A stretch of 64,000 bases of DNA from Thermoanaerobaculales bacterium (GTDB taxonomy: Bacteria > Acidobacteriota > Thermoanaerobaculia > Thermoanaerobaculales > Sulfomarinibacteraceae): contig JAZBOQ010000114.1 of assembly GCA_036351195.1 (NCBI GenBank), forward strand, positions 11,832-75,831. Reading direction: 5' to 3'. The translations under genes and the position numbers were made by a program. The first letter of the stretch is position 1. Each line of letters opens with the position of its first letter. The notes beneath the pieces are model-generated. The model had not been told where the DNA came from, did not search any database, and worked only from the letters and a program-made list of their open reading frames with translations. Of the stretch, positions 1 through 64,000 are shown in pieces.

Positions 1-800
1 CGGCGGGGTACGGAACCTCGCCCTACATGCTCTACTCCGGCTACGACGGCGACGGGGAGTTCTTCTACCTCATGGAGATCGCCTACGGCGGCATCCCCGG
101 CCGGCCCATCGGCGACGGGATGGACGGCCACTCGTGGTGGCCGCTGTTCGAGAACATCCCCACCGAATATCTCGAGTCGTACTATCCGATCCGGGTGGAC
201 GGCTACACCACGGTTCGGGACTCCGGCGGCGCAGGCCTCCACCGCGGCGGCAACGGCATCGAGAAACGCTATGTCTACCTCGAGCCGGGCGAAGTCTCGA
301 TCCACGACGACCGCTGGCTCACCTACCCGTGGGGCATCCTCGGCGGCACCCCGGGCCATCGCTCGGAGAAGATCCTCAAGCGCGCCGACGGCACCGAGCA
401 GCGGCTGCCCTCAAAGTGCGACGAGATCGAGGTCAAGCCCGGCGACGTGCTGATCTACCGCACCGCCGGCGGCGGCGGTTGGAAGGACCCGCTGGATCGC
501 GACCCAGCGCTCGTCGAGTCCGACGTGGCCAAGGACCTGATCTCCGCCGACAAGGCGAAGAACGAGTACGGCGTCATCGTCGGCGACGCGGCAGCCACCG
601 AGGCGCTGCGCGAGAAGATGCGCGCCGAGCGCGGCGAGGTCAAAGACTTCGACATGGGCCCGTCCCTCGACGAGATCCTCGCCAGGTGCGAAGAGGAGAC
701 CGGCCTTCCCGCCCCCGTCTACCAGGAGCCCCTGCCCTGGGCCAAGATGGAGAGCAACGAGGACGCCCTCAAGCGGGTCCGGGATCAGGACGACAGGTAG
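1..800 (+). CDS. Hydantoinase B / oxoprolinase family protein, C-terminal part (5' end outside window)
   Basis: ORF in the frame of 27..800 is open to the left window edge. Blocks GGAGLHRGGNG and RTAGGGGWKDP match HyuB/oxoprolinase-type proteins as I recall them. Followed by a hairpin plus T-tract. Confidence 0.8.
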   Translation, partial: AGYGTSPYMLYSGYDGDGEFFYLMEIAYGGIPGRPIGDGMDGHSWWPLFENIPTEYLESYYPIRVDGYTTVRDSGGAGLHRGGNGIEKRYVYLEPGEVSIHDDRWLTYPWGILGGTPGHRSEKILKRADGTEQRLPSKCDEIEVKPGDVLIYRTAGGGGWKDPLDRDPALVESDVAKDLISADKAKNEYGVIVGDAAATEALREKMRAERGEVKDFDMGPSLDEILARCEEETGLPAPVYQEPLPWAKMESNEDALKRVRDQDDR

Positions 801-823
801 CAGGCGTCCGCGTCAGAACACTG

Positions 824-853
824 CCGGCGGCCTTCGGGCCGCCGGTTCCTTTT
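824..853 (+). terminator. Rho-independent terminator candidate
   Basis: ccggcggcc-ttcg-ggccgccgg stem-loop followed by ttccttttgg, 24 nt after the stop at 800. Confidence 0.6.
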
Positions 854-1157
854 GGCTCGAGGGCTCGATTTCGGGCAGAGGAGCCTTCATGGCATCTCGC
901 GTGGCCGCAGGCGGCGCGTCCGGCGCGCCGTCAACCTCGTCGAAGAATTTCAAGGTGACGACGATTTAACCTTCATCGGAAATCGATTGTTGCGGAGGGC
1001 ACAGCCGACATCTCAGCCTCGCAGGTGCAGGTTCATCGGTCATTGATCCGGCGGGCCGCGTTTGGTAAGGTCGAGATCGAAGAGTCTCGCATTGGGTAGA
1101 TCAATTGGAGCGTAGGCATGCCTGCAGCACGCCGAACGCGAGCTTGAGGAGGAATGT

Positions 1158-1949
1158 ATGAGAGGGGAAGCGGTGCGTTGCATAGTTGTCTTATGCTTGG
1201 TGTTCGGTTTGGTTGGCGTGGTGTCTGCTGCGGAAAAACCACGGGTCGAGCTTGGCAGCGAGGCGCTGGTCCCGTTCCCGGGAGCGGGGAGCGTCGGCGA
1301 GGCCGTCCGAGTCATCGACTCCCACGGTTTCGAAGCTGCCGAGGGCTTCACTCTGGGGCCGCTGAACGGCCAAGTGGGTTGGACGACGTTTGCCGCGAAC
1401 CCGGATATCCCGATTGTCTGGAATACCAACCCGGCCACAGGCGCACAGCACATCGTCCTTTCCGGGGATCCCGCGGTCGGATCGGGGAATTACCTCGGGG
1501 GGTTCAGTCCGGATCTCGGCGCTGTGCCGGTCGACGTCGGCGAGGTGACGATCAACGTGTTCATCAGCGCTGCCGGCGGCGCCAACTATCTCGTCAACGC
1601 CCAATCGCCTTCGCAGAGTCTGACGACGTGGCGCGTCGAGTACGATTGGAATGGAAACATCTTCATTTCGGACGACGTCGGTTCCGGTTTCGAGATGGTG
1701 GATACGGGGGTCCCGTGGGTGCCGGGCGTGTATCACGCCCTGCGGGTCGTTATCGATCCGGTCGCGAACACCATCGACTACTTCATTGACGGTTCACCGT
1801 TGTATTCGGGAGTCGTGCCGGGAGGGACCGCGGTCGAGCAGGTTGTTCTGCTGCACGACAACTGGAATGTCGATGATTACGGCTTGTTCGACGACCTCTA
1901 CATCAACACCGAGTATCCTGTGAATTTGCAGAGCTTCTCGGTGGAGTAG
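1158..1949 (+). CDS. Secreted hypothetical protein (possible lectin / jelly-roll-like fold)
   Basis: GAGGAGGA Shine-Dalgarno upstream of the ATG. N-terminal signal peptide CIVVLCLVFGLVGVVSAAE. Coding-like composition. No motif I can name with certainty. Confidence 0.6.
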   Translation: MRGEAVRCIVVLCLVFGLVGVVSAAEKPRVELGSEALVPFPGAGSVGEAVRVIDSHGFEAAEGFTLGPLNGQVGWTTFAANPDIPIVWNTNPATGAQHIVLSGDPAVGSGNYLGGFSPDLGAVPVDVGEVTINVFISAAGGANYLVNAQSPSQSLTTWRVEYDWNGNIFISDDVGSGFEMVDTGVPWVPGVYHALRVVIDPVANTIDYFIDGSPLYSGVVPGGTAVEQVVLLHDNWNVDDYGLFDDLYINTEYPVNLQSFSVE

Positions 1950-1984
1950 AGGCCCGAACCGCAATCAACCGGCTTCGCCAGAAA

Positions 1985-2240
1985 GGGTGCGCCGCGACGT
2001 TGTCGTGATCCGTGACCTGTCCTCAGCTTCGGCCGGTCATTGGACCGCCGAGCTCCAGCTCGGCATTGCGTCGTGGTGGGGACCCGGTGCGTGGTCGCTT
2101 TCCCGGGCGTGCCCTGAACGCCGGCCTTCTGGTCATCCGCCGCTTGCCGGCGTCGTTGTCCAGCGTCGCCCGATCAGCGTGGTCATGTGAGGTACGAGGA
2201 CGAGGTGACCACGCTACTCGGGCGAGCGGCGGCCTGCCCA
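1985..2240 (-). repeat. Composite hairpin repeat, copy A (5'-truncated, inverted relative to copies B and C)
   Basis: Shares with 41343..41640 (reverse complement) the arms tcgcccgatcagcgtggtca / tgaccacgctactcgggcga (2166..2185 and 2206..2225), the block cgccggccttctgg, and the palindrome gccgagctccagctcggc (2047..2064). Confidence 0.75.
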
Positions 2241-2269
2241 ATGCGTCGGCGTCGGGCGGCGTGCTCACC

Positions 2270-2935
2270 GCGGACTTCGGATCCGGGTGGACCGACGAGA
2301 GCGGCTCCGCCCACACCGGCACCATGATCTTCGACCTGTCCGGTCTCGTGGTGGCGGCCTCGTCGATCTCGGGGACGATCTCCGAAAACCACATGGACCA
2401 CCTCATCGACGGCGAGGCTCCCGAGATCGGCTGGCTCGAGGCCGATCTCGATCTGGCTGTCGACCCGTAGGGCGAGGTCCAGGGCACCATCGACGTTGCT
2501 GGAGGCCCGCCCGCGGTCCACGGCAAGGTGCTGTCCGGCGCGACGATCGCCGGCAACATCGTCATCGACACCATTTTGTGCCGCTACTTCCCCACCGGCG
2601 GCGCGCGGCGGGTTCGGGATCTTCACCTTCCACTGGAGCTACAGCCGGGACCACGGCCTTCTCTACGGTTCAACGGACGGTGCCTCGTGGGAGCTCATCG
2701 CCGAGACCGAGCCGCCCGAGTACGGCGGCTGGAACCGCAACGGCAACAGCTTCGAGGTTCCCGAGAGCCTGCTCGGCGGCAGCGAGCTGTGGTTCAAGGC
2801 CGAACTGTACTCGTACGGCTCGTCGGCGCCCAACGGCGGCGGCTCGACCAACCCGGCACAGCTGGGACGGTACGAGATCGCCCGTGACCCGGTGACCGCG
2901 TGGTTCCAGGTCGATCTCGAGGGGCCGGCGGCCGC
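2270..2935 (+). pseudogene. Frameshifted hypothetical gene (three coding-like frame segments)
   Basis: Coding-like translation in one frame (FGSGWTDESGSAHTGTMIFDLSG...LAVDP, stop at 2470). It continues in a second frame (GEVQGTIDVAGGPPAVHGKVLSGATIAGNIVIDT) and then a third (FGIFTFHWSYSRDHGLLYGSTDGASWELIAE...WFQVDLEGP). No single intact ORF. Confidence 0.4.
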
Positions 2936-2984
2936 TGAGACCGGCCGGCTGGTCCGACCCGGGCGGGTGTGCCATGATCGGATC

Positions 2985-3488
2985 ATGGCCGTGATCATCA
3001 CGACCCCGCGGACCCGCCTGCGCGAGCTGACCGACGCCGATGCCGAGTTCGTGCTCGGTCTGGTCAACGAGCCTTCGTTTCTCGCCAACATCGGCGACAA
3101 GGGGGTGCGCACCCTCGAAGACGCGCGCGAGTTCATCGCCGACGGACCGTGGCGGCGCGGTCAGCCCGAGGGCCACGGGCAGTTCTTGGTCGAGCTCGAG
3201 CCCGACCGCACGCCTATCGGCGTGTGCGGCATCCTGTACCGCCCGGCCCTCGACGTCACCGACTTCGGCTGCGCCTTCCTCCCCGCCTACTGGCGGCAGG
3301 GCTTCGCCACCGAGACCATCGCGGCGGTCATTGAGTACGGGCGGTCGAGACTCGGCCTCGAGCGGATCGTCGGGCTGACCGCGCCGCACAACTCGGCGTC
3401 GCTCGGGATCCTCGCCAAGCTCGGCATGTCCTACGAACGCACCGTCAAGATGACGCCGGACGATCCGGGCACGCTGCTGTACTCGTGA
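2985..3488 (+). CDS. GNAT family N-acetyltransferase (RimJ/RimL-like)
   Basis: Internal ATG at 2985 of ORF 2496..3488. TPRTRLRELTDADAEFV start and YWRQGFATE / GLTAPHNSASLGILAKLGM blocks are typical of GNAT acetyltransferases. Confidence 0.75.
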   Translation: MAVIITTPRTRLRELTDADAEFVLGLVNEPSFLANIGDKGVRTLEDAREFIADGPWRRGQPEGHGQFLVELEPDRTPIGVCGILYRPALDVTDFGCAFLPAYWRQGFATETIAAVIEYGRSRLGLERIVGLTAPHNSASLGILAKLGMSYERTVKMTPDDPGTLLYS

Positions 3489-3771
3489 GCGTCGCCGCCG
3501 TCGCCCGCGGGACGCGGGCGCTACAAGACACCCGATCTCATTGAAGCCCAAGCGTCCCTCGGCCCCGGACATCGACAAAGAGGCCTGCCCGCCCCGGATG
3601 ACCCGACCCCGTCAACAACCTGTTCCATCGCCGCCCACGTGAACGCGGCCGCTTGAAGAAACCGGACTCCTTGTAGCACAGGCGTCCCCGCCTGCGATGG
3701 TGGGGGAGACCACTGCCCATCGCGGCACCATGTCCACCGACAGCTCAGCGTACCGACGCCGCGAGCCGACA

Positions 3772-6510
<2,739 letters not shown>

Positions 6511-6641
6511 ATCTCACAACATTGTTGCCTGGGGCTTTGTAGCGCCGAGCTCCAGCTCGGCGACGGGCTCCGTCATCGTTGTCGGACGCCGAGCTGGAGC
6601 TCGGCGCGACAAAGAAATTGCAGGCGACCGGCATCTCACAA
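6511..6641. mobile_element. MITE-like hairpin insertion flanked by 9-bp direct repeats ATCTCACAA
   Basis: ATCTCACAA at 6511..6519 and 6633..6641. Internal 28-nt inverted arms at 6535..6562 and 6587..6614 (27/28 complementary), each containing the palindrome gccgagctNNagctcggc. Confidence 0.6.
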
Positions 6642-7226
6642 GGCCGCCGAGCGGAGCGCCCGGTAGAGCCACGTCCGGGCCAGGCTCCACCCGCGCTTCA
6701 CCGTTGCCGAGGAGACGTCGAGCGCCTCGGCGGTCTCGTCCACCGTCAGCCCGCCGAAGCAGCGGCACTCGACGATCCGGGCGAGCCTCGGCTCGCGGTC
6801 CTCGAGCTCGGCGAGTGCCTCGTCGAGGGCGAGCAGCTCCTCCGAGCGTTCGGCCGACACCAGCATGGTCTCCTCGAACTCGGTTCGGCGCCGGCCGCCG
6901 CCCCGCTTCTGCCGATGGTGCCAGCGTGCGTTGTCGATGAGGATCGATCGCATGGCCTTCGACGCCAGGGCGTAGAACTGACGACGGTTGGCGAGGTCCG
7001 CCGGCGTCGAGTCCGCGAGCTTCAGATATGCCTCATGCACCAGGCTGGTGGTGCCCGGCGCTTCGACGCCGCTCCAGCGGAACCTGTTGGACCGCGCGAG
7101 CGCCTTGAGCTCGCCGTAGACCAGCGGCATGAGCTCGGACAGCACCGCGGCGCGGCCCTCGCCGCGCTCGTCGTCGAGCCGGCCGAGCAGGCGGGTGATC
7201 TCACCGAGATCCGTCACGCCGCCCAC
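6636..7226 (-). CDS. ECF-type RNA polymerase sigma factor (kinase-associated subgroup)
   Basis: ITRLL...VYGELKALA N-terminus, region-2 block LVHEAYLKL, and region-4 block GGLTVDETAEALDVSSATVKRGW. Sits directly upstream of the kinase on the same strand. Confidence 0.85.
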   Translation of the reverse strand: MGGVTDLGEITRLLGRLDDERGEGRAAVLSELMPLVYGELKALARSNRFRWSGVEAPGTTSLVHEAYLKLADSTPADLANRRQFYALASKAMRSILIDNARWHHRQKRGGGRRRTEFEETMLVSAERSEELLALDEALAELEDREPRLARIVECRCFGGLTVDETAEALDVSSATVKRGWSLARTWLYRALRSAAL

Positions 7227-7454
7227 CGCGTCGGGAGGGCTTTGAAAATCTCCACCGTCGAGCTCCCCATGTTCATCTCGGACGCCGACAGCGACACCTC
7301 TCGCCCCGTCGATGTCTCGTCTATCCCCAACAAAATGGTACCAGACGGCCGGCGTTGATCCGTATTCCGCCGCGATGTCGTCTGATTAGAAAATGGGCGG
7401 TTTTGCTCGACGAGTGGATGCCGCGTCCCCGTCATCGCTGGAAGGAGCTTGATC

Positions 7455-10400
7455 ATGCGTCGATCACCATTGTTCGCCGGAGCGCTCGTGTTTTTCTTCG
7501 TCGTGATTCGAGCCGCGGCTCCGGCGGTCGCCGGGGTCAGCTTCGGAGAGGTCGCCAAGCTGAACCCCTCGAATGCCGGTACAAACCACAAGTTCGGCAA
7601 TGCGGTCGCCATCGACGGCGACACCATGGTCGTCGGAGCGTTCACCGGCGAGGGGTCCGCAGCCCTCACCGGCGCCGCCTACGTGTTCTCTCGCAATCAG
7701 GGCGGCGCCGACAACTGGGATGAAGTCGTCAAGCTCACAGCCTCGGACGCGGATGTCTACCATTACTTCGGCCACTCGGTCGCCATCGACGGCGACACCA
7801 TCGTGGTCGGTGCGGTCAGTGCTCCCGGCATCGTCGCCAACGCGGGCGCGGCGTACGTCTTTCAGCGAAACCACGGCGGCCCGGACAACTGGGGCGAGGT
7901 GGCCAAGATCGTGGCCTCGGACGGCGTCGCCTCCGACTACTTCGGCCACTCGGTCGCGATCTCGGACGGCATTGTCGTTGTGGGGGCGAGGTACCACACC
8001 GCCGCAGCTTCCCAGTCGGGCGCAGCGTATGTCTTCGAGCGCAACCTCGGCGGGGCCGACAGCTGGGGTGAGCGCGCCAAGCTCACCGCGTCCGATGCCG
8101 CCTCGCAGAATGCGTTCGGCCATGCGGTGGCCATCGACGGCGACACCGTGGTGATCGGCGCCAACCAAGACAAGTCGGTCTACGTCTTCGATCGCAACCG
8201 GGGCGGCGCCGACAGCTGGGGCGAGGTGAAGATCCTGTCCGGCTCATCTGTGGGCGGGCTGTCGTTCGGGGTCTCGGTCGACCTCTCCGGCGACCTGATC
8301 GCGGTCGGGGGGTACAACGGCTCCGACATCGGAGCGACATGGGTCTTCGAGCGCAACCTCGGCGGTCCCGACAACTGGGGCGAGGTTGCGCGTGTCGCCG
8401 CCTCCGACGGCAGTCCGGCCGATACCTTCGGCATTTCCGTGTCCATCTCGCACGATCGGCTCCTTGTCGGAGCATCGAGAAACGACACAACCGCGACAGA
8501 TGCCGGTGCCGCATACCTTTTCGCGCGCAACGCGGGCGGCGCCGACAGCTGGGGGCACGTGCAAAGGATCGAAGCATCCGACATCGCCGACAGCGACTTC
8601 TTCGGCTACGCAGTTGCCCTCGATCGCTTGACCGCAGTGATTGGCGCCACACAGGATGACGACTTCGGTTCGTACTCCGGGTCGGTTTACGTCTTTGCCG
8701 GATGCGGTGGTTCGTCGGTCGAGTGGACCGAAACGGCGAAGACCGTCGCGTCAGACGGCTTCGCCGACCATCAGTACGCCAAAGACGTCGCGTTCGACGG
8801 CGACATCGCCGTCGTCGGCGCCAAGTACGACGACGACCTCGGCAGCGCGGCCGGCGCCGCCTACGTTTTGATGCGGAACCTCGGCGGCCCGGACAACTGG
8901 GGCGAGCTCAAGAAGATCTACGCATCCGACGGCTACCCAGACCAGTACTTCGGCCAACGAGTTGCCATGAGCCGCGACGTCGTCGTCATCGGGACCTACC
9001 AAGACGACGAGATTGGCGACAACTCCGGAGCAGTTTACGTGTATGAACGAAACCACGGAGGAGCCGACAACTGGGGCCAGGTCGCCAAGCTGACCGCCTC
9101 GGACGGCGTGGCCGGCGCCTGGTTCGGGTACTCGGTCGCCTTCGACGGCGACACCATCGTGGTCGGCGCCGTCTACGACACCGGCGGGATCGGAACCAAC
9201 GCCGGCGCCGCCTACGTCTTCGCCCGAAACCACGGCGGCGCGAACACCTGGGGTGAGGTCACGAAGCTGACCGCCTCAGATGGGTGGAGTTGGGACATGT
9301 TCGGGTTCGCGGTGGCGATCAGCGGTGACACGATTGCCGTGGGCGCGGGGCGGGAGACCACCGGGTCGGCGATCGAGTCGGGAGCCGCCTACGTCTTCGC
9401 CCGCAATCAGGGTGGCGCCGACAACTGGGGCGAGATCGCCAAGCTCAAGGCCTCCGATGCGGCGACCAACGATTATTTCGGCACGGCGCTCGATCTCTCC
9501 AACGACACGCTGCTGGTCGGCTCGAGCAGCGACGACGACGCGGGCTTCAGCTCCGGATCCGCCTACGTTTTCGAGCGGAATCACGGGGGCCAGGACTCCT
9601 GGGGAGAGGTCGCCAAGCTCACGGCCTCGGACGCCGCCGCCTACGATCTGTTCGCCTCGGCCGACGCGGTGGCCATCGACGGCGATGTCATTGTGATCGG
9701 CTGCTACAAGCACGAGCTCTTCGGGATCGCCTCCGGCTCCTTCTACGTCTACGAACGCAACAACGGCGGAGCGGACGCATGGGGAGAAACTGCCGTCATC
9801 GTCCCGTCGGACCAGTCCTACGCACAGAACTTCGGCAACGCGGTGGACCTGGTTGACGGCACCGTCATGGTTGGCGCGGTCTACGACGCGACCATGGGTT
9901 CGGTCTACTTCTTCAACGCCGGCTGCCCCGAGTTCGACTACGGCGACGCCCCCGACCCGGACTTCCCTACGCTCGCGGTCTCCGGTGGCGCCCGACACAA
10001 GCTCGGTGGGAACGTCTATCTCGGAGCGACCGTCGACATGGATCTCGACGGCCAACCGACCGCGAACGCCGACGGCGACGACACCGATGCCGGCGGCGAC
10101 GACGACGACGGCGTCACCTTCTCGTCGCTGGTGATGACCGGTGCCTCGGCCGATGTCGAGGTCGTCGCGTCGGACGCCTGTCTGCTGAACGCGTGGGTCG
10201 ACTTCAATGACGACGGTGATTGGGACGACGCGGGCGAGCAGATCTTCAGCGACGAGGCCCTGGTCACCGGCACCAACCCGCTCACCTTCTCGGTTCCTCC
10301 CGATCACCTACCCGGCGCGGATGTGGTGGCTCGGTTCCGAGTCAGCTCCGCCGGCGGAGTCGGTCCCGGAGGCGAGGCGGCCGACGGCGAGGTCGAGGAC

Positions 10401-11318
10401 CATGTGGTCCACATCGAGGCGGTCGACTTCGGCGACGCGCCGGATCCGACCTACCCGACCCTGCTCGCCTCCGACGGCGCCCGCCACCTGCTGGGCGGCT
10501 CGCTCTACCTCGGCTCGCTGGTCGACGCGGAGCCCGACGGCCTGCCGAGCTCGGGCTCCAACGGCGACGACCTCGACAACCTGGACGACGAGGACGGCTT
10601 CACCCTCGGCATGCTGCCCATCGGCGGACCGGCCTCCGGCACCATCACCGCCACCGAAGCCGGGCTCGTCGACGGCTGGATCGACTTCAACCTCGACGGC
10701 GACTGGGACGACGCCGGCGAGCAGATCTTCGCGAGCTACGCCGTGACCGCCGGCAGCAACTCCTTCTCGATCCCGGTCCCCGCCACCGCCGTTGCGGGAC
10801 ACACCGTAGCCCGCGTCCGGATCAGCAGCACGGGCGGTCTCTCGCCGACCGGGCTGGCCCCCGACGGCGAGGTCGAGGACTACGCCATCGAGATCGTCGA
10901 GGGCCCGGACCTCGAGATCGGGATGGCGCCCTCGGCGCCGTGGGTGCCCTCGGGCGACGCCCTGAGCTACACCGTCACCGTCACCAACAACGGGCCGCTC
11001 ACCGCGACGTCGGTGACGCTGACCGACGTGCTGCCCGCCGAGCTGAACTTCGTGTCCTCGACGCCGGGCTCGCCCGACTGCACCTTCGCCGGCGACACCC
11101 TAACCTGCGACCTCGGCACCATGGCGGCTCTCGACAGCGCCCAGGTCACCATCGAGACCGTCGTCGTCCACCCATCCTGGGGATCGTTCAGCAACACCGC
11201 CTCGGTCGCGGCGGCCGAGCTCGATCCGATCTCGGCCAACAACGCCGCCACCGTCGACACCCGCATCGCCCTCTTCGTCGACGGCTGGGAGAACGGCGAC
11301 CTGTCTGCGTGGGACTGA
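7455..11318 (+). CDS. Large secreted FG-GAP repeat protein with two GEVED-type modules and a DUF11-type repeat
   Basis: GAAGGAG Shine-Dalgarno 7 nt before the ATG at 7455 (the ORF track starts at TTG 7449). Signal peptide. 14 units of about 60 aa (GAAYVF.RN.GG.D.WGEV.KL.ASD...FG.SVAIDGDT.VVGA) across 7540..9925. Two modules of about 160 aa ending DGEVEDH / DGEVEDY (10386, 10866). DUF11-like LSYTVTVTNNGPLTATSVTLTDVLP. Confidence 0.85.
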   Translation: MRRSPLFAGALVFFFVVIRAAAPAVAGVSFGEVAKLNPSNAGTNHKFGNAVAIDGDTMVVGAFTGEGSAALTGAAYVFSRNQGGADNWDEVVKLTASDADVYHYFGHSVAIDGDTIVVGAVSAPGIVANAGAAYVFQRNHGGPDNWGEVAKIVASDGVASDYFGHSVAISDGIVVVGARYHTAAASQSGAAYVFERNLGGADSWGERAKLTASDAASQNAFGHAVAIDGDTVVIGANQDKSVYVFDRNRGGADSWGEVKILSGSSVGGLSFGVSVDLSGDLIAVGGYNGSDIGATWVFERNLGGPDNWGEVARVAASDGSPADTFGISVSISHDRLLVGASRNDTTATDAGAAYLFARNAGGADSWGHVQRIEASDIADSDFFGYAVALDRLTAVIGATQDDDFGSYSGSVYVFAGCGGSSVEWTETAKTVASDGFADHQYAKDVAFDGDIAVVGAKYDDDLGSAAGAAYVLMRNLGGPDNWGELKKIYASDGYPDQYFGQRVAMSRDVVVIGTYQDDEIGDNSGAVYVYERNHGGADNWGQVAKLTASDGVAGAWFGYSVAFDGDTIVVGAVYDTGGIGTNAGAAYVFARNHGGANTWGEVTKLTASDGWSWDMFGFAVAISGDTIAVGAGRETTGSAIESGAAYVFARNQGGADNWGEIAKLKASDAATNDYFGTALDLSNDTLLVGSSSDDDAGFSSGSAYVFERNHGGQDSWGEVAKLTASDAAAYDLFASADAVAIDGDVIVIGCYKHELFGIASGSFYVYERNNGGADAWGETAVIVPSDQSYAQNFGNAVDLVDGTVMVGAVYDATMGSVYFFNAGCPEFDYGDAPDPDFPTLAVSGGARHKLGGNVYLGATVDMDLDGQPTANADGDDTDAGGDDDDGVTFSSLVMTGASADVEVVASDACLLNAWVDFNDDGDWDDAGEQIFSDEALVTGTNPLTFSVPPDHLPGADVVARFRVSSAGGVGPGGEAADGEVEDHVVHIEAVDFGDAPDPTYPTLLASDGARHLLGGSLYLGSLVDAEPDGLPSSGSNGDDLDNLDDEDGFTLGMLPIGGPASGTITATEAGLVDGWIDFNLDGDWDDAGEQIFASYAVTAGSNSFSIPVPATAVAGHTVARVRISSTGGLSPTGLAPDGEVEDYAIEIVEGPDLEIGMAPSAPWVPSGDALSYTVTVTNNGPLTATSVTLTDVLPAELNFVSSTPGSPDCTFAGDTLTCDLGTMAALDSAQVTIETVVVHPSWGSFSNTASVAAAELDPISANNAATVDTRIALFVDGWENGDLSAWD

Positions 11319-11324
11319 AACCAT

Positions 11325-11360
11325 GGCGCACCGGTCCCCGGACCGGTGCGCCGCTTTTTT
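11325..11360 (+). terminator. Rho-independent terminator
   Basis: ggcgcaccggtc-cccg-gaccggtgcgcc perfect 12-bp stem followed by gctttttt. Confidence 0.8.
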
Positions 11361-11487
11361 CCCTTCGCCGCGGGTCGAGGCCGGCACCTCTTCATCGCGT
11401 GCCGGGCACCGCTTCAGGGTTGTCCGGAAGCGCCGGTGAAGACGCATTTCACCCAGCCCTGTCCGCTCTCGCTGACGCTGCCGCCGT

Positions 11488-12048
11488 CTACGAGCGCTTG
11501 AATGCACCCGGCAGGGCGAGGACGCCGGCGCCGAAGGCGAAGAGCTTGAGCATCGGCAGGATGAAGCACCAGCCGATGACGGGGAACCACGCCGACATCA
11601 CCGACACCGCGGTTCCTAGGGCCGTCTTCGTCATCCCGCCGAGATCCCGACCGTGCAGCGCCTCGAGCCGGTCGCCCACGGCGCTGAACGTGCCCGGAGC
11701 TCCGGCGAGGACGCCGATGGCGAACAGGACCCCCATGGCGATCATCGCCCCGAACATGCCGGGAATGATCTCGGTCTCGAGCAGCCGCCGGATGAAGGCC
11801 CTGGAGTAGAAGAACCACCCCATCCCACCGAGCACGCCGAAGCCGACGATGCCCACCGCCAAGGCCCGATAGGGCGTCTCCGCGAGAATGATCCGGCAGC
11901 GCTCGGTCTGGCCTCGGAAGACCGCCGCCAAGAGGGTCATCAGGGCGACGAAGAAGGTCAGACCGAAGACCAGGATCACCACCGCGAAGAGAATCTTGCC
12001 CACGGGGTCTTCCCGCGGGACGAGCACGGGCGAGGCGCCTGTCATCAT
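11488..12048 (-). CDS. Polytopic membrane protein, unknown function
   Basis: Several hydrophobic helices (ILFAVVILVFGLTFFVALMTLLAAVF, ALAVGIVGFGVLGGMGWFF, and others). Start placed at the internal MMTGASP; the ORF extends to 12117. Confidence 0.6.
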   Translation of the reverse strand: MMTGASPVLVPREDPVGKILFAVVILVFGLTFFVALMTLLAAVFRGQTERCRIILAETPYRALAVGIVGFGVLGGMGWFFYSRAFIRRLLETEIIPGMFGAMIAMGVLFAIGVLAGAPGTFSAVGDRLEALHGRDLGGMTKTALGTAVSVMSAWFPVIGWCFILPMLKLFAFGAGVLALPGAFKRS

Positions 12049-12106
12049 GTCTGCATTCCTTTGACGTCCGTCGGTTCGTGGGTGAATCGTGCACCGCGGC
12101 GAGCCC

Positions 12107-13183
12107 TCATGACTCAACCTCCCCGAGCACGATCAACGGTGGAAAGCCCGAGGTGGTTCGGACCGCAAGGTCGGGGGCGATCAGCAGGGCCTCGACCCCC
12201 GGGAGGCGTTCGGCGAGGGCCAGCCCTTCCTCCGGCCCCATGACGAAGAGCCCGGTGGCCAGGGCGTCGGCGTCGACGGCGTTGGCGGCGATCACGGTCG
12301 CCGAGATGCAGCGCCGAGACGGACGGCCGGTGGACGGATCGAGGATGTGGTGGTAGCGGATGCCGTCAGCCTCGAAGAACCACTCGTAGTCCCCGGAGGT
12401 GGCGATGGCCCCGGAGCTGATCTCGACCGTACCGAGAGGGTCGTCGAGGCGCGGGTGCGCCACCCGGATGGGCCAGTGGCCGTCCAGCGAACCGGTGGCG
12501 ATTCGCATGTCCCCCCCGCCGTCCACCACGTAGTCGGTGATGCCCATGCTTTCCAGGACCTCCGCCGCGCGGTCCACCCGGTAGCCCTTGGCCAAACCGG
12601 CGATTCCCAGGCGCATGTCGGGGTCCGAGAGGTAGACGGCGGAACGCTCGAAATCCAGTGCGACCTTGCGGTAGTCGACATGGGGCAGGCACGCCGCGAT
12701 CTCCGCATCCGTCGGAATCCTGCGGTCGCGGATCGACCACAGGTGGCCGCACGAGGCGAAGCTGATGTCGAAGGCGCCACCGGTGAGATCCGACATCGCC
12801 AACGCCCGTTGCAACACAGTCATCAGCTCGTTGCTCACCGCCACGGGCTGGACACCGGCCGAGCGGTTGACGGCGCTGATCTGGCTCGCGTCGTCCCAGT
12901 TGCTCAACAACCCTTCGGCGCGCTCGATCTCGATGAAGGCGGCCTCGATTGCCCGTTCTCCGGTCATGGCGTCATCGACCCTGACGTCGACCCGAAAGCG
13001 GGTTGCCATGAGCTCCCGCTCGGCAGCCACCCGGGTCCTCCCGCCGGCCTCCGGCTCCGTCACGCACCGACCGTCCGAACAAGCGCCCACCGCCGCGACG
13101 AGCACCATGGCGACGGCGCCGGACACGCTCCGCCGCGACGCCCGCGTGGTCCGGATGGTGTGGTCGGTTGCCGCGTGGAACAC
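12107..13183 (-). CDS. apbE: FAD:protein FMN transferase (ApbE family), lipoprotein
   Basis: Lipobox-like LVAAVGAC. ApbE-like blocks GGAFDISF, GLAKGYRVDRAAEVL and VVDGGGDMRI. Confidence 0.8.
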   Translation of the reverse strand: MFHAATDHTIRTTRASRRSVSGAVAMVLVAAVGACSDGRCVTEPEAGGRTRVAAERELMATRFRVDVRVDDAMTGERAIEAAFIEIERAEGLLSNWDDASQISAVNRSAGVQPVAVSNELMTVLQRALAMSDLTGGAFDISFASCGHLWSIRDRRIPTDAEIAACLPHVDYRKVALDFERSAVYLSDPDMRLGIAGLAKGYRVDRAAEVLESMGITDYVVDGGGDMRIATGSLDGHWPIRVAHPRLDDPLGTVEISSGAIATSGDYEWFFEADGIRYHHILDPSTGRPSRRCISATVIAANAVDADALATGLFVMGPEEGLALAERLPGVEALLIAPDLAVRTTSGFPPLIVLGEVES

Positions 13184-13197
13184 TCGAGATCTCCTTG

Positions 13198-13226
13198 TTG
13201 TACTTTTATCATAACGTTAGTACAAT
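13198..13226 (+). promoter_or_regulatory. Sigma70-type promoter candidate (TTGTAC-N17-TACAAT)
   Basis: AT-rich island in otherwise GC-rich DNA between the divergent apbE and amine oxidase genes. Spacing counted directly. Confidence 0.45.
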
Positions 13227-13317
13227 TACTACCGCAGATGAGATCGTTCCCACATCCGAACGCCCTCTTGGACACGGCTCGAAGGCCGTGCTCCATCGAC
13301 GTCAAAAGGAGCCCATA

Positions 13318-14796
13318 GTGTTCAACCCCGAGAGCCCGACCCCCATCGCCGACGCATTGCGGCGCATCGCCGCCGAAAAGGCCATGAGCCTCGACCGCAG
13401 GTCGTTCGTCAAGGCCGCCGGCGCCGCTGCCCTCGCAACGCCCTTCCTCGGGTGCAAACCGACCTCCTCCGACCTCTCGGGGAGCGTGGTGATCGTGGGC
13501 GCCGGCCTGTCCGGTCTCGGTGCCGCCATGCTGCTCGAAGAACGCGGTCTCAAGGTCACCCTGCTCGAAGCCCGCGATCGGGTCGGGGGCCGCGTTCACA
13601 CTCTCGACGATGTTCCCGGCAAACCCGAAGGCGGCGGACCGGTGATCAGCGACACCTACGACCGCCTGGTCAAGCTCGCCGAGGCCGTGGGCGTTCCCAT
13701 GGGGCCCGGCCCCGGGTTCGAGCCCGAGCTTCTGCTGCACGTCAACGGGACCGGCGCCACCCTGGATCAATGGGCCACGTCTCCGGGCAACCGGACCGTC
13801 GGACCCGAAAAGCAGATGCCTCCTCTCGCCCTGCTCGGCTACTACACCACCAAGGACCTGCCGCTGAAGGACTTCGACGATTGGGTTTCACCCGAGTTCG
13901 CGAACCTCGACATTCCCTTGGATCACTACCTCACTCAACAGGGGGCCTCGGACGAGGCCATTCGCCTCATGAACGTCGCCTCCAACTGCACCGACCTCTC
14001 GACCTCGTCGGCGCTGTGGGCGCTGCGCAACGCCCAACGCCGACGCGACAGCAGGAAGGGCGCTCTCATCGGCATGGTCGGCGGCAACTCGCGGCTCGTC
14101 GAGAAAATGGCGGAGTTCGTCCAGGGTCCGGTGCTCACGGGAATGCCGGTAACCGCCATCCGCTCCATCGACGACCGGGTCGACGTGGAGTGCGCCGACG
14201 GATCCGTTCACGGCGCGGAGTTCTGCCTCGTCACCGTGCCGTTTTCGGTGCTGCGCGGCATCGAGGTCTCCCCCGGCTTTGAGGGCTTGCAGAAGGAAGC
14301 GGTGGAGGAGCTGCCCTACACCGCCATCACCAAGTACTACCTCGTCCCGTCGGAGCCGTACTGGGAGACCGATGGTCTGCCGCCCACCATGTGGACCGAC
14401 ACCGTCATCGAGCGCCTCTTTCCGAACCGCGACGCCACCGGTCAGATTCAGTCAATCACCTGCTGGATCGACGGCTCCAACGCCGATCTGCTCGACGCCA
14501 TGCCCGAGGAGGAGCAGGTGGCCACCGTCCTCGCCGAACTCGCCCGAATCCGACCGGCAACGGCGGAGAAGATCACCAACGCCACAACGGTGTCCTGGGG
14601 CGCCGATCCCTACGCCAAGGGCGCCTACGCCAACTACCTCCCCGGCCAGGTCTCGCGGCTCAAGCCGGTCATGGCCGATCCCTGGCACCGACTCCACTTC
14701 GCCGGCGAGCACACCGCCGTGACCACTCCCGGAATGGAGTGCGCCATCGAGACCGCCCAGCGTGCCGCCAACGAGATCATCGACCGCGTTTCGTGA
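13318..14796 (+). CDS. Flavin-containing amine oxidase (Tat-exported)
   Basis: AAAGGAG Shine-Dalgarno before the GTG at 13318 (alternative ATG at 13384). Twin-arginine motif DRRSFVKAAGAAALA. FAD-binding fingerprint VVIVGAGLSGLGAAMLLEERGLKVTLLEARDRVGGR. C-terminal FAGEHT. Confidence 0.85.
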   Translation: MFNPESPTPIADALRRIAAEKAMSLDRRSFVKAAGAAALATPFLGCKPTSSDLSGSVVIVGAGLSGLGAAMLLEERGLKVTLLEARDRVGGRVHTLDDVPGKPEGGGPVISDTYDRLVKLAEAVGVPMGPGPGFEPELLLHVNGTGATLDQWATSPGNRTVGPEKQMPPLALLGYYTTKDLPLKDFDDWVSPEFANLDIPLDHYLTQQGASDEAIRLMNVASNCTDLSTSSALWALRNAQRRRDSRKGALIGMVGGNSRLVEKMAEFVQGPVLTGMPVTAIRSIDDRVDVECADGSVHGAEFCLVTVPFSVLRGIEVSPGFEGLQKEAVEELPYTAITKYYLVPSEPYWETDGLPPTMWTDTVIERLFPNRDATGQIQSITCWIDGSNADLLDAMPEEEQVATVLAELARIRPATAEKITNATTVSWGADPYAKGAYANYLPGQVSRLKPVMADPWHRLHFAGEHTAVTTPGMECAIETAQRAANEIIDRVS

Positions 14797-14801
14797 GGTG
14801 A

Positions 14802-15707
14802 GTGATGCTTCCCAGCCCAATTGACGTCGTCGTCGGCGCCCGCGACATGGAGGCCGCCGCCAAGTTTCTGATCCTCTTCGGTTTCGAGAAGGGCCCTTCG
14901 GGCTCGCTTCCCGCCGAAGCCTCAAAGGCCCTCTACGAGATCGACGGCCCGGCGGAGGAGCTGGTGATGGTCGTGCCCGGTGCGCCCCGCGGACGGGTCC
15001 GCCTCGTCGCCAGCCCCAACGCCGCGCGCCGATATGCGCCCTTCGACGCCCGGCCATTCGCCATCGATCTCTTCACCAACGACATGGAGCGAAGCGTCGC
15101 CATGGCGGCGGCGGCGGGCTGCCACACGAGCCCGATCACCGACCACCACTTCGGCCCGCTCACCATTCGCGAGGTGGAGATCACCGGCCCGGACACCCTC
15201 GTGGTCACCCTGCTCGAGCCGTCCTCCGGGCGCCGCCCGTGCGTCCTCGACGACGACCCCGACCGGCTGCACTCGGAGGTCCACGCCTTCGTCTGGAGCG
15301 ACACCAACCTGGACGAGCACATCGGATACTGGACCGATCGCGGCATGCAGTCGTTGATGGATGTCGTCATGGACACGCCCGGGCTCGGCGCTTTGGTCGG
15401 CGCGCCCGACGAGGACGTCAAGCTCCGCCTTACCGTGTTCGCCGACGAGCCCGACGCGCGGCCCATCCGGGTCGAGTTCGTCGAGTTTCTCGGCATGCCG
15501 TCGACGCCGCAGCCGACCCTCCCCCTGGCGGCCGGCCTCCATGCCCCGTCCTTCGAGGTCGACGAACTGGATGCGGTCATCCCGGGCCTCGCCCCGGCAG
15601 AGGTCGGGGAGATCGTCGCCGTCGACACGCCGGTCCACCCGGGGATGCGGGCCGCCACCGCGGTGACGCCGGGGGGGCACCGGTTCGAGGTGTGGGGACG
15701 GGCGTGA
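14802..15707 (+). CDS. Hypothetical two-domain protein, possibly VOC/glyoxalase-like
   Basis: Coding-like ORF 6 nt after the oxidase stop. Weak glyoxalase-like N-terminus (IDVVVGARDMEAAAKFLILFGFE). The start could be the ATG at 14805. Confidence 0.55.
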   Translation: MMLPSPIDVVVGARDMEAAAKFLILFGFEKGPSGSLPAEASKALYEIDGPAEELVMVVPGAPRGRVRLVASPNAARRYAPFDARPFAIDLFTNDMERSVAMAAAAGCHTSPITDHHFGPLTIREVEITGPDTLVVTLLEPSSGRRPCVLDDDPDRLHSEVHAFVWSDTNLDEHIGYWTDRGMQSLMDVVMDTPGLGALVGAPDEDVKLRLTVFADEPDARPIRVEFVEFLGMPSTPQPTLPLAAGLHAPSFEVDELDAVIPGLAPAEVGEIVAVDTPVHPGMRAATAVTPGGHRFEVWGRA

Positions 15708-15975
15708 GGTCGTTGTCCAGTGGCGCCGGCCTTCTGGCCCGTCGCCGCCTCACGGCGGCGCCGCACCAGCGTCGATCGATCAACGCGGTCATCTGAGAGA
15801 ACGAGGACGGCAGTGACCGCATTGGTCGATCGAGCGACGGCCTGCCTCCAATCCGGAGCACCAGCTTTGAGCGGCTGGGCACGGGATTGCCAAGCACGCA
15901 TTGTGCACAGGCGCTCTTGACCGATAGGTGTTGCAGGCACAATGTCGTGCATGGCACGTCCGCCTGAAGCGCGCT
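15708..15975 (-). repeat. Composite hairpin repeat, copy E (inverted relative to B and C)
   Basis: Its reverse complement aligns with 41190..41450: ggcggacgtgccatgcacg.cattgtgc ... gcacaatgcgtgcttggcaatcc ... aggcaggccgtcgc, plus a stem pair at 15771..15791 / 15814..15833 and cgccggccttctgg. Confidence 0.75.
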
Positions 15976-16009
15976 GTTCGGATAAGATCGACGAACCGTG
16001 GAGGACACG

Positions 16010-17041
16010 ATGACTGAAACCACCGCCTTCAGAGCCGTCGCGCTGCAGACGACCTGCCGCGCCATCACGCCGTGCCGGTCCGTCGACGAGGCTCGCGAAC
16101 AGATCGTCAAGAACATCGAACGCGTCGGCCGCCAGATCCCCTCCACCATCGCCTGGACCGGCCCGGACACCCGGCTCATCGTCCTTCCCGAGTACCTGCT
16201 CACCGGATTTCCCACCCGCGAGACAGCCGAAGAGTGGATCGCCAAGGCGTGCCTCAGCGAGGGCTGCGCCGAGCTCGAGGCGCTGGGCGCTATCGCCGAG
16301 AAGAGCCGAATCTTCCTCGCCGGCAACGCCTACGAGCACGACCGCCACTTTCCGAAGATCTTCTTTCAGACGAGCTTCGTCATCGACCCCTCGGGCGACG
16401 TGGTCCTCCGCTATCGCCGGCTGAACTCCATGTACTCCCCCACCCCCCACGACGTCTGGGACGCCTACGTCGACCGCTACGGCCTCGACGGCGTCTTTCC
16501 GGTGGCGAGGACCGAGATCGGACGGATCGGAGCGGTGGCCTCGGAAGAGATTCTCTACCCCGAGCTCAGCCGCTGCCTCGCCATGCGCGGCACCGAGATC
16601 TTCGTCCACTCCACCTGCGAGGTGGGCAGCCCGCGGGCGACACCCAAGGGCATTGCGAAACGGGCACGCGCCATCGAAAACCTCGCCTATGTCGTCTCGG
16701 CCAACACCGCTGGAATGGACGGCCTCGACCTCCCCTCGGCCTCCGCCGACGGCATGTCCTGCGTCATCGACTTCAAGGGCAAGGTCATGGCCGAGGCCGG
16801 CACCGGCGAGTCCTGCGTCGCCGCCGCCGACATCGATCTCGACGCGCTTCGCCGCTTCCGCCGCCGGCCGGGAATGGAGAACCTGCTCTCACGCCAACGC
16901 TTCGAAGCTTACGCGACGAGCTACGCCGAGCACCGCCATTACCCGGCCAACACCATGGCCAACGGATTCGACGGCCGCGCCCACTTCGTCCGGACGCAGG
17001 CCAAGGTGATCGAAAGGCTCGCCAAAAAGGGCGTTATCTGA
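16010..17041 (+). CDS. Carbon-nitrogen hydrolase (nitrilase superfamily) protein
   Basis: GGAGG 5 nt before the ATG at 16010 (the ORF track starts at GTG 15998). LIVLPEYLLTGFP catalytic-Glu block and overall CN-hydrolase layout. Confidence 0.8.
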   Translation: MTETTAFRAVALQTTCRAITPCRSVDEAREQIVKNIERVGRQIPSTIAWTGPDTRLIVLPEYLLTGFPTRETAEEWIAKACLSEGCAELEALGAIAEKSRIFLAGNAYEHDRHFPKIFFQTSFVIDPSGDVVLRYRRLNSMYSPTPHDVWDAYVDRYGLDGVFPVARTEIGRIGAVASEEILYPELSRCLAMRGTEIFVHSTCEVGSPRATPKGIAKRARAIENLAYVVSANTAGMDGLDLPSASADGMSCVIDFKGKVMAEAGTGESCVAAADIDLDALRRFRRRPGMENLLSRQRFEAYATSYAEHRHYPANTMANGFDGRAHFVRTQAKVIERLAKKGVI

Positions 17042-17066
17042 ACGACCGAACAACGAGGAGCCCGCC

Positions 17067-18224
17067 ATGCATCGACTCACGATCGCGATCTTGATGACGG
17101 GCGCGGTGGCCCTGGCCGTCGCCTGCGCTCCCGCCGGAGACCAGCCAGCTCGTGCCACTGCTTCCGAAACCCACGCGGCGCCCGAGCTCGTCCGGCCCGA
17201 CGGCAGCTACCCTACCCGACCCTTGGAGAAGGACACGGTGGTGGTCAAGGTGGTCCAGAACGGCGTCAAGAATCTTCAGGACTTCGACAATGTGGCCGAC
17301 GGGCTCGCCGCCAATCTCCAGGCGATGCTGGGGGACGTTGAGCGCGCCTGCACCGAGGGCAGCCACCCGGACTTCATCCTCTTCAACGAATTCCCGCTCA
17401 CCGGCTACTCCTACGGCAGCCGCTCGGAAAAGCTCGAGTTCACGATCACGGTCCCCGGACCGGAGACCGACGCCCTCTGCGAGGCCGCCCGGGCGTGCGA
17501 CAGCTACATCATCTTCGGGAGCTACGCTCGGGACGACGAGTGGCCGGGCCACATTCTCAGCATCAACACGGTCATCAACCGGCAGGGCGAGATCGCCCAG
17601 GAGTTCTGGAAGACCCGCAACGTCAAACGGATCTTCCCCGGCGGCGAGATCCCGACGACCACCGTGGAGAGCGTCCGCGACCGCTTCCGCGAACGCTACG
17701 GCATCGAGCAGGAGTTCCCGGTGCTGCAGACCGAGTACGGCAACATCGCCGTCAGCACTGTCCAGCTCGACGCCTTCGTCTACGCCGCCTTCGCCATGCG
17801 CGGCGTCGAGATCATGTTCCGCACCGCGACCCTCTTCTCCACCGAGGACGTCAAGGCCATGGCGCGGTTCAACAACTTCTACTCCGCCATGTCCAACATC
17901 ATCTTCCCGCCCGACAGCCGCGGTGCTCCGTACGGCGGCAACTCCCTGATCGTCAGCCCCGACGGCGAAGTCCTGGCCGAAGCACCCGGCAACGTCCAGG
18001 CCATCATCGAGGCCGAGATTCCCATCGCCGAGCTCCGCACCGGCCGCACCATCCCCCGGTTCCCCGTCGAGGTCGTCGCCCCGGTCTTCGAACAGTACCG
18101 ACAGGAGATCCCGCTCAACCACATGGACCTGCCGGCCGAGCAGCTCCCCCCGACGCGGGAGGCGATGGGCGAGCACCTGGACGCACTCAGCCGATGGCTC
18201 GACCCAGCCGCCGAAGGGGAGTGA
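17067..18224 (+). CDS. Carbon-nitrogen hydrolase family protein with lipoprotein signal peptide
   Basis: Signal plus lipobox ILMTGAVALAVAC. FILFNEFPLTGY block. Paralogous layout to the upstream gene. Confidence 0.75.
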   Translation: MHRLTIAILMTGAVALAVACAPAGDQPARATASETHAAPELVRPDGSYPTRPLEKDTVVVKVVQNGVKNLQDFDNVADGLAANLQAMLGDVERACTEGSHPDFILFNEFPLTGYSYGSRSEKLEFTITVPGPETDALCEAARACDSYIIFGSYARDDEWPGHILSINTVINRQGEIAQEFWKTRNVKRIFPGGEIPTTTVESVRDRFRERYGIEQEFPVLQTEYGNIAVSTVQLDAFVYAAFAMRGVEIMFRTATLFSTEDVKAMARFNNFYSAMSNIIFPPDSRGAPYGGNSLIVSPDGEVLAEAPGNVQAIIEAEIPIAELRTGRTIPRFPVEVVAPVFEQYRQEIPLNHMDLPAEQLPPTREAMGEHLDALSRWLDPAAEGE

Positions 18225-18227
18225 GCG

Positions 18228-19133
18228 ATGCGCACCCGCAAGCCTTTCATCGTCGTTCTCACGCTCATGATGATCGTGACCGCGTCCGGAGCGGTCGCCA
18301 CGGACGACTCCGAGCCCGCGATCACCAAGCACTACGTCAGCGTCGGCGGCGGCCAGATCCACTACGCCACCGCCGGTGCGGGCGACGTGGTCCTCCTGCT
18401 GCACCAGGCGCCGCTTTCCCACGCCGAGTTCCTCGCGACCATTCCGCTGCTGGCGCGGCATTTCAAGGTCGTCGCCTGGGACGCGCCGGGTCACGGCAAC
18501 TCCTACATCCCCGATCACGAGTACGACTTTCCCGAGTATTTTCGGGCTCTCGAGCAGTTCGTCGACGCCCTCGGGATCGAACGACTCTCCATTGTCGGCA
18601 ACCACTCCGGCGCGGCCTTCACTCGCGAGTACGCCGCCGCCCACCCGGAGCGAGTCGAGAAGATGATCCTCAGCGGCTCGGCCCGTACACCGCCCGAGCC
18701 GAAGACCACTCTCCACAAGGCCGATGAGTTTCTCAGCCAACCCTACTCGCGTGAGCTGTCCCTGGATCCCCGAGGCGAGTTCTTACCGACGACCTGGCAG
18801 CGATACGTCACTCTCGCAGCGCCCGAAGCCGACCTCGATGACGTGCTCGCCGCGTTCATCATCGGCCTCGACGCCCGCACCAAACCCTACGACATGCACC
18901 TGGCGATCTTCGGTTACGAGGACTGGGTCGAGTATCGCACCATCGAGACTCCGACCATGCTGCTCTGCGGCGACGGCGACATCTTCGTCAACTCCGAGCG
19001 GCTCGACTACACCTGCGCCCTGTTTCCGAACTGCGAGGTCCACCCCCTGATCGAGAACGCCGGCGCCTTCATCGGACTCGAGCAACCCGATGCCTACGCC
19101 GGGGCCATCATCGACTTCCTCACTCGCCCGTAA
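18228..19133 (+). CDS. Alpha/beta hydrolase (secreted)
   Basis: Signal peptide. VVLLLHQAPLSHAEF and nucleophile elbow GNHSGAAF. Confidence 0.8.
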   Translation: MRTRKPFIVVLTLMMIVTASGAVATDDSEPAITKHYVSVGGGQIHYATAGAGDVVLLLHQAPLSHAEFLATIPLLARHFKVVAWDAPGHGNSYIPDHEYDFPEYFRALEQFVDALGIERLSIVGNHSGAAFTREYAAAHPERVEKMILSGSARTPPEPKTTLHKADEFLSQPYSRELSLDPRGEFLPTTWQRYVTLAAPEADLDDVLAAFIIGLDARTKPYDMHLAIFGYEDWVEYRTIETPTMLLCGDGDIFVNSERLDYTCALFPNCEVHPLIENAGAFIGLEQPDAYAGAIIDFLTRP

Positions 19134-19156
19134 ACGGGCTCGCGGAAAGGTCGCTC

Positions 19157-20296
19157 ATGTCACGACCCGGATCCTCTCGCGTCGCGTTGCCATGTTGGCT
19201 TGTGATCTGCTCCCTGTCACTGGCTGGCTGTGTACGCCAGGCTCAACAGGACACGGGACGCCAGGAGATCACCGTCGTGCAATCGTCGGTGACGGTTGGT
19301 GATCCGCACATCGCCAGCGAGCTCGCAAGCCTGCCCCATCGGTACGTCGGAAGCGGGCCGTACCGAATCCGGGAACAGAACGAAACCCGAGTGATTGTCG
19401 AGAGATTCGACGACTACTGGGGCCAGCCCGCTCGATTCGATGAGATTCGCTGGATCCCGGAGCCCGATCCCGCCCGGCGGGTCGACGCCCTGCTCGATGG
19501 TCGGGCCCAGGTAGCGTTCCGCATCGGCCTCGAGGGCAAGGAGCGAATCGCGGGGAACCCGGATGTCATCGCGCACGAGTCCGAGACCGGCCTGTGCATC
19601 ATCTTCATGTTGAACTCCGGCAAGGGCGCGTGTCGGGACCCCCGGGTCCGGCAGGCCTTGAACTACGCCGTGGATGTGGGGCGCATCATCGACGAGATCA
19701 AGGGCGGAGCGGCGAAACCGTTGAACGGCTATCTGACCCCGCACCATTTCGGTTTCAACCCGGAGACTCCGGCCTATCCCTACGACCCGGAGAAGGCCCG
19801 GAGCCTGCTGCGTGCGGCGGGTTACGGCGGTGGACTGAAGCTGGTTTTCGATATCCCCATGGCGATGCCGGATGAAGCGCCGCGGCTTGCCGGGATGATG
19901 GCCGAGCAGCTCGACCAGGTGGGAGTCTCGCTCGAGATCGTCGAGCACCATGACCGGGCCGCGTACTCGGAAACGGTGCGCGAGAAGCGAATCCACGACG
20001 GCTGCTGCTTCGATTCGAGCCCGGCGAGCACCTACCGTGTGCTGCGTGAGAAGCTGCACTCCTCACTGGCGGGGCCGTGGTGGCAGGGCTACGAAAATAC
20101 CACCGTCAACGCGCTGATCGAGCAGGCGGAGGCCACCTTCGACGATACCGAGCGCCAGAGGATTTATCGGGAGATCTACTCCATTATTCGCAACGACGCG
20201 CCCTGGATCTTCCTCTACCGACCGACCCGTTTCGTGGGCGCCAGCAGCTCCATGGGAGAGTGGCGTCCGTCGGTGGGTGGACTGCTGCGCTTCTGA
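19157..20296 (+). CDS. Family-5 (peptide/nickel type) solute-binding lipoprotein, N-terminally short, no transporter partners
   Basis: Lipobox SLSLAGC. GSGPYRIRE...ERFDDYWG and NPETPAYPYDPEKARSLL blocks typical of SBP_bac_5. Only 379 aa. No permease or ATPase genes nearby. Confidence 0.7.
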   Translation: MSRPGSSRVALPCWLVICSLSLAGCVRQAQQDTGRQEITVVQSSVTVGDPHIASELASLPHRYVGSGPYRIREQNETRVIVERFDDYWGQPARFDEIRWIPEPDPARRVDALLDGRAQVAFRIGLEGKERIAGNPDVIAHESETGLCIIFMLNSGKGACRDPRVRQALNYAVDVGRIIDEIKGGAAKPLNGYLTPHHFGFNPETPAYPYDPEKARSLLRAAGYGGGLKLVFDIPMAMPDEAPRLAGMMAEQLDQVGVSLEIVEHHDRAAYSETVREKRIHDGCCFDSSPASTYRVLREKLHSSLAGPWWQGYENTTVNALIEQAEATFDDTERQRIYREIYSIIRNDAPWIFLYRPTRFVGASSSMGEWRPSVGGLLRF

Positions 20297-20329
20297 CGGC
20301 TACCGGGTCTCTGAGCAGCAGCGGCTCGG

Positions 20330-20827
20330 CTACCGGGACGACGATTCGACCCCGGCGACGGCCCCGCCCTCGATGCGGGCGAAGGCCTCGCGAAGCCCGT
20401 CGGGTACCGGTTCGGTCCGATCGTTGGCATAGTCGAAGTAGACCTGCGTCGTCCGGCCGGTGGCCACCGCCCGTCCATCGTTTCGCGAGGTGACGAGGTA
20501 CTCGAAGTCGAAGCTCTTGCCGCCCATGCGCGACAGCCGGATGCTCACCTGGAGCCGCTCGCCCATCCGGACCGGCGACAGATATCGACAGTAGAGGTCG
20601 AGCAGAATGAACGGAAAGGTCGTCTCGAGCTCGCGATCGGAGAACTCCTCAGGAATGACCTCCCGGAAGTAGGCGACCCTCGCCTCTTCGAAGAAGGTGG
20701 CGTAGTGCGCGTTGTTGACATGCCCCATGGCGTCGACGTCGACGAAACAAACCTCAACCTCGGTCGACAACGGGAACTCGGCGGTGGTGGGAATCCTGTT
20801 CGCGGTGTTCATCCGAGGATTCTCCAC
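20330..20827 (-). CDS. Acyl-CoA thioesterase (4HBT / YbgC-like hotdog fold)
   Basis: VDVDAMGHVNNAHYATFFEEARVAYF motif. Confidence 0.8.
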   Translation of the reverse strand: MENPRMNTANRIPTTAEFPLSTEVEVCFVDVDAMGHVNNAHYATFFEEARVAYFREVIPEEFSDRELETTFPFILLDLYCRYLSPVRMGERLQVSIRLSRMGGKSFDFEYLVTSRNDGRAVATGRTTQVYFDYANDRTEPVPDGLREAFARIEGGAVAGVESSSR

Positions 20828-20941
20828 ACCTTCGACGCACCGGTCAATCCGCAGGGCCGGAACCGGCGCCGGGAAGACGTCGACCGGGCATTGTCGATCT
20901 TGATGATCACCGGATGCCGCGAAGCGGCTTCGTCGGCGCGG

Positions 20942-22672
20942 TCACGGCGCCGAGAGGACCTCGTCCAGCATCTCCAGGGGAACACCGCCCGAAGCCAACA
21001 CCGCGTTGTTGAAGACCTTGGCATCGAAGTCGTCGCCGAGAAGGTCCCGCTGCGTTCGCCAGGTCCGGTCGAAGGCCCGGAAGCCGATGAAGTACGACGG
21101 AAGCTGGATCGGCGTCAGCACCGCCCGGTGCCACAGGTTTTCGGCGAACTGGGGCGGCAGCAGCCCGGTTTCCACCGCGAAATCGTGCAGCGCCTCCCGC
21201 CCCCACCCCCGGCAGTGGACCTGGACGCTGACGTAGGCGCGCACCGCGTTCTCGAGCCGCTTCCGCAGGTGGGCCATCCGGGTCAGCAGCCGGTCGTCGT
21301 CCCATCCGGCGTCCAGCGCCATCTGCTCGCAGAAGGAGGCCCAGCCCTCGGTGAAGCCGTCGCCGGCGAAGAGCGGCCGGATGCGGCTCGGGTGGCTGGC
21401 AGCGGCCTTGAGCTGGAGGTAGTGGCCGGGATAGATCTCGTGGGTGATGATCATGGTGTTGAAGGAGTGGTTGAATGACCGGTAGAAACCGGCACGGACC
21501 GCGTCAGGAGCGGTATCCGGCACTGTCGGCAGGTAGAACAGGGTCTCGGCCTCGGGGTCGAAGGGACCGGCCGGGTAGACGCCCCCCACCGCAGCGCCGG
21601 CGAAGTGGCTCGGCGACAGGGCGGTGTAGAGCGTCCGCTGGGCCGGCAGGTCCACCAGGTCTCGCTGCCGCAGGAAGTCCTCAGAGCGATCGATGAGCGT
21701 CAGAAACTCCTGCAGGAAGGCGGCCTGGCCACCGGCGTTCTCGGCCTCCATGTCGGCCAGCAGCGGCCGCACCAGCTCGTCGAAAGCTTCGGGCGCGCCG
21801 GCGGCGGCGTCGCCCACCCACGCCGACCGTGCCAGATCTTCCATCAGCCCGCGAACGGTTTCGATCTCCGCGAGAGCCCGACCTTCCAGCACTTCGGGGG
21901 TCGTCTCGTCGCCGTAGGCCAGCACCAGCTCACGGGCCAGCAGCTCCCGCCCCCATGCGTCCTCGGCCGCGATCTCGAGCTCGGCTTCGAGCCAGGCGGC
22001 CAGGTCGTCCAGGGCTGCCGCAGCCGGCACCGCGGCAGACTCGATCCTATCGGCGGCGGGCGCACCCGGTTCGAGCTCCAGCGCCGACGCCAGTCCGTCC
22101 TCGAGAAAGCCGGCCGTGGCCCGGAGGTCGCGGACGGCCGCCGCCGTGGCCGCGGGTCGGCCGCTTCGAAGGTTCGCCTTCGCTTCATCGGCGAGCCGAC
22201 GCAGCCCCTCCAGACGCCGAAGGACCGCGTCGAGCCTATCGGCCGGCGCCAGGTTCCGGCGCACGAGAATCGGCGTCAGCGCGTGGTTGGCGACAGTCGA
22301 GTAGGTTCGGGGATCGGTGCGGTGCGCCTGCCGGTCCGACCAGCGGTGGATCTCGCCGGCGATCTGCTGCAGCAGCAGCGTTCGGTCCACTCGATCGTCG
22401 AGCCCGATCGGGTCCGGAAGGCCCTCGAGGCGCTGTCGACATCTGTGGTTGACCTCGAGCCAGGCATCGACCGTCGGCTGATCGAAGGTCTCGAATGCCG
22501 TGGCGGCATCGACCTTCCCGGCCGACAGAGCCAGGGACGGAAAGAACGCCGCCCACGCGGCGACGTAGTCGTCGGCGACCGACCGGAGATCGTCAGCGGG
22601 GCGCATCCCGCACCCCACCACCAGCACGGCCACCATTGCGACACCGACTCCAGAGCAGATGACGATTTTCAT
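20942..22672 (-). CDS. DUF885 family lipoprotein
   Basis: Lipobox VLVVGCG. Hallmark HEIYPGHYLQ motif. Confidence 0.8.
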   Translation of the reverse strand: MKIVICSGVGVAMVAVLVVGCGMRPADDLRSVADDYVAAWAAFFPSLALSAGKVDAATAFETFDQPTVDAWLEVNHRCRQRLEGLPDPIGLDDRVDRTLLLQQIAGEIHRWSDRQAHRTDPRTYSTVANHALTPILVRRNLAPADRLDAVLRRLEGLRRLADEAKANLRSGRPAATAAAVRDLRATAGFLEDGLASALELEPGAPAADRIESAAVPAAAALDDLAAWLEAELEIAAEDAWGRELLARELVLAYGDETTPEVLEGRALAEIETVRGLMEDLARSAWVGDAAAGAPEAFDELVRPLLADMEAENAGGQAAFLQEFLTLIDRSEDFLRQRDLVDLPAQRTLYTALSPSHFAGAAVGGVYPAGPFDPEAETLFYLPTVPDTAPDAVRAGFYRSFNHSFNTMIITHEIYPGHYLQLKAAASHPSRIRPLFAGDGFTEGWASFCEQMALDAGWDDDRLLTRMAHLRKRLENAVRAYVSVQVHCRGWGREALHDFAVETGLLPPQFAENLWHRAVLTPIQLPSYFIGFRAFDRTWRTQRDLLGDDFDAKVFNNAVLASGGVPLEMLDEVLSAP

Positions 22673-22913
22673 GCCGCGATCCTCTCACAACCGTGCGATC
22701 AGGAATGGTCCGCCGGAGACGCGATCTAAGGCTGCGGCGCCGACCCTCGGAGCAGATCGTCCGCCGACGTGTTGACGTTCGCCCATCCGTGACCCACCTT
22801 ATTCAACAAGCTCGTCGAGAAAACTGATCCGACGTGGTCCGCTGCCGGCGGTCCGTTGAATACCCACGGAGGAAAGACCTCGCAACAAACCGGGAATTCT
22901 AGGAGGATTCATC

Positions 22914-23903
22914 ATGTCTCGAAGGTCGAAGCCGATACCGATTTTCTTGTTCGTCGTCATCGCCGCGGCCACAGCCGTTTCATCGAACGCGCAGAGCATC
23001 CAACCACCGTTCGACGCCGATTACTCTCTGAACAACCTCGGACCCGTGCCCGGCCTGCCCCTTCCCTACGGTGGGTTGACCTTCCTGCAGGGTGATCCCA
23101 ACACCCTGTTGATCGGCGGAGAAGCCAACTACTCGGACGGAGAGATTTACGCGATCTCGGTGGTGCGGGACACAGCCAACCACGTGATCGGTTTTTCGGG
23201 AACGGCGAGATTCTACTGCGACGGGGCCTACAACGACGGCGGACTCGATTGGGGCCCCGGCAACGTCCTGTTCTACAGCCGGTACCCGACCAACGAGCTC
23301 GGCCAGGTGGTGTGGGGCAGCGCCGTGACGGACCGGGTTGTCGATCTCGCTGCCGTGGGGGTCAGCCAGACTCCCGGAGCGCTGCTGTTCGTCCCGCCCG
23401 GGCACCCCGGAGCGGGCAGCCTCAAGCTCTGCAGCTGGCCGGGGGGCGACTGGTACGACCTGGCTTACTCTCCCGACGGAACCGGGACCTTCGACATCGA
23501 CGCCTCCGATTATCAGACCACCATCAGCGGAGGCCCGGAAGGTTTCATCTACATCCCTACCGGTTCACCCGGATTCCCGAGTCCCAGTATTCTGGTGTCC
23601 GAGTTCTCGGCCAACACGGTCGGCGCCTACGAGGTCGACAGCAATGGCGACCCGTTGCCGGGGACCCGTCGAGACTTCATCACCGGTCTCAACGGAGCCG
23701 AGGGCGCGGTCATCGATCCGTTGACGGGAGACTTCCTCTTCTCCACCTGGGGCACGGGGACCGACGTTGTCATGGTCGTCGAGGGCTTTGCACCCCTCCA
23801 GCCGTCCGCCGAACCGATCCCGACACTCAACGCCACCGGCATCGCACTGTTCGTGCTTCTGATGCTGGCTACGGGCATCGTCGTGCTCTGGCGGAGGCTG
23901 TAA
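22914..23903 (+). CDS. Secreted protein with IPTL-CTERM-type sorting tail
   Basis: AGGAGGA Shine-Dalgarno. Signal peptide. C-terminus PIPTLNATGIALFVLLMLATGIVVLWRRL = IPTL motif + TM helix + basic cluster. Confidence 0.75.
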   Translation: MSRRSKPIPIFLFVVIAAATAVSSNAQSIQPPFDADYSLNNLGPVPGLPLPYGGLTFLQGDPNTLLIGGEANYSDGEIYAISVVRDTANHVIGFSGTARFYCDGAYNDGGLDWGPGNVLFYSRYPTNELGQVVWGSAVTDRVVDLAAVGVSQTPGALLFVPPGHPGAGSLKLCSWPGGDWYDLAYSPDGTGTFDIDASDYQTTISGGPEGFIYIPTGSPGFPSPSILVSEFSANTVGAYEVDSNGDPLPGTRRDFITGLNGAEGAVIDPLTGDFLFSTWGTGTDVVMVVEGFAPLQPSAEPIPTLNATGIALFVLLMLATGIVVLWRRL

Positions 23904-23966
23904 TAGGCTCGACATCGGCATCGACTCTGCCAAACCCGGTCACAGACATGTGGAAGTGTGCACGTG
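23821..23966 (+). repeat. Duplicated block (IPTL tail coding end plus about 65 nt of 3' flank), copy 1
   Basis: Aligns by eye at roughly 85-90% identity with 32499..32643. Confidence 0.8.
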
Positions 23967-24005
23967 GCCACCATCGCAGCGACGATCTTCAGAGTCGTGA
24001 CCGGA

Positions 24006-24461
24006 TCAGCGGTTCGATGCCGACTGGTCAGCACCTACCGGCTGCGATCCGCGATCGATGATGAGCACCTCTGCCTGGCCACAGATCGGGTCGCCGTCGA
24101 TGGTCATCGCGACCAGGGTGAACGTATTGAAGGCGTTCAGCGCCAGGCCGTCGATGGACTTGATGTCGTCCATCAGGAACTTGGCGACGAAATAGCCCCG
24201 GTCGTCGGCCTTCCAGGCGTCGATCGCGACACCGCTGAGGTACACCGTATAGACGTCGACATCGGAGTAGGAGACGTCGGTGTGGACGGTCACGACCGTG
24301 CCGGAGCTTCGCATGTTGAGGGTCTCGGGAGCGATACGGATCTCGTTGTCGCAGGCCCGTGCGTCGGTCGGCGCCAGGAAGAGCGAGATGGCGAGCCCAA
24401 CGGTCAAGCCGACGGTGGCGATGGTCGTGATGGCGGTCGATGGAGCTGTGTGACGGTTCAT
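24006..24461 (-). CDS. Small secreted hypothetical protein
   Basis: GGAGG Shine-Dalgarno before the internal ATG at 24461. Signal/TM segment ITTIATVGLTVGLAISLFLAP. The upstream part of ORF 24006..24710 is Arg-rich and not coding-like. Confidence 0.55.
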   Translation of the reverse strand: MNRHTAPSTAITTIATVGLTVGLAISLFLAPTDARACDNEIRIAPETLNMRSSGTVVTVHTDVSYSDVDVYTVYLSGVAIDAWKADDRGYFVAKFLMDDIKSIDGLALNAFNTFTLVAMTIDGDPICGQAEVLIIDRGSQPVGADQSASNR

Positions 24462-24771
24462 ATACCCTCCAAGGTCGTGGTCTCGAAGACCGGTTGACGT
24501 TGCAACGGTCCCGCGTGGACCGCGCTGCTGATATCGCCGGCCGATCCGACGTCCAGCTCGCAATCGGCCAATCGTCTGCACGTCCGATGCCACGTCGCTT
24601 TCCCTCCCGTCAAGTGACGCGCTCATGTAGATTTGAGGCTTCTGCAGAAGCCGGCCCTGCCCTCCTCGACAGCGCCGAACCGGGTCGAATCGCCCCGGGG
24701 CGCGGGACATCGCGACACAACACCCCGTGGGCGCCTACTCCGCTTCGCATCGCGTCGGCTACGATGGGCGA

Positions 24772-26922
24772 ATGAACCAGCAGGCCACGCCCGAGCAAAT
24801 TCCGTCCGCCGCGGCCTTCGGTAGACGCGATGTCGTTCCGGCAGCGGTCGCCGCGTTTCTGATCGTGGCGATGTGGCTTGCCGGGTGGATGGATCCTCTC
24901 GATCGGATCGTTGGCGACACCGCCTTGAGATGGACCCACCTGAACCCTACCGACGTGCCGGTCGCGGTGGTGGCGATCGACGACGCATCGGTTGCCGCAA
25001 TCGGGCCACTGCCGTGGCCACGTCCTATCATCGCCCGGCTCGTCACCGCCACCCGCGAGGCCGGTGCGGGAGCGGTGGCGGTCGATCTGTTGCTCATCGA
25101 CTCCTCCGATACTCTGGGCGATACCGAGCTCGAGACGAGCCTCGAGGCGGGACCCTCGGTACTGGCTGCGGCGCTCGATCCCGTCGGCCGTTGGCTCCTG
25201 CCGCATCCGCAGTTCGGCGGAGTCGACCGCGCAGCCCACGTCCACGCCGAGATCGGCGCCGACGGGGTCGCCCGAACCATCGCGGCGACAAAACAGGCGG
25301 AAGGGCTCTCGCTTCCCGCGTTCTCGCTCTCCATCGCCCGCCTGATCGATCCGGAGATCGCCATCCGACCTGGTGTTTCGCTGCGGCCCGATTTCCGGCC
25401 GGCGCCGGACCGAATCACCCGGATCCCTGCCGTCGAGCTGTTGGCCGCTCCGGAGGCCGCAGCTTGCTTGGCCGGCAGAGCGGTACTGATCGGCGTCACC
25501 GCCACTGGAGCCGGCGACCGGCTGATCGTGCCAACCGGTCCAGGAACGGCGCCGTCTCCCGGGGTTCTGGTCCACGCCTCGGCGGCGGCCTCGATTCTCC
25601 GCAGCGGTCTGGTCCAACGGCAGAGCCTCTGGTGGGCTTTGCTCTGCATGGTGGCGGCGGCCCTGGCACCCCAACTTATTCGAAGCCGAACCGGGTCGCT
25701 TCGGCCGTGGTCGCTCGTGGCGATGACCGTCGTCATCGGGGCCGTTGTCATCGCCGCCATGGAGTGGCGGCACGTCCTGGTCTCTGCGCCGGCCCTGGTG
25801 GTCACGATGATGCTGTCCGCCGCGCTTCGCGAGGGCTTCGAGTCGAAGCAGGCGCAACGGGAGAGCGGTCTGTTGCTGCAGTCGCTGATCCGGCATCACC
25901 GACCCGCCTCGCGCGTCGGCGTCCCGCGCTCCGCGGGCGCCAGATTGACGGCACTCCGGCAGCTCCAGGCGGTCGTTCTCGAGCGGGATGCCGCCCGTCG
26001 GACCCTGCTCGACGGCATGCGAGACGGAGTCCTGATGTGGGATCGCCACGGTGCCACCCGAGTGATCAACCCGGCAGCAATCGAGCTCTGGGGCGGCGAG
26101 CCGGGACGTAGTGACATCGACACGTTGCGCCTTGATGCGGAGAGCACCGCCGTCGTCGATCGTCACGGCAGAGAGGTTGAAATCTCAGTCTTTCCCGTCG
26201 GTAACGACAGGATGGCGCTGCTGCGTGATGTCACCGCCGAACGGGAGATCGAGCGCCGACGGCGAGACATGCAGCGGTTGGTGTCGCACGAGTTGAAGAC
26301 GCCGCTGTCATCCATCGCCGGTTTCGGCGAGACCCTCGAGCGCTACGAGCTCGACCCTGAGGAACAGCGCCGGGTGGCGGCCCTCATCCGCCGTGAGTCA
26401 GTGCGACTCGGCGAGATGGTGGCGACCTTCCTCGATCTCGAACGGCTCGGCTCCGATTCCTCGGCGCTTGCACGCGAAGCAGTCGACCTCGGTGAGCTCG
26501 TCGGACAACGGCTCGCGGTCCTCGCCGAGACGGCGCGCGCCCGAGGTCAGACCATCGCCTCCGAGCTCGAGACCGGCGTCGTGGTCCGGGCTTCGGTCGA
26601 GCTGGTCTCGCGGGTCGCCGATAACCTTATCGGCAACGCTCTCAAATACTCCGAGGAAGGATCGACGGTGACGGTCGGTGTCCACCGCCGCGGCGGCGAT
26701 GCGACCATGGTCGTCACCGACCGCGGGCCGGGGATCCCCGATGATGCCCGGCGCCGGATCTTCGAGCGTTTCTACCGTGTTCCGGGTGTCGAGGGTGCCG
26801 GCTCGGGCCTCGGCCTCGCAGTGGTCGACGAGGTTGTGGCCTGGCACGGAGGGTGCATAGAATTGGACAGTACGGTCGGACGGGGGAGCACTTTCACCGT
26901 GCGCCTGCCGGCGGAGGAATGA
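24772..26922 (+). CDS. CHASE2-domain sensor histidine kinase
   Basis: CHASE2-like VAIDDASVAAIGPLPWPRPIIARLV. Transmembrane cluster. PAS-like segment. HisKA LVSHELKTPLSSI. HATPase GSGLGLAVV. The alternative GTG start is at 24727. Confidence 0.85.
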   Translation: MNQQATPEQIPSAAAFGRRDVVPAAVAAFLIVAMWLAGWMDPLDRIVGDTALRWTHLNPTDVPVAVVAIDDASVAAIGPLPWPRPIIARLVTATREAGAGAVAVDLLLIDSSDTLGDTELETSLEAGPSVLAAALDPVGRWLLPHPQFGGVDRAAHVHAEIGADGVARTIAATKQAEGLSLPAFSLSIARLIDPEIAIRPGVSLRPDFRPAPDRITRIPAVELLAAPEAAACLAGRAVLIGVTATGAGDRLIVPTGPGTAPSPGVLVHASAAASILRSGLVQRQSLWWALLCMVAAALAPQLIRSRTGSLRPWSLVAMTVVIGAVVIAAMEWRHVLVSAPALVVTMMLSAALREGFESKQAQRESGLLLQSLIRHHRPASRVGVPRSAGARLTALRQLQAVVLERDAARRTLLDGMRDGVLMWDRHGATRVINPAAIELWGGEPGRSDIDTLRLDAESTAVVDRHGREVEISVFPVGNDRMALLRDVTAEREIERRRRDMQRLVSHELKTPLSSIAGFGETLERYELDPEEQRRVAALIRRESVRLGEMVATFLDLERLGSDSSALAREAVDLGELVGQRLAVLAETARARGQTIASELETGVVVRASVELVSRVADNLIGNALKYSEEGSTVTVGVHRRGGDATMVVTDRGPGIPDDARRRIFERFYRVPGVEGAGSGLGLAVVDEVVAWHGGCIELDSTVGRGSTFTVRLPAEE

Positions 26923-26926
26923 GGCG

Positions 26927-28276
26927 ATGGGACAGCGGATTCTGGTTGTCGATGACGACCCGGCCATGTGCGAGATGATGGCCCTGGCCCTGTCCAAGGA
27001 AGGGTACGAAGTCCAGCGGGCAGGCACCGTCTCCGAGGCCATCACGGTGATTCGGGAGCAGGACATCGACCTGGTAGTGGCGGACATTTACCTCGGAGAT
27101 GGGACCGGGCTCGACCTCGTCGACGCCGTTGAGATTCGGTCCTCGAACCCCCGGTTCATCCTGGTCACCGCCCGCGGGAGCGTCGAGACCGCCGCCGTTG
27201 CCCACGACCACGGGGTCTTCGACTACCTCGCGAAACCGTTCAAGATCGAGCGCCTGGTCGATCGGGTCAGCGCGGCCCTCGGCCCGTCCGTTCCAGCTCC
27301 GAGCCCACCGGATGACGGTCCGCGGTCGATGATCGTCGGCAGTGATCCGTCCATCGTCGAGGTCTACAAGGCGGTGGCTCGGGTGGCGCCGCTGCCAATC
27401 CCGGTCCTGATCCGAGGTGAGACAGGAACCGGCAAGGAGCTCGTCGCCACGGCGCTCCACCGTTTCGGATCCAACCCACAGGGCCCCTTCGTTCCGATCA
27501 ACTGCGGAGCGATCCCGGAGAACCTGCTCGAGAGCGAGCTCTTCGGTCACCGCAGGGGGTCATTCACCGGCGCACATACCGACCACCCCGGTGCGGTCGA
27601 GGCGGCTCGCGACGGCACCCTCTTCCTCGACGAGGTCGGCGAGCTTCCGGCGGCGCTTCAGGTCAAGCTGCTCCGCTTCCTCCAGTCCGGGGAGATCCAG
27701 GCCGTGGGCTCGAAGCAGCGTGTCGAGGTTCCGGTCCGGGTCGTCGCGGCGACCCACCGCGATCTTCGGGCCGAGGCGAGCGCTGGACTGTTCAGGGAGG
27801 ATGTCTACTACCGAATTGCCGCCTACGAGATCGAGCTGCCGCCGTTGCGCGATCGACCCTCTGACATCCCGATGCTGGTCGAGCACTTCCGCCGCCGCCA
27901 CGGCGGAGCCGAGGCCAGTCCCGCGGGAGAAGAAGTCCTACGTTTGCTCGCTCGCCACCCGTGGCCCGGCAACGTCCGCCAGCTCGAGCACGTCGTGCAG
28001 CGGACCATCATCGATAGCGGCGGGCTCACCGACGACGAAGTTGTCGGACAGATTCTCGAGTCCCTGAGCGACCGCAACGACCCGGTAGAAGACACGCTGA
28101 AGGCAGGCGACGAGGTCACTCTCAAGGATCTCGAGGCCCGGCACATCGAGGGAGTTCTCCGACGCTGCTCAGGCAACAGGACCCTCGCCGCACGGATTCT
28201 CGGGATTGAACGCAAGACGCTTTACCGCAAGGCGAAACGGTTGGGAATCCGTCTCGACCCTGAGGAGGCACCGTGA
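26927..28276 (+). CDS. Sigma54-dependent response regulator (NtrC family)
   Basis: REC domain (ILVVDDD...DLVVADIYL). AAA+ core GETGTGKE and ESELFGH, LFLDEVGEL. C-terminal Fis-type HTH (AARILGIERKTLYRKAKRLGI). Confidence 0.9.
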   Translation: MGQRILVVDDDPAMCEMMALALSKEGYEVQRAGTVSEAITVIREQDIDLVVADIYLGDGTGLDLVDAVEIRSSNPRFILVTARGSVETAAVAHDHGVFDYLAKPFKIERLVDRVSAALGPSVPAPSPPDDGPRSMIVGSDPSIVEVYKAVARVAPLPIPVLIRGETGTGKELVATALHRFGSNPQGPFVPINCGAIPENLLESELFGHRRGSFTGAHTDHPGAVEAARDGTLFLDEVGELPAALQVKLLRFLQSGEIQAVGSKQRVEVPVRVVAATHRDLRAEASAGLFREDVYYRIAAYEIELPPLRDRPSDIPMLVEHFRRRHGGAEASPAGEEVLRLLARHPWPGNVRQLEHVVQRTIIDSGGLTDDEVVGQILESLSDRNDPVEDTLKAGDEVTLKDLEARHIEGVLRRCSGNRTLAARILGIERKTLYRKAKRLGIRLDPEEAP

Positions 28277-28995
28277 ACCGAACCACCCTCGTCGCGCTCC
28301 TGGTCGCGTCGGTTGCCGCGGTCGCGGCGGTTGAACCCGACGCCGTTCCGATCACCTACGAGGTGCTTTCGATCGACGGCAAGCTGTTTCTCGAGAACGA
28401 GCCGGAGCCGAGCCGCCTGAACCCGGGCGACCGGCCGGTCTCGGGCGATCGGCTCCGTACGGGATCTTCCACTGTCGCAACCATCGGCGTGCCGACCCAC
28501 ACCGCCGTCTTCCGCATCGACTCGAAGACCAGCTGCACCCTCGCCCACCACCGACCGGGGTTGATTCTGCACGTCGAACGGGGCCGGGTCCGTGCCTTGT
28601 TCGGCAGCTTTACCGGCGCCGAACCCAGGTTGGTGACCACCCCGTCGGCGGTGCTCGCGGTTCGCGGCACCGAGTACGGCGTCAAGGTCAAAAGGAAGGG
28701 CGCCACCCAGATCGTCGTTTTTGAGGGCATCGTCGAGGTCTCCGATCCCGCGGGAGTGTGGACCCCGGTGATCGTCGAGGCCGGTGAGCAGACGCGGGTC
28801 AAGCCCGATCAATCGCCTCAGGCGCCGTCGCCCCACCGGCTGACGCCGCTGGATTGGGATCGCGGTTTCGACCAACCACCGGGACGCGGACGTGACGGGT
28901 CGATGTCGCCTGGTGGACGAGGCATGTCGCCCGGATCCCAATCCGGCAGTGGTCCCGGCAGCAGCGGCAGCGGGTCCAAACGCCGCGGCGGGTGA
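28273..28995 (+). CDS. FecR-domain protein (secreted) with Gly/Ser-rich tail
   Basis: GTGA start/stop overlap with the regulator gene. Signal peptide. FecR-like AVLAVRGTEYGVKV. C-terminal GSQSGSGPGSSGSGS. Confidence 0.75.
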   Translation: MNRTTLVALLVASVAAVAAVEPDAVPITYEVLSIDGKLFLENEPEPSRLNPGDRPVSGDRLRTGSSTVATIGVPTHTAVFRIDSKTSCTLAHHRPGLILHVERGRVRALFGSFTGAEPRLVTTPSAVLAVRGTEYGVKVKRKGATQIVVFEGIVEVSDPAGVWTPVIVEAGEQTRVKPDQSPQAPSPHRLTPLDWDRGFDQPPGRGRDGSMSPGGRGMSPGSQSGSGPGSSGSGSKRRGG

Positions 28996-29047
28996 GTCCG
29001 AACGACCCGGACCGCGGTTCCTCCGGCGAGCACCATTGGCGGTCGGC

Positions 29048-29063
29048 TGGCATGGAGCTTGCG
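29048..29063 (+). promoter_or_regulatory. Sigma54 (-24/-12) promoter candidate TGGCAT-N5-TTGC
   Basis: TGGCATGGAGCTTGCG with exact GG-N10-GC spacing. Lies in the 131-nt gap after fecR-like, about 65 nt upstream of the ATG at 29127. Confidence 0.55.
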
Positions 29064-29126
29064 CTGTGGAGGTTCACCGGTCCGTGGTCGATCGCGCACC
29101 GGATCACGACAAAGGAGGACGTAACG

Positions 29127-30029
29127 ATGAAACGTTCAACTGTCACGCTCACTCTGGTGGCCTGTGCCGTCGTAACGACGATGGCCGCGGCCGAACCCGG
29201 CGCCGATCCGAACCAAGCCTTCGAGGTCAGCGGAATCGTGCTCGCTTTCACCGGCGGTTCCGGTTCTGGAATGCCCATGATCACTGTCGATGATGCCGGC
29301 GTGGGCCAGATCGATGTCGCGCTGGGACCGGTCTGGTACCTTCAAACGTCGGGTTTCTCGGTGTCCGAGGGTGACTCGGTCAATCTTCTCGCCTACCAGT
29401 GCTCGACCTGCGCCGCGGCGGCTGTCGCCGCGTGGGTTGACAACTTGACCAACACCACGGCGGTCGATCTGCGCGACGACGACGGGCGACCGTTGTGGGT
29501 GACGCGACAGTATCAGCGAGGCGGCTCCGCACGCCCCGGCCAGGCGGGCGGCTCGCTCGGCAGCGGCAACGGTGAACCTCCCGGCGAGCCTGGAGGATCC
29601 GGCACCGGCGGCGGTTCGGGCTCGGCCGGAGGCAGCGGCACGCCCGGTGGCTCCGGTAACGGCACGGGCAGCGGGCCGGCCAACGGCAGCGGCCTCGACA
29701 TGTCGCAGGTCGAGACCGGGTCCGGAATCGTGGCGTCGTTCACGGGCCACGCCGGATCTGGGGAGCCCCTGCTCGTCCTCGACGTCGATGGCGAGAGCGT
29801 GGAGATCACCGTCTCGCCCTATCAACCGATCGCCGCCGCCGGGCTGCTGATCGAGGAAGGGACGTCGCTGACCGTCACTTTCGCTCCGACGTTGTGCGAT
29901 GACGAACCGCACCTCGTGGCCATCTCGATCATCGACGACGCTACCGGCGTCCTGATCCAGCTCCGCGACCCTGAGACCGGCTTCCCGATGACCAACGGAG
30001 GCGGACACAACCGACCGAACTGGCCCTGA
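29127..30029 (+). CDS. Secreted protein with two homologous domains joined by a Gly/Ser/Pro linker
   Basis: AAAGGAGGA Shine-Dalgarno. Signal peptide. Domain 1 SGIVLAFTGGSGSGMPMITVDDAGVGQIDVALGPVWYL parallels domain 2 SGIVASFTGHAGSGEPLLVLDVDGESVEITVSPYQPI. Confidence 0.65.
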   Translation: MKRSTVTLTLVACAVVTTMAAAEPGADPNQAFEVSGIVLAFTGGSGSGMPMITVDDAGVGQIDVALGPVWYLQTSGFSVSEGDSVNLLAYQCSTCAAAAVAAWVDNLTNTTAVDLRDDDGRPLWVTRQYQRGGSARPGQAGGSLGSGNGEPPGEPGGSGTGGGSGSAGGSGTPGGSGNGTGSGPANGSGLDMSQVETGSGIVASFTGHAGSGEPLLVLDVDGESVEITVSPYQPIAAAGLLIEEGTSLTVTFAPTLCDDEPHLVAISIIDDATGVLIQLRDPETGFPMTNGGGHNRPNWP

Positions 30030-30065
30030 CCGACACCGATCCTCTACCGAGTCACGGAATCGAAC

Positions 30066-30096
30066 GCGCCCCGGCGACGGGGCGCGGTTCTCATTT
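30066..30096 (+). terminator. Rho-independent terminator candidate
   Basis: gcgccccg-gcga-cggggcgc stem-loop followed by ggttctcattt. Confidence 0.6.
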
Positions 30097-30439
30097 CACT
30101 CCATCACCGAGGAATCCGTTTCTCGAGCGCTCCGAGGGCACCGCTCGAGTTCCATTGCTGCATCTGTTTCGGCATTCTGTCGCACACCGCCGCCTTCTCC
30201 GACCCTGTTTCGACGCCATCGTGCGAAGGACGAGCGGTTTCTGCGGATAATTCCGTCGATACCTTGACGAGATCGCAACTGAGACCTACCTTCATCTCAA
30301 GTTCACCGACAGGTCAACTCGTGCGGATCGCGCGGCGCCATGTTGGCGCCGCCGGAGCGTTGTCCCGAGCCTGCGTGGACGGGGGATCCCCTCCCGTCGC
30401 GCGGTCGACGGGCCCCCTTACAGCAAACGGGAGGTTGTC

Positions 30440-32296
30440 ATGGCCCGAGAAACCGCGACGAGACGAATCGACAGATACCTGCTGACCTCGGTGGTGATCG
30501 GCATGGTGTGCATGCCCGCCGCCACGGTAGCGGAAGAGCCGGAACGGGAGGACCCCGCCGTCGTTCACCACAGCCTCATCGACGTCAAACGGCCATCGGC
30601 GCTCACGGCCCCCGAGGAGATTCGCAACTGGCCGAGTCTGGAACCGCCGGGGGCCCGGGGCGCCCCGAGAAATCTGGCAACCCAACCTCTGCAGACCGTC
30701 GTCTTCGACCTCATCAGCCGACAAGAGACCCTACTGGATTACGAACCCTTCACCGGCCCCGCCACCGAGCAGAAGACCGAGGGATTCCCGGGGATCGAGC
30801 CCAGCGGCATCCCCGCCGAGTCGGTCATCGGCGCCGACGACCGCCAGCTCATCACCTCGGTAACGACCTTTCCGTGGAATACGGTCGTCAAGCTCTATAT
30901 CGAAGCTCCCGACGGCACCAACTGGATCTGCTCCGGCGAGATGATCGATTCATTCCACGTGATGACCGCAGGACACTGCATTTATCTCCACGACCACGGT
31001 GGATGGGCGACCAGCGTCCGATTCGTTCCCGGCATGGACCAGGACTACTGGCCCTACAACTACGCGTGGGGCACCTTCATCCGGAGCTACACCGGGTGGA
31101 CCTCGGACGAGAATCACCACCACGACTGGGCGGTGGTAACCATCGACCGAAACGTCGGATCCTTCACCGGCTGGATGGGACGCTGGACCGAGGACCCGAG
31201 CCACTCGTGGTATACCAGCATCGCGAACGTCGCCGGCTATCCCAGCGATCTCGACGGCGGCGCGCGGATGTACTTCGACGCCGACTACGGCCGCACCGCC
31301 GATGATTACAACCACTGGTACTACATGGACACGGCCGGCGGCATGAGTGGTGGTCCGGTGTGGATCTACAGCGGCGGCAACCGGTACATCGTAACGATCC
31401 ACGCCTACGGCGACGACGGATCCGGCAGCAACCACGGCACCAGGCTCAACCAGGAAAAGTACGACCGGATCTTTTATTGGCTCGACGCCGACACGCCGCC
31501 GACCGACCGGCCGGATCTGGTGGACGACGGTCAGGCGTGGTCCGGCTTCTCACCGTCGACGGTCACCCGGGACATCACGTCGTTCTCGGCATGGAACGAC
31601 GCCCGCAACGTGGGAACCGCATCCTCCGGCAGCTTCCACGTCTACTTCTATGCGTCGACCGACACTATCATCTCGGAGTCCGATTACTTCATCGGTTCGA
31701 CATTCGTGCCGAGCATCGACCCCTTCAACTACGGCGATGTGTCGTGGGGCGGGACCTTTCCCCAGAGCATCCCATCCGGCAGTTACTACATCGGCTGGAT
31801 GCTCGACGGCCCCGGAGTCATCAGCGAGTTCGACGAATCCAACAACACGGCCTACGACGACACGATGATCACGGTGCTGGATCCGTGCGCCCTTGACGTC
31901 TACGAGCCCGACAACACCAGCGGAACCGCGAGTGCGTTCACGCTGAGCACGATCCAGACTCACAGCCTCTGCCTCGAGGGCGACACCGACTGGGTCACCT
32001 TCTACCTGAACGTGGACTCGAACGTCACCATCTCGACCAACGGACCGTCGGGCGACACCGTGATGCAGCTCTTCGACGCCTCGCTGACCCCCATCGCCTT
32101 CGACGACGACGGCGGGCCAGGCCTGTTTTCGCTCATCATCGACAGTATCGATGCCGGCACGTATTACGTTCAGATCTGGGAGTACGGCAGCAACGACTAC
32201 ATCACAACCTACGACCTTGAGATCGACGCCGCGCCGAGCCTCCAGATCTTCTCGGACGGCTTCGAGAGCGGTCACACGGGTGCCTGGGGTCCATAG
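30440..32296 (+). CDS. Secreted S1-family (trypsin / Glu-endopeptidase-like) serine protease with CARDB-like and pre-peptidase C-terminal domains
   Basis: GGGAGG Shine-Dalgarno. Catalytic blocks MTAGHC, HDWAVV and GGMSGGP. CARDB-like segment ending ESNNTAYD. PPC-like DVYEPDNTSGTA...GDTDWVTF...DDDGG. Confidence 0.85.
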   Translation: MARETATRRIDRYLLTSVVIGMVCMPAATVAEEPEREDPAVVHHSLIDVKRPSALTAPEEIRNWPSLEPPGARGAPRNLATQPLQTVVFDLISRQETLLDYEPFTGPATEQKTEGFPGIEPSGIPAESVIGADDRQLITSVTTFPWNTVVKLYIEAPDGTNWICSGEMIDSFHVMTAGHCIYLHDHGGWATSVRFVPGMDQDYWPYNYAWGTFIRSYTGWTSDENHHHDWAVVTIDRNVGSFTGWMGRWTEDPSHSWYTSIANVAGYPSDLDGGARMYFDADYGRTADDYNHWYYMDTAGGMSGGPVWIYSGGNRYIVTIHAYGDDGSGSNHGTRLNQEKYDRIFYWLDADTPPTDRPDLVDDGQAWSGFSPSTVTRDITSFSAWNDARNVGTASSGSFHVYFYASTDTIISESDYFIGSTFVPSIDPFNYGDVSWGGTFPQSIPSGSYYIGWMLDGPGVISEFDESNNTAYDDTMITVLDPCALDVYEPDNTSGTASAFTLSTIQTHSLCLEGDTDWVTFYLNVDSNVTISTNGPSGDTVMQLFDASLTPIAFDDDGGPGLFSLIIDSIDAGTYYVQIWEYGSNDYITTYDLEIDAAPSLQIFSDGFESGHTGAWGP

Positions 32297-32333
32297 CAGG
32301 GATCTACACGGGGGTATCGGGCCAGGAACTCCC

Positions 32334-32501
32334 TTGGGAGAGGTGCCGGAAAGGTGCCGGGAAAGTTATTAAGGTGTACCTCTGTCCACCGATGAGTTCT
32401 CCCCTCCCCTACTTCAGGCACAGCGCCAGACTCACCGCCGACTGAACCAGAAAGCCGCACCCGGCGCCTTTCTTCGGCACCTTTTCTGGCACCCTCCCCA
32501 A
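32334..32501. mobile_element. MITE-like element with terminal inverted repeats of about 24 nt
   Basis: Left end ttgggagaggtgccggaaaggtgccg. Reverse complement of the right end ttggggagggtgccagaaaaggtgccg. 168 nt long with no ORF. Confidence 0.55.
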
Positions 32502-32584
32502 CACTCAACGGAGCTGGCATCGCGCTGTTCGTGCTTCTGGTGCTGGCCAAGGGCATCGCCGTGCTCTAGCGGAGACTGCTATAG
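32498..32584 (+). pseudogene. Decayed IPTL-CTERM sorting tail (in frame with the protease ORF, interrupted)
   Basis: Translates PNTLNGAGIALFVLLVLAKGIAVL(stop)RRLL(stop). TAG at 32567..32569 sits where the paralogous tail at 23890 has TGG (Trp). Same codon phase as ORF 30440..32296. Confidence 0.6.
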
Positions 32585-32830
32585 GCTCGACATCGGCATC
32601 GCCTCTGCCAAATCGGTCACCGACATGTGGAAGTGTGCACGTAGCGGTGACGTTCTGCCCGAGCTGCGTTGCCCCACCTTCGCGTTGCACCTATACTGGT
32701 CGAAAGTCGTTGCGAGTGACATTCAATCGAAGCAGGAGGACTTCGGCCTCAAAGCTGAGTGGTCGTTCCGCTCGGACCACGCCGCCCACGAGTGCGTTCG
32801 ATTCCTCGACTCGGATTCGAAGGAGGATGC

Positions 32831-33697
32831 ATGATGCCCAGATCCCTCACCCCACTCGTCATCACTGCCGTCGCAATTGCCGCGGGCCCCGCCGCGGCGA
32901 CAACGCTCGACTTCGACGGTGAGCTTTTGGAAGCGGGAACGCCGGCGAACGGCGTTTTCGACTTCAGATTCCGATGCCTCGAGGGCGCTGACCCCGACGC
33001 TCTTGTCGAGGTCGGGCCCACAGTCGAGAAAGAAGACATTCTCGTGTCGAACGGGAGGTTCAGCGTCGAGCTCGACTTCGGCACCGATGAGGTCTGTTCC
33101 GACTCCGGTTGGATCCAGACGTCCGTCGCCCGTGGCGACCGTCTCGGCGGATTCACGTCTTTGGAGCCGCCCCACCCGGTGCCGCGGTCTCCGAAACCCA
33201 AGTCGGCCGAGTCGATGCCTCCGGGCGCGATCACCTTCTTCGCGTTGCCGCAGTGTCCCCCCGGTTGGACCGAGTACATCGGCGCTCGTGGCCGTGCTGT
33301 GGTCGGTGTGCCCTCCGGCGGCACGGTGGAGGGAACCCTGGGAGTGCCGCTGTCGAACCTTGAGGAGCGCCAACACCAACACGTCTACTCCGACTCGGGC
33401 TTCACGGACGCCGGGGGCGTCCACCAGCACAGTTGGGCGACGATCCAGACGGCCGGCAGCGATGTCCAGTGGTCGAGCTACGACGCAACCGGAAGCCCTG
33501 AACTCGTCTTCTCCTGGCAGAACGGGATCGGCACCGATGGCAGCGGCATCTATCCACTTTCGGCATCTCCGAACGCGACCTATTACACCGAAGAGAGCGG
33601 AGTTCATCAGCACTCGTTTGCAACCGGAAACCAGAGCACCGTCTTCGCACCGGACCTCTTCCCCTACATCCAACTGCTTGCCTGCAGGAAAAACTGA
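32831..33697 (+). CDS. Secreted tail-collar-like (MdpB-like) protein with three HxH motifs, paralog 1
   Basis: AGGAGGA Shine-Dalgarno. Signal peptide. PPGAITFFALPQCPPGWTEY...RGRAVVGVPSGG. HQH three times. C-terminal PYIQLLACRKN. Confidence 0.6.
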   Translation: MMPRSLTPLVITAVAIAAGPAAATTLDFDGELLEAGTPANGVFDFRFRCLEGADPDALVEVGPTVEKEDILVSNGRFSVELDFGTDEVCSDSGWIQTSVARGDRLGGFTSLEPPHPVPRSPKPKSAESMPPGAITFFALPQCPPGWTEYIGARGRAVVGVPSGGTVEGTLGVPLSNLEERQHQHVYSDSGFTDAGGVHQHSWATIQTAGSDVQWSSYDATGSPELVFSWQNGIGTDGSGIYPLSASPNATYYTEESGVHQHSFATGNQSTVFAPDLFPYIQLLACRKN

Positions 33698-33701
33698 CGC
33701 C

Positions 33702-34460
33702 ATGGCTGCGCACACATCACACCCGATGCGATACCTTCTGACATTGGCATCCTTGGTGCTGGCCGCCCCGACGATCCACTCTTCGGGAGCCCAGGAGACA
33801 CACCGTCCGATACCCTCGACCTCGCAGTACTCCGTACACTTGACCGCCAGGCAAGCGGTGTCCTCGAGTGCCGGGGGCCCGTACCTTCTCAGGGTTGGAC
33901 GTGGGGTGGCAGATCCGCGCGACGACCTCATCTTCGCCGACGACTTCGAGTCCGGAAACACCACGGCATGGGATCACACCGAAACGGCGATGCCGACCGG
34001 AGCAGTGGCGTTCTTTGCGGAAACGTCGTGCCCCGAGGGTTGGGGGGCGCTTTCGAGCCGGGGCCGTGTCGTCGTCGGGACCCCGAGCGGCGGCTCGACC
34101 GGGGCCATCGTCGGCACCGGTCTTTCGGACCTGACGGCACCGGCCCACTTTCACCCGCTCTCTCGCTCGCTAGTATCCGGGCCGGACCCCGCCCACACTC
34201 ATCGGTGGTCGATTCTCGCCATGAACGAAAAGTGGTGGTCCTGGTCGGGAGCAAACGTCCCGGCCACGCTCTACGAGTGGACCAACGGGATCGACAACTC
34301 CGGTGAGGGAAACTACCCGCTGGCAGCTCAACTCGGGACCGAGTGGTACACCAGCGGAAGCACTCCTTCGCATACCCACGGGCTGACCATCGCAGCCGAC
34401 ACCTCGATGACGACCCACACGCTCCCGTTCATCCAGTTGTTGATCTGCGTCAAACAGTAG
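33702..34460 (+). CDS. Secreted tail-collar-like (MdpB-like) protein with three HxH motifs, paralog 2
   Basis: Starts 5 nt after paralog 1 (alternative ATG at 33726). Signal peptide. MPTGAVAFFAETSCPEGWGAL..RGRVVVGTPSGG. HFH/HTH/HTH. C-terminal PFIQLLICVKQ. Confidence 0.6.
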   Translation: MAAHTSHPMRYLLTLASLVLAAPTIHSSGAQETHRPIPSTSQYSVHLTARQAVSSSAGGPYLLRVGRGVADPRDDLIFADDFESGNTTAWDHTETAMPTGAVAFFAETSCPEGWGALSSRGRVVVGTPSGGSTGAIVGTGLSDLTAPAHFHPLSRSLVSGPDPAHTHRWSILAMNEKWWSWSGANVPATLYEWTNGIDNSGEGNYPLAAQLGTEWYTSGSTPSHTHGLTIAADTSMTTHTLPFIQLLICVKQ

Positions 34461-35652
34461 AGGAGGGCGCCTCGACGGCGACGACCCCCTCCTCCACCAG
34501 CGCGGCGATCTCGTCCTCGTTGTAGCCGAGCTCGGCGAGCAGCGCCGCGGTGTCCTCGCCGATCTGCGGCGGATTGCGGTGGAGGCCGAAGTCGTGATCG
34601 CCCATCTCCAGCGGGATGCGCGGCAGCTTGGTGGTGACACCGGCCGGCAGGGTCGTCTCGAGGAGGCCGAGCCCTTCGTTGAGCTGGGGATCGTCGTAGA
34701 GGTCTTCGGGCCGGGCAATTGGCGAGAACGGCACGCCCGCCTTGTCGAGCCGGGCCGTGACCTCGGCACGCGGGAACTCCGCGATCATGTCGGCGACCGC
34801 CTGGTGGAGCCAGTGGCGCTCGGAGATCCGGTCGTTGTTGCTGCCGAGGCGTTCGTCAGCGAGCCAGTCATCACGACCGAAGGCTGAGCAGAATGCCTTC
34901 CAGTGCTTCTCGGAGATGATGCCGATGAAGATCGGGCCGTCGGTACACTCGAAGACGCGGTAGATCGACCAGGCGCTGACCCGCGCCGGCATGGGCGGGA
35001 TCGGCTCGTCGGTGAGAGCGCCGTAGGCCATGTGTTGGCCCATGAAGTAGGCCGCGGTCTCGAAAAGGGCGGTCTTCAGGAATGTTCCTTTCCCGGTCTT
35101 CTCGCGGTCGTACAGCGCGGTGAGAATACCGATGAGGCCGAACATGCCGCCGCCCATGTCGATGATCGACGTACCGGCCCTGGTTGGCTCGCCGGGCTTG
35201 CCGGTCATGTAGGCGAGCCCCGACATCATCTGCACCACCTCGTCCATGGCGGCACGCTTCTCGTAGGGCCCGCTCAGGAATCCCTTCATGCTGCAGTAGA
35301 TGATGTCCGGTGTGACCTCCTTGAGGTCGTCGTAGCCGTAGCCGAGGCGGTCCATGGTGCCCGGGCCGAAGTTCTCGACCACCACGTCGGCGTCACGGAC
35401 CAGGCCCATGACGATCTTCCGACCTTCGTCAGCCTTGAGGTTGACCGCGAGGCTCTTCTTGTTGCGGCTGTAGAAAGCGAAGTAGCCGCTGCCGAAGCCG
35501 CGCAGACGCCGGGTCGCGTCACCCGCCGGCGGCTCGATGTGGATGACCTCGGCGCCGAGGTCTCCCAGGAGCATGCCCGCCGTGGGGCCCATGACGTTGT
35601 GGGTGAAGTCGAGGACGCGGATGCCGTCGAGGGGAAGCGTGGTGTCGGTCAT
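34450..35652 (-). CDS. Family III CoA-transferase (CaiB/BaiF type)
   Basis: LDGIRVLDFTHNVMGPTAGMLLGDLGAEVIHIEPP N-terminal signature. Confidence 0.85.
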   Translation of the reverse strand: MTDTTLPLDGIRVLDFTHNVMGPTAGMLLGDLGAEVIHIEPPAGDATRRLRGFGSGYFAFYSRNKKSLAVNLKADEGRKIVMGLVRDADVVVENFGPGTMDRLGYGYDDLKEVTPDIIYCSMKGFLSGPYEKRAAMDEVVQMMSGLAYMTGKPGEPTRAGTSIIDMGGGMFGLIGILTALYDREKTGKGTFLKTALFETAAYFMGQHMAYGALTDEPIPPMPARVSAWSIYRVFECTDGPIFIGIISEKHWKAFCSAFGRDDWLADERLGSNNDRISERHWLHQAVADMIAEFPRAEVTARLDKAGVPFSPIARPEDLYDDPQLNEGLGLLETTLPAGVTTKLPRIPLEMGDHDFGLHRNPPQIGEDTAALLAELGYNEDEIAALVEEGVVAVEAPSSTV

Positions 35653-35668
35653 GTCTTCTCTCCGTTGA

Positions 35669-36178
35669 TCACAGTGCGGAGGCGTCGTAGGTGCCGTTCT
35701 TCTTCAGGTACGAAACCAGGCCGCCCTGGTCGAGGATGTCGATCATCACCTGGGGCATGGCCGCGGCCTTGTACTCGGATCCCCTCGTGAGGTTCTTCAC
35801 CGACCCCGCCTTGAGGTCGATCTCGATCTCGTCGCCGGTCTCGGCTTCGAGGTCCGGAACCTCGAGCACCGGCATCCCGATGTTGATGGCGTTTCTGAAG
35901 AAGATTCGGGCGAAGTACGTCGCCACCACCGCCGAGACCCCCGCCACCTTGAGCGCCAGGGGCGCCTGCTCGCGCGACGAGCCGCAGCCGAAGTTGGTGC
36001 CCGCAACCAGGATGTCGCCCTTTTGGAGCTTCGACCGGAAATCAACGTCGAGATCCTCGAGCACGTGATCGGCCAAATCCTGGAGGTTGAGCGTCTTGGT
36101 GTACTTACCGGCGATGATGCGGTCGGTGTCGATGTCGTCGCCGTAGACGTGTGCGTTGCCGCTGAATCTGCTTTCCAT
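35669..36178 (-). CDS. Aconitase-family dehydratase small subunit (LeuD-like)
   Basis: GTNFGCGSSREQAPLALK motif. About 170 aa. Confidence 0.8.
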   Translation of the reverse strand: MESRFSGNAHVYGDDIDTDRIIAGKYTKTLNLQDLADHVLEDLDVDFRSKLQKGDILVAGTNFGCGSSREQAPLALKVAGVSAVVATYFARIFFRNAINIGMPVLEVPDLEAETGDEIEIDLKAGSVKNLTRGSEYKAAAMPQVMIDILDQGGLVSYLKKNGTYDASAL

Positions 36179-36181
36179 GGC

Positions 36182-37432
36182 CTACTCCTCTACGACTTCG
36201 ATGGGATCGACGATCTTGCCCGCAACCGCCGCCGACGCCACCACCGTCGGTGACGCGAGATAGACGTTGGCTTCGGGGTTGCCCATGCGCCCCCGGAAGT
36301 TGCGGTTGGCGGTGGAGACCACCACCTCGCCGTCGCCGGGAACGCCGAGGTGGGTGCCGACGCAGGGGCCGCAGCCGCTTGGCAGGAAGGTGGCGCCGGC
36401 CTCGATCAGGGTGGCGATGGTGCCGTCGTTGGTGGCGTCGAGAAAGACCTTCTGCGACGCCGCCGACACCATCAGCCGGACGCCCGGCGCCACCCGTTTT
36501 CCCTTGAGGATTTCGGCCGCCGCGTGCAGGTCGCGCAGCCGGCCGTTGACGCAGGTGCCGATGAAGGCGACGTCGATCTCGGTGCCGACGAGCTCGTCGA
36601 TGTCCACCGTGGCGTCGGGCCGCGGGGGACAGCTGATCTGCGGTCGAAGGGCGCTCCCGTCCATGGTGAGCTCGCGCACATAGGCGGCATCGGGATCGGG
36701 CGAGATGGCCGCGGCATCGAACTCATACGGAAGCTCGAGCCCGTCCGGATGGATCAGCAGCGCCTTCGCGCCCATCTCGATGCCCAGGTTGGCGATGGTC
36801 ATGCGCTCGTCGAGGCTCATGGGCACGATGGCTTCACCGCAGACCTCCACCGCCTGGTAGGTGGCGCCGGCGAAGCCGAGGGTGCCGACCATACCGAGGG
36901 CCAGGTCCTTGGCCTCGACCCCGGGGTTGATCCGGCCGGTGACCTCGAGCCGAATGGTCTTGGGCACCTTGAGCCAGGTCTTGCCGGTGAGCATGATCGC
37001 CGCGAGATCGGTGGAGCCGACCCCGGTGGCGAAGGCGCCCAGGGCGCCGTAGGTGCAGGTGTGGGAGTCGGCCCCGAAGAACGCCTCTCCCGGCCGGACC
37101 CGGTCCTCTTCGATCATGAGCTGGTGACAGATCCCCCGGCCCACGTCGTAGAGCACGGCGCCGGTGTCGGCGGCGAACTCGCGCATGAGGTCGTGCAGCC
37201 GCGCGATTCTTTCGTTGGGCGCCGGCGAGGCGTGGTCGATGACGAGGTGGGTCCGCTCGGGATTCCACGGCTTGTCGCCGTTCATCCCGCGAAACGCCTT
37301 GATCGCGAGCGGCGCCGTGGTGTCGGTCATCATCACCGCGTCCACGTCGATGATCGTGAGGTCGCCGGCGGCGACGGACTTCCCCGCGTGGCGGGAGATG
37401 ATTTTCTCGATAACGGTCTGTCCTGGCATCAC
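36182..37432 (-). CDS. Aconitase-family dehydratase large subunit (LeuC-like)
   Basis: ADSHTCTYGA, FIGTCVNGRLRDL and GCGPCVG blocks carrying the FeS-ligand Cys residues. Confidence 0.8.
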   Translation of the reverse strand: MMPGQTVIEKIISRHAGKSVAAGDLTIIDVDAVMMTDTTAPLAIKAFRGMNGDKPWNPERTHLVIDHASPAPNERIARLHDLMREFAADTGAVLYDVGRGICHQLMIEEDRVRPGEAFFGADSHTCTYGALGAFATGVGSTDLAAIMLTGKTWLKVPKTIRLEVTGRINPGVEAKDLALGMVGTLGFAGATYQAVEVCGEAIVPMSLDERMTIANLGIEMGAKALLIHPDGLELPYEFDAAAISPDPDAAYVRELTMDGSALRPQISCPPRPDATVDIDELVGTEIDVAFIGTCVNGRLRDLHAAAEILKGKRVAPGVRLMVSAASQKVFLDATNDGTIATLIEAGATFLPSGCGPCVGTHLGVPGDGEVVVSTANRNFRGRMGNPEANVYLASPTVVASAAVAGKIVDPIEVVEE

Positions 37433-38349
37433 AGCACCACCTTGATCTGATCATTCCCGAGGACGCGGTGCATGCTCCCCGGGAATCGTTTGTCGAAGAA
37501 CGCTTCCATGGATCGGCTGATCTCTGCCACCGCCCGGATATCGATGCCTGTGGTCATCCCCATCCGCTCGACCATTGCAACCAGATCCTCGGTGGCGATG
37601 TTTCCGGTGGCCCCCTTGATGAACGGGCAGCCGCCCATGCCGCCGAAGGCGGTGTCGAAGACCCGCACTCCCGATTGGATGGCGGCGAGCGCATTGGCGA
37701 GGCCGCGGCCCTCGGTGTCGTGCAGGTGGAGAATCACCGGCGTGTCCCCCGCCAGCTCGACGACCTCGCCCATGAGCTCGCTCATGGACCGCGGGTCCGC
37801 CATGCCGGTGGAGTCGGCGAGGGCGAGCTCGTCGATGTCGAGATCCAGGTGACGTTTCACCAGGTCGAGAACGAGGTTCGGGTCGACGGCCCCCTCGAAA
37901 CGGCATCCGAAGGCACACTGGAGACCGCCGCGAACGGTCAGCCCTGCTTCCTTCGCCGTGCGCACCATTGCCGCGTAGCCGGCCTGGGCCTCGTCGAGGG
38001 ACTTCCCGGTGTTCTTACGGCTGTGGGTGTCGCTGGCCGAGATCGACGCGGCGACGTGCTGCAGGCCGGCGTCGACGGCGCGCTCGACCCCCTTCTGATT
38101 GAGCACGAGCCCGCTGTAGATCACACCGGGACGAGGTTTCACCGCCTTGCAGAGGGCCTCGGCGTCGGCCATCTGGGGCACGTACTTGGGGTGGACGAAG
38201 GAACAGATCTGGATCCTCGAGACCCCGGCCTCGACCAGGGTGTCGATGATCTCGAGCTTGCGCTCGGTGGGCACCACGGCCTTCTCGCTCTGGAAACCGT
38301 CGCGGACCCCCTGCTCCTCGATGATGATTCGGGTCGGTCTGTCGCTCAT
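37429..38349 (-). CDS. HMG-CoA lyase-like (HMGL family) protein
   Basis: VRDGFQSEK...ICSFVHPKYVPQMAD and HLHDTEGRGLANALAA blocks. 4-nt overlap with the LeuC-like gene. Confidence 0.8.
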   Translation of the reverse strand: MSDRPTRIIIEEQGVRDGFQSEKAVVPTERKLEIIDTLVEAGVSRIQICSFVHPKYVPQMADAEALCKAVKPRPGVIYSGLVLNQKGVERAVDAGLQHVAASISASDTHSRKNTGKSLDEAQAGYAAMVRTAKEAGLTVRGGLQCAFGCRFEGAVDPNLVLDLVKRHLDLDIDELALADSTGMADPRSMSELMGEVVELAGDTPVILHLHDTEGRGLANALAAIQSGVRVFDTAFGGMGGCPFIKGATGNIATEDLVAMVERMGMTTGIDIRAVAEISRSMEAFFDKRFPGSMHRVLGNDQIKVVL

Positions 38350-38460
38350 GTCTGCTGGATTCTCCCATCGCGATCGCTCGCGTCATTCGCTCGCAGATTG
38401 TAGTGGAGATGCCGCCGTGGGCAACCCTTTCCTGTGGGTTCATTGGACCCCCGGCGCTGC

Positions 38461-38489
38461 TTGACAGCCTCTGGGGGCGGGACTAGAGT
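38461..38489 (+). promoter_or_regulatory. Sigma70-type promoter candidate (TTGACA-N17-TAGAGT)
   Basis: Consensus -35 with counted 17-nt spacer, followed by an AT-rich stretch, 75 nt upstream of the ATG at 38565. Confidence 0.45.
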
Positions 38490-38564
38490 CATCCTAATGA
38501 TATGACAATCTTACAATAGTGCCACCGACCGTCACGAAAACCCCACACGGGAGAGGATGAAAGG

Positions 38565-39551
38565 ATGATCACAATGCGGAAGCTGGGAACCCTCTTCGCC
38601 CTTATCGGATTCGCTCTGCTCATCGCCGCGCCGGCCGCCGCCGGCGATCTCGAGTACGACCTGAAGCTGATGATGGAGTGGTTCGAAGGCGAGTTCGACA
38701 ACCACCTCCAGTACGTCGAGGAGAAGGAGGCCGAGAACCCTCCCGAGCAGCCCCACGATTGGATCCACTCGATCTTCCACCGCGTGGAACTCCCCGAGTT
38801 CGGCGACAATGTCTTCTACGTCGAGCAGTACATGCACGGAGATTCGACCAATATCTACCGCAATCGGATCTACTCCTTCTCGGTCAACGAGGAGGTCGAA
38901 GCGATTCAGCTCACCATCTACTCGTTCAAGGACCACGAGGCGGTGATCGGCGCTCACCTGGACGAGTCCAAGCTCGAGGGCCTGACCATGGAGGATGTCC
39001 TTACCCTGCCCGGGTGCGAGGTCTACTGGAAGAAACAGGCCGACAACTTCATCGGCTGGATGCCCGACGGCGCCTGCCGGGTGCCGTCGCGCCGCACCGG
39101 CAAGATCATCGTCATCGACGACGACCTGGTGCTGACGAAGAACGAAATCTGGATCGGCGACCGCGCCGAGGACGAAGACGGCAATTACATCTTCGGCAAC
39201 AAGCTCGGGATTCCGCACAAGCTCCACCGCAGCCACGACTTCGCCTGCTGGGCGGTGGTAGCGCCCCAGGGGTCGGCGGAGTTCGAGGGCGGCACCGTGG
39301 CCCGCGGGCTCACCCTGCACGACCAGGGCGGCCACTTCGAGATCGTCACCGATGACGCCGAGCCCCGCACCTTCCGCCTCGAGCTCGAGCAGCGCGTGTA
39401 CTCCGGGGAGAACCGGGTCGAGGTCCTCAAGCTCGCAGTCTACGGCGAGGAGGATGACGAAAAGAGCCTCGCCTACACCTGGAGCGAGCCGGACTCGACG
39501 AACATCGGGATGAACCTGCGCTGGTTCCAGGCGGGGTGCACAAAGAAATAG
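38565..39551 (+). CDS. Exported CpcT/CpeT-like (DUF1001, lipocalin-like) domain protein with C-terminal extension
   Basis: Signal peptide. MEWFEGEFDN..Q, FYVEQY and IYRNRIY blocks resemble the CpcT/CpeT family as I recall it. Confidence 0.5.
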   Translation: MITMRKLGTLFALIGFALLIAAPAAAGDLEYDLKLMMEWFEGEFDNHLQYVEEKEAENPPEQPHDWIHSIFHRVELPEFGDNVFYVEQYMHGDSTNIYRNRIYSFSVNEEVEAIQLTIYSFKDHEAVIGAHLDESKLEGLTMEDVLTLPGCEVYWKKQADNFIGWMPDGACRVPSRRTGKIIVIDDDLVLTKNEIWIGDRAEDEDGNYIFGNKLGIPHKLHRSHDFACWAVVAPQGSAEFEGGTVARGLTLHDQGGHFEIVTDDAEPRTFRLELEQRVYSGENRVEVLKLAVYGEEDDEKSLAYTWSEPDSTNIGMNLRWFQAGCTKK

Positions 39552-39579
39552 GGTTTCATCGATGCGCCAGGCATACGTC

Positions 39580-39666
39580 GCAACCACCAAGGCACAAAGA
39601 CACGAAGAAAAACACAAGGAGATTTCCTTTGTGACCTCCTTGGTGTCTTTGTGTCTTCGTGGTTGC
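39580..39666. repeat. Long imperfect hairpin (Lys/Thr/His-coding-looking arms)
   Basis: gcaaccac / gtggttgc (8 bp), cacaaagacac / gtgtctttgtg (11 bp) and an inner cacaagga..tcctttgtg stem. Translations of the arms give KAQRHEEKHKE and FVTSLVSLCLRG artefacts. Confidence 0.65.
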
Positions 39667-39711
39667 GGTGGTTTGATCCTAACGGTTCTCCATCTGGGCT
39701 TTGGAAGTGCC

Positions 39712-39870
39712 GTCGCCGACGACTCCGTAATGCCGGTCAATGGGCCGTCCACCATCACCATGGCGCCCTACGGCGAGTTCGAGATCATGACCATTCGCTC
39801 GCCCGAAGGCGCCTGGCTCGAGTTCTACCAACAGATCGATGCCGGAGCCCCCAGCGTCGAGGAGGAATGA
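39712..39870 (+). pseudogene. Possible C-terminal remnant of a VOC/glyoxalase-type gene
   Basis: MAPYGEFEIMTIRSPEGAWLEFYQQ resembles the last beta-strands of VOC proteins. No N-terminal part; upstream is the hairpin repeat. Confidence 0.3.
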
Positions 39871-40703
39871 TGCGAATTCTGAAGACCATCACCGTGATCG
39901 CGCTGACAATTGCCGTCGCCGCCCCCGCCGCGGCCGAAGAAACGGCCTCACCAACGGAGGACGCCGTGAGAGAAACGACCGAAGCCGCACCGGAACCGGT
40001 GCTCCTCTTCATCCAGGGCAAGCTCAAGGAAGGTGGCGAGGCCACCTACGGCAAGTACATCAAGGGCACGGGCCCGCTCATGGCCGAGTACGGCGTCACC
40101 GTCGACGCGGTGGGCGAGGGCGTCGCCGGCGAGCACACCACCGAGGCCTGGCCGGTCAACGCCATCCTCCGATTCCCCGATCTGGAGACGGCCGAGGCCT
40201 TCCTCGCCGACCCGCGGTACCTCGAGATCAAGACCGCGTACCGGGACGAGGCCTACGAGGAACTCCACCTGAGCCTCGTCCAAACCCGGGCTCCCAAGGT
40301 GAGAACCCCCAAGGAAGTGGCCGAAGAGGCCTTCGCCGACCTGACGCACGGCCTCGCCACCGGTGAGTGGGAGCCTTTTCTCGCCCGGCTTTCCGACGAC
40401 TTCACCTTCCACTTCCCCATGGGCCGCTACCAGGGCCTCAACGAAGGCAAGGAGACCGCTGCAGAGTTCTTCGCCTTCGTCTCCCAGGTCTACGCAGAGG
40501 GCCTCTTCGTCGACGAGGTCACGGGAGTGACGGCCGAGGGCACCCGGGTCGTCTTCGAGTTCAAAGACCACGGCCTGATGTTCGGTCATCCCTACACCAA
40601 CGTGGTCGCCATTTCGCTCGACGTCTGCGGCGAGCAGATCTGCGGCTACCGCGAGTACTTCGGTCTCGTCGGTCCGCCGCCGGGCGAGAGCGACGGCAGC
40701 TGA
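39867..40703 (+). CDS. Exported DUF1330 + SnoaL/NTF2-like fusion protein
   Basis: GGAGGA Shine-Dalgarno. Signal peptide. DUF1330-like YGKYIKGTGPLMAEYG...AILRFPDLETAEAFLADPRYLEI. C-terminal NTF2-like half. Confidence 0.6.
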   Translation: MMRILKTITVIALTIAVAAPAAAEETASPTEDAVRETTEAAPEPVLLFIQGKLKEGGEATYGKYIKGTGPLMAEYGVTVDAVGEGVAGEHTTEAWPVNAILRFPDLETAEAFLADPRYLEIKTAYRDEAYEELHLSLVQTRAPKVRTPKEVAEEAFADLTHGLATGEWEPFLARLSDDFTFHFPMGRYQGLNEGKETAAEFFAFVSQVYAEGLFVDEVTGVTAEGTRVVFEFKDHGLMFGHPYTNVVAISLDVCGEQICGYREYFGLVGPPPGESDGS

Positions 40704-40929
40704 GCCGATAACCGTGGCCGATGACCGTGGCGGCATGGTCAATCCTGTGTGTTGTCGAGGCCGCGGGAATCGCAATCTCGTTAGTCTTGAAGGTCCCAGC
40801 TCCCCTCAAGAGCATCGCCGATCAGGTGATTGCAGGCCGGTAGCGCGCGTACCATTTGTAACAATGTTCTGCGAACCATCGACGACCTCGAGCGCATCCG
40901 GTCAACATTGTTACGGGTGGTACGTTTAC

Positions 40930-41091
40930 TCGGCTACCCGCGTACCGGGTTTCCTCGCATCGGCCAAAGAGGTCGACACCCACCTCCAGCTCCTCCTCGG
41001 TGCCGGTGCCATCAATGCCGAACGTGCCGACAACGCCCTCCAGCTCTTCGACGATGTCAGAGCCCTCATCTGGAAACTCCTCCATCGGTGA
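40930..41091 (+). pseudogene. Remnant (C-terminal ~55 aa) of a four-helix-bundle (23S rRNA IVS-type) protein gene
   Basis: FLASAKEVDTHLQLLLGAGAINAERADNALQLFDDVRALIWKLLHR matches the last two helices of that family. The N-terminal half is absent or garbled. Followed by an 11-bp GC hairpin at 41105..41129. Confidence 0.5.
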
Positions 41092-41149
41092 ATGCGATGG
41101 TTGTGGTGGCGGGCGTCCCGCCCGCCACCAGCCGTCGCGGTTGCCGAGC

Positions 41150-41665
41150 GCGCTCCAGGTACCACTCGCAAGCGCTTCCCCAACCCGAGCGCCCCAGCGC
41201 GTTGGGCGGGACGTGCCATGCACGCCATTGTGCTCTCCATCGACCTCCCGGCCCGAAGCGCACTGTGCACAATGCGCGTGCTTGGCAATCCACGGGGAAC
41301 GCACCCAGGGTGCGCTGCTGACGCACGGAGGCAGGCCGCCGCTCGCCCGATCAGCGCGGTCACCTCGTTCTCGTTTCACACATGACCACGCTGATCGGGC
41401 GACGCTGGGTTGCCGCCGCCGTCCAGGCGGCCGCAACCCAGAAGGCCGGCGTACCGGGTCACAACCCCTTTGCGCTCGGAACTTCGAGGCGCTTCCGACG
41501 GCAGGCAGAGATGCCTGCCGCTACAAAGGCGGCCCCGGCAGAACCCCCCCGGTTGTGGGTACGCTTCGGACCGCGACAACGCACGAGATCCCCACCACGA
41601 CTCAATGCCGAGCTGGAGCTCGGCGGTCCACATCGCAGTCCGCCGTACCGGGAGCCGGCCGTATC
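41150..41665 (+). repeat. Composite hairpin repeat, copy B (longest copy)
   Basis: Contains every module seen in the other copies: stems 41343..41362 / 41383..41402, 41407..41439, 41500..41519 and 41607..41624. Confidence 0.8.
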
Positions 41666-41752
41666 CGAGGCCGATGACCGATGACCGTGGCAGCGGCAGC
41701 GGCAGAGGCAACGGCCAGCGATCATTGCAGGAGCCAGCGCCCGCGGCAACGC

Positions 41753-42158
41753 TCAACCGGGGAACCGGGTCATCAGCTCGAGGACGTCGTCCGGACGCTC
41801 TCGATGGGGCACGTGCCCCACTCCTTCGAGGATCGCCATCTCGGCGGGCCCCGCCGACGATCCGGCGGGGAAACTCGAGCGAACCGTACTCGTCCTGATC
41901 TCCGTGGATCGCTAGCACTGGACAGCAGACGTTGCCGAGATGCTCGTCCAGGCTCCAGCCCGCGAACTCCGGCGACAGCCACACCGCGGTCCAGGCGTCG
42001 AGCACCCACCGCGCCGTGTCCCCGTGCCACGCCGTGAGCTTCTCGAACCGTCCGGGATCGGCAAGGGCGGCCCGCGCACTCCGGATCCCTTGCCGCGTCC
42101 GATCCTCGTCGGGATCGTCGAACGTGCTCACTCCGAGTTGTCCATCGAACTGCCCCAT
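41753..42158 (-). pseudogene. Alpha/beta hydrolase C-terminal remnant, frameshifted
   Basis: CPVLAIHGDQDEYGS...FPRRIVGG in one frame and AEMAILEGVGHVPHRERPDDVLELMTRFPG(stop) in another. The shift sits at the G/C run near 41846..41852. No nucleophile-elbow half, because the kinase gene ends at 42170. Confidence 0.6.
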
Positions 42159-42169
42159 GTCTCCGACCC

Positions 42170-44692
42170 TCACGACGAGGATGCGTCGGCGAGCTCCTGC
42201 TCGAGTTGATCGGCCTCGTCGTCGCGGCCGGTTTCGCGCACCATGAAGACCAGGTTGCCGGCCGCCCGTCGAGTGGCCTCGTGATCGGCGCCGAAGACCT
42301 CGCGCCGGATCGGCAGACGTTCCCGCAGCAACTCCTCGGCCTCGTCCCGCCGATCCAACGTCCAGAGAGTCATGATCAGTCGGTCCGCAATCATCGGGGT
42401 CATGTAGTTTTCGTTTCCACGCACCCGAACGTTGCGTTCGAGGGCCTCCCTCAGCCAGGGCTCGGCCTCCTCCCACCGCTCCGCCTTGGAGAGGAAGAAC
42501 CCGACGTTGAAGAGGCTGTCGAGGAAGAAGGGATGCGCCTCGCCCAACGTCCGGCGGCGGGTCTCCGCCACCTCCCGGCTGAGTTCCACCGCCTCGTCGA
42601 ACCTCCCCATTTCATAGGCGTTCTTGGCGAGGTTGCTGAGGCTGCGAACGGTCTGGAGATGGTCCGGTCCGAGAACCCGCAATTGTCGTTCCAGCACGGA
42701 TCGGTAGATCTCCTCAGCCGTCTCCGGCCGGCCCCACCGGCGGTACGTGTTGGCCAGGTTGTTCTCGCCGATGAGGGTGTGGGGATGCTCCTCACCGAGC
42801 ACTCGTCGCAGCGCGGCCACGTGCGCCAGTCCGGCCGCCTCGGCCTCCTCGTATCGCTTCTGCCGGGCCAGGATCATCGCCAGGTTGCCCATCGCCTTGA
42901 GATGAGCGGGATGATCGGTCCCATAGTGCTCTTCCCGGATCTCGACCACCCGGCGGTACATCTCCTCCGCCGCCCAATCGTCTCCGGCCCGCATGAGGGC
43001 CGTCGCCAGATTGGAGATCGTGTTGGCGGTGAGAGGGTGGGCCTCACCGAACAGCTCCTCTTTCGTCGCGAGATTCTCCCGGTGGATCTGCACCGCCTCG
43101 TCGTAGCGGCCCTGGCGGCGGTACAGAACACCGAGAGCCTCGCGGGAGGAGATGCTCAAGGGATCGTCCTCACCGAGAATCCCGCGCCGACCCGCGACCA
43201 CCCGTTCCAACATGGGCTCGGCTTCGTCGTAGTCACCCCGGCTGACGAGAACACCCGCCACCTCCTGGGCGGCGGCGAGACAGAGGAGTTCGTCGGGCCC
43301 CAGAGAACGCGAGCATCGTTGGAGAACCTCGCGCAGAATCTGCTCTCCGTCGTCGATCTCCCCCATGTCGAATCGAGCTCTGCCGATCTGCAGTTCCGTT
43401 GCCAGGGTGTCCTCAGCGTCCGGACCCAGGCGCCTCCGCCGCAGCTCGGCCGCCGCCGTGAGGTGCTCGATGGAGGTTTCGTACTCACCGAGGGCGAGAT
43501 AGGTCGCCCCGAGCGTGTGCAACACCGCGGCCCGGTCGAGGGGCCGGCCCGAGAACCCGCGGCCGAGATTCAACGCTGCTTCGTCGAGGACCTCCACCAC
43601 CTTGACATCCACTCCCTCGACGGTGGGCGAGGCGCTTTCGAGCATGGTTCTCAGGAAGGCGTTGACCGCTTCGGCCTGGGACCGGGCATCCTCGGCGGCA
43701 CGCTGAGATCGCCGGGCGTGCACAAAACCGAAGGTGGAGACCACGGCGGCCAGCGCGAGGACCGCTGCCACCGTCCCGGCCGCCAGCCGGCGCCTGAGCC
43801 TGCGGGGTCGATCCCGGATCCGCCGCAGCCGCTCCGCCACCGCCTCGACGCTGGGGCGCCGGCCCGGGACGAGGGACTTCATATCCTCGATGAGGCGGGT
43901 CAGCTCGGCGTCGAGCCCCCGCACCGTTTCGGTCTCGCCCCACATGGCCTTGGCAACGAGCTTTTCCATCGCCAGACCGTCCTCGTACGGCGGCCTGCCG
44001 GTGAAGAGCTCCTGGAAGATCAGGCCGAGGGAGTAGACGTCGCTGGCGGCGGTTATCGCCTGCCCCCGAGCCTGCTCCGGACTCATGTACCTCGGGGTGC
44101 CGAGGGCCCGGCCGAGCTCAGTGACCATGGTTCCGTCCGGGGTGTCCACCGGATCCTCTGCGTCGAATGTGTGGGATCCGCTGGCCTCGATCTCCGGGTC
44201 TTCACGCGGCAACGATCGCGCGAGCCCGAAATCGAGCACCTTCACGCCGCCGTCGGGCCCGACCATGATGTTGTCCGGCTTGAGGTCGCGGTGAACCACG
44301 CTCATGGAGTGCGCCGCCCGGAGAGCCTCCGCCACCTGGCCGGCGATCTCAAACTTCCGAGCGTCGTCCTGGCCCCTGTCGATGGCGTCCTTGAGGGTCT
44401 CTCCCTGAACCAGCTCGAGCACGATGAAGTCGCAGTCCTGGCCCTCGATGAACTCGTAGATCCGGCAGATGTTGGGGTGGTCGAGCTGGGAAAGCAGCCT
44501 CGCTTCACGGACGAAGCGACTCTTGACCTTGGCATCGGGCCGCATGGCCGCTCGAATCACCTTGACCGCCACCTGCCGGCCCAGCACCTCGTCGATTCCG
44601 AGGTAGACCTCGCCCATTCCCCCGGCGCCGACGAGCTCGGTGATCCGAATGTTGCGGATACTTGTTCCGACGAGCGTGTCCACCAAACTCAT
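42170..44692 (-). CDS. Ser/Thr protein kinase with transmembrane segment and TPR repeats (paralog of 3772..6510)
   Basis: GAGGMGEVY...AVKVI, HRDLKPDNIM and DFGLARSL motifs. TM AAGTVAAVLALAAVVSTFGF. TPR-like C-terminus. Confidence 0.9.
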   Translation of the reverse strand: MSLVDTLVGTSIRNIRITELVGAGGMGEVYLGIDEVLGRQVAVKVIRAAMRPDAKVKSRFVREARLLSQLDHPNICRIYEFIEGQDCDFIVLELVQGETLKDAIDRGQDDARKFEIAGQVAEALRAAHSMSVVHRDLKPDNIMVGPDGGVKVLDFGLARSLPREDPEIEASGSHTFDAEDPVDTPDGTMVTELGRALGTPRYMSPEQARGQAITAASDVYSLGLIFQELFTGRPPYEDGLAMEKLVAKAMWGETETVRGLDAELTRLIEDMKSLVPGRRPSVEAVAERLRRIRDRPRRLRRRLAAGTVAAVLALAAVVSTFGFVHARRSQRAAEDARSQAEAVNAFLRTMLESASPTVEGVDVKVVEVLDEAALNLGRGFSGRPLDRAAVLHTLGATYLALGEYETSIEHLTAAAELRRRRLGPDAEDTLATELQIGRARFDMGEIDDGEQILREVLQRCSRSLGPDELLCLAAAQEVAGVLVSRGDYDEAEPMLERVVAGRRGILGEDDPLSISSREALGVLYRRQGRYDEAVQIHRENLATKEELFGEAHPLTANTISNLATALMRAGDDWAAEEMYRRVVEIREEHYGTDHPAHLKAMGNLAMILARQKRYEEAEAAGLAHVAALRRVLGEEHPHTLIGENNLANTYRRWGRPETAEEIYRSVLERQLRVLGPDHLQTVRSLSNLAKNAYEMGRFDEAVELSREVAETRRRTLGEAHPFFLDSLFNVGFFLSKAERWEEAEPWLREALERNVRVRGNENYMTPMIADRLIMTLWTLDRRDEAEELLRERLPIRREVFGADHEATRRAAGNLVFMVRETGRDDEADQLEQELADASSS

Positions 44693-44783
44693 TGTGACAC
44701 TCCCGGCCCGGCACAGGCTTCCGGCCGTCGGGCTTCCCCTCGGGTTTGCTCCCCAGGCGTCGACGATGCCGTTGGCCTCTGCG

Positions 44784-45845
44784 TCACTCGATGGCGACCA
44801 CGATCTTGCCGAAATGCTCGTTGCGACTCAGTGCAACGAGGGCCGCGGGGGCTTCGTCGAAACCGTAGGTCGCCGCCACGACGGGCTTCAGCTTGTGGCT
44901 TTCCACCAGATCGAGGGTCACGCCGATCATCCGTTCGAGAAGCTCCGGGTCGCGCTGGATACGGTGGACGGTGAATCCGTGAAGGCCCACGTCCTTGAAG
45001 ATCATGGTGTGGAGATCGAGGGGCGCCGCGGTTCCCGAGAGCAGCCCGTAGACCACCACGTGGCCGTCCTGGGCGGCGATCTTCATGAGCGCCGGCGCGT
45101 AGTCATAGCCCACGGGGTCGAAGGCGAGGTCGACTCCGCGTCCGTCGGTGACCGCGCTCACCCCTTCCACGAGCGCATCGGGGTCGGGGGCGACGACAAC
45201 GTGATCCGCCAGCTCACCCAGACGTTCGGCCTTGGCTTGCGAGGTGGTCGACGCGACGGTCGTCGCACCGAGGGCGCGGGCTGCCTGCAGCGCCACCACC
45301 CCCACCCCGCTCGACGCGGCGGTAATGAGCACCGTCTTGCCGTCGCCGGTCTCGGGAGTGACATGGCCCGCATCCAAACCGGTGAGCGCGGTGAGCGTGT
45401 TGAGCCAGAGCCCCGCCCCTTCGGCGAAGGACAGATTCTCGGGCAACGGAAGGAGCGTCGACCGGGGGTAGATCCCCGCCGTGCGGTAGGTCCCCATGCC
45501 GCGGTGGTCGATGCGCCCGACCATGAGACCGACACGATCGCCGACCGCGAGGGGTCCCACGACGGGTTCGGATCCTACGACTTCAGGCCCGAGACTCTCG
45601 ATCACTCCCACCGCTTCCTGTCCGAGAAACGACGGGCTGGGTGGTGGCCCGAAGTAGACGCCGGCGAGCTCGAGGAGGTCGGCGCGGATGGGGCCGATGG
45701 CCTCGAAGCGAACGAGCGCCTCACCCGGCCCGGGATCGGGCAGCTCGTGCTCGATGACCTCGAGCTTTTCGGGGCCGCCGGTTTCTCGGAACTGCCAGGC
45801 TTTGGCTTTGGTTGTCACTGGGGCCTCCTGTGTATTCCTATGCAT
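44784..45845 (-). CDS. MDR-family NAD(P)H quinone oxidoreductase / alcohol dehydrogenase-like
   Basis: Zeta-crystallin-like layout. Nucleotide-binding block VLITAASSGVGVVALQAARALGA. Confidence 0.75.
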   Translation of the reverse strand: MHRNTQEAPVTTKAKAWQFRETGGPEKLEVIEHELPDPGPGEALVRFEAIGPIRADLLELAGVYFGPPPSPSFLGQEAVGVIESLGPEVVGSEPVVGPLAVGDRVGLMVGRIDHRGMGTYRTAGIYPRSTLLPLPENLSFAEGAGLWLNTLTALTGLDAGHVTPETGDGKTVLITAASSGVGVVALQAARALGATTVASTTSQAKAERLGELADHVVVAPDPDALVEGVSAVTDGRGVDLAFDPVGYDYAPALMKIAAQDGHVVVYGLLSGTAAPLDLHTMIFKDVGLHGFTVHRIQRDPELLERMIGVTLDLVESHKLKPVVAATYGFDEAPAALVALSRNEHFGKIVVAIE

Positions 45846-45967
45846 GCCCGTTCTGATCGATCCCGGTCCGGATCACGATCCCGTTCCCGATATGGCGTTT
45901 CGGGATCGGGAGCGGGAACGGGATCGTGCTCGAATCGGCAAACCAACATCCGATCGAAGGCTCGCCG
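45846..45967 (+). repeat. Hairpin repeat F1 (core ATGGCGTTTCGGGA)
   Basis: Perfect 16-bp arms cacgatcccgttcccg (45874..45889) / cgggaacgggatcgtg (45913..45928) around the core at 45892..45905. Confidence 0.75.
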
Positions 45968-46855
45968 TCACTCCTTCTCAGCTCGCTCGGCGTCGATCAC
46001 CTTCTTGAAATACGTCCAGCTCGTCTCGTTGGGCCGCGTGTCATCCACCGGCGGTGGAGTGTTGTAGCCCGGCTTGACCCGCATGAGCTCGTCTTTGAGC
46101 ACGTCGGGAAGCTCGTCCCAGCTCGATACTCTCTTGCCGGCGCCGTTGTAGACCATCTGTCCGGCGCGGTCGCCCATCTTCATCCACGGCAACCACTTGG
46201 ACACCCTGGCCCAGGCGACGTTGGTGCTCAGGCAGCCGCCCACGGAGGCGTCGAGCAGTTCATCTTCGTCGAAGAAGAAGTTGAACATCTCGATGGCCTG
46301 GTAGGTGCCCCCGACATACTCCTGGTAGTCACCGCCCAGCGGATTGGTGTAGAAGAGCGGAACCTCGAAACTGAACCAGCCCTTGCCGTCCTTGAAGGTC
46401 GCCGGAAAACGGAACGGCCCCCACGCGCTCTTCTCGAAGTTGGGGTACTTGGAGTTCACCGGGTCGTTGAAGATGTGGACGATGTCGAGCTCTTCACCGG
46501 TCCAGGGGTTGGTCCAGGTGTGGATGATCTCGCCGGTCTTGGGATCCTGATAGATGAGGGCCTCCTTGGAGACCATCCGGAATCCATAGCCCTTCTCGGG
46601 ATCCGAGAGCACCTGACAGGCTCGGGTGTTCATGGCCTGGTACTTGAACAGGAGCCTGTCCTTCTCACCAGGCACGCGGCTGAAAACCTTGCCCGACCAC
46701 CAGTAGGTCGCCTGTTTGCCCTCCTCGAGATCACAGACGATCTTCTGCATCGCCTTGACCGCGTCCTTGGGGATGGAAAGGTCGAGCGTTTCCCCGGCGA
46801 GGGCCGGAGTTGCGACGAATGTCGCACACACTACGAGCAAGATCAGTCGTTTCAT
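45968..46855 (-). CDS. DUF1838 family exported protein
   Basis: Start at the internal MKRLILLVVCATFVATPALAG (signal peptide). Homologous to 60922..61719. The family name is from memory. Confidence 0.6.
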   Translation of the reverse strand: MKRLILLVVCATFVATPALAGETLDLSIPKDAVKAMQKIVCDLEEGKQATYWWSGKVFSRVPGEKDRLLFKYQAMNTRACQVLSDPEKGYGFRMVSKEALIYQDPKTGEIIHTWTNPWTGEELDIVHIFNDPVNSKYPNFEKSAWGPFRFPATFKDGKGWFSFEVPLFYTNPLGGDYQEYVGGTYQAIEMFNFFFDEDELLDASVGGCLSTNVAWARVSKWLPWMKMGDRAGQMVYNGAGKRVSSWDELPDVLKDELMRVKPGYNTPPPVDDTRPNETSWTYFKKVIDAERAEKE

Positions 46856-46879
46856 TGGTTTCCTCCGTAGGCGCATCGG

Positions 46880-46990
46880 TATCCGAAGTTGTCCGAATCG
46901 ATCCCGATCCCAATCCCGATCCCGTACCCGAGATGGCGTTTCGGGAACGGGAACGGGAGCGGGAGCGGGAACGAGGGCATCCTTACGTCC
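46880..46990 (+). repeat. Hairpin repeat F2 (core ATGGCGTTTCGGGA)
   Basis: Hexamer-like arms gatcccgatcccaatcccgatcccgtacccga / tcgggaacgggaacgggagcgggagcggga around the core at 46933..46946. Same orientation as F1. Confidence 0.7.
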
Positions 46991-46994
46991 TGTG

Positions 46995-48197
46995 TCAGTC
47001 CGAGCGCGGCGCCTTCGTCGCCCCACTTTCGATCATCGCTTCGATTTCTGCATCGCTCAGCCCGGTCGCCCTCAGCACCTCGACGCTGTGCTCCCCCAGC
47101 CTCGGCGGCATGAGACGCACCGAGCCCGGGGTCTCTGAGAACCTGGTCGGCAGATCCGGCAGGCGGATCTTTCCTTCCGTGGGGTGGTCGAACTCCTTCC
47201 AGAATCCCGTCGCCGTGAGATGGGGGTCTTCGAGGAGATCTTCGAGGGTGTTGACGATCATGGTCGGCACCGGAGTGTCGCCGAGGATTTCGAGCCACTC
47301 GCTCGTGGTCTTGGTCGCGACCATGTTCGAGACCTCGCGGTAGACCTCGTCGATGTTCTTGAGCCGCGACACCAGGCTCGAGAATCGTTCGTCCTCGATG
47401 AACTCGGGTCGACCCGCAGCCCTGCAGAAGATCTCCCAGTGCTTGTTGAGGTACGGCAGGATGGCGATGTAACCGTCCTTGGTCTGGTAGGGACGGCGGT
47501 CCGGGCTGAGCAGCCGTGCGTAACCCATTTCACCTTCGGCGGGTTCAAAGGTTCCACCATAAAGGTGCTCGGCCATGACGTAGTTGACCATGGTCTCGAA
47601 CATGGGCACTTCGATCTCCTGCCCGATCCCTGTCTTTTCGCGGTGATACAGCGCAGAGGTGATGGAGTAGACCACGGCCATGGCGGTGGTCTTATCGGCG
47701 ACGATCACCGGCAGATAGCTTGGGTCGGCGCCGGCCCGTGCCTTGAGCATGGCAATGCCGCTCGCCGACTGGATCGAGTCGTCGTAGGCGGAGCGGTCGC
47801 TGTATGGGCCGTCGGCGCGGTAGCCGTAGGTGGCGCAATAGATGATCTTCGGGTTGACCTCGCGGACCACGTCGTATTCGAGGCCGAGACGCTTGATGGC
47901 CGGCGGCCGCAGGTTGTGGACGACCACGTCGGCGGTTTCGGCCATCTTGAGCAGCGCCGAGCGACCCGACTCCTGCTTGAGATCCAACACGATGCTCCGC
48001 TTGTTGCGGTTGCAAGTGAGAAACAGCGCACACATTCCCTGGTTGCGCTTGGGGCCGAGTTGGCGATTGCTGTCGCCGAACGGCGGTTCGACCTTGATGA
48101 CATCGGCCCCGAGATCACCGAGGATCTGGCAGGCCCATGGACCGAGGACCACACTGGTCATTTCGATGATGCGAACGCCTTCCAGTGGACCGGACAT
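46995..48197 (-). CDS. Family III CoA-transferase (second copy)
   Basis: LEGVRIIEMTSVVLGPWACQILGDLGADVIKVEPP signature. Confidence 0.85.
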   Translation of the reverse strand: MSGPLEGVRIIEMTSVVLGPWACQILGDLGADVIKVEPPFGDSNRQLGPKRNQGMCALFLTCNRNKRSIVLDLKQESGRSALLKMAETADVVVHNLRPPAIKRLGLEYDVVREVNPKIIYCATYGYRADGPYSDRSAYDDSIQSASGIAMLKARAGADPSYLPVIVADKTTAMAVVYSITSALYHREKTGIGQEIEVPMFETMVNYVMAEHLYGGTFEPAEGEMGYARLLSPDRRPYQTKDGYIAILPYLNKHWEIFCRAAGRPEFIEDERFSSLVSRLKNIDEVYREVSNMVATKTTSEWLEILGDTPVPTMIVNTLEDLLEDPHLTATGFWKEFDHPTEGKIRLPDLPTRFSETPGSVRLMPPRLGEHSVEVLRATGLSDAEIEAMIESGATKAPRSD

Positions 48198-48271
48198 TTG
48201 GCCTCCTTGAGTGGTGCGAAACCGGTTCTCGCGACCGTTGATCGCAAGCCCGAATCGCGAGACAAAGGCGC

Positions 48272-48300
48272 TTGACTTTGTCCTATTGTTCCGACATTAT
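48272..48300 (+). promoter_or_regulatory. Sigma70-type promoter candidate (TTGACT-N17-CATTAT)
   Basis: AT-rich island between divergent genes. Spacing counted directly. Confidence 0.4.
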
Positions 48301-48417
48301 ACTCAGGCATGCCACGAGATCAAGCGGCCGACGCTCGTCCGACGCCGATTCGACATCGGCGGCGGAGCTCCAACCGTGCCCGCGGCCGTCATACCATCAC
48401 ATCATAGGGAGAGATCC

Positions 48418-49266
48418 ATGCGAAAAATCGACATCGTCGTCAACCTCTGGACCCCCGATCTCACCAAGAACTACACCCCCAAGCTCAACCACTTCTGGAA
48501 ACAGATCCACATTCTCGGCGAAACCGGCGAGGGCATTCCCCTTGAGGACGAGATCGCCAAGATGGACGCCGCCGGCGTCGAGAAAGGCCTGATGATCGCC
48601 ACCACCGGCGGCTGGCTCGGGTCGGACATCTTTTTCGAAAAGCCGGTGGAGCGCATCGCCAAGGTGGTCGAGGAGCACCCTGACCGCTTCAAGGGCGTGG
48701 TCGGCATCAACCCCACCAACATCGTGCCCTGGGTGGCGCACGTGGAGAAGGCGGTCAAGGAGTACGGGTTCGTCGGCGCCCACCTCTACCCCCACTGGTT
48801 CGGCAAAGAGCCCGGCCACCGCATGTACTACCCCTTCTACGCCAAGTGCGCCGAGCTCGGGATCCCACTGCAGATCCAGATCGGCCACTCGGCGCAACAC
48901 TTCCTGCCCACTGTGGCCAACCCCATGACCCTGGATCGTGTCGCCATCGACTTCCCCGAGCTCACCATCGTCGGCATCCACATCGGCTATCCGTGGGTGG
49001 AGGAGATGATCTCGGTGACCTGGAAGCACCCCAACGTCTTCGTCGGCTGCGACGCCCACTCACCCAAGTACTGGGATCCGTCCTTCGTCCGCTTCATCAA
49101 CTCGCGTCGAGGCCAGGACAAGGTCCTCTTCGGCACCGACTGGCCGGTCATCGACTTCGAACGCGCGGTCAACGAGATCGGTGAGCTCGGCCTCAAAGAA
49201 GACGTCATGAAGAAGCTGTTCTGGGAGAACGCCATTCGGGTCTATGGGCTGGAGGACTGGGTGTGA
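48418..49266 (+). CDS. Amidohydrolase_2 family metal-dependent hydrolase/decarboxylase (ACMSD/LigI-like)
   Basis: Internal ATG at 48418 with an AGGGAGAG Shine-Dalgarno. IDIVVNLW start, GAHLYPHW, and FGTDWP near the C-terminus. Confidence 0.75.
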   Translation: MRKIDIVVNLWTPDLTKNYTPKLNHFWKQIHILGETGEGIPLEDEIAKMDAAGVEKGLMIATTGGWLGSDIFFEKPVERIAKVVEEHPDRFKGVVGINPTNIVPWVAHVEKAVKEYGFVGAHLYPHWFGKEPGHRMYYPFYAKCAELGIPLQIQIGHSAQHFLPTVANPMTLDRVAIDFPELTIVGIHIGYPWVEEMISVTWKHPNVFVGCDAHSPKYWDPSFVRFINSRRGQDKVLFGTDWPVIDFERAVNEIGELGLKEDVMKKLFWENAIRVYGLEDWV

Positions 49267-50498
49267 GCTCCCGCTTTTTCTACGGCTGGGCCATCGCGCT
49301 CTGCGCCATGTCGGCGCTGATGATCTCGAACGGGATGCTCATCGGCGGGATCAACGTGTTTGACGAGTCACTGATCGAAGAGTTCGATTGGAGCCGGTCG
49401 AGTCTGAAGTTTCGCGATCTGCTCACCTTCGCCCTGACGGGTCTTCTCGGGCCTCTCGCCGGCGCCATGGCCGACAAGTTCGGCGTCCGCCGCATGCTGG
49501 CCTTCGGCGCGACCCTGCTCACCGTCGGGTTTCTGCTCTACTCGCAGATCCAGTCGATCACTCACATGTACGCCATCCACTGCCTCTTTTCACTGGTGCT
49601 CGTGTCGAGCGGACTCATCGTCGCGGTGATGCTGGTCGGGCACTGGTTCGTCGAGAAACGCGGCACCGCCATCGGCATCGCCCTGGTGGGCACCAGTCTC
49701 GGCGGGATCTTCTTTCCCCAGGTCGGCACCTGGTTGATCACCCACTTCGGCTGGCGCAAAGCCATGATGGTGGAGGCGGCCTTCCCCGTCCTCCTGCTCA
49801 TCCTCGTCATCTTCGTGATCCGCAACTCTCCCAAGGACAAGGGCCTCATGCCCCTGGGCGTCGAACCGCAGACAGCGGCGGAGATCGCCGAAGGCAAACC
49901 CGACGTCGAAGCGGCCGGATTGAGCTACTCCGAGGCCCTGAGGACGGGGACGTTCTGGGCTATTGCCTTTGCCGCCATGACCACCTTCTACTCGATTCTC
50001 GGCGCCCAGGCCCACCTCTTCCTCCACCTCCGCGACCTGGGCTTCTCGCCTCAGGTTGCGAGCACCGGAATCAGCCTGCTCTTCGGAATGGCGCTCTTCG
50101 GCAAGTTCGGCTTCGGCTTCCTCGCCGACAAGGTCCAACACAAAAAGGTCTTCTACGGCAATCTCGCGGTGATGCTGATCGGCGCCATCCTGCTGGCCAC
50201 CGTCAAGGTCGAGCTCTTTTGGGTCTCGGTGATCCTCTTCGGTCTCGGCTGGGGCGGCCTCTACACCATGCTGCAACTGCTCACCGTGGAGTGCTTCGGC
50301 CTCCGCGCCACCGGCAAGATCCTCGGCACCATCACGGTGCTCGACGCCATCGGCGGAGGCCTCGGGATCTGGCTCACCGGCCTACTCTACGACACCACCG
50401 GCAGCTACCAGGTGCCGTTCAGCGTTCTCGTCGTTCTGATCATGCTCGCCATGGCGGCGGCCACCCAGGTCCGCCGGCACGTTCCCGAAAGAACCTGA
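49263..50498 (+). CDS. MFS transporter (oxalate/formate antiporter-like)
   Basis: 12 predicted hydrophobic helices. Motif GPLAGAMADKFGVRRM. 4-nt overlap with the upstream gene. Confidence 0.8.
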   Translation: MSSRFFYGWAIALCAMSALMISNGMLIGGINVFDESLIEEFDWSRSSLKFRDLLTFALTGLLGPLAGAMADKFGVRRMLAFGATLLTVGFLLYSQIQSITHMYAIHCLFSLVLVSSGLIVAVMLVGHWFVEKRGTAIGIALVGTSLGGIFFPQVGTWLITHFGWRKAMMVEAAFPVLLLILVIFVIRNSPKDKGLMPLGVEPQTAAEIAEGKPDVEAAGLSYSEALRTGTFWAIAFAAMTTFYSILGAQAHLFLHLRDLGFSPQVASTGISLLFGMALFGKFGFGFLADKVQHKKVFYGNLAVMLIGAILLATVKVELFWVSVILFGLGWGGLYTMLQLLTVECFGLRATGKILGTITVLDAIGGGLGIWLTGLLYDTTGSYQVPFSVLVVLIMLAMAAATQVRRHVPERT

Positions 50499-50511
50499 GA
50501 AGGGGGTTCAG

Positions 50512-50697
50512 ATGTTTGTCGTCTATCTGTTGTGGGTCACCTTCGTCGCGGGGGGCCTCTTCGTCGGGATCGCCGCGATCCTCTTCATGCAGGACAACGG
50601 GTTCAGCATCGCCGTCGCCCTGAACGCGCTGTGCTACCTGGGCATCGCGCTCTACGGCCTGCCCAAGCTCTACAAGTTCGTCTTCAAGAGGGGGTGA
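50512..50697 (+). CDS. Small two-helix membrane protein
   Basis: 61 aa with two hydrophobic helices. Tightly packed between neighbouring genes. Confidence 0.45.
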   Translation: MFVVYLLWVTFVAGGLFVGIAAILFMQDNGFSIAVALNALCYLGIALYGLPKLYKFVFKRG

Positions 50698-50700
50698 GCC

Positions 50701-51276
50701 ATGCCTGACATCACGATCTGGGGCATCAACGTCATCGAGACTTCTTTCAGATGGCTGCACGCGATGATGGTCGCGGGCTGGCTGCTCTTCGATTTCCTCG
50801 TCTACTGGCTGCACTTCGACGTCAAGAACCCCAAGGTGCCCCTGGAAGCGCGGCTCGAGCGCGCCAAGATCATGCACGGCATCGACCGCATCGTCGCCTA
50901 CATCTTCATCCTGACGCTACCGGTGGGCATCATCCTGTGCTACTACACCGACAACCTGCTGTTCAGCTCGGCCTGGCTGACCTGGAAGCACTTCCTCTAC
51001 GCCGTGATCGTCATCGACGGGCTCTGTCTGATTCCGATCTCGGGCACTGCCGTCCGCAACCTGAAGGCCATCAAGAACGGCGCCGAGAACGTCGACGAGC
51101 TCAACCATCAGATCAAGCACCACATGAACATCGCCATGCCCGCAGTCTTCGTGGTCTGGGCCCTGGTGATCGCCATCAGCATTCTCACCCTCCTCAATCT
51201 CAAGCAGCCTGAGGACCAGGAGTACTTCTTCCGGGACGCATCGATGGTGACGGTGGCCGAGCAGAACCGGAGCTGA
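50701..51276 (+). CDS. Membrane protein, unknown function
   Basis: Four or so hydrophobic helices. Lower-GC codon usage than neighbours, but coding-like. Confidence 0.55.
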   Translation: MPDITIWGINVIETSFRWLHAMMVAGWLLFDFLVYWLHFDVKNPKVPLEARLERAKIMHGIDRIVAYIFILTLPVGIILCYYTDNLLFSSAWLTWKHFLYAVIVIDGLCLIPISGTAVRNLKAIKNGAENVDELNHQIKHHMNIAMPAVFVVWALVIAISILTLLNLKQPEDQEYFFRDASMVTVAEQNRS

Positions 51277-51304
51277 GCTTCGACCGCCGCAAACGGCGGC
51301 CGCG

Positions 51305-51766
51305 ATGGAGGAAACCATGATTCCAGCCGCCGAGCGGCCGCTGCCCTACTTCCAGCGCATCGCTCTCATCGTCGAGGATCTCGACAGGGCCTTCCAGGTC
51401 TACCGAGACCTCCTCGGTTTCACCGTCGACTTCGTCGGCCCCCACGGTTCGGATTCCTTCGCCTACGAGATCTTCGGCATTCCCGAGTCGGTTCCCATCC
51501 GCTTCGCCGCCCTCTCCAGCGAGACCCAGCAGCGCACCATGGCCCTCATCGAGGCGCCCGGCCACGCCGCGAAGTTGAGCGAACGCCGGGCCGCGGCGGT
51601 GATCCAGGTGGTGTCGGTGACCGAAATCCTGGCCCAGGTCGAGGCCCTGGGTTTGGAGGCGCACGAGCCGCGGACCGAGCTCGACCCCTCGAAGGGTCCG
51701 CCGCGCACCGAGTCCGGGTTCTACGATCACGATGGGAACACCGTCGTGATCTACAAGCTCGAATGA
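51305..51766 (+). CDS. VOC (glyoxalase/bleomycin resistance/dioxygenase) family protein
   Basis: FQRIALIVEDLDRAFQVYRDLLGF and DHDGNTVVIYK blocks. Confidence 0.7.
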   Translation: MEETMIPAAERPLPYFQRIALIVEDLDRAFQVYRDLLGFTVDFVGPHGSDSFAYEIFGIPESVPIRFAALSSETQQRTMALIEAPGHAAKLSERRAAAVIQVVSVTEILAQVEALGLEAHEPRTELDPSKGPPRTESGFYDHDGNTVVIYKLE

Positions 51767-53043
51767 GCAGAAAGTCGAGTGGTTCATCCCGCCGTTTGTG
51801 GGATGAGCCCATGAGCCGTTCCATCGCCATCGCGCTCAGCCGCTGGAGCGGTTACTCATGGCTGGTCGCTGCTCTCGCGATGCTGGTGGTCCTCACCTCC
51901 AACGCGATGACCAACGCCGGGCTGACGGTCTTCGACGAGTCGCTGCTCAACGAGCTCGGCTGCAGCGTCGCGCAGCTCAAGGTTCGAGATTCGATCACCT
52001 TCCTCGCCACGTCGCTGCTCGTCCTCCTCGCCGGATGGCTGGTCGACCGCTACGGTTTCAAGCCCTTCCTGCTCATCGGGCTGACGCTCCTCGGTGTCAG
52101 CTACCTCCTCTACAGCCAGGCCCAGAGCCTGGCTCAGCTCTATCTGCTCCACCTTCTCTTCGCGGTGGTGCTCGCCCTTGCCGGCATCACCGTCTCGGTC
52201 ATCACCGCGGCCACGTGGATGCCCAGGCGACGGGGGCTCGCCATCGGACTGACGGTCGCCGGGACGAGCATCGGTGGGATCCTCATCCCACCGTTGGCAA
52301 ACGCCCTCAACACCCGCTTCGGGTGGCGGTCCGCCATGCGGATGGAGGCCGTCTGGCCGCTGTTGCTGGTGGTCGTGCTGATGGTGGCGCTGCGCAACCG
52401 CCCGAAGCGGGACGGCAGCGAGACCGACGCCGCAGCCGCCGCCACCAAGGCCGGCGAGGGAATGACCTTCTCCGATGTTCTGCGTCGTCGCCAGTTCTTC
52501 CAGGTGGCGTTCGCGGGGTCGCTGACGTTCTTTGCCGTGCTCTCGCTGTTTTCCCACCTCTTTCTCTTCATGCGGAGCCACGGATTCGACCCCGCCACCG
52601 CCAGCCTGGGTCTGAGCCTCTTCTCGCTGGCGGGGCTCGCCGGGAAGCTCGGCTCGGGTTGGATCTCGGACCGGGTCGACGCCTATCGGCTGCTGCGGGT
52701 GCAGATGTTCACCATGCTCGCCGGCCTCGTCGGCATCACGCTCGTCCCGTCCTTCATCTGGATCTTCCTGATCGTCACCGGCCTCGGCTGGGGCAGCCTC
52801 CACACCCTCTTCAATTACATTCTCATCACCCTCTTCGGTCTCCGCGACGCCGGCAAGATCAACGGCACGGTGAGCATCGTCAACGCCGCTGGCGGCGGCC
52901 TCGGCATCCTCCTCACCGGCCTCGCACACGATGCTCTCGGCGGCTACCCGGAGGCCTTCGGCATCGTCTGCGCGGTGATGTTCCTCGGCGCCCTGCTCAC
53001 CCTTCGGCTCCGCCCTCCGCGTGAGACAGCGGCGGCAACGTAA
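51763..53043 (+). CDS. MFS transporter (paralog of 49263..50498)
   Basis: ATGA overlap with the VOC gene. 12 hydrophobic helices. Similar N-terminal layout to the first MFS. Confidence 0.8.
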   Translation: MSRKSSGSSRRLWDEPMSRSIAIALSRWSGYSWLVAALAMLVVLTSNAMTNAGLTVFDESLLNELGCSVAQLKVRDSITFLATSLLVLLAGWLVDRYGFKPFLLIGLTLLGVSYLLYSQAQSLAQLYLLHLLFAVVLALAGITVSVITAATWMPRRRGLAIGLTVAGTSIGGILIPPLANALNTRFGWRSAMRMEAVWPLLLVVVLMVALRNRPKRDGSETDAAAAATKAGEGMTFSDVLRRRQFFQVAFAGSLTFFAVLSLFSHLFLFMRSHGFDPATASLGLSLFSLAGLAGKLGSGWISDRVDAYRLLRVQMFTMLAGLVGITLVPSFIWIFLIVTGLGWGSLHTLFNYILITLFGLRDAGKINGTVSIVNAAGGGLGILLTGLAHDALGGYPEAFGIVCAVMFLGALLTLRLRPPRETAAAT

Positions 53044-53130
53044 GGCGCCCCGACGACAGGCAGAGATGCCTGTCGCCACAACACCGACCGCAGCAGGGAC
53101 AGTATCCGTGGCAGTGACAGCGACCACGCC
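53044..53130 (+). repeat. Composite hairpin repeat, partial copy D
   Basis: gacaggcagagatgcctgtc (53055..53074) corresponds to ggcaggcagagatgcctgcc (41500..41519). Ends with the gtatccg block, as copies B and C do. Confidence 0.6.
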
Positions 53131-53276
53131 ACCGGGCACCCGCGGTGGGCCAGGGCCACCCACCCTGACAGACCGCCACGGGGAAGTCGATCACCGTTTC
53201 CGGATCGCAACGCCGAATATTCTCGCGACGCGATCTCACAAACTCCAACTCGTTCGGACAAATGCCGTGTTGACTA

Positions 53277-53305
53277 TTGTACGAATAATCGAATGACAGT
53301 ATGAT
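53277..53305 (+). promoter_or_regulatory. Sigma70-type promoter candidate (TTGTAC-N17-TATGAT)
   Basis: AT-rich island 140 nt upstream of the TonB-dependent receptor gene. Same -35 hexamer as the candidate at 13198. Confidence 0.4.
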
Positions 53306-53445
53306 CAGTCCAACACATAGATCGCCAGTGGTTTCTCGCACCGTCGGTTCACGCCCGCGTTGCCGCGTCCGCTCGGAGAAGCGGCACATTCGGCAGGGCT
53401 GTCATATGAACGAAACGGGGACTTCGGTCCCGGGGAGGGAAGACC

Positions 53446-56022
53446 ATGATCGGACGTTACCACCACCTCATTATCCTCGCCGTCCTGCTGCCGGGAGCGC
53501 TCCTACTGTGCTCCACGGCCGAGGCCACTGCCGAGCTGAGCTTCAAGGTCCAAGGCGGAGATCCGAGCCAGGCCGTCTCCGTCGAGGTTCAGGCTCCGGA
53601 CGGATCCGTCGAATCCTTCCAGGTCCCCGGTGGCTCCCTGGTGGTCCAGCCCGATGGCCAGCCGGGAACCTATCGGGTGACCTTCTCCACGGGCGGTGAG
53701 ACCGCCTCAGCCGACGTCCCTGTCCCGGCTCACGGCCAGGTCATCGTCACGTTCCGGCCCGACGAGCTCCAGCAGAAGATCACCATCGACGAGCCCGGGC
53801 CCATCGAGAACATCATGGTCACGGCGCGACGGGTCGAGGAGCCTCTGCAACAGTCCCCGGTGGCGATCACCGCCCTCACCACCAGCCAGCTCGAGGACCA
53901 GCACATCACCAACATCCAGGAGCTCGCTCTGGCGACACCGAACCTCTGGATGGAGAAGAACACCAGCTCGTCCAGCGGCGCCCGGGCGGCCATCCGAGGC
54001 ATCGGCGAGGACGAGTCCATGTTCACCTCCGACACACCGGTGGGGATCTACATCGACGACGTCTACATTCCGCGCCAGCTCGGCGCCCAGTTCGACCTCT
54101 ACGAAACCGAGCGCCTCGAGGTGCTTCGAGGTCCCCAGGGCACCCTCTACGGCCGCAACACCTCTGCCGGCGCCATCAAGCTCATTTCCAAGCAGCCGCA
54201 CAGCGAGTTCGCGCTCAACCTGGAAGCCGCGCTCGGCAACTTCGACCGGATGGACTTCCGAGGCATGGTCAACGTGCCCGTGGCCGACTGGTTCTCCTTC
54301 CAGCTCGCGGCCATGACCCGCAGCCACGACGGATTCGACGAAAATCTCTACGACGGCAACGACGTCAACGACCAGGACATCTGGGGCACCCGCCTCTCGT
54401 TGCGCTTCATGCCGTCGGATTCCGTGGACATCCTGGTGGTCGGTGACGTGCTGAAGGAATCGTCCACTCCCGGCTTCCCTCTCGGTTTCGTGCCCCAGGC
54501 GCCCTTCATCAACGGTTTCGGCGTCGGCCAGTGGAGCTTCGAGCACCAGCTCGACGGCGACACCGACCCCCACACCCTGCTGTCCGATCTGGAACCGCCG
54601 TACCTCAACGATCTCGACCAGAGCGGCATCTACGCCACCATCGACTGGCAGGTCTCCGAGGAGATGTCCTTCAAGTCGGTGTCGGCGTGGCGAGAGCTCT
54701 CCAGCGAGTTCTTCGTCGACGGCGACGGCCAGGTGGGCAACCAGTTCCTGCCCGGCATCATCCCGGAGTTCCTACCGCTCTTCCACATTTTCCAGGACCA
54801 GACACAGGATCAGATCAGCCAGGAGCTGCAACTGCTCGGCACCATCGGCACCAAGATCGACTACGTCGGCGGGCTCTACTACTTCACCGAGTCGAACCAG
54901 CAGATCACGGAGAATGTCGTCTTGTCGCTTCCCGGGCTGAATCGTTACACCGACTCGAGCCTCGACACCGACAGCTACGCCGGGTTCGCCAGCTTCGACT
55001 TCCACCTCCTGGACAACCTGACCCTCACCGCCGGCGGCCGCTGGACGGAAGACACCAAGGACTTCGACATCACGGTCTTCAACCCCGACGGCAGCCAGAT
55101 GATTGCCTGCGTCGGGCCCGGCGGTGAGATCATCGACTCCCAGGCGCCGTGCGGACCGGACGCCCCCCCGGGCTCCGTCGACACGCCGGTGGAAAAACAC
55201 CTCGACGACTCGTGGAGCCGGTTCACACCGCGGCTCGCCCTGGCCTGGAACGCCGCCGACAACATCCTCGCCTACGTCGATCTGAGCACCGGCTTCAAGT
55301 CCGGCGCCTTTGACGGCCGGGCCAACGAAGGCTCCACCGTCCTCCCCCTCGAGCCCATTCCGCCCGAAGACATCAGCTCCTTCGAGATCGGCATGAAGGG
55401 CGACTTCTTTCACAACACCTGGCGGCTCAACATCGCGGCCTTCCTCAATCAGTACGACGACCTCCAGGGCACCGGCACCGACCCCGACGGCAACTTCCTG
55501 CGCTTCTCCCTGGGTGATGTGGAAACCTCGGGCGCCGAGATCGAGACCATCGTGGTGCCCATCGACGGTCTTCAGCTCACCGGTAATCTCGCCCTCCTCG
55601 ACACCAAGTTCACCGAGCAGAACTTCAACCAAGCCGTCGACTGCGCGCCGTATGGGACCGGCGACATCGACCTCGAGCTCAAGTACTCGCCCAAGACGTC
55701 CTACCGCATCGGGGCGCTCTACACCACCCCGAACAAGGTCGCCGGCGGTTACTTCTCCATCGGCGCCAACTACAGCTACAAGGCCAAGCACTTCCTCGGA
55801 TTCTGCAACGCCGGGGCGCAGACGCAGCCGGCCTACGACGTCGTCGACGGCATCATCGCCTACGACACCGCCAACGGCCATTGGCGCTTCGAACTCGCCG
55901 GCAAGAACATCACCGACGAGGAGTACATGATCGGCGTCTTCGCCATCCCCGGCCTGAGGATCGTCAGCGGTTACATCGCCCCGCCCATGACCTACACCTT
56001 CACCGCGAAGCTTCGCTTCTGA
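53446..56022 (+). CDS. TonB-dependent receptor with N-terminal carboxypeptidase-regulatory-like domain
   Basis: Signal peptide. Plug block IMVTARRVEEPLQQSPVAITAL. Beta-barrel repeats. C-terminal aromatic TFTAKLRF. Confidence 0.9.
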   Translation: MIGRYHHLIILAVLLPGALLLCSTAEATAELSFKVQGGDPSQAVSVEVQAPDGSVESFQVPGGSLVVQPDGQPGTYRVTFSTGGETASADVPVPAHGQVIVTFRPDELQQKITIDEPGPIENIMVTARRVEEPLQQSPVAITALTTSQLEDQHITNIQELALATPNLWMEKNTSSSSGARAAIRGIGEDESMFTSDTPVGIYIDDVYIPRQLGAQFDLYETERLEVLRGPQGTLYGRNTSAGAIKLISKQPHSEFALNLEAALGNFDRMDFRGMVNVPVADWFSFQLAAMTRSHDGFDENLYDGNDVNDQDIWGTRLSLRFMPSDSVDILVVGDVLKESSTPGFPLGFVPQAPFINGFGVGQWSFEHQLDGDTDPHTLLSDLEPPYLNDLDQSGIYATIDWQVSEEMSFKSVSAWRELSSEFFVDGDGQVGNQFLPGIIPEFLPLFHIFQDQTQDQISQELQLLGTIGTKIDYVGGLYYFTESNQQITENVVLSLPGLNRYTDSSLDTDSYAGFASFDFHLLDNLTLTAGGRWTEDTKDFDITVFNPDGSQMIACVGPGGEIIDSQAPCGPDAPPGSVDTPVEKHLDDSWSRFTPRLALAWNAADNILAYVDLSTGFKSGAFDGRANEGSTVLPLEPIPPEDISSFEIGMKGDFFHNTWRLNIAAFLNQYDDLQGTGTDPDGNFLRFSLGDVETSGAEIETIVVPIDGLQLTGNLALLDTKFTEQNFNQAVDCAPYGTGDIDLELKYSPKTSYRIGALYTTPNKVAGGYFSIGANYSYKAKHFLGFCNAGAQTQPAYDVVDGIIAYDTANGHWRFELAGKNITDEEYMIGVFAIPGLRIVSGYIAPPMTYTFTAKLRF

Positions 56023-56044
56023 TCGTCTTTTTTTCCCTTTTGGT

Positions 56045-56075
56045 GCGCCGCCCATCCGGGCGGCGCTGTTTTCTT
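56045..56075 (+). terminator. Rho-independent terminator
   Basis: gcgccgccc-atcc-gggcggcgc stem followed by tgttttcttc. Confidence 0.7.
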
Positions 56076-56124
56076 CGCGTCCGTCCCCAGGTCCGATGCT
56101 GGATACTCGATCCTGGATGCAACG

Positions 56125-56425
56125 CGACCGCCCCAGCGTGCTGCCGGCGGACGTGCCATGTTCACACTTTTCGCCTCCTGCCTCTTCAAGCTCTCAGCGC
56201 GCATCGAAAAGTGGGGACGTGGCAATCGCCGAGCTCAGCCGCTGAAAGGTGGGCTGAAGCCTGCAGGCAGGCCGTCGCTCGCCCGATCAGGGCGGTCATT
56301 GCTCTTCCGGCCGCCATCGCTGACCGCCCTGATCGGGCGACGCCGGGTTGCCGCCGCCGTGCAGGCGGCGGCAACCCAGGAGGCCGGAGTACCGGGTACC
56401 GCCCGTATCCGTGACACCGACAGGC
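56125..56425 (+). repeat. Composite hairpin repeat, copy C
   Basis: Stems at 56279..56298 / 56321..56340 and 56345..56377. The 5' module cgccccagcgtg...ggcggacgtgccatg is shared with copy B. Confidence 0.8.
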
Positions 56426-56432
56426 TAACGCC

Positions 56433-56495
56433 TTGACAACCCAGTGTCAGAAGATTAGATTTACTAATAGTGAATTGTCCTAACTATTATTCGTA
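56433..56495 (+). promoter_or_regulatory. Sigma70-type promoter candidate (TTGACA-N17-TAGATT) plus inverted repeat TAATAGT-N11-ACTATTA
   Basis: -35 at 56433..56438 and -10 at 56456..56461. Inverted repeat at 56465..56471 / 56483..56489. Only strongly AT-rich stretch upstream of the molybdoenzyme operon. Confidence 0.5.
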
Positions 56496-56530
56496 GTGCC
56501 GATTCTCACCAGATTCGGGGAGGAGCTGAC

Positions 56531-59494
56531 ATGAGTCTTTCGATCCTGCTTTGGGGCATCCCGCAGGCGATGCGCGTCGCTGCGCGCATCTATCCGGAGT
56601 ACGCGGCTCGATTGAAGGAACGGGACCTCGTTGCACAGATCAAGATGCGGGACGAGCCCGATGTAGGCCGGTGGATCCAGCTCGACAAGGGGAAAATCAC
56701 CACCGGTGGAGGGATCCACAGCAATCCCGACGTCACCATCGCCTTCAAGAACCGAGCGCTCGCCAAGAGCTTCCTCACGCCGCCGTTCGACCAACTCGAG
56801 CGCATCGACGCGGCCAAGAACTTCAAACTCCTCCTCGAGGGCCCCGACGACCTTTCGGTCTGGTTCCTGCAGACGCTCGGTCAGCTCGAATCGGTCTATT
56901 GGAAGAGCGGAACCGACATGGGCAACGGTGTCACGCGCTACACCAACGGTACCAACGGCGGCCCCCTCTTCGTCTACGTCAAGGACGGCAAGATCCTCCG
57001 TACGACGCCGGTGGATCTGGAGGACGAGGACGGTGGGCAATGGACGATCGAGGCCCGGGGCAAGAAATTCTCGCCCCCGCGGCGGATGACACTCGCCGCT
57101 CACGGTGCGTGTCAGAAATCCATGGTGTACTCCAAGGACCGCCTGCTCTACCCGATGAAGCGCGTCGACTTCGACCCCGACGGCGACCGCAATCCGCAGA
57201 ACCGCGGCATCTCCGAGTTCGAGCGCATCAGCTGGGAGGAAGCCACCGACATCGTCGCGTCGGAGATCAAGCGGGCCAGGGCCGTCGGACCGGGCGCTGT
57301 GGCTGTGGACCACGGCTCGCACCACCAGTGGGGCAACCTCGGCCACTATCTGTGCGCCTTCAACCGCTTCTGGAACCTGATCGGCGTCACCAAGCTGATG
57401 CACAGCCCGGACAGCTGGGAGGGCTGGTTCTGGGGGGCCATGCACCACTGGGGCAACAGCGCGCGTCTCGGCTGCCCGGAGTTCTACGGCACGGTCGAGG
57501 ACTGCCTCAAGGAAGCCGAAATGATCGTCTTCTGGTCGTCGGATCCGGACACGACCTACGGCTTCGAGGGCGCGCAACGACGCGAGTGGGCCCGCGAGCT
57601 TGGGATCAAGATGGTCCACATCGACCCGTATCTCAACCACACCGCCGCCCACCTCGGCGGCAAGTGGATCGCCCCGAAACCCCAGACCGACGCCGCCCTC
57701 GCCATGGCCATCTGCCACGTCTGGATCACCGAGGATCTCTACGACACGAGCTTCGTGGCCGACAGGACCACAGGCTTCGACGAGTGGAAGGCCTACATCC
57801 TGGGCGAGTCCGACGGCGATGCGAAAACACCCGAGTGGCAGGAGCCCGAGACCGGCGTGCCGGCCCGGGACGTCCGCGCCCTGGCGCGCGAGTGGGGCAC
57901 CAGGAAAACCTACCTCGGCGCGGGCAGCTGGGGCGCCGGAGTCGGTGGCGCCTGCCGCGGACCGACAGGCATGCAGTGGGCCCGGATGATGGCCATCCTC
58001 GGCGCCATGCAGGGCCACGGCCGCCCGGGCTACAACTTCGGCAACCTCCAGTTCGGCGCCCCGGTGGACCACAACTTCTACTTCCCCGGGTACGCGGAAG
58101 GCGGGTTTTCGGGCGACCTGGCGTTCAGCGCCAACTCGGCGAACAACTACCAGCGCATGCCGCACATCGTCACCATGGGCACCGTTCGCCAGAGCATCCC
58201 GCGGATGTGGTTCCCCGAGGCGATCACCCAGGGCAAGAGCTTCGGCTACATCACCGACGTCACGACGACGGGCGGACAGTTCTTCCCCTTCGGCTACCCT
58301 TCGCCCGGCCACGTTCCGGTGGAGATGCTCTACAAGTACGGCAGCCAGCTCTTCGGAACCATGGTGGGCGGGAACCGGTGGGCCAAGGCCTACCAGCACC
58401 CGAGCCTCAAGTTCATCGTCAACCAGTCGATCTGGAACGAGGGCGAAACCCCCTTCTCGGACGTCATCCTTCCGGCGTGCACGGTCTTCGAGAAATGGGA
58501 CATCGGTGAGACCTTCAACTGCGGTCCCGGCTACGTCCACCACTTCTACACCATGAACAACCACCGCATCATCACCATGCAGCACAAGTGCATCGAACCC
58601 CTCGGCGAATCCAAGTCCGACTACGACATCTTCGCCGCCGTGTCGGAGAAGCTCGGCCTCGGCGCCGTCTACACCGAGGGCGGGACCTCCGAGCTTGCCT
58701 GGGTCAAGCGGGTCTTCGACTCCTCCGACATGGCAGACCACATCAGCTGGCGTCAGTTCCTCAAGAAAGGCTACTGGGTCGTGCCGGCCGAGAACGAAAA
58801 CTCACGCGTCCCCCTCGCCAACAACTGGTACTACGAGGGCAGGAAGAAGGACACCCCGGATCCCTACCCGCTGCCGTCGGACTACTCCGGAAACTACCTC
58901 GAAGGTCTGCCGACGCCGTCGGGCAAGTTCGAGTTCATCGCGACGGGTCTCGAGAAGATCGAGGATCCCGACCGACCACCTCTGTGCGAATACATGCCGA
59001 CGTACGAGGATCCGGCGCGCAACCCGGAGCTCGCCGACTATCCCCTGAAACTGCAGACAGGCCACACCCGCTACGCCTACCACGTCATGGGCGACAACAC
59101 CGACGGCAGCCTCGCCGACATCCGCGAGCACCGCGTCTTCAAGGACGGCCACTACTACCTCGTGGCCAGAATGAACCCGCAGGACGCCCAGGCGCGCGGC
59201 ATCGAGGACGACGACCTGATCAGGCTGTGGAATCAGCGGGGATCAGTGGTCTGCGCCGCCCAGGTCACGGGGAGGCTCCAGCCGGGAGTCGTTGCCGCCT
59301 ACTCGGGTTCGGCCCAGTACCGGCCGACCGGCGAACCGGGTCGTTCCACCGATCTCGGCGGCTGCGTCAACATGCTCAACACCAAGGAACCGATCACCAA
59401 GAAGGGTCACGGAATGAAACCCAACTCGGTCCTCATCGAGGTCGAGAAATGGACCGGCGCCGATGATTGGCAGCCGACGGCGGAGACAGTCTGA
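56531..59494 (+). CDS. Molybdopterin oxidoreductase, pyrogallol hydroxytransferase large-subunit-like, with N-terminal SCP2-like extension
   Basis: GGGGAGGAG Shine-Dalgarno. YTNGTNGGPLFVYVKDGKIL, PDSWEGWFWGAMHHWG, FYFPGYAEGG and ILPACTVFEKWDI closely recall the Pelobacter AthL sequence. No Cys-rich FeS motif and no Tat signal. The first ~110 aa look SCP2-like. Confidence 0.85.
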   Translation: MSLSILLWGIPQAMRVAARIYPEYAARLKERDLVAQIKMRDEPDVGRWIQLDKGKITTGGGIHSNPDVTIAFKNRALAKSFLTPPFDQLERIDAAKNFKLLLEGPDDLSVWFLQTLGQLESVYWKSGTDMGNGVTRYTNGTNGGPLFVYVKDGKILRTTPVDLEDEDGGQWTIEARGKKFSPPRRMTLAAHGACQKSMVYSKDRLLYPMKRVDFDPDGDRNPQNRGISEFERISWEEATDIVASEIKRARAVGPGAVAVDHGSHHQWGNLGHYLCAFNRFWNLIGVTKLMHSPDSWEGWFWGAMHHWGNSARLGCPEFYGTVEDCLKEAEMIVFWSSDPDTTYGFEGAQRREWARELGIKMVHIDPYLNHTAAHLGGKWIAPKPQTDAALAMAICHVWITEDLYDTSFVADRTTGFDEWKAYILGESDGDAKTPEWQEPETGVPARDVRALAREWGTRKTYLGAGSWGAGVGGACRGPTGMQWARMMAILGAMQGHGRPGYNFGNLQFGAPVDHNFYFPGYAEGGFSGDLAFSANSANNYQRMPHIVTMGTVRQSIPRMWFPEAITQGKSFGYITDVTTTGGQFFPFGYPSPGHVPVEMLYKYGSQLFGTMVGGNRWAKAYQHPSLKFIVNQSIWNEGETPFSDVILPACTVFEKWDIGETFNCGPGYVHHFYTMNNHRIITMQHKCIEPLGESKSDYDIFAAVSEKLGLGAVYTEGGTSELAWVKRVFDSSDMADHISWRQFLKKGYWVVPAENENSRVPLANNWYYEGRKKDTPDPYPLPSDYSGNYLEGLPTPSGKFEFIATGLEKIEDPDRPPLCEYMPTYEDPARNPELADYPLKLQTGHTRYAYHVMGDNTDGSLADIREHRVFKDGHYYLVARMNPQDAQARGIEDDDLIRLWNQRGSVVCAAQVTGRLQPGVVAAYSGSAQYRPTGEPGRSTDLGGCVNMLNTKEPITKKGHGMKPNSVLIEVEKWTGADDWQPTAETV

Positions 59495-60348
59495 TGGCCG
59501 AAAAATGGAACCTCATCGTCGATGTTGCGCGCTGTGACAACTGCCGCCTCTGCTTCCTCGCGGTCAAGGACGAGTACGTGGGAAACGACTTTCCCGGCAT
59601 CTCGGCCGCTCAACCTGCCGACCAACAGCACACGTGGCTCGACATCCAACGCAAGGAGCGCGGCGCCTACCCCATCCTCGAGGCGCGCTTCATCCCCGTG
59701 ATGTGCAACCACTGCGATGACGCGCCCTGCATGAAGGCGGCCGAGGGCGGAGCCGTGCGCAAACGCGCCGACGGCATCGTCATCATCGACCCGGACAAGG
59801 CCAAGGGGCAGAAGAAGATCATGCAGGCCTGCCCCTACCACGCGATCTACTGGAACGAAGAAAAGGACATCCCCCAGGCGTGGCCCTTCGACGCGCACCT
59901 GCTCGATGAGGGATGGACCCGGACGCGGGCCGAGCAGGCCTGCCCGATGGACGTCTACCGAACGATCAAGGTCAACGACGAGGAGATGCGGCGGATTCAG
60001 GCCGAGGAGAATCTCGAGGTCCTCAGACCCGAGCTCGGCACCAATCCGCGGGTCTACTACAAGAATCTGCACCGGATCACCGCGTGCTTCGTCGGTGGAA
60101 CCGTTGTCGAGCAGGTGGACGGTGTCGAGGAATGTGCAGCGGGCGCCCAGGTCGTGCTCACCCAGAACGGCCAGGAGGTCGGGCAAGCGACGACGGATCT
60201 CTTCGGTGAGTTCACCATTGACCGGCTCGAGCCACGCAGCGGCAGCTACCGGCTCCAGGTCACCGGCCCGTCGGGCAGCTTCTCGACGGAGTTCGAGCTG
60301 GGTGACGAGAGCCCCTACCTCGGCGTGATGACGCTCTCGGCGGGGTAG
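59494..60348 (+). CDS. 4Fe-4S ferredoxin-type beta subunit (pyrogallol hydroxytransferase small-subunit-like) with C-terminal Ig/carboxypeptidase-regulatory-like domain
   Basis: ATGA overlap with the alpha gene. Cys clusters CDNCRLC, CNHCDDAPC and CPYHAIYW. Confidence 0.85.
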   Translation: MAEKWNLIVDVARCDNCRLCFLAVKDEYVGNDFPGISAAQPADQQHTWLDIQRKERGAYPILEARFIPVMCNHCDDAPCMKAAEGGAVRKRADGIVIIDPDKAKGQKKIMQACPYHAIYWNEEKDIPQAWPFDAHLLDEGWTRTRAEQACPMDVYRTIKVNDEEMRRIQAEENLEVLRPELGTNPRVYYKNLHRITACFVGGTVVEQVDGVEECAAGAQVVLTQNGQEVGQATTDLFGEFTIDRLEPRSGSYRLQVTGPSGSFSTEFELGDESPYLGVMTLSAG

Positions 60349-60356
60349 CACCGGGT

Positions 60357-60920
60357 ATGGCGAACTCGTCCACCAGCGCGAGGCTCACCGGGTCGACCGA
60401 GGAGAGCCTGATTCTCACTCTGCTCGACCTCGCCAATCACCTCACTCGCAACGGTGGGCACATCGCCCGGGAAGAGGGGCTCACCGCTCAACAATGGCTG
60501 CTGCTGCTGCAGATCGCCGGCGATCCGAACTTCCCGATGTTGGGAGAGACGTGCGAGGCGGGGACCCCGGTGCTCGCATCGAACATCGCCACTGCGCGCG
60601 GCGTGTCCCGGCCAACCATCAGCGCGCTGGTGGCCTCCCTCGTGGAGAAGGGGCTGGTCTCCCAGGCCGAGAAGCCCGGCGACCGGCGCCAGAAGGCACT
60701 GCGCGCGACGCCGGCCGGAATGGCCGTCCTGGCTCGGATCGAGCCGGCGCGGCGCCGCGCCAACAAAGCCCTGCTCGCCGAGTTCGAGGCCGAGGAGATC
60801 GAGCTCGTACTGCGGGTCCTCCGGTCCTGCCTCGACGAGCTGTGGTCGCAGCAGCAGCGATTCGGGGCCGGAGCATCGGGCACGGAAACGGAAACGGACG
60901 CGGGCAAAAAGGGAGAGTGA
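60357..60920 (+). CDS. MarR family transcriptional regulator
   Basis: Winged-helix block LTAQQWLLLLQI...IATARGVSRPTISALVASLVEKGLV...DRRQKAL. Confidence 0.8.
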   Translation: MANSSTSARLTGSTEESLILTLLDLANHLTRNGGHIAREEGLTAQQWLLLLQIAGDPNFPMLGETCEAGTPVLASNIATARGVSRPTISALVASLVEKGLVSQAEKPGDRRQKALRATPAGMAVLARIEPARRRANKALLAEFEAEEIELVLRVLRSCLDELWSQQQRFGAGASGTETETDAGKKGE

Positions 60921-60921
60921 C

Positions 60922-61719
60922 ATGCGTCGAACCACGATGATGGTGTTGGTCGGATTATTGGTGGCCCCGGTTCTCGTGCTGGCGGACGGCGGCGGGTTCG
61001 ATGAAGAGCTCTTCGAGATCTTCCTCGAGGCGCGGGTGGGAACCGGTGAGCCGGTGTACTGGTACTCCATCGGAGAGGTCTGGTCCTATCCCGACGGCAA
61101 GCTCCTGGCGATGATGGAAGGCATCGACACCGCCCGGCTCGTGCGCGACGAAACCGATCCGCATACGGCCTACCAGCTCTCGCGCAAGACCTTCGTCTAC
61201 CGCGACCCGGAGACCAACGAGATCTTCCGCGAGGTCGACGGCAAGGAGGCCTCACACATCAAGTACCCCTACCAGTACATCACGTACACGCTCGACGGCG
61301 ACCTGTTGCTGACCTCCGTCGAGCAGGGCAGCGGCGCCCGGCTCCGCACGATGGGCCCGATGAAGACCATGGTTGCCCAGCGCCTTGGTGATGTCGCCCA
61401 GTTCTCGGCGCCGCTCTTCCTCAACTTCGAGACTCCTCGCGGCAAGTACGAGGCCTTCGAGCACTACGATTTCTTCATTCAGCCCGACGGCAGCATGCCA
61501 AACCAGCTCAGCTGGCTGCGCTACGGCGACCTGCCGCCGTTCCTGGGGCCCGGCCGGACGGTCATCCACCTGGTGGGCTGGCGGGTCGACAACTTCGACG
61601 CCCTGCCGGACACCATCAAAGAGTGGATCGAGACCGACGCCAAACTGTGGCGCGAGCCGCCTGAGGACATGGATGAGATCCGCGAGTTGCAGCAGCCGAA
61701 AGACGTGCCCTCCAACTGA
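60922..61719 (+). CDS. DUF1838 family exported protein (second copy)
   Basis: ATG 2 nt after the marR stop. Signal peptide. Homology by eye to 45968..46855 (YW.S.G.V.. / .Y.DP.T.EI blocks). Confidence 0.6.
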   Translation: MRRTTMMVLVGLLVAPVLVLADGGGFDEELFEIFLEARVGTGEPVYWYSIGEVWSYPDGKLLAMMEGIDTARLVRDETDPHTAYQLSRKTFVYRDPETNEIFREVDGKEASHIKYPYQYITYTLDGDLLLTSVEQGSGARLRTMGPMKTMVAQRLGDVAQFSAPLFLNFETPRGKYEAFEHYDFFIQPDGSMPNQLSWLRYGDLPPFLGPGRTVIHLVGWRVDNFDALPDTIKEWIETDAKLWREPPEDMDEIRELQQPKDVPSN

Positions 61720-61756
61720 TTCGGACGTCGACTTCTGACGAGAGAAACCCCCGGTC

Positions 61757-63340
61757 TCAGTCGAGCCCGAGGCTCTTGGGGTTGACCAGGCGGTTCGGAT
61801 CCACCGCGTCCTTGATCGCCTCGAGGAGCTTCCAGGTGGCGGCCTCGCGGCCCTCGCGATACGGGTAGACCTTGCCGATCTGGAGATGCGTCCCGCCGAT
61901 TTCCGTAAAGACCGCGATGATCTCCTGCCGCAGCGTGGTGACCAAGGACTCAGTCTCCGGATTCTGGTCGAACTGTTTGAGCTTGGCGAGGTACCCGGGG
62001 TCGAGAACTCGTTTGTAGTACAGCGTTTGGGGGCCCGGCCAGTAGAAGACCGGTTCGATGACAAAGGCGTTGGTCGACACCGTCGACAGCAGCAGACCGA
62101 TCACGACACCGCAGCGATCCATCGCTTCGGCGTGGGATGCGCGAACAGACTCGATCTTGGCGATTGCTTCAGGTGCATCCCCCAGCGGGACCAGGCCGTG
62201 CACGGGCGCCCAGCGCTCGCCCTCGGGCCCGATGGCGGTGGTCATGGGAAAGAAGCTGTCTCCATAGAGGACCTTGGGCAGCGTGTTCTCCACTTCGTGG
62301 CCGTGAGCCAGGCAGATCTCTTTCAGGGCCCCGAGCTTCTCGTCGACCTCGGCCTCGGTCCGGCCCTCGACGATGTAGTGGGTGGAGTAGCTGTGCTCTT
62401 CGAGGAACGAACGCCCCGCCAGGGCCACCTTCGCCGCCTCCTTGAGTCCCTTCCCGAGGTTCCTGGCCGAGGTCACCACACCCTTGAGAGCCTTCACATC
62501 CTGCGTCAGACTGGTCCGTTTCATCCGCTGGTGCTGGAGCACGGGATCCATCCCGAAGCACATGCTCACCAGTCGGGATCGCGCGACTTCCCCCATTGCC
62601 TCGGCAAAGAGCTGGCGGTCCTTGAACTCGAATGACACGAACCGCGCCGACGGCGGAATCCGCATCAGCCGCAGCGCGACCCGGGTCTTGACGCCCAGCG
62701 CCCCGGTGTCACCCAGGAAGAGCCCCGTGAGGTCCGGGCCATAATGCCGGAAAAAGGGCTTTCCACCCACCGTCGACCACGAACCGGTGCGAACGATGCT
62801 GCCGTCGGCTACAACAACCTCGACACCGACAACGCTCTCGGCGGAGGCTCCGTAGAGTGCCGAACCGTGCAGGATCGCGTTCTGGGACAGGCTACCGCCC
62901 ACCGTGGCCGTTCCCCCCGACGCGGGCCCCCAGAACGGCGACCGGACACCCTGCGGCTTCAGCGCCTGGTGCAGATCCTGCCACGTGCACCCGACCTCGA
63001 CGATGACATACATGTCGTCGGTGTTGATCTCCACCACCTTGTCGAGCCTCCCGGTGTCGATGGACACCGAGTTCGGCCGGTCCGGGAGCAAACCGCCGGT
63101 GTAGGAGGATCCTCCCCCGCGGGCGATGACCGAGAAGTTCGCCCGGGTCGCCGCAGCGACGACCTTGGAGACCTCGTCCGGCGTCCCCGGTCGGACCACC
63201 ACCGACACATGGTCGTCAGCGGTCCGGTAGATGTCTTGCGAGTAGAACTCGCGATCCTCGTCGTCGGTGAGCACGTACTCGGTCCCGACGATCCCGACGA
63301 GGGCGCCGACGAGCTCGGGGTGACTCTGCTGCTCTGCCAT
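61757..63340 (-). CDS. FAD-linked oxidase (PCMH-type FAD-binding, GlcD / vanillyl-alcohol-oxidase-like)
   Basis: VVRPGTPDEVSKVVAAATRANFSVIARGGGSSYTGG FAD-binding block. Start set at the internal MAEQQSH; the ORF extends to 63400. Confidence 0.8.
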   Translation of the reverse strand: MAEQQSHPELVGALVGIVGTEYVLTDDEDREFYSQDIYRTADDHVSVVVRPGTPDEVSKVVAAATRANFSVIARGGGSSYTGGLLPDRPNSVSIDTGRLDKVVEINTDDMYVIVEVGCTWQDLHQALKPQGVRSPFWGPASGGTATVGGSLSQNAILHGSALYGASAESVVGVEVVVADGSIVRTGSWSTVGGKPFFRHYGPDLTGLFLGDTGALGVKTRVALRLMRIPPSARFVSFEFKDRQLFAEAMGEVARSRLVSMCFGMDPVLQHQRMKRTSLTQDVKALKGVVTSARNLGKGLKEAAKVALAGRSFLEEHSYSTHYIVEGRTEAEVDEKLGALKEICLAHGHEVENTLPKVLYGDSFFPMTTAIGPEGERWAPVHGLVPLGDAPEAIAKIESVRASHAEAMDRCGVVIGLLLSTVSTNAFVIEPVFYWPGPQTLYYKRVLDPGYLAKLKQFDQNPETESLVTTLRQEIIAVFTEIGGTHLQIGKVYPYREGREAATWKLLEAIKDAVDPNRLVNPKSLGLD

Positions 63341-63362
63341 GCTGGACCTCGATTCGCCGTCG

Positions 63363-63974
63363 CTAATCGACCGTCTGGAATAGCTCGACCATGAACCCAC
63401 TGGGATCGAGCACCGTCACGCTCTTGTGGTGGCCGAGCGAAGGGCTCGAGTACTCGACCATCGGCGCGAAGGGTTCGATACCAGCGGCTTCCAGCCGGGT
63501 GAGGGTCTCGTCCATGTCACGCACCGGAAAGCTCCACATGGCCATCCCGCGATTGGGCGGACGCCACTCGACCCCGGGGCTCGGCAGGCCGAGACGTCCC
63601 TGGTAGTCGAGAAAGAGCAGGTGGCCGAAGGTAGCGCCGTGGGCGTAGACGATGGAAAAACGAAACTCGGTGCCGTCGGGCACGCCCAACGCACCCTTGC
63701 TGCCGCTGGACTTGAACTGGCGGTCGCTGCGCAGCTCGAGCCCGAGGACACCGACGTAGAACTCGAGGACGGCGTCGGAGTTCTCGATGATGTGCGCCGA
63801 GTAGATGGGGCCGCCGCGGCCCGTCGCCGGATCCACCGGCCCGAGCTGCGGCATCCCGTCGCGGCGCGAGATGGTCACCGCGTGCATGAAGTCGGGAGCG
63901 TTGAAAATGGTTTCTTGAATCCCATAGGTGGTTCCGTCCGGCCGCGGAATCTGATAGCTGGACATGGGCATCAA
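63363..63974 (-). CDS. VOC family protein (extradiol dioxygenase / glyoxalase-like)
   Basis: FMHAVTIS, VLEFYVGVLGLEL and VLDPSGFMVELFQ blocks. Confidence 0.7.
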   Translation of the reverse strand: MMPMSSYQIPRPDGTTYGIQETIFNAPDFMHAVTISRRDGMPQLGPVDPATGRGGPIYSAHIIENSDAVLEFYVGVLGLELRSDRQFKSSGSKGALGVPDGTEFRFSIVYAHGATFGHLLFLDYQGRLGLPSPGVEWRPPNRGMAMWSFPVRDMDETLTRLEAAGIEPFAPMVEYSSPSLGHHKSVTVLDPSGFMVELFQTVD

Positions 63975-64000
63975 CGACTCCCAACCCTTGGCTCGCAGCT

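What the first reader, a model, noticed from the sequence alone, without database searches (positions are those of the whole stretch)
32831..34460. Two tandem secreted tail-collar-like paralogs, each with three colinear HxH motifs, and no phage context
**Shared architecture.** The two adjacent genes are 5 nt apart and encode signal-peptide proteins. Both contain P-x-G-A-[IV]-x-F-F-A-x-x-x-C-P-x-G-W, then RGR-x-VVG-x-PSGG. Both carry three His-x-His motifs at matching positions: HQH/HQH/HQH in paralog 1 and HFH/HTH/HTH in paralog 2. Both end in P-[YF]-IQLL-x-C.

**Family resemblance.** The GW...RGR...G core and a P-x-H-x-H segment recall the phage tail-collar / MdpB-type family. In T4 gp12 and gp37, HxH motifs line the trimer axis and bind Zn or Fe.

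**Why unusual here.** There are no baseplate, tail, capsid or lysis genes anywhere in the window. The pair sits behind a decayed sorting tail and a sigma54-controlled secreted-protein island. Paralog 2 also carries an N-terminal pro-region with the FESG..AW motif.

**Possible role.** They could be free-standing trimeric metal-stapled fibres, such as an adhesin, lectin or bacteriocin-like receptor binder.
Basis: partly seen in the sequence, partly recalled or inferred. Interest (0 to 1): 0.7.

Follow-up and report, generated by a model that had tools for sequence, protein, structure and literature searches.

The report
Secreted phage-fibre-tip-like protein pair
Two neighbouring chromosomal genes of an uncultured acidobacterium encode secreted proteins whose tail end is related to the receptor-binding tip of phage tail fibres, and they belong to a large family that no database annotates and that cells appear to use as surface recognition modules.

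Summary
**Observation:** confirmed. Two co-oriented genes lie 4 nt apart (32831-33697 and 33702-34460). They encode signal-peptide proteins that share a ~160-aa C-terminal domain (36% identity, E 2e-28).

**Family:** the three HxH motifs and a Cys pair are invariant or nearly so. The family has about 3,200 clusters at 50% identity. It has no Pfam or NCBIfam model, and every source name seen is "hypothetical protein".

**Interpretation:** largely right, but indirect.
- No member hits Pfam Collar.
- Profile-profile comparison links the domain over its full length to phage tail-fibre tips (E 3.8e-8; controls E >= 0.06).
- Those phage tips link to T4 gp12 (E 1e-13) and gp37.
- Some relatives sit in real phage tail modules.

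**New here:**
- Paralog 1's N-terminal domain is homologous (E 3e-21) to the surface-anchor domain of Bdellovibrio "mosaic adhesive trimer" (MAT) fibres.
- The two-gene cassette is conserved in Acidobacteriota under purifying selection.
- The window and most relatives' neighbourhoods hold no phage structural genes.

**Best reading:** short, disulfide-stapled, probably trimeric surface adhesins with axial His-metal sites. Trimer formation and metal binding are inferred, not tested.

**Novelty:** a new variant of a known kind.

The parts
32669..32697 (+). Sigma-70-like promoter candidate for the pair (TTGCCC-17-TATACT)
   Evidence: 1 site found against 0.2 expected in shuffles. This is a consensus match only and is not validated.
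32831..33697 (+). Paralog 1 CDS (288 aa, stop included): signal peptide, MAT-N-like domain, Pro-rich linker, tip domain
   Evidence: (identical to NCBI MAG protein V2I67_08640, Thermoanaerobaculales). dN/dS 0.13 against the ortholog in L231.
32831..32899 (+). Paralog 1 signal peptide (aa 1-23, MMPRSLTPLVITAVAIAAGPAAA)
   Evidence: By inspection of the sequence. No lipobox Cys is present.
32900..33169 (+). Paralog 1 N-terminal Ig-like beta-sandwich domain (aa 24-113), a distant homolog of the Bdellovibrio MAT fibre N-terminal domain
   Evidence: The AF2 model gives pLDDT of roughly 85-97 in this region. hhalign against the N-domain set whose members hit NCBIfam NF053851 gives Prob 99.4%, E 3.3e-21; the reversed control gives E 0.17.
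33170..33214 (+). Pro/Lys-rich linker (aa 114-128, PHPVPRSPKPKSAES)
   Evidence: Low pLDDT block in the model; sequence coordinates.
33215..33694 (+). Paralog 1 tip domain (aa 129-288): N-terminal collar strands, HxH stem, Trp-rich head, C-terminal collar strand
   Evidence: HMM hit E 4e-74. Alignments A1, A3 and A4. hhalign to phage fibre tips E 3.8e-8.
33254..33256 (+). Cys142 of the CPxGW motif, proposed disulfide partner of Cys285
   Evidence: Invariant in the alignments. Both Cys are present in 280 of 282 domain instances and both are absent in the other 2.
33374..33382 (+). HxH-1 (HQH, aa 182-184), ascending side
   Evidence: Conserved in at least 90% of relatives.
33422..33430 (+). HxH-2 (HQH, aa 198-200), ascending side, 16 aa after HxH-1
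   Evidence: Invariant. Spacing of 16-17 aa is typical of the family.
33431..33589 (+). Trp/Tyr-rich 'head' insertion (aa 201-253) between the ascending and descending HxH motifs
   Evidence: W202, W214, W229, G232, G237 and G239 are nearly invariant. The model places four beta-strands here.
33605..33613 (+). HxH-3 (HQH, aa 259-261), descending side
   Evidence: Invariant in A3 and A4.
33662..33694 (+). C-terminal collar strand PYIQLLACRKN (aa 278-288), includes Cys285
   Evidence: Family hallmark. It aligns to the PPYyaL.yImK C-terminus of phage fibres.
33702..34460 (+). Paralog 2 CDS (252 aa, stop included): signal peptide, ~65-aa N-region with FESG motif, tip domain
   Evidence: dN/dS 0.25 against the ortholog in L231.
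33702..33782 (+). Paralog 2 signal peptide (aa 1-27)
   Evidence: By inspection of the sequence. Conserved in ortholog P0017.
33927..33971 (+). LIFADDFESGNTTAW motif (aa 76-90) just upstream of the tip domain
   Evidence: 27 of 161 family proteins share it. The same motif ends the upstream protease at 32249-32287. Its function is unknown.
33987..34457 (+). Paralog 2 tip domain (aa 96-252): HFH 34146-34154, HTH 34194-34202, HTH 34371-34379, Cys110 and Cys249
   Evidence: HMM hit E 7e-65. Coordinates. The model gives pLDDT of about 70-93 over this domain.

Best explanation
**What it is.** The two genes form a small operon that encodes two secreted proteins. Each ends in a ~160-aa module derived from the receptor-binding tip of phage tail fibres.

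**Layout of the module.**
- Two N-terminal strands (PxGAxxFF, CPxGW, RGRxVVG) and the last strand (PYIQLLxCxK) form a reduced 'collar'. An N-to-C disulfide probably closes it.
- Between them the chain runs out through two G-x-H-x-H motifs.
- It then forms a conserved Trp/Tyr-rich distal head.
- It returns through a third HxH motif.

**How it most likely works (inferred).**
- By analogy with T4 gp37 and gp12, three chains associate around a three-fold axis.
- Each HxH level then forms a His6 site that binds Fe or Zn and staples a short stem.
- The head is exposed as the ligand-binding face, probably for a conserved glycan or envelope component.

**Roles of the two proteins (inferred).**
- Paralog 1 carries an Ig-like N-terminal domain homologous to the surface-proximal domain of Bdellovibrio MAT fibres. 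It is joined to the tip by a 15-aa linker with no stalk, so paralog 1 is most likely a very short surface-displayed adhesin or lectin.
- Paralog 2 has the same tip behind a different N-region with the FESG motif and no anchor. It is either released or rides on paralog 1.

**Shown:** paralogy, motif conservation, homology to phage fibre tips and to the MAT-type N-domain, conservation of the cassette, purifying selection, non-phage context.

**Inferred:** trimer formation, metal binding, the disulfide, surface location, ligand class.
For: **Paralogy and motifs:**

**Family size:** an exhaustive profile search found 3,215 representatives at E <= 1e-3 and 1,715 at E <= 1e-10.

**Homology to phage fibre tips**
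- hhalign against the phage fibre set: Prob 95%, E 3.8e-8, 129 columns. Reversed and column-shuffled controls give E >= 0.06.
- Chained to the gp12 C-terminal region at E 1e-13 and to the gp37 collar at E 2.3e-8. The direct match to the gp37 HxH pair is E 5.9e-6.
- P0023 hits PHROG tail fiber at 7e-38 and PHROG tail collar at 1e-23.
- The top BFVD fold hit is a tail-collar protein, E 1.4e-4.
- The best PDB hit, though not significant, is the Bizionia C24 long-tail-fibre tip.

**The domain is used as a fibre tip elsewhere**
- IMG/VR tail-fibre genes L137-L139.
- P0193 is the last gene of a prophage tail-tube / assembly-chaperone / tape-measure module.
- L023 (Bacteriovoracia) combines a MAT-N domain, collagen-like Gly-X-Y repeats and this tip.

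**Signs of three-fold assembly**
- Fusion to collagen-like and MAT stalks.
- Single chains with exactly three tandem tips occur in 30 of 161 proteins, and none has four or more. Each such repeat carries one HxH.

**HxH signature**
- G at position -2 in 119 of 226 later motifs, as in six of the seven gp37 iron sites (gp37 iron sites per PMC11705849).
- Regular 16-17-aa expansions, mostly in a 2 up / 1 down or 3 up / 2 down pattern.

**Disulfide:** both Cys are present in 280 of 282 domain instances and both are lost in the other 2.

**Anchor domain**
- hhalign E 3.3e-21.
- NF053851 hits in relatives.
- The source paper proposes a surface-proximal role for this N-domain (PMC10769870).

**Functional genes**
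- dN/dS is 0.13 and 0.25.
- The cassette is conserved in L003, L004 and L231-L233.

**Cellular context:**
Against: - No direct match to Pfam Collar or to any Pfam or NCBIfam model.
- No sequence hit to the PDB.
- Foldseek against the PDB is not significant. TM-scores are low, which is expected for monomer models of intertwined fibres but is still not positive evidence.
- The direct hhalign to gp12 covers only 38 columns (Prob 57%).
- The canonical collar helix is absent.
- Oligomeric state and His geometry were not computed.
- The head is strongly conserved, unlike typical hypervariable phage receptor binders, so the phage analogy may not carry over to the ligand.
- The NF053851 hits of relatives fall below the curated cutoff (about 40 bits against 60), and paralog 1 itself gives no direct hit.
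- It is unknown how such proteins would cross the outer membrane.
Confidence: 0.6

Rival explanations
1. Hetero-oligomer variant. The two paralogs co-assemble into mixed trimers, or one trimer docks on the other. Paralog 1 supplies the surface anchor and paralog 2 a second binding specificity. The cassette, not each gene, would be the functional unit.
For: The gene order, the 4-9-nt spacing and the two architectures (MAT-N + tip, then FESG + tip) are conserved in at least five Acidobacteriota loci. Paralog 2 has no anchor of its own. The collar and HxH positions are colinear in both.
Against: The paralogs are only 36% identical, and phage fibre tips are normally homotrimers. Most family members in other phyla occur as single genes. 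No co-evolution or interface analysis was possible.
Confidence: 0.2
2. A monomeric secreted metalloprotein or enzyme. The three HxH motifs form a metal centre within one chain, either catalytic or metal-scavenging, and the resemblance to fibres is only ancestral.
For: HxH motifs are common metal ligands in enzymes. The AF2 monomer model folds with fair confidence (pLDDT 83). The neighbouring gene encodes a secreted protease. The conserved head could be a substrate pocket.
Against: The number of HxH motifs varies from 1 to more than 10 in 16-17-aa or 9-aa steps among homologs. That is typical of a structural repeat, not an active site. Homologs sit at the ends of collagen-like or MAT fibres and of phage tail fibres. 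Tandem copies come in threes. No hit to any enzyme family was found.
Confidence: 0.1
3. A stranded remnant of a degraded prophage: tail-fibre genes left behind with no present cellular role.
For: The domain is of phage-fibre type, and some relatives are in prophages or viral contigs.
Against: Both genes are intact. Both carry Sec signal peptides, which phage virion proteins normally lack. dN/dS is 0.13 and 0.25. The cassette is conserved across Holophagae and Thermoanaerobaculia. No phage genes were found among the 18 window ORFs scanned. Neighbours of 26 related loci are mainly housekeeping or regulatory genes. The family motif was found in only 3 of 2.9 million viral contigs, against 54 loci in the cellular genome collection.
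Confidence: 0.04
4. A defence or competition decoy: a secreted receptor-binding module that blocks phage receptors, coats competitor cells, or targets a partner toxin in a bacteriocin-like way.
For: Phage-derived receptor binders are reused in tailocins and bacteriocins. The proteins are secreted, and a secreted protease is adjacent.
Against: No toxin, immunity, sheath, tube or lysis genes were seen among the neighbouring ORFs scanned. The strongly conserved head argues against arms-race diversification. PADLOC was not scanned.
Confidence: 0.05

Closest known systems
Receptor-binding tips of phage tail fibres of the collar + HxH type (T4 gp37 tip, T4 gp12 C-terminal domain, Bizionia prophage C24, Burkholderia phage DC1 gp56-like fibres)
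   Same: The domain is split in the same way: N-terminal strands with P-x-G-[WY], an R-x-R-[FV]-hydrophobic-V-G segment, an inserted region carrying G-x-H-x-H motifs on both the outgoing and returning legs around a distal head, and a last strand P-[YW]-x-x-L-x-x-I-x-K. Profile-profile homology is significant. Some family members are true phage fibre tips.
   Different: There is no helix-loop (LF..IG..YGG...F.LPDLRG) and no match to Pfam PF07484. There is an invariant Cys pair, which the two Cys-less phage-contig versions lack. The proteins have Sec signal peptides and a strongly conserved Trp-rich head rather than a hypervariable one. The genes are chromosomal with no tail genes nearby, and no dedicated chaperone gene such as gp38 or gp57A was recognised nearby.
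Bdellovibrio bacteriovorus MAT (mosaic adhesive trimer) fibres (Caulton et al. 2024, PMC10769870; NCBIfam NF053851)
   Same: Paralog 1's N-terminal Ig-like domain is homologous to the MAT-type N-domain, followed by a swappable C-terminal adhesive tip. Longer relatives (L023, L024, L053, L014) have the full layout of N-domain, trimeric stalk and this tip.
   Different: Paralog 1 has no stalk (15-aa linker, 288 aa, against about 1,000 aa). Its N-domain is too divergent to hit NF053851 directly. This tip type is not among those described for Bdellovibrio (S74, beta-sandwiches, TNF-like, C-type lectin). The host is an acidobacterium that is not known to be a predator.
Cellular tail-collar proteins (MdpB of Microcystis, RhiB of Rhizobium; Pfam PF07484)
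   Same: Non-phage bacterial proteins with a tail-collar-like domain and HxH-type motifs (from my own knowledge of the Pfam family description).
   Different: Those proteins match PF07484 and keep the helix segment; these do not. No MdpB or RhiB sequence was available, so no direct comparison was made.

Membership tests
Pfam Collar (PF07484, phage tail collar domain) | Significant match to the PF07484 HMM | tested here: not met
   No family was reported at E <= 10 for either paralog. Collar is absent from the families hit by 121 relatives at E <= 0.01. Phage DC1 gp56 also gives no hit.
Pfam Collar (PF07484, phage tail collar domain) | Split domain: N-terminal strands plus a helix-loop, with the last strand about 100 or more residues downstream at the C-terminus | tested here: inconclusive
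   The N-terminal strands and the C-terminal strand are present and align to phage fibres over the full length. The helix-loop segment is absent (by eye against gp12; hhalign gap).
Pfam Collar (PF07484, phage tail collar domain) | Homology to the founding member, the T4 gp12 C-terminal domain | tested here: inconclusive
   The direct comparison gives Prob 57%, E 1.1e-4 over 38 columns only. The transitive route through the phage fibre set is strong: E 3.8e-8 and then E 1e-13.
gp37-type long-tail-fibre tip (collar-needle-head with His6 metal sites) | G-x-H-x-H motifs on the ascending and descending legs flanking a distal head | tested here: met
   The pattern is 2 up / 1 down in both paralogs and in 65 of 93 domains. 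Same-side spacing is 16-17 aa. G at -2 occurs in 53% of later motifs. hhalign to the gp37 HxH pair gives E 5.9e-6.
gp37-type long-tail-fibre tip (collar-needle-head with His6 metal sites) | Homotrimer with metal ions on the three-fold axis | not testable with these tools
   Only monomer AF2 models were possible and no coordinates were returned. Indirect support: fusion to collagen-like stalks and single chains with exactly three tandem tips.
gp37-type long-tail-fibre tip (collar-needle-head with His6 metal sites) | Part of a phage tail fibre, encoded within a tail module | tested here: not met
   No phage genes were found among the window ORFs scanned. This feature is met only by some relatives.
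Bdellovibrio MAT fibre family (NCBIfam NF053851) | Conserved N-terminal domain that matches NF053851 above the curated cutoff | tested here: not met
   Paralog 1 gives no hit. Relatives score about 23-40 bits against a cutoff of 60. Homology of paralog 1's N-domain to those relatives is strong: E 3.3e-21.
Bdellovibrio MAT fibre family (NCBIfam NF053851) | Long trimeric stalk between the N-domain and the tip | tested here: not met
   Only a 15-aa linker separates the two domains. Longer relatives do have stalks.
Bdellovibrio MAT fibre family (NCBIfam NF053851) | Variable C-terminal adhesive tip; surface localisation | not testable with these tools
   A tip domain is present, but its adhesive function and location need experiments.
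MdpB / RhiB-type cellular collar proteins | Sequence similarity to MdpB or RhiB | not tested
The PF07484 result above argues against close membership.

The most novel reading that the evidence does not exclude
The tip domain defines a large, previously unnamed cellular family: thousands of clusters across Acidobacteriota, Myxococcota, Bdellovibrionota, Elusimicrobia, CPR bacteria and DPANN archaea. Its members would be disulfide-stapled, metal-pinned mini-fibres derived from phage receptor binders, serving as a general cell-surface recognition device. In Acidobacteriota it would work as a fixed two-gene anchor-plus-partner cassette, possibly a heterotrimer. This would extend the MAT-fibre principle far beyond predatory Bdellovibrio, down to a stalk-less minimal form.
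Probability: 0.25. Interest if true: 0.7.

Novelty: new variant of a known kind. Interest (0 to 1): 0.5.

Why it matters
- **Annotation.** It gives a name and a testable model to a family of about 3,200 protein clusters (at 50% identity) that public databases label only as hypothetical.
- **Evolution.** It shows a phage receptor-binding module taken over by cells. The cellular version has a signal peptide, a disulfide staple and a MAT-type anchor.
- **Biology.** Many carriers are predators or episymbionts that must attach to other cells. The conserved Trp-rich head suggests a common ligand that could be identified.
- **Structure.** At about 160 aa the domain would be a very small HxH-metal fibre tip, which makes it a convenient model for metal-stapled trimers and a possible engineering scaffold.

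Tried and rejected
- **Direct family assignment gave nothing.** This covers Pfam and NCBIfam on both proteins, PHROGs on both (E >= 0.2), and phmmer or profile searches against PDB sequences.
- **hhalign of the 13-sequence profile against single gp12 or DC1 gp56 sequences was not significant**. Profiles on both sides were needed.
- **Foldseek of the full-length paralog 1 model against the PDB** was swamped by Ig-like hits to the N-domain. Paralog 2 against the PDB gave only non-significant fibre hits.
- **tblastn of paralog 1's domain against 50,697 phage genomes** found nothing.
- **The exact-sequence contig look-up failed** for P0001 and P0016, so the window context was read from the window itself.
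- **The word-index homolog search badly under-counted the family** (15 and 4 hits). It would have suggested rarity, which the exhaustive search corrected.
- **No sigma-54 promoter was found upstream of the pair**, and window-wide matches are at chance level. No Rfam match was found in the 534-nt upstream spacer.
- **A literature search for the GFESG motif** gave nothing relevant.
- **A first regex-based Cys co-occurrence count was mis-registered and discarded**. It was redone by HMM coordinates.
- **YmaF (PF12788) and Toxin_4 hits in a few relatives** are weak, involve short motifs, and were dismissed.
Full report
**1. What is in the sequence.**

Paralog 1 runs from 32831 to 33697 on the + strand and encodes 288 aa. 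It is preceded by an AGGAGG. Paralog 2 runs from 33702 to 34460 and encodes 252 aa. Four nucleotides separate the stop from the next start.

BLASTP between the two products gives 36% identity over 162 aa, E 2e-28, confined to the C-terminal ~160 aa.

Both N-termini read as Sec signal peptides, and neither has a lipobox. This is by inspection, because no predictor was available.

Paralog 1 is identical to an NCBI "hypothetical protein" of a Thermoanaerobaculales (Acidobacteriota) MAG.

**2. Context.**

Upstream lie these genes:
- a CHASE2 histidine kinase
- a sigma-54 response regulator
- a FecR-domain protein
- a Gly-rich secreted protein
- a secreted trypsin/CARDB/PPC protease

Downstream, on the opposite strand, lie a family III CoA-transferase and LeuCD-like and HMG-CoA-lyase-like genes (read by eye only).

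Ten further ORFs of the window, including the largest ones, are Ser/Thr kinases with TPR repeats, an FG-GAP/GEVED/DUF11 surface protein, an amine oxidase, a TonB-dependent receptor, a molybdopterin oxidoreductase and similar. No phage structural, lysis or integration gene was seen among the ORFs scanned, so "no phage context" stands.

The pair has its own sigma-70-like promoter candidate at 32669-32697. No sigma-54-like site lies upstream of it.

**3. The family.**

Neither protein hits any Pfam or NCBIfam model at E <= 10, and neither hits any PDB sequence.

The word-indexed search found only 15 and 4 relatives. An exhaustive profile search of 1.84 billion representatives then found 3,215 at E <= 1e-3, 1,715 at E <= 1e-10 and 128 at E <= 1e-30.

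Every relative with a source name is called "hypothetical protein", and none has a precomputed Pfam domain. The family is therefore large but unannotated.

In alignments of 65 and 81 members:
- Invariant residues are Cys142, Pro143, His198, His200, His259, His261 and Cys285 (paralog 1 numbering).
- HxH-1, the G-W of CPxGW, the G-R, three Trp residues, several Gly residues of the middle segment, and P, Q, L and K of the C-terminal strand are conserved in at least 90%.

The two Cys are both present in 280 of 282 domain instances. Both are absent in the other two, which are fibre genes on viral contigs. This is the pattern expected of a disulfide that joins the first and last strands. It also fits an extracytoplasmic location.

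**4. Relation to phage fibres.**

*Direct HMM evidence is absent.* Collar (PF07484) is not hit by the two proteins, by 121 relatives, or by phage DC1 gp56.

*Indirect evidence is consistent.*
- One relative, P0023, hits PHROG "tail fiber" at 7e-38 and PHROG "tail collar" at 1e-23. Its domain finds Burkholderia and Ralstonia phage tail fibres by tblastn.
- I built three profiles from IMG/VR: 72 DC1-gp56-like fibre tips, 9 gp12 C-terminal regions and 43 gp37 tips. I also built a 93-sequence profile of the family domain.
- hhalign of the family against the phage tips gives Prob 95%, E 3.8e-8 over 129 columns, from the first strand to the last.
- One reversed and eight column-shuffled phage-tip templates give E 0.06-0.54, and reversed gp37 and gp12 templates give E 0.05 and 0.27.
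- The phage tips match gp12 at E 1e-13 and the gp37 collar at E 2.3e-8. gp12 matches gp37 at E 4.6e-9.
- Directly, the family matches gp12 only over the first 38 columns (E 1.1e-4), and matches gp37 over its HxH-x13-HxH pair (E 5.9e-6).

*By eye,* the family lacks the helix-loop of the canonical collar (LY..IG..YGG...LPDMRG in gp12). CPxGW is followed almost at once by RGRxVVG.

*Structure.*
- AF2 models reached pLDDT 82.9 for paralog 1 and 69.2 for paralog 2, with about 70-93 in the paralog 2 tip.
- The best BFVD match of paralog 1 is a "Phage tail collar domain containing protein" (E 1.4e-4, probability 0.99), followed by baseplate and tail-fibre proteins.
- PDB matches are not significant. 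Even so, the best one for paralog 2 is 6OV6, the Bizionia C24 protein. That protein is described as a long-tail-fibre receptor-binding tip similar to T4 gp37.
- TM-scores are low throughout. This is expected when monomer models of intertwined fibres are compared, but it is not positive evidence.

**5. The HxH pattern.**

T4 gp37 has seven HxH motifs in its tip: three before and four after the head. Six of them read G-x-H-[ST]-H. They are reported to bind seven iron ions (PMC11705849).

In the family:
- 65 of 93 full domains have two HxH before and one after a ~59-aa insertion.
- 12 domains have three before and two after, and 8 have two and two.
- Successive motifs on one side are 16-17 aa apart in 95 of 129 cases. 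In some phage-like members the spacing is 9 aa.
- G is at position -2 in 119 of 226 later motifs.

This stepwise variation is what a structural repeat shows, not an active site. The layout is collar strands, an outgoing HxH leg, a head, a returning HxH leg and a final collar strand. It is the gp37 tip in miniature.

**6. Evidence on oligomeric state (indirect).**

- The tip sits at the C-terminus of proteins with trimer-forming stalks. A 737-aa Bacteriovoracia protein (L023) has the MAT-type N-domain, about 190 aa of collagen-like Gly-X-Y repeats and then this tip. Other proteins of 575-1,610 aa have the same N-domain and this tip.
- 30 of 161 family proteins carry exactly three tandem tip domains in one chain, 17 carry two, and none carries four or more. 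Each repeat of the triple forms has a single HxH. That is what a single-chain pseudo-trimer building one His6 site would look like.
- No multimer prediction could be run.

**7. Paralog 1's N-terminal half.**

Residues 24-113 form a confident Ig-like beta-sandwich. The full-length search had already found this part alone in proteins that end in Peptidase_S74 chaperone or FGE-sulfatase domains.

Eighteen of 121 family representatives hit NCBIfam NF053851, "mosaic adhesive trimer family chimeric fiber protein", through their N-terminal ~80 aa. Their E-values go down to 7e-11, but the scores are below the curated cutoff.

hhalign of the paralog-1-type N-domains against that set gives Prob 99.4%, E 3.3e-21 over 102 columns. 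The reversed control gives E 0.17.

For Bdellovibrio MAT fibres, this N-domain is proposed to sit next to the cell surface and to hold the variable tips outward. It has no PDB homolog (PMC10769870).

Paralog 1 is therefore a stalk-less, minimal relative of such fibres. Of 161 family proteins, 49 have this architecture and 27 have paralog 2's FESG-plus-tip architecture.

**8. The cassette.**

The same order recurs with 4-9 nt between the genes: MAT-N + tip first, then signal peptide + FESG + tip. It is found in a Holophagae MAG (L003), a Thermoanaerobaculia MAG (L004) and three independent metagenome contigs (L231-L233).

Against the L231 orthologs, dN/dS is 0.13 for paralog 1 and 0.25 for paralog 2. 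Both genes are therefore maintained by selection.

**9. Distribution and mobility.**

A motif-seeded scan of one genome per species found 54 loci, all in MAGs. They come from:
- Acidobacteriota, Myxococcota, Elusimicrobia and CPR/Patescibacteria (8-10 loci each)
- DPANN archaea (4)
- single loci in Bacteriovoracia, Omnitrophota, Lysobacterales and others

The same kind of scan of 2.9 million viral contigs found 3 loci.

A Pfam census of 150 neighbouring ORFs from 26 loci is led by response regulators, histidine kinases and housekeeping genes. No phage structural family is in the list of 25 shown. The PHROG census shows only scattered fibre-like hits.

Phage-borne members do exist. The three IMG/VR hits are tail-fibre genes next to tape-measure-sized genes or within arrays of fibre paralogs. 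P0193 is the last gene of a prophage tail-tube / assembly-chaperone / tape-measure module. P0191 lies in an ordinary chromosomal neighbourhood.

The simplest history is a phage fibre tip that cells acquired repeatedly or long ago.

**10. Function.**

The head segment is strongly conserved in both paralogs and across phyla, and it is rich in Trp, Tyr and Gly (W-x11-W-x14-W-x-NGI-x-x-x-G-x-G-x-YP). This differs from the hypervariable heads of phage receptor binders. It points to a common ligand, and aromatic-rich surfaces often bind sugars.

Many carrier lineages are predators or episymbionts (Myxococcota, Bdellovibrionota, Lysobacterales, Saccharibacteria, DPANN, Omnitrophota). That is suggestive of cell-to-cell attachment, but no statistical test was made and the scan was motif-biased.

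I therefore favour a short surface adhesin or lectin. Trimer formation, metal binding, the disulfide and the location are marked as inferences.

**11. Verdict.**

- Homology to collar/HxH fibre tips is real but remote.
- Membership of Pfam Collar is not met.
- The metal-stapled trimer is plausible but untested.

The finding is a new variant of known kinds (phage fibre tips and MAT-type cellular fibres), not a new category. Its value lies in defining a large unannotated family and a compact, testable model. Interest is 0.5.

Noticed in passing
window 32249-32287 (C-terminus of the protease gene 30440-32296) and 33933-33971: The secreted trypsin/CARDB/PPC protease ends in ...LQIFSDGFESGHTGAWGP*. 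This is the same [IL]F-x-D-x-FESG-x3-AW motif that precedes the tip domain of paralog 2 and of 27 of 161 family proteins. These are the only two occurrences in the six-frame translation of the window. The motif may be a module junction or a processing or sorting signal. No literature was found for it.
   Followed up: partly
window 32336-32359 and 32475-32498: A 24-nt inverted repeat (75% complementary, 115 nt apart) lies in the 534-nt spacer between the protease gene and paralog 1: GGGAGAGGTGCCGGAAAGGTGCCG / CGGCACCTTTTCTGGCACCCTCCC. No Rfam match was found in the spacer.
   Followed up: partly
window 29048-29063: A sigma-54-like site (TGGCATGGAGCTTGCG, 2 mismatches) lies just upstream of the likely start of the Gly-rich secreted protein gene. 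That gene follows the CHASE2 kinase, sigma-54 regulator and FecR genes. Matches in the whole window are at chance level (5 found, 7.7 expected), so this is only a lead.
   Followed up: no
L006 (labelled Lysobacterales MAG) 7473-8564 and L008 (labelled Nitrosopumilus MAG) 7542-8570: The two family proteins are very similar along most of their length, and both loci have about 60% G+C. The Nitrosopumilus assignment is probably a binning error, so the archaeal range of the family should be read with care.
   Followed up: no
L023 6186-8396 (Bacteriovoracia MAG): A 737-aa protein combines the MAT-type N-domain, about 190 aa of collagen-like Gly-X-Y repeats, a middle domain and this tip domain. It is a full-length fibre version of paralog 1 in a Bdellovibrio-like organism.
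   Followed up: partly
L030, L034, L035, L044, L046, L049, L051 (Myxococcota MAGs); proteins P0020, P0021, P0023, P0037 and others: Single polypeptides carry exactly three tandem tip domains (30 of 161 proteins, none with four or more). In the short form, each repeat has one HxH. They may be single-chain pseudo-trimers.
   Followed up: partly
window 32975-32977 and 33095-33097 (Cys49 and Cys89 of paralog 1): A second Cys pair lies in the N-terminal Ig-like domain. It is conserved in orthologs P0002-P0004, and both Cys are missing in P0005. This suggests a second disulfide (by inspection).
   Followed up: no
window 7449-11315: A 1,289-aa protein has 13 FG-GAP repeats, two GEVED domains and a DUF11 domain. 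It is another large putative surface protein in the same window.
   Followed up: no
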